Shown: positions 1 through 26,284 of the stretch, in pieces | How the letters are laid out: the number at the start of each line of letters is the position of its first letter | Numbering within the stretch: position 1 is the first letter of the stretch | Source of the DNA: a virus | Lineage: Duplodnaviria > Caudoviricetes | Direction: 5' to 3' (one strand) | IMG/VR virus record: IMGVR_UViG_3300042297_000410 | Span: 1 to 26,284 of that record | DNA length: 26,284 bases | Notes under the pieces: model-generated | Told to the model about the DNA's origin: nothing | Database searches by the model: none | The model's input: the letters and a program-made list of their open reading frames with translations, nothing else | Translations under genes and position numbers: made by a program

Positions 1-473
1 GAACCGCTACAGCTGGTGAGGTGCTGACCGCTGCGTTTTGGAATACGAATGTACGGGATAACTCGAACGAGCTCGCACCATTCTTCTCTGCGTGGACAAG
101 TTACACGCCCAGTTGGACAAACTTGACCGTTGGGAATGCAGTCGTCACAGCAAAATATTTCCAAATCGGTAAAACTGTTTTTTATTTTGGCTCTATCGTT
201 TGGGGATCAACTACCAGCGCCACATCAAGCACGACTCTAGTTTCCCTGCCTGTCACTGCGATAAGTTCCAATTTTGATCTTGCAAATGGAAGCCTCTTTA
301 TCGGAGACAGTGGCACTCGCGGATATGTTGGAGTGTGTGCACCACAAACAACCACCACGATGATTTTCCATCACAGCGAATCGGGAAACTTTGGAGACGT
401 AAACGCCACCGCTCCATTCACATTTGGAGTAGCCGATTTCCTAAAATGGTCGCTAATCTACCAAGCAGCCTAA
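1..473 (+). CDS. Tail fibre/receptor-binding protein, expressed-orientation cassette A (5'-truncated by window edge)
   Basis: Frame is open from the window start (..TATAGEVLTAAFWNTNVRDN..), resembling the N-terminal 'AGExxTAAxxNxxVRDN' motif of actinophage minor tail proteins. Beta-rich, S/T-rich body (WTSYTPSWTNLTVGNAVVTAKYFQIGKTV). Sits just before the lysis genes. Confidence 0.75.
   Translation, partial: TATAGEVLTAAFWNTNVRDNSNELAPFFSAWTSYTPSWTNLTVGNAVVTAKYFQIGKTVFYFGSIVWGSTTSATSSTTLVSLPVTAISSNFDLANGSLFIGDSGTRGYVGVCAPQTTTTMIFHHSESGNFGDVNATAPFTFGVADFLKWSLIYQAA
13..69 (+). repeat. Left arm of 57-bp inverted repeat (IR-L)
   Basis: ctggtgaggtgctgaccgctgcgttttggaatacgaatgtacgggataactcgaacg equals the reverse complement of 927-983 except position 26 (G vs T, synonymous Leu). 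Confidence 0.97.
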
Positions 474-515
474 CCCGTAGCCTCGTGCTACTTGTAGCGT
501 TGTGTGGGGTTAGGT
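468..515. terminator. Imperfect hairpin between the convergent cassettes, possible bidirectional terminator
   Basis: cctaaccc (469-476) pairs with gggttagg (507-514); inner gtagc/gctac/gtagc alternatives. No clear U-tract. Confidence 0.4.
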
Positions 516-531
516 GAGTGGTGTGTGCTGA

Positions 532-983
532 TTAGATGGTGGAGCCGGCGTCGATGACTGTGATGAACATTTGAGCCGTTTCTGGGTTGGCTGTTACCGT
601 TCCCGTCCCTGTTCGAAACATTCTCAATTTATATGTGATAGATCCGGCTCCTGGAACGTCGTAGTACATTGCGAATAGGGAAACAGATACGGCATTTGTG
701 GTGCTGATGTCTCCGGCTCGTTGCTTGAAATTACCGCCAGCATAAATGTCCATGTTTATGTAATCGCCTGCTACTGACGAAATTGCTGTGCTGTACCCTG
801 TTACTAGATAACGTCTATTAGCTTCGGCTGTAATTGTTAGGGTCATGTCGGTCAGATCAACGATTGATGTAATTGATCCCTGCGAAGTTGTACGAGTTGC
901 TACGGCTATTACGCCTCGCGACAGTGCGTTCGAGTTATCCCGTACATTCGTATTCCAAAACGCAGCGGTAAGCACCTCACCAG
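532..983 (-). CDS. Silent alternative tail-fibre cassette B (start-less, inverted)
   Basis: Begins with the same GEVLTAAFWNTNVRDNSN peptide as cassette A, then an unrelated ~130-aa beta-rich domain. The upstream frame hits TAA at 1021-1023 with no ATG; only the GTG within the repeat could start it. Confidence 0.75.
927..983 (-). repeat. Right arm of 57-bp inverted repeat (IR-R)
   Basis: Reverse complement of 13-69, 56/57 identical. Confidence 0.97.
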
Positions 984-1021
984 TAGGCGTCGAGGGGAAG
1001 CGTCTAGGCCGTTGCGTCGGT

Positions 1022-1027
1022 TATCAT
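1022..1027 (+). promoter_or_regulatory. -10 box of probable leaderless promoter for the lysis module
   Basis: TATCAT followed by 7 nt then ATG at 1035, with no Shine-Dalgarno; typical actinobacterial leaderless geometry. Confidence 0.5.
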
Positions 1028-1034
1028 TCACCGT

Positions 1035-1223
1035 ATGAGTGATGCTGAGATCGACCGGATCTTCCGATCCCTTGACAGGATCGAAGCACGCTTGCTCAAG
1101 CTTGAGGAGCGTGAGGCGATGCGGCGCGGGTCGGATATGACGAAGACGCAACTCGTCGGTATCATCGCTACCATTAGTGCCGTTACGGGTTGCGTTACGG
1201 CTGTCGTGTCGCAACTCATCTAA
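1035..1223 (+). CDS. Small coiled-coil + C-terminal transmembrane protein of the lysis module
   Basis: Heptad-like LDRIEARLLKLEE, hydrophobic C-terminus, position upstream of holin. Confidence 0.7.
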   Translation: MSDAEIDRIFRSLDRIEARLLKLEEREAMRRGSDMTKTQLVGIIATISAVTGCVTAVVSQLI

Positions 1224-1235
1224 GAGGAGGAAAGC

Positions 1236-1412
1236 ATGTCGAACATTAGTCCCAAGGTTACGGCCGCCGCCGTCGCCGCCGCACTCGTCACCATCATCGT
1301 ATGGGGCGCCAGCCTCGCCGGCCTCGACATCCCAGAAGTCGTCCAGGGCGCGCTCATCACGATCATCGTCGCCGCCGCTGGGTACCTCGTCACTGATCCG
1401 CGCCGCTCGTGA
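1236..1412 (+). CDS. Holin (58 aa, two TM segments)
   Basis: Not in ORF track. GAGGAGG RBS; MSNISPKVTAAAVAAALVTIIVWGASLAGLDIPEVVQGALITIIVAAAGYLVTDPRRS; GTGA overlap with endolysin. Confidence 0.8.
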   Translation: MSNISPKVTAAAVAAALVTIIVWGASLAGLDIPEVVQGALITIIVAAAGYLVTDPRRS

Positions 1413-2119
1413 CTCATCGTCAGGCAGCCAAGATCGCCCTCCGCGATTACGCGAAGCAGGCAGGCATCCCAATCCCGAACGGCTTCAACACTTTGGACAC
1501 GTACGGCGCGTCGGCTCGCGAGTTGTGTAAGCGCGTACAGCGCAAGAATCGGATAAAGCAGACCGGTGATCTCACGCCGAAGACGATCCTCGTCATTGGC
1601 AAGTATCTGCCCGGCCAGCTGGGTGAGCGTGCAGCGTGGGCGATGCGCATCATCGAAGGGCCGCTCGAGGTGTGGGGCAATAATCGTGGCCCGTACGTTG
1701 AGGAGATCCAGAAACTCGGCACGCAACTCTCGCCGGGCGCGTGGCGGTGGTGCGCCGCCACTACTAGCTGGGCGTATCGGTGCGCAGGTTGGAAGAGTTG
1801 GGCCGCGTTCTGCAAAGGCATGAACGAAGCCTACGTTCCCGATTGGGTAGCCGCTGCTCAGGCGAAGCGTTACGGGATGAGCATCATCGGTTGGCGCTCG
1901 AGCAAGACTGGGGATGCGATCACGTACCAGTTCGATGATGATCGCGAACAAGACCACATCGGCCTTCTCATCGCCCGGCCGAATCTCGCGACTGGCGTGT
2001 GCCGATCGATCGAAGGCAACACGTCAAGCGGCGAGTACGGATCCCAGTCTGACGGGTCTGGTTTGTGGACGCGGACGCGGAGTGCGAAGCCGCCGCAGAT
2101 CCTGATCCGCATCACGTAG
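1409..2119 (+). CDS. Endolysin: N-terminal peptidoglycan-binding-like domain + CHAP amidase domain
   Basis: CHAP motifs WCAA, DHIG, IEGNT; N-terminal 'YGASARELCKRVQRKNRIKQTGDLTPKT' resembles PG_binding_1. Confidence 0.85.
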   Translation: MTHRQAAKIALRDYAKQAGIPIPNGFNTLDTYGASARELCKRVQRKNRIKQTGDLTPKTILVIGKYLPGQLGERAAWAMRIIEGPLEVWGNNRGPYVEEIQKLGTQLSPGAWRWCAATTSWAYRCAGWKSWAAFCKGMNEAYVPDWVAAAQAKRYGMSIIGWRSSKTGDAITYQFDDDREQDHIGLLIARPNLATGVCRSIEGNTSSGEYGSQSDGSGLWTRTRSAKPPQILIRIT

Positions 2120-2171
2120 GCAGGACTCTGCACACGAGTCGCGTACGATTAGTGACGAACCGGGAGGACGC

Positions 2172-2402
2172 ATGAGTATCAGGGATGACATCATGAAAGA
2201 GAACCAGCCGCGAGTAGTCGAGTGCATGGTCTGCTTCACGCTCCGCGACATGAACGACGCGGACGCGGCTGAGCTAGCCGAGTGCCTGGCAGACTCGACG
2301 ATCAACGCGACAGCCATCGCACGAGTCCTCAACGAACGCGGCTACCCGATCCATGCCGAAGGTAAGCAGATCCGCCGGCATCGTCGAGGCTGCAACTCGT
2401 GA
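2172..2402 (+). CDS. Small putative Zn-binding/HTH-like protein
   Basis: GGAGG RBS; CxxC near N-terminus and HxxxC at C-terminus; coupled to next gene. Confidence 0.65.
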   Translation: MSIRDDIMKENQPRVVECMVCFTLRDMNDADAAELAECLADSTINATAIARVLNERGYPIHAEGKQIRRHRRGCNS

Positions 2403-3418
2403 GTATCCGCAAAGAGGTCGAACAAGCCGAGAAGGACGAGGACCTTGCCAAGACGTGCCAACGCTTGCAGCGACAACTCTCTAAGGCGACTGAGAAGAGT
2501 GCCGACCTCGTGCAAGCCGTGTACCAGGCGGCGCATGACGCTTCTCTAATCAGTGGCGCGCCGATCATTGTCAAGCCGCGGAAGGCATCCACGAGTCGAG
2601 GCCACGAAGAGGTAGCCATCCTCCACCTAACCGATACGCACATCGGCGCCGTCACACCATCATTCAACACGAGCGTCGCCGAGCGTCGCGTGAATGAGAC
2701 GGCAGCGAAGACGCAGAAACTCGTCAGCATCCAACGCAAAGACCACGACATCAACGAGCTCGTGATAATACTCGGCGGCGACTTGATCGAACAAACCGCA
2801 CAGTTCCCTAATCAGGCTTGGGCCGTCGACGCCTCCACGTTCGAGCAACTCTTCAACGCGGCGCGCATCATCGAAGCCGCGATCCTCAACCTAGCCGCCG
2901 ACTTCTCCAAGGTCACCGTGTATTTGACGCCTGGCAATCATGGGCGCGTCGGGCGGGGCAAGGGCCGGCAGAGTCTCGACTACGAGTCGGAGACGAACTG
3001 GGATCGAATCGTCGGCCGCATCATCGGCGAACGCATCGAGAAGCATCCCAGCATCAAGTGGGTCTTTCCCGAATCGTGGTACCAGATCATCACGATCGGC
3101 GCGTATAACGCGCTCGCCCATCATGGCGACACGATCCGTAGCTTCGGTGGGGGAATCCCCGCGTACGGCATCATCAAGAAGCATCAGGCATGGGTCACGT
3201 TCATGGACTTCGAGGATGCTTACGTCGGTCATTTTCATACGCCGATGCAATTGCCAATGGCGAATGGGGGCCGCGTCTTTGTCACGCCTAGCCTCGTCTC
3301 TGATTCGGCATACGCTAAAGAGTTCGTGGCCGCCACGAGCCTGCCAGCGCAACGCCTCCACTTCGTCGACCCGAAGCGTGGACGCGTCACCGCAGAGTAT
3401 CTCCTCTGGCTCGACTAG
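2399..3418 (+). CDS. Calcineurin-like metallophosphoesterase with N-terminal coiled coil
   Basis: Motifs DTH, GGD, GNHG, HGD, GHFH. Confidence 0.85.
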   Translation: MSIRKEVEQAEKDEDLAKTCQRLQRQLSKATEKSADLVQAVYQAAHDASLISGAPIIVKPRKASTSRGHEEVAILHLTDTHIGAVTPSFNTSVAERRVNETAAKTQKLVSIQRKDHDINELVIILGGDLIEQTAQFPNQAWAVDASTFEQLFNAARIIEAAILNLAADFSKVTVYLTPGNHGRVGRGKGRQSLDYESETNWDRIVGRIIGERIEKHPSIKWVFPESWYQIITIGAYNALAHHGDTIRSFGGGIPAYGIIKKHQAWVTFMDFEDAYVGHFHTPMQLPMANGGRVFVTPSLVSDSAYAKEFVAATSLPAQRLHFVDPKRGRVTAEYLLWLD

Positions 3419-3460
3419 CCGCGTTTGTTCTGTCGAATTAGAAACGCGCAAGGGTAACAA

Positions 3461-3880
3461 TTACTCGCCAATAAAGCACGGCTCGGTCGGGTAGTACCCC
3501 TCCACGCGACCACTAACGCCCTGCGAAGATCCGGGCGATCCGAAGCGGCGCCGCCACTCACTCATCGTATAGAGCTCGCCATCCCAATCCGCGTCGGCAG
3601 GATTAGGCGCGCACCTCGACGATCGCTTCGGCGATGCTTCGCGCTGAACTACTCGAGGCTCACGGACGCGAACCTTCGCCGCGTTACAAGCGTCGACGAA
3701 AGCGTCGGCATCTGATCCGAACTCGCGCCGCAACTGGGACGCCTGCTTCGGCGACACACCACGCAAGCCCGTGAGGTACTTGAAGACGTGAAGTTCGCCA
3801 CACTCGAGGACGCGCGCGACCTGCGCTTGCGACCAACCATTCGACTGCATCACGACCCTGGCAGGACTAGGCGCCGGCAC
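3461..3880 (-). CDS. XRE/Cro-like HTH DNA-binding protein (start uncertain: 3880 or 3850)
   Basis: GWSQAQVARVLECGELHVFKYLTGLRGVS fits an XRE-type HTH. Confidence 0.6.
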   Translation of the reverse strand: MPAPSPARVVMQSNGWSQAQVARVLECGELHVFKYLTGLRGVSPKQASQLRREFGSDADAFVDACNAAKVRVREPRVVQREASPKRSSRCAPNPADADWDGELYTMSEWRRRFGSPGSSQGVSGRVEGYYPTEPCFIGE

Positions 3881-4013
3881 GAGACGCCTCCTGCTTCGCT
3901 GCTGCGCGTGCGGCCTTCGCGCTGGCCTTACGAGCGCCACGCTCGACACGCTTCGCAAGATTCGCAGCAATCTTCGCCGCCCCTAGTCGTCCCCTACGCT
4001 TACCGCTCATCAT
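3867..4013 (-). CDS. Small basic Ala/Lys/Arg-rich protein
   Basis: GAGGAG RBS upstream of ATG, downstream of a predicted promoter. Confidence 0.55.
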   Translation of the reverse strand: MMSGKRRGRLGAAKIAANLAKRVERGARKASAKAARAAAKQEASRAGA

Positions 4014-4042
4014 TCTCTCCTCTTGTGGTGGTGTATTGCACG

Positions 4043-4071
4043 AGTCTAGTGGCACGCTCCGCGCCAGACAA
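4043..4071 (-). promoter_or_regulatory. Leftward sigma70-type promoter
   Basis: TTGTCT-17 bp-TAGACT on the minus strand. Confidence 0.6.
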
Positions 4072-4092
4072 GTTGTCGTCGCGGAGCGTGCC
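4051..4092. repeat. Palindrome overlapping the promoter (putative operator or hairpin)
   Basis: Perfect 13-bp arms ggcacgctccgcg / cgcggagcgtgcc with inner gacaa-g-ttgtc. Confidence 0.8.
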
Positions 4093-4145
4093 GAGCGGGG
4101 GAGGGATTCCGCTCCCCCACATTATCGCCGACGAAGCGCCTAGAA

Positions 4146-4376
4146 TTACACGGGCGGCCGGCACTGCGTCTCCGTGGTGGTAGACGCGCCGGCCGCCACC
4201 ACATTCGCAACCGTCTGATGCGACACACCCGCCAGAGCGGCGAGCACACGCAGGGACCAGCCATCCGCGTTCGCCTCGATAATCAACGCGTCACGATGCT
4301 GAGTGGCGGCGCGCAAAGAAACACGCGCCGCATTCACCTCGAGCACGCTACCCCTCAACCTATCTTCGATACTCAC
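4146..4376 (-). CDS. Small HTH DNA-binding protein
   Basis: RDALIIEANADGWSLRVLAALAGVSHQTV HTH pattern; GGAGG RBS; GTGA overlap. Confidence 0.7.
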   Translation of the reverse strand: MSIEDRLRGSVLEVNAARVSLRAATQHRDALIIEANADGWSLRVLAALAGVSHQTVANVVAAGASTTTETQCRPPV

Positions 4377-4600
4377 GACGCCTCCCACGGCATGACTAGG
4401 GCGGCGCCGTCACGCTCGCAATAACGCTGCGCGAGGACGAGATCCGACTTACGAGCTGCAAAGCCAACATCGCCCAAGCGGCACTCGTACACGTAGCGCC
4501 CATCATCCCACCGGACGCGCTCGACAACCCAGTTGGTTCCCTCGAGCGTCCACCACATCAGGCCACTCGCCTCGTAATGACACGTCCAGGTGGTGATCAT
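4373..4600 (-). CDS. Hypothetical protein
   Basis: Coupled by 4-nt overlaps on both sides. Confidence 0.55.
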   Translation of the reverse strand: MITTWTCHYEASGLMWWTLEGTNWVVERVRWDDGRYVYECRLGDVGFAARKSDLVLAQRYCERDGAALVMPWEAS

Positions 4601-4785
4601 CGGGCGCACTCGTCACAATCGAGGCCGTACGAGCGGATGTCGTCAGCGTCGAAGCGTTCCCACGTTTCTAGCGGAGTCTTGTGGTACTGCGCGTCGGGCT
4701 TCTCCGTGATGCTCTTGCGGAGATACTCGCCAGCATGATCGGCGCAAGTGCAGCGCCCGTTGTCGTTGAGGTAGATGGCGCTCAT
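4597..4785 (-). CDS. Hypothetical Cys/His-containing protein
   Basis: GGAGG RBS, ATGA overlap; CxCxxH and CxxC. Confidence 0.65.
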   Translation of the reverse strand: MSAIYLNDNGRCTCADHAGEYLRKSITEKPDAQYHKTPLETWERFDADDIRSYGLDCDECAR

Positions 4786-5066
4786 GCCGCCACCTCCTGA
4801 GAGATGGCGGCGTTCTCGGCAGCGGCGCGGATCATCAGAGATCGCTCCATGAGCACCTCTGGGCCTTCGATTGCCGTGGCGTTACGGAAAGGCCAGAATC
4901 CGAAGCGATCGGAGAGATAATCGTAGGAGTTCCGAGCATCTTCATCAGCTGCGTAAGGCATCTTTGATGCGAGATGCAGAATCTCGGAAGCCGTTACTTC
5001 GCGAATAATTGCCGCGTCTACCCAACGATTGATGCTGGCGTCGTAGATTTTGTCGGTCGTGTTCAT
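4782..5066 (-). CDS. Hypothetical protein, first gene of leftward operon (alternative leaderless start 5096)
   Basis: AAGGAG RBS before ATG 5066; follows strong promoter. Confidence 0.65.
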   Translation of the reverse strand: MNTTDKIYDASINRWVDAAIIREVTASEILHLASKMPYAADEDARNSYDYLSDRFGFWPFRNATAIEGPEVLMERSLMIRAAAENAAISQEVAA

Positions 5067-5102
5067 GGCTGCTTCTCCTTGAGTGGTGGTTGCCATGGAC
5101 AA

Positions 5103-5131
5103 AAGATACGGGCAATCCATCCCCGTGTCAA
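5103..5131 (-). promoter_or_regulatory. Strong leftward early promoter
   Basis: TTGACA-17 bp-TATCTT on the minus strand. Confidence 0.75.
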
Positions 5132-5225
5132 GTGCCTAGACACTATCCGTATTCGGATCCGTCCGGTGCCGTCGTGTATGGTTCGCGATTCCACCAATGC
5201 TCGACACGCCGGGAGGCAAATAGTC

Positions 5226-5672
5226 ATGGCAAACATCATTAGTGCAGACGAGATCCTTGCAGGAGGCGGAGGCTTGTACCTCAACAGTGAGGACAAGGCG
5301 AGCCTGCACACCGAGCAGCGCGCGTTCTACATCACGAGCGCCGTCGCCGAACAGGAGGGACAGTACGGCGTCCAGACCGTGTTCACGATCAAGGAGAAAG
5401 GCAAGGACGAGGCGCGCCTAGCATTCCAGGCCAGCGCAAGTCGGATCGAACAGGCGAAGAAGATCAGCGTCGCCGTTGCTAAGGGCGCCGACGCCATCGG
5501 CCCGTTCTACCTCGGCCGGTGGGAATCCAACGGCCGCTCTGGTTGGCAGCTCACGAACGCGCCGAGCACACCGAGCGTCATCCCGGCCCTCTCCTCGAGC
5601 GCCAACGCGACAACGCCGGCTGCGCCCGTGTCAAGCGTCGCCCCGACCACCGACGACGACATCCCGTTCTGA
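5226..5672 (+). CDS. Putative single-stranded DNA-binding protein
   Basis: GGAGG RBS; low-complexity P/S/T/A linker ending in the acidic SSB tip DDDIPF. Confidence 0.6.
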   Translation: MANIISADEILAGGGGLYLNSEDKASLHTEQRAFYITSAVAEQEGQYGVQTVFTIKEKGKDEARLAFQASASRIEQAKKISVAVAKGADAIGPFYLGRWESNGRSGWQLTNAPSTPSVIPALSSSANATTPAAPVSSVAPTTDDDIPF

Positions 5673-6190
5673 TGACGAGCATCGTCCCATTCGTTCCACA
5701 GGTAAGTGTCTCGCAACTCCTCGGATTCGCGGAGCGTGGCGAAGTCCTCACCGAGGATGGCGAAGTCGTCAAGGTCGACGACGCTGCGAATGATGACCTA
5801 GTCGCGTGGAGTCTCGTTGCCACGTACTTGCGGGATCTTGCCAGGATGATTAGCACTAGCGTCGAGCCCGAGCTAGCGCACCGCATCCATTACATCGGTG
5901 GCCCAATCACGGCGACACACGGGACGGCTAGGGAGTCGATTAGTCGGGCGAGTGTGAGCGGTATTGCTGCTCAGCGGATTCGCGACATCCTCGAGGAGTG
6001 CGCCGCCGATGGCGTCATCCCGTGGGACGCCGTCGATAACATCGCACCACTCGTCCCACACGTCACCCCGATGAAGGTTGCGAACTACGTTGAGACGTGC
6101 CCCGCGGGACTAGCCGACATGCTTGAGAAGCATTTGCCGGAGAAGCGGCGGACCATCAAGGTCGAACGCAACGCGATCGACGCGGCATGA
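5672..6190 (+). CDS. Hypothetical protein (replication/recombination block)
   Basis: TGATG overlap with previous gene, ATGA overlap with next. Confidence 0.65.
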   Translation: MTSIVPFVPQVSVSQLLGFAERGEVLTEDGEVVKVDDAANDDLVAWSLVATYLRDLARMISTSVEPELAHRIHYIGGPITATHGTARESISRASVSGIAAQRIRDILEECAADGVIPWDAVDNIAPLVPHVTPMKVANYVETCPAGLADMLEKHLPEKRRTIKVERNAIDAA

Positions 6191-6747
6191 ACACGGAGGA
6201 GGCTCAGTATCGAGGCATCATCATTGCTATCGATACGAGCCTCCTCCGGACCGCGTACGCCATCACACATAATGCTGACCTCGTCGCATTCAAGACGATC
6301 CATACGAAGGATGGCCTTGAGGATCGCCGCGACGCGTGGAAGACTATTCGCGACGAAGCACGCCGCGTCGAACGCATCACCCATGATCAGGTCGGCGCCA
6401 TCGTCATCGAGGATGCATGGCTAGGCCCTAATCGGCAAGGCAGCCTGAACCACGCCAGATGCATCGGCCACGCCGAAGCGTTCGCCATACAGAGCTTCCC
6501 GTACGCACTCATCGAACGCGTCATGCCGCAATCGTATAGAGCCCTGCTATGTCTCCCCCGCAAGGGCAAAGAACCACTCATGTCGTATGCGCGGACGATT
6601 CTAGACATGGCGCACTCTGATCGGGGATACACGACTCCTAGCGGTTGGAACGAACCACTCGACCAGGACTCGGCCGACGCCATTTGTATTGCATACGCAG
6701 CTCAGAAAGCGTATGCTCGCGCCCTGCAGGACAATCCACCCGCATAG
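6187..6747 (+). CDS. RuvC-like Holliday junction resolvase
   Basis: IIAIDTS, IVIED and DSADAICIA catalytic motifs. Confidence 0.8.
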   Translation: MNTEEAQYRGIIIAIDTSLLRTAYAITHNADLVAFKTIHTKDGLEDRRDAWKTIRDEARRVERITHDQVGAIVIEDAWLGPNRQGSLNHARCIGHAEAFAIQSFPYALIERVMPQSYRALLCLPRKGKEPLMSYARTILDMAHSDRGYTTPSGWNEPLDQDSADAICIAYAAQKAYARALQDNPPA

Positions 6748-6783
6748 CGAAGAATCCCCAGACCACCACCACGGGAGGCTCAG

Positions 6784-7476
6784 ATGAGCACAACAAAGAA
6801 CACCACCCGCACCGACGAGTGCAACGAGTGGGAATGGACACCCGAACAAGTCGAACGACGCAACGCGCGAGACAGAATCCTCGCCCGCGAAGTCGGCATC
6901 GAAATCGGCCGGCGCCGCGAAGCCGTCAAGAATGAGAAGCGATACGCGAAGAGCTTCACACGTGGCCTCTTCACCGGTATCCTTCTGATCATTATCATCT
7001 ACCTCATCGGCCTCGCAGGCGCTGATTACGCCAACGCGAAGACGATACGTATCGGGTCGGGTGACGCATCCCAGCGCGTCACATACAAGCCGCACCTTGC
7101 AAACCTGCCGCCCGGATACAAGGTCTACCTTGAAATCTGCAAGCGTGAGCAGCCCGCGAAGGGCTGGGGATGGGGAGCCGTCGCATGGAAACAGAAACAC
7201 AATCACTCATTTCCGGGTGGATGCGGACTGACCACGGCTAACTATCTCGAGGTCCGGCACTACTCGTGGCCCTACTCGGCACACCTACTCACCCCACGCG
7301 ATCAGCTGTGGGCATCCTTCTGGCTCTACTGGAAGTACGCACGCATCGGCCAAGCCATGCTCGGCTCGTACGAATCAGGCCAACGCTACGGCAGCACCGT
7401 CTGGGACGTCCACGACCAACCCGGCCTCAACTTTTACGGCTTCGCATCCGACGGCCAGACACTGGCAAACCGATGA
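6784..7476 (+). CDS. Membrane-anchored protein with Rpf-like/transglycosylase domain
   Basis: GGAGG RBS; TM segment LFTGILLIIIIYLIGLAG; ICKREQP..W..FPGGCGL..SAHLLTPRDQ parallels the Rpf pattern CES..W..YGGLQF..A..A...EQ. Confidence 0.55.
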   Translation: MSTTKNTTRTDECNEWEWTPEQVERRNARDRILAREVGIEIGRRREAVKNEKRYAKSFTRGLFTGILLIIIIYLIGLAGADYANAKTIRIGSGDASQRVTYKPHLANLPPGYKVYLEICKREQPAKGWGWGAVAWKQKHNHSFPGGCGLTTANYLEVRHYSWPYSAHLLTPRDQLWASFWLYWKYARIGQAMLGSYESGQRYGSTVWDVHDQPGLNFYGFASDGQTLANR

Positions 7477-7513
7477 GTACCAAGCCGCATACCGATGAGA
7501 AGACGAGGCAGAC

Positions 7514-7618
7514 ATGACCGCCGACGGACTACTGAACCTCCTCGTCTGGGGCCTCGTCACACTCGCCGGCATCGTCCTCATCCTCGAATACATTCGTGAG
7601 CGCGGCGGCAAGCCGTGA
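7514..7618 (+). CDS. Small single-TM protein (34 aa)
   Basis: GAGG RBS; MTADGLLNLLVWGLVTLAGIVLILEYIRERGGKP; not in ORF track. Confidence 0.55.
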   Translation: MTADGLLNLLVWGLVTLAGIVLILEYIRERGGKP

Positions 7619-7776
7619 ACGCGGAAGCGTGGCGCATCATGCGCGCCCTCGTCCAGGCACGACGAGAATGCGACACGGAACTAGCCAACCGGCGCGGCTA
7701 CAATGGGCGCCTATACTGGGCCGCCCGCAGACGCAGCCTCACCGACGCACTCCTAATCGTCCGAGGCCGAGCATGA
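7615..7776 (+). CDS. Hypothetical protein (53 aa)
   Basis: GTGA and ATGA overlaps; not in ORF track. Confidence 0.5.
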   Translation: MNAEAWRIMRALVQARRECDTELANRRGYNGRLYWAARRRSLTDALLIVRGRA

Positions 7777-7847
7777 GCATCGAACAATTAGCCGGCTGCG
7801 TCCTCCTCATCATCCTCGCCATCATCCTCACCAAAGGCACCTTCTAA
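7773..7847 (+). CDS. Small hydrophobic peptide (24 aa)
   Basis: MSIEQLAGCVLLIILAIILTKGTF, coupled on both sides. Confidence 0.45.
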   Translation: MSIEQLAGCVLLIILAIILTKGTF

Positions 7848-8062
7848 TGAGCATCCTCACCAGCCTCGGCAAAAAGAAGTATCCCGAAGACGTCTTCGCA
7901 GAGCTCCTCACCAAACGAGGCGACCTCACCGACGAAGCATTCGCCAAGCAGATCCTAATGCGACTCAGCCGAGCGTACTCGCACGCCGTTATCGATGGGA
8001 CGGATTACATCCTCGTCCCACAAATCCAGACACCTCCCACAACCATGAAAGCAGTCGCATAA
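7847..8062 (+). CDS. Hypothetical protein
   Basis: TAATG overlaps on both sides. Confidence 0.65.
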   Translation: MSILTSLGKKKYPEDVFAELLTKRGDLTDEAFAKQILMRLSRAYSHAVIDGTDYILVPQIQTPPTTMKAVA

Positions 8063-8367
8063 TGCCCACCATCGAAGAACTCCGAGCCATGCGCGACGTC
8101 TGGCCCCTCGTCCTCACCCGCATCCCCGAAGCCATCCATCGGGCCCACTCGCAACTCGACCAGATCATCGAAGACCCCGACCTCATCGACCACCTCGAAC
8201 GGAAGTTTAGGAAAGGCGAAGCCGAACACGGCGGCGAATGGATGCGAAACGCCGACAGCACCTGGCTCCTCGGAGAAGCCGCCGAAGAGATCCTCGACTT
8301 CATCATCTATCAAGCGCTCTACACCATCCACACCGACGCCATGCAGACGGAAGTAGATGCCTCATGA
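8062..8367 (+). CDS. Possible MazG-like all-alpha nucleotide pyrophosphatase
   Basis: KG...HG and EAAEEILD (ExxEExxD) acidic helix. Confidence 0.45.
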   Translation: MPTIEELRAMRDVWPLVLTRIPEAIHRAHSQLDQIIEDPDLIDHLERKFRKGEAEHGGEWMRNADSTWLLGEAAEEILDFIIYQALYTIHTDAMQTEVDAS

Positions 8368-8519
8368 GTCCTCGTGATCTTGCCGACGAGCACGCACGCT
8401 ACCGCGAAGCCCTCGAACAGATCGAACGAATGAAACGCACACCCCGCGCATACCGGCACCAGAAATTCGAGAAACTCGTAGAAATCGCACGCGAAGCACT
8501 CCGCCTCGACGACGAGTAG
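8364..8519 (+). CDS. Hypothetical protein
   Basis: ATGA overlap; helical charged sequence. Confidence 0.55.
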   Translation: MSPRDLADEHARYREALEQIERMKRTPRAYRHQKFEKLVEIAREALRLDDE

Positions 8520-8705
8520 GCACCCGATCGCCTATGATCCGAAACTGTACGGGACCTTTCTCGTGCGCCTGTCAGCGACGGCCACCCTCACGGGTGGTCG
8601 TCGTCTTTCCAGGCTACATCCAAACCCGCACCAGCGGCGTGTATCATCACAAGACCAGCCGAACGGCTGAGCGTCCGACAGGCGCCAACAATGAAAGGCT
8701 AGACC

Positions 8706-9308
8706 GTGACACTGCAAACGCGCAGAATCTACGACAAGTACGAGCGTGGCGACCATCACTGCCTCGAACATGTCTACCAATCCGTACCCGGCATCTACCG
8801 ATGCGGCGTCTGCATTCGCGAAACATGCAGCCCCCAAAAAGCCGCCCAAGTATTCTCCGAACAACTCGACGCATTCGACGCATGGTTCCGACACGAACGC
8901 AGACACCAAATATTGTCCATCGACAAGTACGCGAGCCTAGCCAAATGGTCGAGCCTATGCCCCCAATGTGCGTGCTTCATCAACAAGAACCAGAGCAGAA
9001 TCGTCGAACTGCTACACCCGCACCCGAATCCCTACACAAGGCACTACAACGATGAAGGCGGCAGCCGAGACATCAGCGGCTATTACGTTCACTTCGAGTG
9101 CTACAAGATAATGGTACGAGCTCTGCCGTGCACTTACTGTGGCGAGACACCAGCCGGAACAATCGACCACCGCACCCCTCAACTCTTCGACGGAGAAGAC
9201 GAGCCATACAACCTCGTCGCATCATGCGCGTCATGCAACTCAAGCAAAGGTACGCGCAACAAAGACAACTTCACAAGCTACGCCGAGAACATCCGAGACG
9301 AATCATGA
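8706..9308 (+). CDS. HNH endonuclease with extra Cys-rich N-terminal region
   Basis: CTYCG..TIDHRTP..G.D...NLVASCASCNSSKG. Confidence 0.85.
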   Translation: MTLQTRRIYDKYERGDHHCLEHVYQSVPGIYRCGVCIRETCSPQKAAQVFSEQLDAFDAWFRHERRHQILSIDKYASLAKWSSLCPQCACFINKNQSRIVELLHPHPNPYTRHYNDEGGSRDISGYYVHFECYKIMVRALPCTYCGETPAGTIDHRTPQLFDGEDEPYNLVASCASCNSSKGTRNKDNFTSYAENIRDES

Positions 9309-11095
9309 GCACACCAGAAACTAGCCTCCAGCACGAAGCGTTCCGACTCATCAATGAGAAGAACTGGACCATCGTCCTCGTCGGCCAAGACAAACGACCA
9401 CTAGGCGAATGGGGAGTAGGCGGACGCAACCGATACGACTACCGCAACAGCGAGAACATCTACGCCACCACCAGCCCAGGCATCGGCGTCATCACCGGCC
9501 CCAGCGGCCTCGTCATCATCGACCTCGACAATAAAGAAGCAATCAAAGCGTGGGCACAAGAATTCGGCATCCCCACCACACTCACCGCACGCACCCCCCG
9601 AGGCCGGCACCTCTACTACAACGCACCCGCCGGAACGTACATCCCACCCGGCACCAGCATCCTCCCCGGCGTCGACGTACGCGGCGGCGAATCCTACGCC
9701 GTACTACCACCCAGCACACTCCACGGCGCCTACCAATGGGCCAACAATAATCCCATAGAAGACCTACCCCAAAACGTCACCGACCTCCTAAGCACCGCAA
9801 AAACAGAACGCAAAAAGCACATCATCAGCGGCGCCAAATTCGACCCCGGCACACGCAACGACATGCTCGCAAGTATGGCCGGCACAATGCGACGCGCAGG
9901 CTTCGACCACGCCAGCCTCAGCGCCGCCCTCCACGAAACCAACAAAACCCGCTGCGACCCGCCCCTAAGCGTCGACGAAGTAGACAGCATCGTAGACAGC
10001 GTCAGCCGCTACGAACCAGCCGGACCAAACACACTCGACACCATCAGCGCACTACGCATCGAAGCCGCAAGCCTCGACGATGACGACCCACCAATACTCG
10101 CCAACAATGCCAGCCTACTCAACACAAGCGACCTCGTCCTCCTCGACCCCGACCCGATCGACTGGATCTGGGAAGGCTCACTAGCACCAGGCACACTCAG
10201 CATGCTCCACGGCGAAGGCGGACTAGGCAAGTCTTGGATCGCCCTAAAGATCGGAGAACAAATGCTACGAGACGACGGCACCCTCTTCGACAAACCCATC
10301 AACCGCGGCGGCGTCGTCATCCTCGACGGCGAGAACGCAGAAACCCAAATCCACAGCCGCATCCACTACACCACCATCAGCGAAACAGCCGACCTCCACT
10401 ACTACATGGTCTTCGACGCCATCCTCGGCCTAGAAGAACTAACCGACGAATACCTCGACTACATCATCGACCAGCACTCGCCACGCCTCATCATCATCGA
10501 CTCGCAACGCGCACTCTACGCCGGCGACGAGAAAGAACAATCCGAAGCTGGCCGAATGCTACGACGCTTCGCACGCAAAATCGAACACCACCCATGCGCG
10601 TACCTATTCATCCACCACGACAATCGTGGAGGCGACTACTCCGGCAGCTCAGACATCAACGCCGCCGTCACCGGGTGCCGCCTACACCTCAAACGACACC
10701 ACGACAAAGACAAGCCCGAAGCACGCATAATTACGCAACCGAAGAACCGCATCGCCGCCGAACTACACCGCCAAGAATTCTTACTCAACATCCAACTACA
10801 ACCACGATCACACCGGCAAAGCATCAGCGGCATCTCAATCGAACCGTACGAGAATAGTGAACTCGTCCAACGCAAACAGCGCCTAGAGCAAGCGATGACG
10901 CTCGCCCTCAACACCACGGACGGTGCGAAGTATCGCGACGTGTGGATCGCCGTCGGCTTCCAAATCGATGACGAAGGCAAACTAATGAGCACGTACGATC
11001 ACGCCTGGAACGAGCTGAAGAGTGACCTCGAGGCGCAAGCATTCAACGTCAAGACGCGCGGCCGACTTGGTGGCAGAGTATACAAAGAATGCTAA
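9305..11095 (+). CDS. Bifunctional primase-polymerase + PriCT + RecA-like (AAA_25-type) helicase
   Basis: IDLD, TPRGRHLYY, GVDVRG, VLPPS (Prim-Pol); GTRND..CDPPL (PriCT); GEGGLGKS Walker A, IIIDS Walker B, IHH. True start likely ATG 9305 (ATGA overlap). Confidence 0.9.
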   Translation: MSTPETSLQHEAFRLINEKNWTIVLVGQDKRPLGEWGVGGRNRYDYRNSENIYATTSPGIGVITGPSGLVIIDLDNKEAIKAWAQEFGIPTTLTARTPRGRHLYYNAPAGTYIPPGTSILPGVDVRGGESYAVLPPSTLHGAYQWANNNPIEDLPQNVTDLLSTAKTERKKHIISGAKFDPGTRNDMLASMAGTMRRAGFDHASLSAALHETNKTRCDPPLSVDEVDSIVDSVSRYEPAGPNTLDTISALRIEAASLDDDDPPILANNASLLNTSDLVLLDPDPIDWIWEGSLAPGTLSMLHGEGGLGKSWIALKIGEQMLRDDGTLFDKPINRGGVVILDGENAETQIHSRIHYTTISETADLHYYMVFDAILGLEELTDEYLDYIIDQHSPRLIIIDSQRALYAGDEKEQSEAGRMLRRFARKIEHHPCAYLFIHHDNRGGDYSGSSDINAAVTGCRLHLKRHHDKDKPEARIITQPKNRIAAELHRQEFLLNIQLQPRSHRQSISGISIEPYENSELVQRKQRLEQAMTLALNTTDGAKYRDVWIAVGFQIDDEGKLMSTYDHAWNELKSDLEAQAFNVKTRGRLGGRVYKEC

Positions 11096-11109
11096 TCCGT
11101 TTGCTAATG

Positions 11110-11298
11110 AAGGACCCGAGCACTTTTACGGGGTGAACACCTCCGGGTCCTTTAGTCCGCACAACAAAGCCAAATAAAGGACCCGGATCGTTCGTTACCC
11201 GGAAGGCTCCGGGTCCTTTGTAAACCCGCATGAACACAGGGAAAACCCCGTTACCCCGTTACCCGCCTATTACATAGGCTCCGGGGAATAAGATCCCC
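11110..11298. repeat. Iteron-like repeat cluster, candidate replication origin
   Basis: Four copies of the AAGGACCCG core in alternating orientation (11110, 11141-11153, 11176-11187, 11207-11219), three CGTTACCC, and hairpin gggga-ataaga-tcccc. Confidence 0.65.
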
Positions 11299-11343
11299 CA
11301 ACCCAAAAATGTAGGCGCGGCGAATACAAACGCCGCACCCGAC

Positions 11344-11610
11344 ATGCCACAATCAGCACACATGACAACCAGCGACCAGCCGAACGAGCTCTACCCGATC
11401 AGCCACTCCACGGCGTACATCTTCCTAGCTGCCCTCATCACCATCCGCAACAATGAGGACGACCATTACGACGACAATGCCGTCGACTACGCCACCAAGA
11501 TCCTACTCATCAGTCAGCACCAACCCGAGACAGTGCTAAACCTCGAGGCGTACGAACTCGAAGACATCGGCCCCGTCCTCCTCGACAACGCACACAAATG
11601 GCTCTCGTAA
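11344..11610 (+). CDS. Hypothetical acidic protein (start 11344 or 11362)
   Basis: ORF with protein-like composition filling the gap after the repeat cluster. Confidence 0.6.
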   Translation: MPQSAHMTTSDQPNELYPISHSTAYIFLAALITIRNNEDDHYDDNAVDYATKILLISQHQPETVLNLEAYELEDIGPVLLDNAHKWLS

Positions 11611-11882
11611 GTTGCTGCACGAGTTGTGGCGCTCACCTATCGAAGTATCGTAACCATCGAGAGAAACAATGCGCCCCATGCCAAGCCAGGATCATCGACG
11701 CGAGCCTCGACCACGCGTACGAAGACCACACCAACGCAACACGGAAACAGGAAGCCTTCTCGCTCCGATGGTTCGGATATGAATGGGAGACAATCGCTAT
11801 GCTTCTCGAATACCAGACCAGTCAAGCCGCCACGTCGGCCGCTCGAGACTATGCAAAGAAGAAAGGCCTCGTCCTTCCATGA
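11598..11882 (+). CDS. Zn-finger + HTH putative transcriptional regulator
   Basis: CTSC..CAPC, then RKQEAFSLRWFGYEWETIAMLLEY HTH-like. Confidence 0.6.
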   Translation: MALVSCCTSCGAHLSKYRNHREKQCAPCQARIIDASLDHAYEDHTNATRKQEAFSLRWFGYEWETIAMLLEYQTSQAATSAARDYAKKKGLVLP

Positions 11883-12142
11883 CTATCGAATTGCCTAGCG
11901 GTCACGCAGCTCCGAGCATGACGAGCCTCGACCGCGTCACGCGCCTCGCTTACGAGCACGGGTATCGCGTCGGCCTGCAGATCGGCGAGCATGACATCAT
12001 CGCCGCGCATATCCGCGACATTGAGGGCGATGAGAAGATGATCGCCGTCCTCGGGCGTAGCATTGAAGAGGCCAGCACCGAACTACTGCGACGATTCGTC
12101 GCGTCTGGTCTGATCCCACGACACATCAAAAATAAGGGGTAG
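11879..12142 (+). CDS. Hypothetical protein
   Basis: ATGA overlap; MTIELPSG... Confidence 0.6.
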   Translation: MTIELPSGHAAPSMTSLDRVTRLAYEHGYRVGLQIGEHDIIAAHIRDIEGDEKMIAVLGRSIEEASTELLRRFVASGLIPRHIKNKG

Positions 12143-12174
12143 GGGATGGTCACGATCATCAAGGGGGTGGCGGG

Positions 12175-12525
12175 GTGCCTGTCTATCAGGTCTGTCTAGG
12201 TTGTGGAGTCCTCACGGCGAATGGTTCGCGTTGCGTTCCGTGTGGGGCGAAGCGGGAGCGGGCGCGTAGCGTGACGAGAGTCCACTACAAAGGCTCTTAC
12301 AAGACGAGGAGCAGACAGGTACGTGACGCTGCGATGGCTGATCCTTCGTGCGTTTGCTGGTTGTGTGGCGAGCCTGCACGTATGGATGATCCGTGGACTG
12401 CTGACCACGTCACGCCTGGCGATCCGGATTCGATCCTGCTGCCGGCGCATCGATCGTGCAATAGTCGTCGCGGTGATGCCAAGGGTCGGCGTGCTGAGGC
12501 GCAGCGTGGAATGGAGAAGCGATGA
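12175..12525 (+). CDS. Packaging-associated HNH endonuclease
   Basis: CWLCG..TADHV..AHRSCNSRRG directly upstream of terminase genes, as in HK97-like cos phages. Confidence 0.85.
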   Translation: MPVYQVCLGCGVLTANGSRCVPCGAKRERARSVTRVHYKGSYKTRSRQVRDAAMADPSCVCWLCGEPARMDDPWTADHVTPGDPDSILLPAHRSCNSRRGDAKGRRAEAQRGMEKR

Positions 12526-12622
12526 CTACTACCCCCGCCGTACACTCCGGGGGGTGGGGTCAAGCTTGTAGGGGCATAACGCGGCTCCCCCGGCCCCACT
12601 CTTCTGTTACGGACGAAGCGTC
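12526..12622. other. Candidate cos/packaging region
   Basis: Non-coding gap with G- and C-runs between HNH and terS; positional inference only. Confidence 0.45.
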
Positions 12623-13018
12623 GTGAACCGGGGTTCTGTGGTGTCGTGTCCTGACGACCTCGGCCCTGATGGTCGCCGCGCGTTCGTGATGGCGTCGAAG
12701 CATGTCGACGTGCTGGCTGATCCCGAGCGGTTTGCTGATGCGGTGCTCAGGTTTGCTCGTGCGATTGACATGGTTGAGGAGGTTCGGGCTGAGTGGGTCT
12801 CGTCTGGTCGCCCAAAATTGTTTACTCATTCCAATGGTGCTGTCGTTCCGCATCCGCTGGTCAAGTTGTTGGCTGAGTCGGAGAAGGATGCGGCGCGTTA
12901 TGGTCGCGCGTTGAAGTTGGAGCCGGAGGCGTTGAAGAATCAGCAGGGCGGCGTCAAGGGTCGTACGGTGGCGAAGGATCGTCAGGCTCCGCCGATTATT
13001 CGTGTGGCGTCGAAGTGA
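12623..13018 (+). CDS. terS: Terminase small subunit (P27-like)
   Basis: CPDDLGPDGRRAF..NGAVVPHPLV..YGRALKLEP pattern; upstream of terL. Confidence 0.8.
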   Translation: MNRGSVVSCPDDLGPDGRRAFVMASKHVDVLADPERFADAVLRFARAIDMVEEVRAEWVSSGRPKLFTHSNGAVVPHPLVKLLAESEKDAARYGRALKLEPEALKNQQGGVKGRTVAKDRQAPPIIRVASK

Positions 13019-14526
13019 GTACGTTGACGCGGATGCGGTGGGAGGAGTACGCGTCGGGGTCGAGGATTGACCATTTCGCGTGGTGGTGCGAGACGTATCT
13101 GGTGCAGAGTATCGACCAGTTCGCTGGTGAGCCGCTGGTGATTGAACCGTGGCAAGTCGAGTTCATGGGTGAGGCGTTGGCGACGAGTGACCCGACGGGC
13201 GCGACGCCATCGTGGGGCTCGGTGACGCTTGTGGTAAGTCGCAAGAATGGCAAGACTTCGATGCTCGCCGCTTACGCTCTCTATCGCCTGCTCATGGATG
13301 AGACGCAGCCGGAGATCCTCCTGGCGGCTGCGAGTGATAAACAGGCCGGCCGTCTCTTCGATTCGATCGTGTCGTATATTCGCCGGAATCCCGAGCTGGC
13401 GAGTATGGTCGTGCTTCGCGAATACATTGGCGAGATCGCTAGGGCTGATGGTGGTGGCAAGATTATGCGGATGGCGTCTGATCCGAATACGCTGCACGGC
13501 TTCTCGCCGTCGCTTGTAATCGCTGACGAGTTGCACGCCTGGACGAAGCCGACGCAGCGGAAGGCTTGGGCGGCGTTGACGACGGGCGGCGGCGCTCGTA
13601 AAAATACCCAAACGTTTACCATAACTACGGCCGGGGATGCCAACGAACGCGACACGGGAATCCTCGGACGGATGATCGATCGCAACGAATCCGTCGGCGA
13701 TGTTGAGAAGCATCCGGGCCTCACGATCAGTCGAAACAAAAATGCGCGGACGCTGATCTATAACTATTCGGCACCTACAAAGGACGCCACAGATTCGGCA
13801 GCGTTGAAGCTCGCCAATCCTGCGTCGTGGATTACGGAGGAGTACCTGGAGCGGCAGGCTGCGAATCCCGAACTATCCGCGGAGGAGGTTCTCCAGCTGC
13901 ATGGGTGTGTGTGGGTTGCGGGTGCCAATGCGTGGATCTCGGCTGACTGGTGGAATAACGCGATCGAGCGGGACGTGATTATCGAGCCGGGCAGTCGCGT
14001 CTCGATTGGCATTGACGTGGGCATCGTTCATGACGCGACGGCTTGTGTAATGGCGTGGCAGCGTCCCGACGATCAGCGCATCGTCCTAGAGGCGAAGATA
14101 TGGACGCCGTCGCCTGGCCGTAACGTGGATCTCGCCGAGGTCGAAGATCATATCCGCATGATTGGCGCCGAGTACGAGTTGGCTGGATGCTTCTACGATC
14201 CGCGATTCTTCGAGCGATCCGCGCAGACACTAGACGCTGAGGGTCTGATTATGGTGACGATGCCGCAGAACTCGGCGACGATGGCGGACGCGTACCAGAC
14301 TTTCTACGCCATGCTCGGCGAGGGCAATCTGCGACACTCGGGAACGGACGGAGAGTTCGCCCAACATTGTCTCCAGACTGTTGGGCAGATGACGGACCGA
14401 GGATGGAAGATCAGTAAGATGAGGCAGCGTCAACGTATCGATGCTCTTGTGGCTGGCGTGATGGCCACGTATGGTGCAGTTATCCAATCGGAGGGAGCGA
14501 TCGTGCCGGGGTTCTTTAGTGTCTAA
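13015..14526 (+). CDS. terL: Terminase large subunit
   Basis: LEPWQ-like IEPWQ, RKNGKT Walker A, IADELH Walker B, ITTAG, GIDVG, YDP, RIDALVA. Confidence 0.95.
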   Translation: MSTLTRMRWEEYASGSRIDHFAWWCETYLVQSIDQFAGEPLVIEPWQVEFMGEALATSDPTGATPSWGSVTLVVSRKNGKTSMLAAYALYRLLMDETQPEILLAAASDKQAGRLFDSIVSYIRRNPELASMVVLREYIGEIARADGGGKIMRMASDPNTLHGFSPSLVIADELHAWTKPTQRKAWAALTTGGGARKNTQTFTITTAGDANERDTGILGRMIDRNESVGDVEKHPGLTISRNKNARTLIYNYSAPTKDATDSAALKLANPASWITEEYLERQAANPELSAEEVLQLHGCVWVAGANAWISADWWNNAIERDVIIEPGSRVSIGIDVGIVHDATACVMAWQRPDDQRIVLEAKIWTPSPGRNVDLAEVEDHIRMIGAEYELAGCFYDPRFFERSAQTLDAEGLIMVTMPQNSATMADAYQTFYAMLGEGNLRHSGTDGEFAQHCLQTVGQMTDRGWKISKMRQRQRIDALVAGVMATYGAVIQSEGAIVPGFFSV

Positions 14527-14677
14527 ATCGGCGGCTATCATTCTAGTAGTGGAATCGTTCGCTGCGATTCTAATCTCGGTCGGTATTGGCTTGCTGCTCG
14601 TGCCGGCGGGTATCATCGCAGCGGGTGTATTTCTCCTAGTGTTCGGCATCGCATACGAGAGGTCCCGTGCTCAATAG
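14519..14677 (+). CDS. Small two-TM membrane protein between terL and portal
   Basis: Hydrophobic 52-aa ORF overlapping both neighbours. Confidence 0.7.
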   Translation: MSKSAAIILVVESFAAILISVGIGLLLVPAGIIAAGVFLLVFGIAYERSRAQ

Positions 14678-16028
14678 AATCTTCAACCAGTCGAGTGAGC
14701 ACGAAGAGCGTGCGATCAGCTTCCAGAGCATGTTCGCCTCCGGCGATGACTTGATGCTGAGCACGAGCAGCGGCGTCACGATGAGCCAGGACGAGTCGAT
14801 GCGGCTCGGCGTTGTCTACGCTTGTGTCCGACTGATCGCAGATTCTATTTCTACGCTGCCGGTTGATTCGTTCGTGCGGCGTGATGGTACGCGGACGCCG
14901 TATCGTCCTCGTCCTGTCTGGCTCGACTTGCCGGAGGTTGGCGTCTCACGGACGGCGCACTTCCAACAGGTCCTCGTGTCGCTCCTAATCAATGGCAACT
15001 CGTTCACGCGTATCCTGCGCGACGATCAGGGCATCGCCGGGCTTGTCGTGCTGAATCCGAAGCGCGTTGAGATTCGCCTGAGTAAGACTACGCGGCGTCC
15101 CGAGTACGTCGTCGACAATGGCAAAGAGATCGTGGCCTATGAGGACATGATTCATATCACCGAGTTGCAGATGCCGGGCGAGTTGCGTGGCCGGTCGCGG
15201 ATCGATCTTGTGAAGGAGACGCTGGGGCTGGCTAAGGCTCTCGACGCGTTCGCCCAATTATTCTTCGGGCAGGGCTCGACGGTAGGCGGCCTGATTGAGT
15301 ACCCCGGCAATCTGACGCGCGAGCAGGCGAAGGATCTTGCGGACTCGTTCGAGGCGCAGCATCGTAGCGTGCGGCGTGCTCATCGCCCTGGCGTGCTGTT
15401 TGGTGGGGCGAAGTTTACGAAGACGAGTGTGCAGCCGAATGAGGCGCAGATGCTCGAGTCGCGCCAGTTCGCTGTCGAGGAGATCGCGCGCACGTTTAGG
15501 TGTCCGCCGTCGATGATTGGCGTTACCACTCCTGGCGCAATGAGTTACGCAAGCGTTGAGCAGAATGGCATCCAGTTCGTGACGCATACGCTGCGTCCGT
15601 ACATCGTCAAGATTGAGGACTCGTATTCGCGCCTCCTGCCGGGCGTCGCATTCCTATCCTTCAACGTGAACGGCCTGCTCCGCGGCGACACGGCTAGCCG
15701 ATACTCGGCCTACTCGACAGGCTTGCAGGCTGGATTCTTTAGCGTGAATGATGTGCGTCGTATTGAGGACTTTCCGCCGGTAGACGGCGGCGACGTGAAC
15801 CGCGTGCCCCTTGCGAATGTCGATCTTGCCGCGGCGAACCTGACCGAGCTTGACAAGAAGAGCGTCATCGCGCAGCGCATGATCCAGTCCGGCTTTGATC
15901 CGGCCGCTGTCCTCGAGTCGCTCGGCTTGCAGGCGCTTCCGCATACGGGCCTGCCGAGTGTGCAGCTGCAGGCTATCGCGCAGGTCGATCCCGAAGATCC
16001 CAAGGCGGCTTACGAGGTCGACGCGTGA
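14667..16028 (+). CDS. Portal protein, HK97 family
   Basis: VYACVRLIADSISTLP, LLINGN, EEIARTFRCPP, TLRPY, LLRGD, SVNDVR. Confidence 0.95.
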   Translation: MLNRIFNQSSEHEERAISFQSMFASGDDLMLSTSSGVTMSQDESMRLGVVYACVRLIADSISTLPVDSFVRRDGTRTPYRPRPVWLDLPEVGVSRTAHFQQVLVSLLINGNSFTRILRDDQGIAGLVVLNPKRVEIRLSKTTRRPEYVVDNGKEIVAYEDMIHITELQMPGELRGRSRIDLVKETLGLAKALDAFAQLFFGQGSTVGGLIEYPGNLTREQAKDLADSFEAQHRSVRRAHRPGVLFGGAKFTKTSVQPNEAQMLESRQFAVEEIARTFRCPPSMIGVTTPGAMSYASVEQNGIQFVTHTLRPYIVKIEDSYSRLLPGVAFLSFNVNGLLRGDTASRYSAYSTGLQAGFFSVNDVRRIEDFPPVDGGDVNRVPLANVDLAAANLTELDKKSVIAQRMIQSGFDPAAVLESLGLQALPHTGLPSVQLQAIAQVDPEDPKAAYEVDA

Positions 16029-16288
16029 CGATCGCCACGAATCAGATCACGCTAGGCACGGCGCGCGCAGTTGTCGCCGGCGCTAGTCAGATGAGTCAGC
16101 GCGTAACGATTCACAATAACGAGTCGGCGCAGCAAGTCTTCCTCGGAGGATCAGACGTGACGACTAGCAACGGTATCCATCTTGACGGTAAGGAAGAGCG
16201 ATCGATCACGCTGAACCCTGGCGAGGTTCTCTATGGCATCGCCAGCGGATCGCATTCGGTCAGCGTGATGATCCAGACGATGGGGTAA
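16025..16288 (+). CDS. Small beta-rich probable virion protein
   Basis: GTGA overlap; located in head module. Confidence 0.65.
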   Translation: MTIATNQITLGTARAVVAGASQMSQRVTIHNNESAQQVFLGGSDVTTSNGIHLDGKEERSITLNPGEVLYGIASGSHSVSVMIQTMG

Positions 16289-16290
16289 GC

Positions 16291-18492
16291 GTGCCGTATT
16301 TCATTACTGACCAGAGTGCTGAGTGTGACGGGTGGGCGACGATCAAAGATGACGGCGAAGTGATTGGTTGTCACGAGTCGAAGGATGCTGCTATCGCGCA
16401 GATGGTCGCCGTGTCTCTGGCTGAGGGACTCGAGCCGGGTGGCGAGCGTAACCTTGATGGCGCGCCGGCGATCATCGTCGACATTGACGGGACGCTGATC
16501 TCGTTCGAGGGCGAGCCGATCCGTAGCGTCGTCGACTTCGTGGACGAGTATGAGGGGACTGTCTTGATCGTGACGGCTCGTGTCGAGACTGATCGGGCGG
16601 CGACGATTGCCGAACTCGAAGCGGCCGATGTTGATTGGGACGAGCTCTATATGAAGCCGACGGCGGATGCTGATTCGCTGATGTTCAAGTCTGAGACGGT
16701 GAAGGATCTCCTCGACGTGTGGAATCTCGAGCTAGCCATTGAGAATGATGCCGATGTGCGTGCTGAGTATGCGCGCCTCGGAATCACGGCCGTCGTGCCG
16801 AGTGCTGTGCTCGAGACTGGTGTGCGCGCGTTGCCAGATAATTATCGGCCCGCGCTAGCGGCGGATGTGCCGGAGGGTCGCGCGTGCGGCAATTGTGTTT
16901 TTTATGACGAGTCGAACGTCGAGGGTGACAAGGCGTGGTGCGAGCGGTGGGACGAGTATGTCGACGGCGCGTATTATTGCAACGCGTGGCGCGCTGACGA
17001 GGAGGAGCGCGCGCCGGCGCCGCCGGAGGATCAGATTACCGGGTCGGATGAGAATGCGCCTGGTTCGGCTAGTGGTGCTGGTGGGGATGTCGAGCTGAGT
17101 GAGGCGACGACGACGGCGCTCCGTAACAAGGCCGCGGAGCATAACGAGGCGATGGATGCGGATGATCGTCCCGCGTATACGCGGACGACGCTGGGCCAGT
17201 TGTCGGCGGTGTATCGTCGCGGGTCGGGCGCGTACTCGACGAGTCATCGTCCGGGTGTGTCTCGAGCGGCGTGGTCTATGGCTCGCGTCAACGCGTTCCT
17301 ATATCTCTTGCGGCGTGGCCGTCCCCAGAATGCTGCGTATGTTTCGGATAATGATCTCCTGCCGGAGGATCATCCGCGGTCGACGCGTGGAGATCGAGCC
17401 GTCGACTTGACGCTGCCCGAGTATATCCGCGAGGCGGCGATGCGTGGTGTCGAATATTACGAGGCGGGTCGTGCTGGTGACGGCGTTGTGGATCGTACGA
17501 TTCGCGAGGCGCGTCTAATGAGTCGTGGCGAAGTGTCGGAGGATAAGGTCATTCGTGTTAGTGCGTGGGCTGCTCGGCACCTGGTCGATCTTGACGCGCC
17601 GCAGAATAATGATCCTGATGATGATGGGTTCCCCGGCGCTGGTGCTGTCGCGTTCTACTTGTGGGGCATTGATCCGCTTGACCCGTCGCCGGCGATTCGC
17701 TGGTTCGATGAGAAGGCCGACCAGATCCGCGAGGAGGAGCGTAGCCTAGACACGGCCGTTGTCGGTGCTACCCTTTCTACTATGGATAACGGAGTCGAGA
17801 CGCGCCGCATTACTGTCAACGAGTTCGAGTTGCGCGATGCAGCCGAGGGTAATGGCATGACGTTCGTTGGGTATGGCGCTGTCTTCAATTCGGATAGTGA
17901 GCCGCTGCCGTTTACGGAGCGGATCGCTCCTGGCGCGTTCTCGCGTTCGCTGCGTTCGCGGAATGAGATCAAGATGTTCGTGAATCACGACACGACGCAG
18001 GTCCTCGCGTCGAAGCGTGCCGGAACGCTGCGTCTGTCCGAGGACACGCATGGCCTCCGCGTTGAGGCTGACCTGCCTGATACGACCGCTGGTCGCGACA
18101 TGGCATTCCTAATCAAGCGTGGCGATGTCGCCGACATGTCGTTCGGCTTCAGCGTTCCGCGTGGTGGGGATTCGTGGAGTGATGATGGTGCTACGCGCGA
18201 ATTGCGCGAGGTCCGTCTGCACGAGGTGAGTATCGTGACGGGGTTCCCGGCGTACGCCGCGACGACTGCTTCGGTGCGTAGCCTGGACGGACTCGTCGAG
18301 GCTACCGGCCTCGAGGCTGACAAGCTGAACGCGGCGATCACGGCCCTGGAGAATGGTGACGAACTAGACGAGGCGCACGCTAGTATCCTCGACGCGGCCA
18401 TTGGCCGGCTGAAGATGCAGCGTGATGATGTGGCGGCTTCGTTGTCGCTGAAGCAGAAGCAGCTAGACGTGCTTCTCGCCCGCGTCTCGTAA
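16291..18492 (+). CDS. Multi-domain HK97-type prohead protease
   Basis: C-terminal FVGYGAVFNS..ERIAPGAF..NHD..MSFGF..LHEVSIVTGFPAY. N-terminal ~500 aa carries a HAD-like domain (VDIDGTL), a 4-Cys domain and two further domains. Confidence 0.9.
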   Translation: MPYFITDQSAECDGWATIKDDGEVIGCHESKDAAIAQMVAVSLAEGLEPGGERNLDGAPAIIVDIDGTLISFEGEPIRSVVDFVDEYEGTVLIVTARVETDRAATIAELEAADVDWDELYMKPTADADSLMFKSETVKDLLDVWNLELAIENDADVRAEYARLGITAVVPSAVLETGVRALPDNYRPALAADVPEGRACGNCVFYDESNVEGDKAWCERWDEYVDGAYYCNAWRADEEERAPAPPEDQITGSDENAPGSASGAGGDVELSEATTTALRNKAAEHNEAMDADDRPAYTRTTLGQLSAVYRRGSGAYSTSHRPGVSRAAWSMARVNAFLYLLRRGRPQNAAYVSDNDLLPEDHPRSTRGDRAVDLTLPEYIREAAMRGVEYYEAGRAGDGVVDRTIREARLMSRGEVSEDKVIRVSAWAARHLVDLDAPQNNDPDDDGFPGAGAVAFYLWGIDPLDPSPAIRWFDEKADQIREEERSLDTAVVGATLSTMDNGVETRRITVNEFELRDAAEGNGMTFVGYGAVFNSDSEPLPFTERIAPGAFSRSLRSRNEIKMFVNHDTTQVLASKRAGTLRLSEDTHGLRVEADLPDTTAGRDMAFLIKRGDVADMSFGFSVPRGGDSWSDDGATRELREVRLHEVSIVTGFPAYAATTASVRSLDGLVEATGLEADKLNAAITALENGDELDEAHASILDAAIGRLKMQRDDVAASLSLKQKQLDVLLARVS

Positions 18493-18508
18493 CCCGGATT
18501 ATCTGCGT

Positions 18509-18609
18509 TATTCTGTAAGGGTCTAGCGCGGAGCCGCGCTGGCACTTTCGGATTCGCGGAGCCGCGGCCGGTGGCACTATCAACTCGATACCCTTGAAAG
18601 GGGTGGACA
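18509..18609 (+). promoter_or_regulatory. Structured leader of major capsid gene
   Basis: TATTCT -10-like box; two GCG-GAGC-CGC hairpins each followed by TGGCACT. Confidence 0.5.
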
Positions 18610-19794
18610 ATGTCTGATTACATCAATCGACAGCACGAGCTCCGCCAGGCCGCATGGCATGAGGCGAAGCATCTTCTCGATACGGCTGGCGCGGAGAAGC
18701 GCGACCTGACCGCTGAGGAGCAGGAGAAGTACGATCGCATCAGCGCTGATCTTGATACGCGTGGCGCGATCATTGAGCAGCTGAAGGCTGACGAGGAGCG
18801 CGCTGCGCGTCTCGACGCTGCCGCTGCTGAGCTCCGCACGGACGAGGCTCCGGCCGGCGACGATACGGATGCTGAGACGATCCGCGCGATGGCGCGTGGC
18901 GAGGTTCGCTCGTACAACTTCGAGAAGCGTGACGTCCTCACGTCAACGAGCGGCAGCCCGGTACCCACGAGCTTCTATGACCAGGTGATTCTCAAGGCTC
19001 GCCTCGTCGGTCCCATGCTCGACGTTCCGACTCAGCTCAACACGACCAGTGGTGAGACGATTCAGGTCCCGAGCCTGTCGGCGTACTCCTCGTCCGCTAC
19101 CGTCACGGCGCAGGGCGCGAACTTCTCGGAGAGCGATCCGACGTTCAACTCGTTCGTCAACCTCGGAGCGTTCAAGTACGGCTTCCTGATTCAGGTCAGC
19201 CGCGAGATGATCGAGGACTCCGGCGTCGATCTCCTCGGCTTCCTCGCCGACCAGGTCGGCAATGGTCTTGGCTACAACGTCCAGAACGCTCTGACCGTCG
19301 GCACGGGCACGGTTCAGCCGCAGGGCATCGTGACCGCTGCTGGTTCGGGCATCACCGGTGGCACGGGCGTCTCCGGTGCGTTCACCGCCGACAACCTGAT
19401 CGACCTGTACTACAGCCTCGACGGTGCAGCTCGTCTGCTTCCGGGCGTCGGCTGGATGATGAACGGCGCCTCGATCGGTGCCGTCCGCAAGCTCAAGGAC
19501 ACCGCTGGTAACTACATTTTCAGCCCCGCGGCTGACGGTAACCAGCGCGACCTCCTGCTCGGACGTCCCGTGTACGAGAACCCGCATGTCGCCTCGGCTG
19601 CTACGTCGGCCAAGTCGGTCATCGCTGGTCACATGCCGAGCTTCTTCGTCCGTTCCGTCGGTGGCATCCGCCTGGATCGTTCAGACGATTTTGCCTTCAA
19701 TGCAGATCTAGTAACCTTTAGAGCTTCGATGCGCGTGGACGGTGCTCTTCCCCAGAGCTCGCACATCAAGTACTTCATCGGTGGCGCCTCCTAA
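18610..19794 (+). CDS. Major capsid protein, HK97 family, with N-terminal delta/scaffold domain
   Basis: Coiled-coil KRDLTAEEQEKYD; VSREMIEDS; GTGTVQPQGI; WMMN..KLKDTAGNYIF; LLGRPV. Confidence 0.95.
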   Translation: MSDYINRQHELRQAAWHEAKHLLDTAGAEKRDLTAEEQEKYDRISADLDTRGAIIEQLKADEERAARLDAAAAELRTDEAPAGDDTDAETIRAMARGEVRSYNFEKRDVLTSTSGSPVPTSFYDQVILKARLVGPMLDVPTQLNTTSGETIQVPSLSAYSSSATVTAQGANFSESDPTFNSFVNLGAFKYGFLIQVSREMIEDSGVDLLGFLADQVGNGLGYNVQNALTVGTGTVQPQGIVTAAGSGITGGTGVSGAFTADNLIDLYYSLDGAARLLPGVGWMMNGASIGAVRKLKDTAGNYIFSPAADGNQRDLLLGRPVYENPHVASAATSAKSVIAGHMPSFFVRSVGGIRLDRSDDFAFNADLVTFRASMRVDGALPQSSHIKYFIGGAS

Positions 19795-19815
19795 TCCGTA
19801 GCGTCTAGTGGTACG

Positions 19816-19860
19816 CTAAGGGCCGTCGATCCCGTTCGGGATTGGCGGCCTTTAGTCTTT
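19816..19860 (+). terminator. Intrinsic terminator-like hairpin after capsid gene
   Basis: ctaagggccgtcgatcccg / cgggattggcggcctttag stem with GU pairs, followed by tcttt. Confidence 0.7.
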
Positions 19861-19873
19861 GGGAGGGAACCCG

Positions 19874-21112
19874 TTGGCGAATCGAGCAGACCGTAGACAG
19901 GCGGCGAAGACGCTGGCGAAGACGCCAGGCGTCACACCGCAGCGCGTAACGTGGTGTAGCAATAGTCCATTCGCTGCTACGGGCTATGGCGTGCAGACGG
20001 CGCAAGTCGTGGAGCGACTAGCGCGTGATGGGCACGAGGTCGCCGTGGCGTGCAACTTCGGTTTGCAGGGTAACTCGACGGAGTGGAATGGAATCAAGCT
20101 CTACCCGACAGGCGTAACGCCATACTCGGACGATATTCTCCGCGCGCATTCGCAGCATTGGGAGTCGATGTCTAGTCTGCCTGGACTCGTGATGATCCTC
20201 TTTGATGTGTGGGCGTTGACGAATCCGAACATCGCGAAGATCCCGAAGATCGCTGCGTGGGCGCCGATCGATCACAAGCCATCGCCACCCGACGTGACTA
20301 AGTGGTTGGCGCGGCCGAACGTGATGCCGATTGCGATGAGTAAGTTCGGTGCGGACATGATGGAACTTGACGGCCTCGAGCATCTCTACGTTCCGCACGC
20401 TGTCGACAAAGTCTTCAAGCCTACGGAATCGTTTGCTGACGCGGCGGGTAAGCGGGTCCGTGGTCGCGACCTGATGGGTATCGATGATTCCGACGCGTTC
20501 GTCGTGATGATGAACTCGGCGAATAAGGGTAGGACGCCGCCGCGTAAGTGCTGGGGCGAGAATCTCCTAGCGTTCGGTGTCTTCGCTGCGGATCATCCCG
20601 ACGCGATCTTGTATCTCCACACGGATCAGAGTGCTGGCCTCGGCGGTGTGGATCTTCTCCAACTGATTCGCGCGTGCGGTATCAAGCCCGAACAGATCCG
20701 CTTCGTCGATCAGTACCTCTACCGCATGAACCTCCCACAGCACGCCCTAGCGGCGCTCTACACGGACGCGGACGTTCTCCTAGCCACCAGTGCAGGCGAA
20801 GGCTTCGGCGTGCCTGTAATCGAAGCGCAGGCATGCGGAACGCCCGTCATCTGTTCCGACTGGACAGCACAAACAGAATTATGCGGAGATGGGTGGCTCG
20901 TCGACGGCCAACCGTTGTGGGACCCGAACCAGCATTCGTGGTTCTTCACGCCGAACGTGTCGCAGATCGTGTCAAGTCTGCGCGAAGCGTACGAGCGGAA
21001 GCGTGGCAAGAGTGAGAAGGCCATCAAGTTTGCTGCGGCTTACGATGCGGACGTCGTGTATGAGGAGCATTGGCGGCCGGCGATGGAACGTCTCGCGACG
21101 TGGCGCCCGTGA
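19874..21112 (+). CDS. Glycosyltransferase, GT-B fold (GT4-like)
   Basis: TGYGVQ, VPHAVD, EGFGVPVIEAQACGTPVI (EX7E); GGAGG RBS before TTG 19874. Confidence 0.9.
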   Translation: MANRADRRQAAKTLAKTPGVTPQRVTWCSNSPFAATGYGVQTAQVVERLARDGHEVAVACNFGLQGNSTEWNGIKLYPTGVTPYSDDILRAHSQHWESMSSLPGLVMILFDVWALTNPNIAKIPKIAAWAPIDHKPSPPDVTKWLARPNVMPIAMSKFGADMMELDGLEHLYVPHAVDKVFKPTESFADAAGKRVRGRDLMGIDDSDAFVVMMNSANKGRTPPRKCWGENLLAFGVFAADHPDAILYLHTDQSAGLGGVDLLQLIRACGIKPEQIRFVDQYLYRMNLPQHALAALYTDADVLLATSAGEGFGVPVIEAQACGTPVICSDWTAQTELCGDGWLVDGQPLWDPNQHSWFFTPNVSQIVSSLREAYERKRGKSEKAIKFAAAYDADVVYEEHWRPAMERLATWRP

Positions 21113-21783
21113 AGCCGACGGTAATCATTCCCGTCCTCGGCGCGCACGACCTGCTCGAGCGGTGTATCCGTAGCCTGGACGGTTACGCCAGCCGGATCAT
21201 CATCATTGACAATGGTGACGCGCTCGACCGGGACGCCGTGACTGAGTGGATTAGTGGCGCGGATGTGTATGTATGGCGGATGCCGACGGCGCTCAGCGTC
21301 GCCGCGTCGTGGAACCTCGGCATCAAGGCGACACCATTCGAGGATGGTTGGCTCCTGCTGAACTCGGATGCGTGGTTCCCGGACGGGTTGTCTGCCGAGT
21401 ATGCGGACTCGTTGTCGTTTGATCGGATCGTGCTGGCGGGGGCGCCGCCGTGGTGTTGCGCGTGGATCGGGTCCGAAGTGGTTCGCCGTGTCGGCCTGTT
21501 CTGTGAACGCTTCCACCCCGCCTACTTCGAGGATAACGATTATGAGCGGCGCGCTCATATCGTCGGCATGGAGATCCTGCATTCGGATGCGAATGTGATG
21601 CATGAGAACTCGTCGACGCTAGCTCGGAACCCGCACTACGCTACGCAGAACGCGAAGACGTTCGCCACCAATCAAGCGTTCTATGATTATCGGTGGGCGA
21701 ACCTGAGCGCGGACGGCTTGCCACAGTCGCACGAGTGGAGCCTTACGACGCGCGTTCGGAATGCGTGGGAGATCATCGAATGA
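21109..21783 (+). CDS. Glycosyltransferase family 2
   Basis: VIIPV, IIDNG, SWNLG, LLNSD, YFEDNDY. Confidence 0.9.
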   Translation: MKPTVIIPVLGAHDLLERCIRSLDGYASRIIIIDNGDALDRDAVTEWISGADVYVWRMPTALSVAASWNLGIKATPFEDGWLLLNSDAWFPDGLSAEYADSLSFDRIVLAGAPPWCCAWIGSEVVRRVGLFCERFHPAYFEDNDYERRAHIVGMEILHSDANVMHENSSTLARNPHYATQNAKTFATNQAFYDYRWANLSADGLPQSHEWSLTTRVRNAWEIIE

Positions 21784-22664
21784 TCCAGACGCTTCTGGTC
21801 GGGTACGGGTATTGGGGTCGCATCCTTGCCGAGAATCTGACGCAGCATCCGACGTTCTTCCTTGCCGGCGTGCAGGACGCGAATCAGAGTGTGATCCTCG
21901 ACGCGCGCGCCAATAATCTGCACGCCTATTCGTCGCTCGAGGATGCGATGCAGGCGACGCATCCCCAGCTAGTCGTCATCGCCGCGCCGATTGGTTCGAT
22001 GGAAGTGCCAGCGATGCGCGCCCTGCAAGGTTACGCGCACGTGATGATGGCGAAGCCTGGCGTCGATTCGCTTGCCGCGTTTGATCGCGTCCTCCGCGTC
22101 GCCGATTACGCGCAGCGCAGCGTCACCGTCGATTATACGATGCTGATGCACGCGACGTGGAATACGATCCTGCACGAGCAGCACCGCCTCGGAGGCGTCG
22201 AGAAGTTCCATAGCGTCCGCTCCGCGATTGGTAATCGGACGGGCGCACCAATCGTCCTCGACATGCTCGTCCATGACCTGTCTCTGCTAGTTAGTCTGAA
22301 TCCGGATCGCGAGTGGCTTCTCGAGTATGCGCGCGTGGGTGAGACGGAAGTGGTTGCGCGGTTCGTGTCGGGCGAGTGTGAGGCGATCCTAGAGGCGAGC
22401 ACGACGAGTACCGAGCAGGAACGCAGCGTATATCTTGCCGGCGCCGGGTTGCATCTGGTGTGGGATCAGCTCGCGGACGTTGTCGAATCGAACTCGGCCG
22501 AGATCATGCAGGCGTGGTATGACGATGAGAAGATTCCGTGCACGCCCGTGCAGCGAAGACTGAACAATATGGTCAATGTGGTCAATCATCGCGGCGACGA
22601 TAATCGCGTCGTAGCGCGCGGCGTGCTCGTGATGGTTGAGCAAATCTTGGAGGCGCAGCGATGA
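21780..22664 (+). CDS. Gfo/Idh/MocA-family NAD-dependent sugar oxidoreductase
   Basis: VGYGYWG Rossmann motif, AKP (variant of EKP), DMLVHD. Confidence 0.8.
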   Translation: MIQTLLVGYGYWGRILAENLTQHPTFFLAGVQDANQSVILDARANNLHAYSSLEDAMQATHPQLVVIAAPIGSMEVPAMRALQGYAHVMMAKPGVDSLAAFDRVLRVADYAQRSVTVDYTMLMHATWNTILHEQHRLGGVEKFHSVRSAIGNRTGAPIVLDMLVHDLSLLVSLNPDREWLLEYARVGETEVVARFVSGECEAILEASTTSTEQERSVYLAGAGLHLVWDQLADVVESNSAEIMQAWYDDEKIPCTPVQRRLNNMVNVVNHRGDDNRVVARGVLVMVEQILEAQR

Positions 22665-23317
22665 TTATTGACGAGACGGATGGTCCGGTACTGATTGGCG
22701 CTAATTGTGAGATCTTCGAGACGGCGATCCTGACCGGTCCCTTATCGATTGGTGATGACGTGTATATCGGGCCGTACGCTGTCGTGGGTGGGCCGGCGCA
22801 GCATCGCGGCTCGTACCCTTGCAGTCTTGACTCTCCCCGCCGAGCCGTCGGCGTATGTATCAAAAATCGTGCATGTGTACGAGAATTCGTGCAGATCCAT
22901 CAGGGCCTGACGTGCGAAACAATGATCGGTGAGGATGTCCTGCTAATGGCGGGCGCGCATATCGCGCACGACTCGCATATCGGTGATGGTGCAACTCTAG
23001 GCAGTTTCTCTATTCTTGGAGGCTTCACGATCATCGATGATGCGGCGACGTTTGGGCAAGGCGTCGTCACGCACCCGTGGACGATCATTGGGGAGCGCGC
23101 GATGGTTGGCTTCAACTCGAGCGTCGTGAAGGATGTCATGCCGTTCGCGAAGGTTGCGGGCGCGCCGGCTCGTCTCCTCGGATCGAATCAGCATCGTGAC
23201 GAGTCACTACCCGCCGGGTATGACGCGACGCTGCTAGGTGGCGACGTGTGGGAACGGTGGGGCGAATTATTGGAGAAGCGCGAGGAGATGCGGAAGCGTT
23301 GGAGTCTCGTTGCCTAA
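22661..23317 (+). CDS. LpxA-like left-handed beta-helix acyltransferase
   Basis: Hexapeptide repeats; GGPAQH, VREFVQIHQG, MAGAHIAHD, SVVKDV, GAPAR. Confidence 0.85.
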   Translation: MIIDETDGPVLIGANCEIFETAILTGPLSIGDDVYIGPYAVVGGPAQHRGSYPCSLDSPRRAVGVCIKNRACVREFVQIHQGLTCETMIGEDVLLMAGAHIAHDSHIGDGATLGSFSILGGFTIIDDAATFGQGVVTHPWTIIGERAMVGFNSSVVKDVMPFAKVAGAPARLLGSNQHRDESLPAGYDATLLGGDVWERWGELLEKREEMRKRWSLVA

Positions 23318-23978
23318 GCCGCTCCTGATAGTTATGAATCCTCGCCGCATCCCCGAATGCGTCGACGCTATCGCCGACCTCAGCATCGATAAGGTCTGGG
23401 CAAAGAATTATACGGAGCGCGAGCTAGTGGGCGTCATCGCGGGGATTATTGCCGAGTCTGATTATGATCCGATTGGGATCATCTCGGATGATGCGCGTCC
23501 CGACCAGGCCGCGCTCGATCTTGTCCTTGACGCTTACAAGCCGGGCGCTGTCTATACGGGTTACTGCAATCTGAGTGAGCAGGATTATCGGGTGAACCTC
23601 AGCACGCAGCCGCTAACGATCCAGTTCGAGGCGACGATGGATTGCTACACGTTCATCACGAAGGACGACCTCGAGGCGCAGCCCGAGGCGCTGATCCGTT
23701 CATGGTTCGCCGGCCACTGCTTCACGTTCATGAGTCGCGACTTGTGGGAAGCGTTCCCGTTCGGCATTGTGGATTCTGGCAATGGCAACCAGTCTGACTA
23801 TCACTTGTGTTGCAGGTTGCAGGAGGCGGGCGTAGATATTTGGGCGGTGCGTGGCGCGTTCGTTGAGCATGTGAAGCGATACTCGAATACGGGTGATGAT
23901 ACGGCGGGTCGTGCCCTTCTCGTTGGCGTCGAGGCTGCGGAGGTCGTGTGGGACCTAATCCCCGAATCGTTGTCGTAA
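23310..23978 (+). CDS. Divergent GT-A-fold glycosyltransferase (putative)
   Basis: IISDD, QSDYHLC, VEH in GT-A-like order; cluster context. Confidence 0.55.
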   Translation: MPKPLLIVMNPRRIPECVDAIADLSIDKVWAKNYTERELVGVIAGIIAESDYDPIGIISDDARPDQAALDLVLDAYKPGAVYTGYCNLSEQDYRVNLSTQPLTIQFEATMDCYTFITKDDLEAQPEALIRSWFAGHCFTFMSRDLWEAFPFGIVDSGNGNQSDYHLCCRLQEAGVDIWAVRGAFVEHVKRYSNTGDDTAGRALLVGVEAAEVVWDLIPESLS

Positions 23979-24511
23979 CGCCTAGCCTGCCGGAGCGTGC
24001 GGACTTGCGAGCCGAGTGCGTGGCTAGTGTCGCGGCGCAGACGCTCAAACCCGTCGCGCATATCGTCATGGTTGATTATGAGCGGGCTGGTCCCGCAGCG
24101 ATGCTGAATAGGATGCTGCCAGCGTGCATCGCTGCGGACGCCGAGTGGGTTGCCCAACTCGCCGACGATGACCTAGCCGATCCTAACCATCTCGAACTAC
24201 TCGCAGCGCACTGCGCCGATGCGGACATCGTCTATTCGTGGTGTCGCGTTGAGGGCCGGTCGTTCAATCCGAACCGCGAGTTCGACGAGGTCGCGCTGCG
24301 CGCATCTAACTTCATTCCGGCGACGACGATGATTCGCACGAGCTTGTGTGAGGATCTCGGCTGGCGAATCGACTCCACGCACGGCTTCGAGGATTACGAT
24401 TTTTGGCTTCGCGCGCTGGACGCTGGCGCTCGATTCGTGTGCGTTCCCGAGGTGTCGTGGACGTACCGCTTCCACGGTGCCAATCTATCTACCGGAGGCG
24501 GTAAGATCTAA
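23948..24511 (+). CDS. Glycosyltransferase family 2
   Basis: VVTPS, SVAAQT, LADDD, EDYDFWLR, YRFH. Confidence 0.9.
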   Translation: MGPNPRIVVVTPSLPERADLRAECVASVAAQTLKPVAHIVMVDYERAGPAAMLNRMLPACIAADAEWVAQLADDDLADPNHLELLAAHCADADIVYSWCRVEGRSFNPNREFDEVALRASNFIPATTMIRTSLCEDLGWRIDSTHGFEDYDFWLRALDAGARFVCVPEVSWTYRFHGANLSTGGGKI

Positions 24512-24513
24512 CT

Positions 24514-25134
24514 ATGGCAATCGTCAACGGATACTGCACGCTCGCTCAGGTCAAGGCTGCGCTACGCATCACCGACACCACGGATGACGCGCTGATCGAG
24601 AACTCGGTCGAGGCTGCGTCCAGGCTGATCGATGGTCACGCCATGCGGAACTTTTATTCCGTCGGCACGGCGACGCGTCTCTTCGCCGCGACGGACTCTC
24701 TCTACGTTCAGATTGATGATCTCGCCGGCACGGCCGTGACGATCGAGACGAGCAGCCTTGCCGATGGCGTCTTTGATATCACGTTCGCCCCGACGGATTA
24801 CCAGCTCGAGCCGTTGAATGGCACGCTGGACGGGATCGGCTGGGCGTTTGATCGTATCCGCGCCGTCGGTGATTACACTTTTCCGAATCTGACGCCGCTC
24901 CTAAACGATCAGCAGGCACTCGTCCGCGTCACTGGGGCGTGGGGTTGGCCCGCTGTGCCGAAGGCTATTGAGACGGCGACGATGATTCAGGCTTCGCGTA
25001 TCTTCAAGCGATTCGACTCGCCGCTTGGCGTCGCCGGCTTCGGAGACTTCGGCGCCGTCCGCGTCTCACGCTTCCTAGACCCTGACGTTGAACAACTCGT
25101 GATGCCTTACAGGAAGATGCGGAACATTCGGTGA
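24514..25134 (+). CDS. Head-tail adaptor/connector
   Basis: YCTLAQVKAALRI..DD..AASRLID..WGWPAVP..DPDVEQLVMPYR. Confidence 0.85.
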   Translation: MAIVNGYCTLAQVKAALRITDTTDDALIENSVEAASRLIDGHAMRNFYSVGTATRLFAATDSLYVQIDDLAGTAVTIETSSLADGVFDITFAPTDYQLEPLNGTLDGIGWAFDRIRAVGDYTFPNLTPLLNDQQALVRVTGAWGWPAVPKAIETATMIQASRIFKRFDSPLGVAGFGDFGAVRVSRFLDPDVEQLVMPYRKMRNIR

Positions 25135-25535
25135 GTGCGACCGTTGGCGAGATCAAAACGCAGCTAGCCGTTCGTCTCGCGACGATCACGGGCCTTCGCG
25201 CGTATGATCGCCAGCCCGACAATCTCAACGCGCCGTTCGCGTTCCCATCGCTCGAGTCGATCGAGTATCACGGAGCGATGAGTAGTGGCCTCGTAACGCA
25301 CACGTACCGCATTACCGTCATCGTTGGCAGGGCTGCGGAGCGTAGTGCTGAGGATCGCCTAGACACGTATTTGTCGTATGACGAGGGTGGTATTCGGTAC
25401 GCGATCGAAGCGGACCCTAGCCTCGGCGGGTATGCGCGTACAAGTATCGTCGAGTCGGCGTCTAGCATTCAGACGATGGACGGCAATGACACGACGTACC
25501 TGATGGTCGAGTTCCGCGTAATCGTTTACGCCTAA
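25131..25535 (+). CDS. Tail terminator/completion-like protein
   Basis: Size, position and DPSLGG motif. Confidence 0.65.
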   Translation: MSATVGEIKTQLAVRLATITGLRAYDRQPDNLNAPFAFPSLESIEYHGAMSSGLVTHTYRITVIVGRAAERSAEDRLDTYLSYDEGGIRYAIEADPSLGGYARTSIVESASSIQTMDGNDTTYLMVEFRVIVYA

Positions 25536-25546
25536 AGGAGATTAGG

Positions 25547-25744
25547 ATGGCTAAGAAGTATCGAGTGGCTGACGGATTCATCGTGTATGGCAAGGTTGGC
25601 GGCGAGATCGTTGACGCGGCGGAGGTTGGATCGCCGGCGGCGCTGGCGAGTCTCGTCGGGTCGGGTCGCCTCGTTCTCGCAGTAGTGCCCGAATCCTCCG
25701 CTAGAATGAAACAGGAACCAACTGACACCTCGAAGGGGGTCTAG
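25547..25744 (+). CDS. Small hypothetical structural-module protein
   Basis: AAGGAG RBS; precedes major tail gene. Confidence 0.6.
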   Translation: MAKKYRVADGFIVYGKVGGEIVDAAEVGSPAALASLVGSGRLVLAVVPESSARMKQEPTDTSKGV

Positions 25745-25749
25745 ATCAC

Positions 25750-26151
25750 ATGGCTAAGCTTGTGCTTACTAACTCGAACGTGACCCTCGGGGGCACGGAC
25801 GTCAGCGCGTACGTCGCTTCCGTGACGCTCAGCATTTCGGTCAACGAGGTCGAGACGACTTCGTTCGGCACGGGTGCCGTCACTCGCGTCGGCGGGTTGC
25901 AGGACAACTCGGTTACGCTCGACATGCACCAGGACTACTCGGCCATTGAGGGCCTCGTGTATCCCCTGATCGGCTCGACGACTTCGCTCGTCATCAAGCC
26001 GAACGGTACCGCCGTCGGCACCGCTAACCCGTCCTACACGATGACTCCGCTCGTTACCGAGTGGACTCCCGTGAACGGCGCGGTCGGCGAGCTCGCTACC
26101 GCTTCCATCACGTGGCCGATCTCCGGCACCGTGACCAAGGCTGTCGCATAA
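25750..26151 (+). CDS. Major tail (tube) protein
   Basis: VETTSFG..VGGLQD..NPSYT..GAVGELAT..TWP; position after tail completion gene. Confidence 0.85.
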   Translation: MAKLVLTNSNVTLGGTDVSAYVASVTLSISVNEVETTSFGTGAVTRVGGLQDNSVTLDMHQDYSAIEGLVYPLIGSTTSLVIKPNGTAVGTANPSYTMTPLVTEWTPVNGAVGELATASITWPISGTVTKAVA

Positions 26152-26192
26152 CTCATCGCACCCAGTAGGGTGCTAGTTGGAGGGAATGAGAG

Positions 26193-26284
26193 ATGGAAGT
26201 CCAGTTCAAGATCAAGCCGAAGGGTGGCGTCGCCGAGACGGTTACGGCCGAACTCGTCGACGTCATCGCGTGGGAAGAGAAGTA
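26193..26284 (+). CDS. Probable tail assembly chaperone (3'-truncated)
   Basis: GGAGG upstream; MEVQFKIKPKGGVAETVTAELVDVIAWEEK; follows major tail gene. Confidence 0.55.
   Translation, partial: MEVQFKIKPKGGVAETVTAELVDVIAWEEK

Follow-up and report, generated by a model that had tools for sequence, protein, structure and literature searches.

In the Mu G segment (inverted by Gin) and the P1 C segment (inverted by Cin), inverted repeats lie within the tail-fibre gene, and a constant N-terminus is joined to one of two C-termini. According to the available parts of the accounts concerned, the segment is 3 kb long, adjoins a serine invertase gene and is inverted at 34-bp sites (PMC4406740, PMC3575834). 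The Rin shufflon of Bifidobacterium prophages, as the accessible part of its description has it, uses an adjacent tyrosine invertase and an 11-bp rix site before each of several cassettes, with a constant part of 168 aa, in a temperate phage (PMC6109161). The same source, to the extent available, describes in the bifidophages 689b-1 and Bb423phi2 a second, putative inversion in a structural gene with no recombinase adjacent. It has an 8-bp site and spans about 500 bp, concerns genes of unknown function in temperate phages and comes from one comparison (PMC6109161). Lastly, invertible regions of about 30 kb with repeats of 400–700 bp are described from Anabaena cyanophages, with two isomers and, in the accessible part of the report, no assigned recombinase (bioRxiv 10.64898/2026.02.14.705889).

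The locus considered here lies at the left end of a 26,284-nucleotide stretch (the window), which is the whole of a tailed-phage record (IMG/VR IMGVR_UViG_3300042297_000410), with a CheckV completeness of 82%. The locus and the genes that bear on it are these:

1..12, plus strand: final codons (of MAWTTPGTATA) of the constant 5' coding stretch; the records L006, L007, L008 and L002 extend leftwards from here
13..69, plus strand: left arm of the inverted repeat, encoding residues 12-29 (GEVLTAAFWNTNVRDNSN) and including a helix predicted at 17-29 (from sequence and model)
70..473, plus strand: cassette A, a variable domain of about 133 aa in the expressed position, predicted to be a beta-barrel like a fibre or receptor-binding head
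469..514, unstranded: hairpin spacer, CCTAACCC...GGGTTAGG, the left arm of which contains the stop of A (from fold z and sequence)
532..926, minus strand: cassette B, a variable domain of about 130 aa in the start-less position, predicted to be a TNF/C1q-like trimeric jelly roll
927..983, minus strand: right arm, with B in frame and, upstream, no ATG, -10-like site or Shine–Dalgarno (SD) word (from sequence)
984..1034, plus strand: right flank, homologous in L002, L024 and L026, containing the stop upstream of B, and TATCAT (1022-1027) 7 nt 5' of the next ATG
1236-1412, plus strand: holin (PHROGs 9284 / 21825, a holin/endolysin pair)
1409-2119, plus strand: endolysin (same PHROGs pair)
6187..6747, plus strand: RuvC-like Holliday junction resolvase (PHROGs 1770, E 2.4e-7; 159, E 1e-5)

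As in Mu G and P1 C, the inverted repeats are in frame and lead into alternative C-termini. However, the segment is only 971 bp long, the repeat lacks dyad symmetry and the constant part is about 29 aa; neither the window nor the tail region of its relatives yields an invertase, the neighbours being a 439-aa tail protein (L024, L026, L002) and the lysis genes; and the cassette pairs differ between strains. With Rin, as far as the available description goes, the locus shares an actinobacterial host group (likely for the present phage), heads similar to those of lactococcal receptor-binding proteins, and a sequence, CCTAACCC, at the 3' end of the receptor-binding protein gene that resembles rix. 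Unlike Rin, it comprises a pair of cassettes with a long repeat that is itself coding, it gives no match to an integrase or invertase, and the rix site TTCCCTAACCC does not precede each cassette, CCTAACCC being found at the 3' spacer only and absent from the arms. The inversion in 689b-1 and Bb423phi2, as partly documented, is the nearest precedent, from which the locus differs by its 34-67-bp in-frame repeat, its predicted receptor-binding folds and its recurrence with several cassettes. The Anabaena phages are likewise freshwater phages without an assigned recombinase, but their segment is very large and no gene fusion is described in the part of the report at hand. By analogy with the accessible descriptions, the locus would work like Mu G/Gin, P1 C/Cin and Rin (PMC4406740, PMC3575834, PMC6109161, PMC13596623, PMC9881135), yet is a member of none of them, since it has no adjacent invertase and no defined crossover site. 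In a literature search covering mainly papers free of subscription, no account turned up of this locus, nor of any lytic actinophage whose receptor switch lacks a recombinase.

The repeat is far above chance: its arms are 57 nt long and 98% complementary, with an expectation of about 1e-22, and the other inverted repeats of the window are at most 37 nt long, none of those listed being more than 84% complementary. The sole mismatch (26 versus 970) is CTG/CTT, both Leu, so that the 57-bp repeat with one synonymous mismatch reported in the sequence-only reading is reproduced in its coordinates and in the change itself. Both arms translate in frame to GEVLTAAFWNTNVRDNSN, leading into A (frame 3..473, plus strand, open at its 5' end) and B (frame 532..1020, minus strand), respectively; A is indeed in frame with a gene entering from the left, as had been claimed, the start being supplied by L006 and L008. 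(In the L008 assembly, at 281-667, A is frameshifted to 126 aa, P0146, which is either an error or an allele.) The two convergent domains of about 130 aa that had been called unrelated measure 133 and 130 aa and have no significant BLASTP match (best E 1.6). The G+C content is 47% in the cassettes and 60% in the remainder of the window.

What kind of proteins do the cassettes encode? Structure prediction, proposed earlier as a check, gave a fibre-head barrel for A and a jelly roll for B. The model of A (pLDDT 90.0) aligns in VIA-align with the C-terminal domain of the Dettilon tailspike (6f7k; Z 10.6, rmsd 3.0, 119 aligned), Noumeavirus NMV_189 (7qrr; Z 9.7), the bIL170 head (2fsd; Z 7.4) and reovirus sigmaC (Z 7.4); Foldseek with A returned nothing at E <= 0.001, and tblastn found no match to it among 50,697 phage records. 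The full-length B form P0136 (pLDDT 91.7) aligns with the lectin PLTL (9ib6; Z 14.6, rmsd 2.0, 119 aligned), Bdellovibrio Bd2734 (8okw; Z 11.4) and a fibre domain of cyanophage A-1(L) (8ke9; Z 11.1), with a Foldseek E of 9.7e-6. A and B are therefore predicted to have different folds, both of the trimeric viral fibre-head or lectin type. A shared fold is by itself not proof of function, and it is the position at the end of the tail module, indicated by the adjoining holin and endolysin, together with the predicted folds, that makes receptor binding the likely function; judging from the models, the product is likely to be a receptor-binding protein. A B-like domain also occurs in a single-cassette gene (L027, P0005), and P0148-P0151 are large proteins with tandem B domains, up to eight copies.

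The window encodes a holin, an endolysin, a primase-polymerase, terminase, portal, HK97-type capsid, glycosyltransferases and a major tail protein. L024 and L002 bridge its right end to its left end across a gap of about 4.6 kb containing a chaperone-like gene, a 193-aa gene, the tape measure and the 439-aa tail protein, which gives a composite genome of about 30.9 kb and the order major tail, chaperone-like, tape measure, 439-aa protein, locus gene, lysis. The top capsid match is Pontimonas phage phiPsal1 (45%), a phage of 31,069 bp that infects an actinobacterium and arranges its head and tail genes in a similar order; on these grounds the present phage is likely to have an actinobacterial host too, in keeping with the earlier label of probable actinophage. 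Neither the motif nor the 439-aa tail protein had a locus in the genome_contigs set, which therefore gives no prophage or host assignment; the phage is apparently lytic. Between the capsid and neck genes (19859-24511) lie glycosyltransferases, a Gfo/Idh/MocA oxidoreductase and a hexapeptide acyltransferase, a block possibly serving virion glycosylation; phiPsal1 has glycosyltransferases at the corresponding position. The 733-aa prohead protease (16291-18492) has HAD-like and DUF5824 domains fused in front.

Outside the 971-bp segment there are one promoter-like site, one ATG and 11 codons. The ATG, with a TAGAAT -10-like site 6 nt upstream, lies just beyond the left edge of the window, and the constant N-terminus consists of MAWTTPGTATA and 18 repeat-encoded residues, that is, about 29 of 160-163 residues in L006 and L008, so that the constant part is as short as had been supposed. 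TANNNT has a background frequency of 0.55% per position, yet lies exactly 6 nt upstream of the ATG in 26 of 32 expressed copies, which are relatives and so non-independent (the reading register of L001 and L005 was shifted by one codon). This arrangement presumably resembles a leaderless promoter; a sigma-70 promoter scan, which requires a -35 box, gave no match. Because the promoter-like site lies outside the repeat, only one cassette can use it. The N-terminal peptide itself would dock the protein on the tail and trimerise it.

We suggest that the promoter-like site, the ATG and the 11 codons would stay in place outside the invertible segment, and that this segment would invert slowly when its two in-frame copies of the N-terminal coding sequence undergo general homologous recombination, each orientation giving one head, A or B. 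Inversion would be carried out by the general recombination system of the host or by template switching, perhaps with the help of the RuvC-like phage protein, and the availability of hosts would select the orientation. The arrangement is likely to go back to the capture, behind the hairpin spacer and in inverted orientation, of a cassette from the shared pool of the family. That the segment inverts, by whatever route, is quite probable, and flipping would be ongoing within populations; that the locus is a two-state receptor-binding switch driven by low-rate general homologous recombination is the reading that we favour on balance. A flip would exchange about 80% of the modelled protein and is hence likely to alter the bacteria that can be infected.

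Evidence that cassettes change places comes from protein records, which are consistent with both states, and from relatives. P0136 (160 aa, from a 1842-bp contig) is the start joined to the window's B, identical from residue 12 with 0 differences: it has the sequence of the predicted flipped product, on another contig. P0001 and P0138 are allelic full-length B forms, and these three proteins are the B-expressed relatives that the sequence-only reading, which held B to be fusable in frame to the same N-terminus, had called for. B is represented by three full-length proteins on 3 contigs and six start-less ones on 22, and A by full-length records on 19 contigs and start-less ones on 7, one of these being the cut end of the window (P0141); such counts include repeated samples and are non-independent, and start-less calls also come from contig ends. 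Several start-less proteins are exact suffixes of full-length ones (P0132 of P0136, P0139 of P0001, P0144 of P0012, P0296 of P0306 and P0299 of P0304), and P0139 and P0001 have the rare YASGN allele in common. The B-first proteins P0136, P0001 and P0138 may stem from single-cassette B phages or from assembler mis-joins across the repeat. In addition, P0312, P0313, P0048, P0052, P0087, P0121-P0123, P0129 and P0131 are called from V/MLTAAFWN, P0312 with LTPS upstream as at the right arm of the window; from their sequences, this group is likely to represent more start-less cassettes.

The two-cassette layout recurs in L024 and L026, two of the 29 informative IMG/VR records in a broad motif scan (a number that leaves out six records with <1.1 kb downstream, and L077). 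A relaxed-motif match to the layout, L047, was discarded as chance. DNA identity to the window is about 92% for L024 (lysis region) and about 70% for L026; their four cassettes are different ones, intact and 26-52% identical to each other and to A, and every start-less cassette found is intact and in frame with the repeat. In the hub-protein tree the two records fall in different clades, each beside single-cassette kin. The cluster of the expressed L024 cassette has 14 members, ten full-length and four start-less, all four starting at VLTAAFWN, compared with none of 15 members in eight single-cassette control clusters, where one of the 15 is a 79-aa internal call; for the start-less L024 cassette, none of four cluster members has a MAWTTPG start. 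The spacer lies behind the expressed gene in the window, L002 and L012, but behind the start-less gene in L024 and L026. L026 also has its far arm, together with four downstream bases (GGGTTAGGCGAG, as in L002), turned towards the expressed gene, and that gene bears a remnant of the start of the next gene. The simplest reading of the reversed spacer and outside flank is that the whole segment has been inverted in these phages.

The arms point the same way as regards exchange of alleles, which are present on both sides: the CTT allele is in the left arm in four of four runs, and the CTG allele is in the right arm in L006. Arm-to-arm differences amount to 0 of 42 sites in L024 and 3 of 42 in L026, which differs from any other locus at 5 or more; in L008, which speaks against the switch, the arms differ at 3 of 42 sites, exceeding their distance from other loci. 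Conversion of A's junction from B was considered and set aside, since DNSNE is common within the A family.

Could B instead be kept in reserve, unexpressed, and be brought to the expression site by gene conversion or through recombination during co-infection, the B-first proteins being recombinants or single-cassette donors? The N-terminal motif, which is common to 88 of 131 homologues and precedes many unrelated heads, is on sequence grounds the exchange boundary of the whole family. Other partners of the spacer are seen by eye in the lake runs (in X9 and X16 it is preceded by a C-type gene, and in X2 and X5 another convergent gene, ending LSVTWIGQTS, adjoins it), and L002, L007 and L018, which are close kin, carry a single cassette. 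Nevertheless, the spacer of L026 and L024 is reversed along with its outside flank, which requires that the middle of the segment has been turned round; the inverted in-frame geometry is seen in two clades of the hub-protein tree, and two crossovers at both arms would give the same product as inversion. A reservoir is the less likely explanation, and inversion remains the preferred reading.

By which enzyme would the segment invert? Serine recombinases (PF00239) were matched in none of 10 records and tyrosine recombinases (PF00589) likewise in none of 10, with positive controls in 13 of 14 and 14 of 14, respectively, which upholds the earlier statement that neither is recognisable in the 26 kb. 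Large serine recombinases (PF07508) and IS110 (PF01548) were matched in none of five records, including a 93% complete relative, and none of these four families was matched in G000-G002. The option that the gene sits in the missing tail region is now unlikely, because that region in L024 and L026 holds tail-type genes only and no recombinase. RecT, ERF, Rad52 and Sak4 were also matched in none of five records, so that no known annealing protein comes from the phage. The atlas searches gave no name for the ORFs 5226-5672 and 5669-6190, so an unrecognised recombination protein is conceivable; the former encodes a 148-aa protein without a family match, whose DDDIPF C-terminus we take to resemble the tail of a single-strand DNA-binding protein. 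Judging from its family matches, the RuvC-like protein (6187..6747) may possibly aid general recombination.

The crossover sites of Gin and Cin have dyad symmetry around a short core. In the present repeat the best dyad is 7 of 12, matched by 256 of 300 shuffles; depending on the locus it measures 57 bp, 67 bp or, around a perfect 34-bp core, 94 bp; its right arm ends in one outer border in the window and L024 and in another in L026, and synonymous sites vary freely among loci. General homology therefore fits better than a fixed site. Against it, besides the lack of a known annealing protein from the phage, lengths of 34-57 bp are short for RecA. General recombination is a recognised route of inversion between inverted repeats, according to the accessible part of one source (PMC4272514).

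These observations also bear on the suggestion that a site-specific recombinase of the host inverts the segment in trans, a mechanism proposed for the second bifidophage inversion. The CCTAACCC arms of the spacer match rix TTCCCTAACCC at 8 of 11 bases, and CCTAACCC matches 6 bases of the reverse-complemented CAGGGTTA, the site of the recombinase-less bifidophages, as given in the available part of the source (PMC6109161); moreover, the window and L024 have one and the same outer border at the right arm. However, CCTAACCC encloses only the 46-bp spacer and not the cassettes, and a repeat without a dyad, variable in length and at synonymous sites and with a differing border in L026, is poorly suited to such an enzyme, which makes this suggestion improbable. 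Inversion by general homologous recombination remains the better fit.

Alternatively, B might be a static passenger, or a separate second tail protein starting at GTG 975 or an internal ATG. Gene callers do use internal B starts on 22 contigs, all three readable DNA records of the A/B locus (the window, L006 and L008) have A in front, and leaderless starts are common in Actinomycetota. On the other hand, an in-frame TAA (1021-1023) lies 13 codons upstream of the repeat with no ATG between, and at the possible starts, GTG 975 and the internal ATGs (846, 753 and others), there is no -10-like hexamer 5-8 nt upstream and no SD-like word; B looks as silent as the sequence-only reading had it. The product would also miss the 11-13 conserved first residues, the start-less cassettes are all intact and in frame with the repeat, and identical cassettes are on record full-length. 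A static or independent B is accordingly very improbable.

Assembly is the last point. A metagenome scan for the locus found three loci only, and L006 and L008 show the same layout and orientation as the window, with A in front. Of 24 runs, all in the form of Logan contigs, seven lake runs were compared, contig depth not being taken as a ratio. The segment between the arms is a single contig in five of the seven: identical to the window in X1, X2 and X12 (0 other letters), and with 0 and 1 other letters relative to L006 in X3 and X5; it forms two abutting contigs in X9 and lies in pieces in X16. The short-word contigs of these runs break inside the repeat, do not link flank to cassette across it and so speak neither for nor against either orientation, and searches with exact repeat and B-junction patterns found none in viral_contigs, a set possibly missing very near records. 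The layout is not a misassembly, a possibility that the earlier reading had itself raised, since the same arrangement is found in L006 and L008 and the between-arm segment lies on single contigs. It might still be argued that mixed strains with a common N-terminal motif were assembled into a false layout, or at any rate into false B-first records, and one might cite for this the mixed populations at the locus and the start of the window only 12 nt ahead of the repeat. The argument is hardly credible, given that in five of seven runs a single contig carries the convergent block of A, spacer and B along with part of each arm, that the right flank is joined to the arm in the runs examined and that L024 and L026 have arms and cassettes of their own. 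Loose ends at L006:101, 164, 579, 582 and 625 and at window positions 459, 514 and 934 lead to further cassette variants. By eye, X5 has another inverted arm (GDVLTAA allele) adjoining the right flank, and in the lake runs genes ending LSVTWIGQTS and VYGYRKS lie beyond the spacer and a C-type gene before it.

The spacer has a fold z of -2.4 in the window and -3.9 in L012, and CCTAACCC is confined to it: 7 of 33 sequences have it there, and the 244,694 nt searched contain no other copy. The spacer is present in both readable two-cassette relatives and in only 2 of 27 other informative records, and is likely to be both a terminator and a 3' exchange boundary. The spacer at 469-514 of the window equals L002:6451-6496, from a siphovirus-like relative, and L012:3799-3844, from an unrelated phage type. 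TATCAT in the right flank is, from its sequence, likely to be the promoter of the lysis genes. Relative to the empty L002 site, the extra cassette is flanked by microhomologies, TAGG(C/T)G at about 511-518 and 984-989 of the window, with a counterpart (GCGAG) at 5495-5500 and 5986-5990 in L026; such short direct microhomologies may mark the capture or loss of a cassette. Cassettes at L001:5237-5290, L005:1177-1230 and L026:5466-5500 carry an MSDAEI-like remnant of the start of the next gene, and the remnant is found even in phages of another genome type, where a portal gene comes next. Heads thus seem to be passed from one phage to another, unrelated one together with conserved 5' and 3' boundary sequences.

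New here are a long in-frame coding repeat, a near-complete swap between folds, an open pool of cassettes and an apparently lytic lifestyle. In Gin, Cin/Min, Rin and the BV01-like shufflon the recombinase is adjacent and the phages are temperate, with one putative exception in the accessible part of the literature (PMC6109161), and searches for recombinases near repeats would overlook loci such as this one. A broader view, which we put forward tentatively as a real but lesser possibility, is that apparently lytic freshwater actinophages make host-range switches without a dedicated enzyme, the sequence for the docking peptide, at which the whole family exchanges its heads, doubling as an inversion site whenever a second head is captured backwards. 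The result would be a reloadable, open-ended two-slot switch that can alter the fold of the receptor-binding domain at a stroke, that at least two clades have evolved or retained, and that is maybe a precursor of invertase-driven shufflons. The locus offers a direct test of how module exchange at conserved boundaries can turn into phase variation, and matched A and B heads on one scaffold would be a probe for the surface glycans of the host. If the segment does flip, a 31-kb phage without an integrase would hedge between lake hosts, with about 80% of its receptor-binding protein exchanged for a part of unrelated fold.
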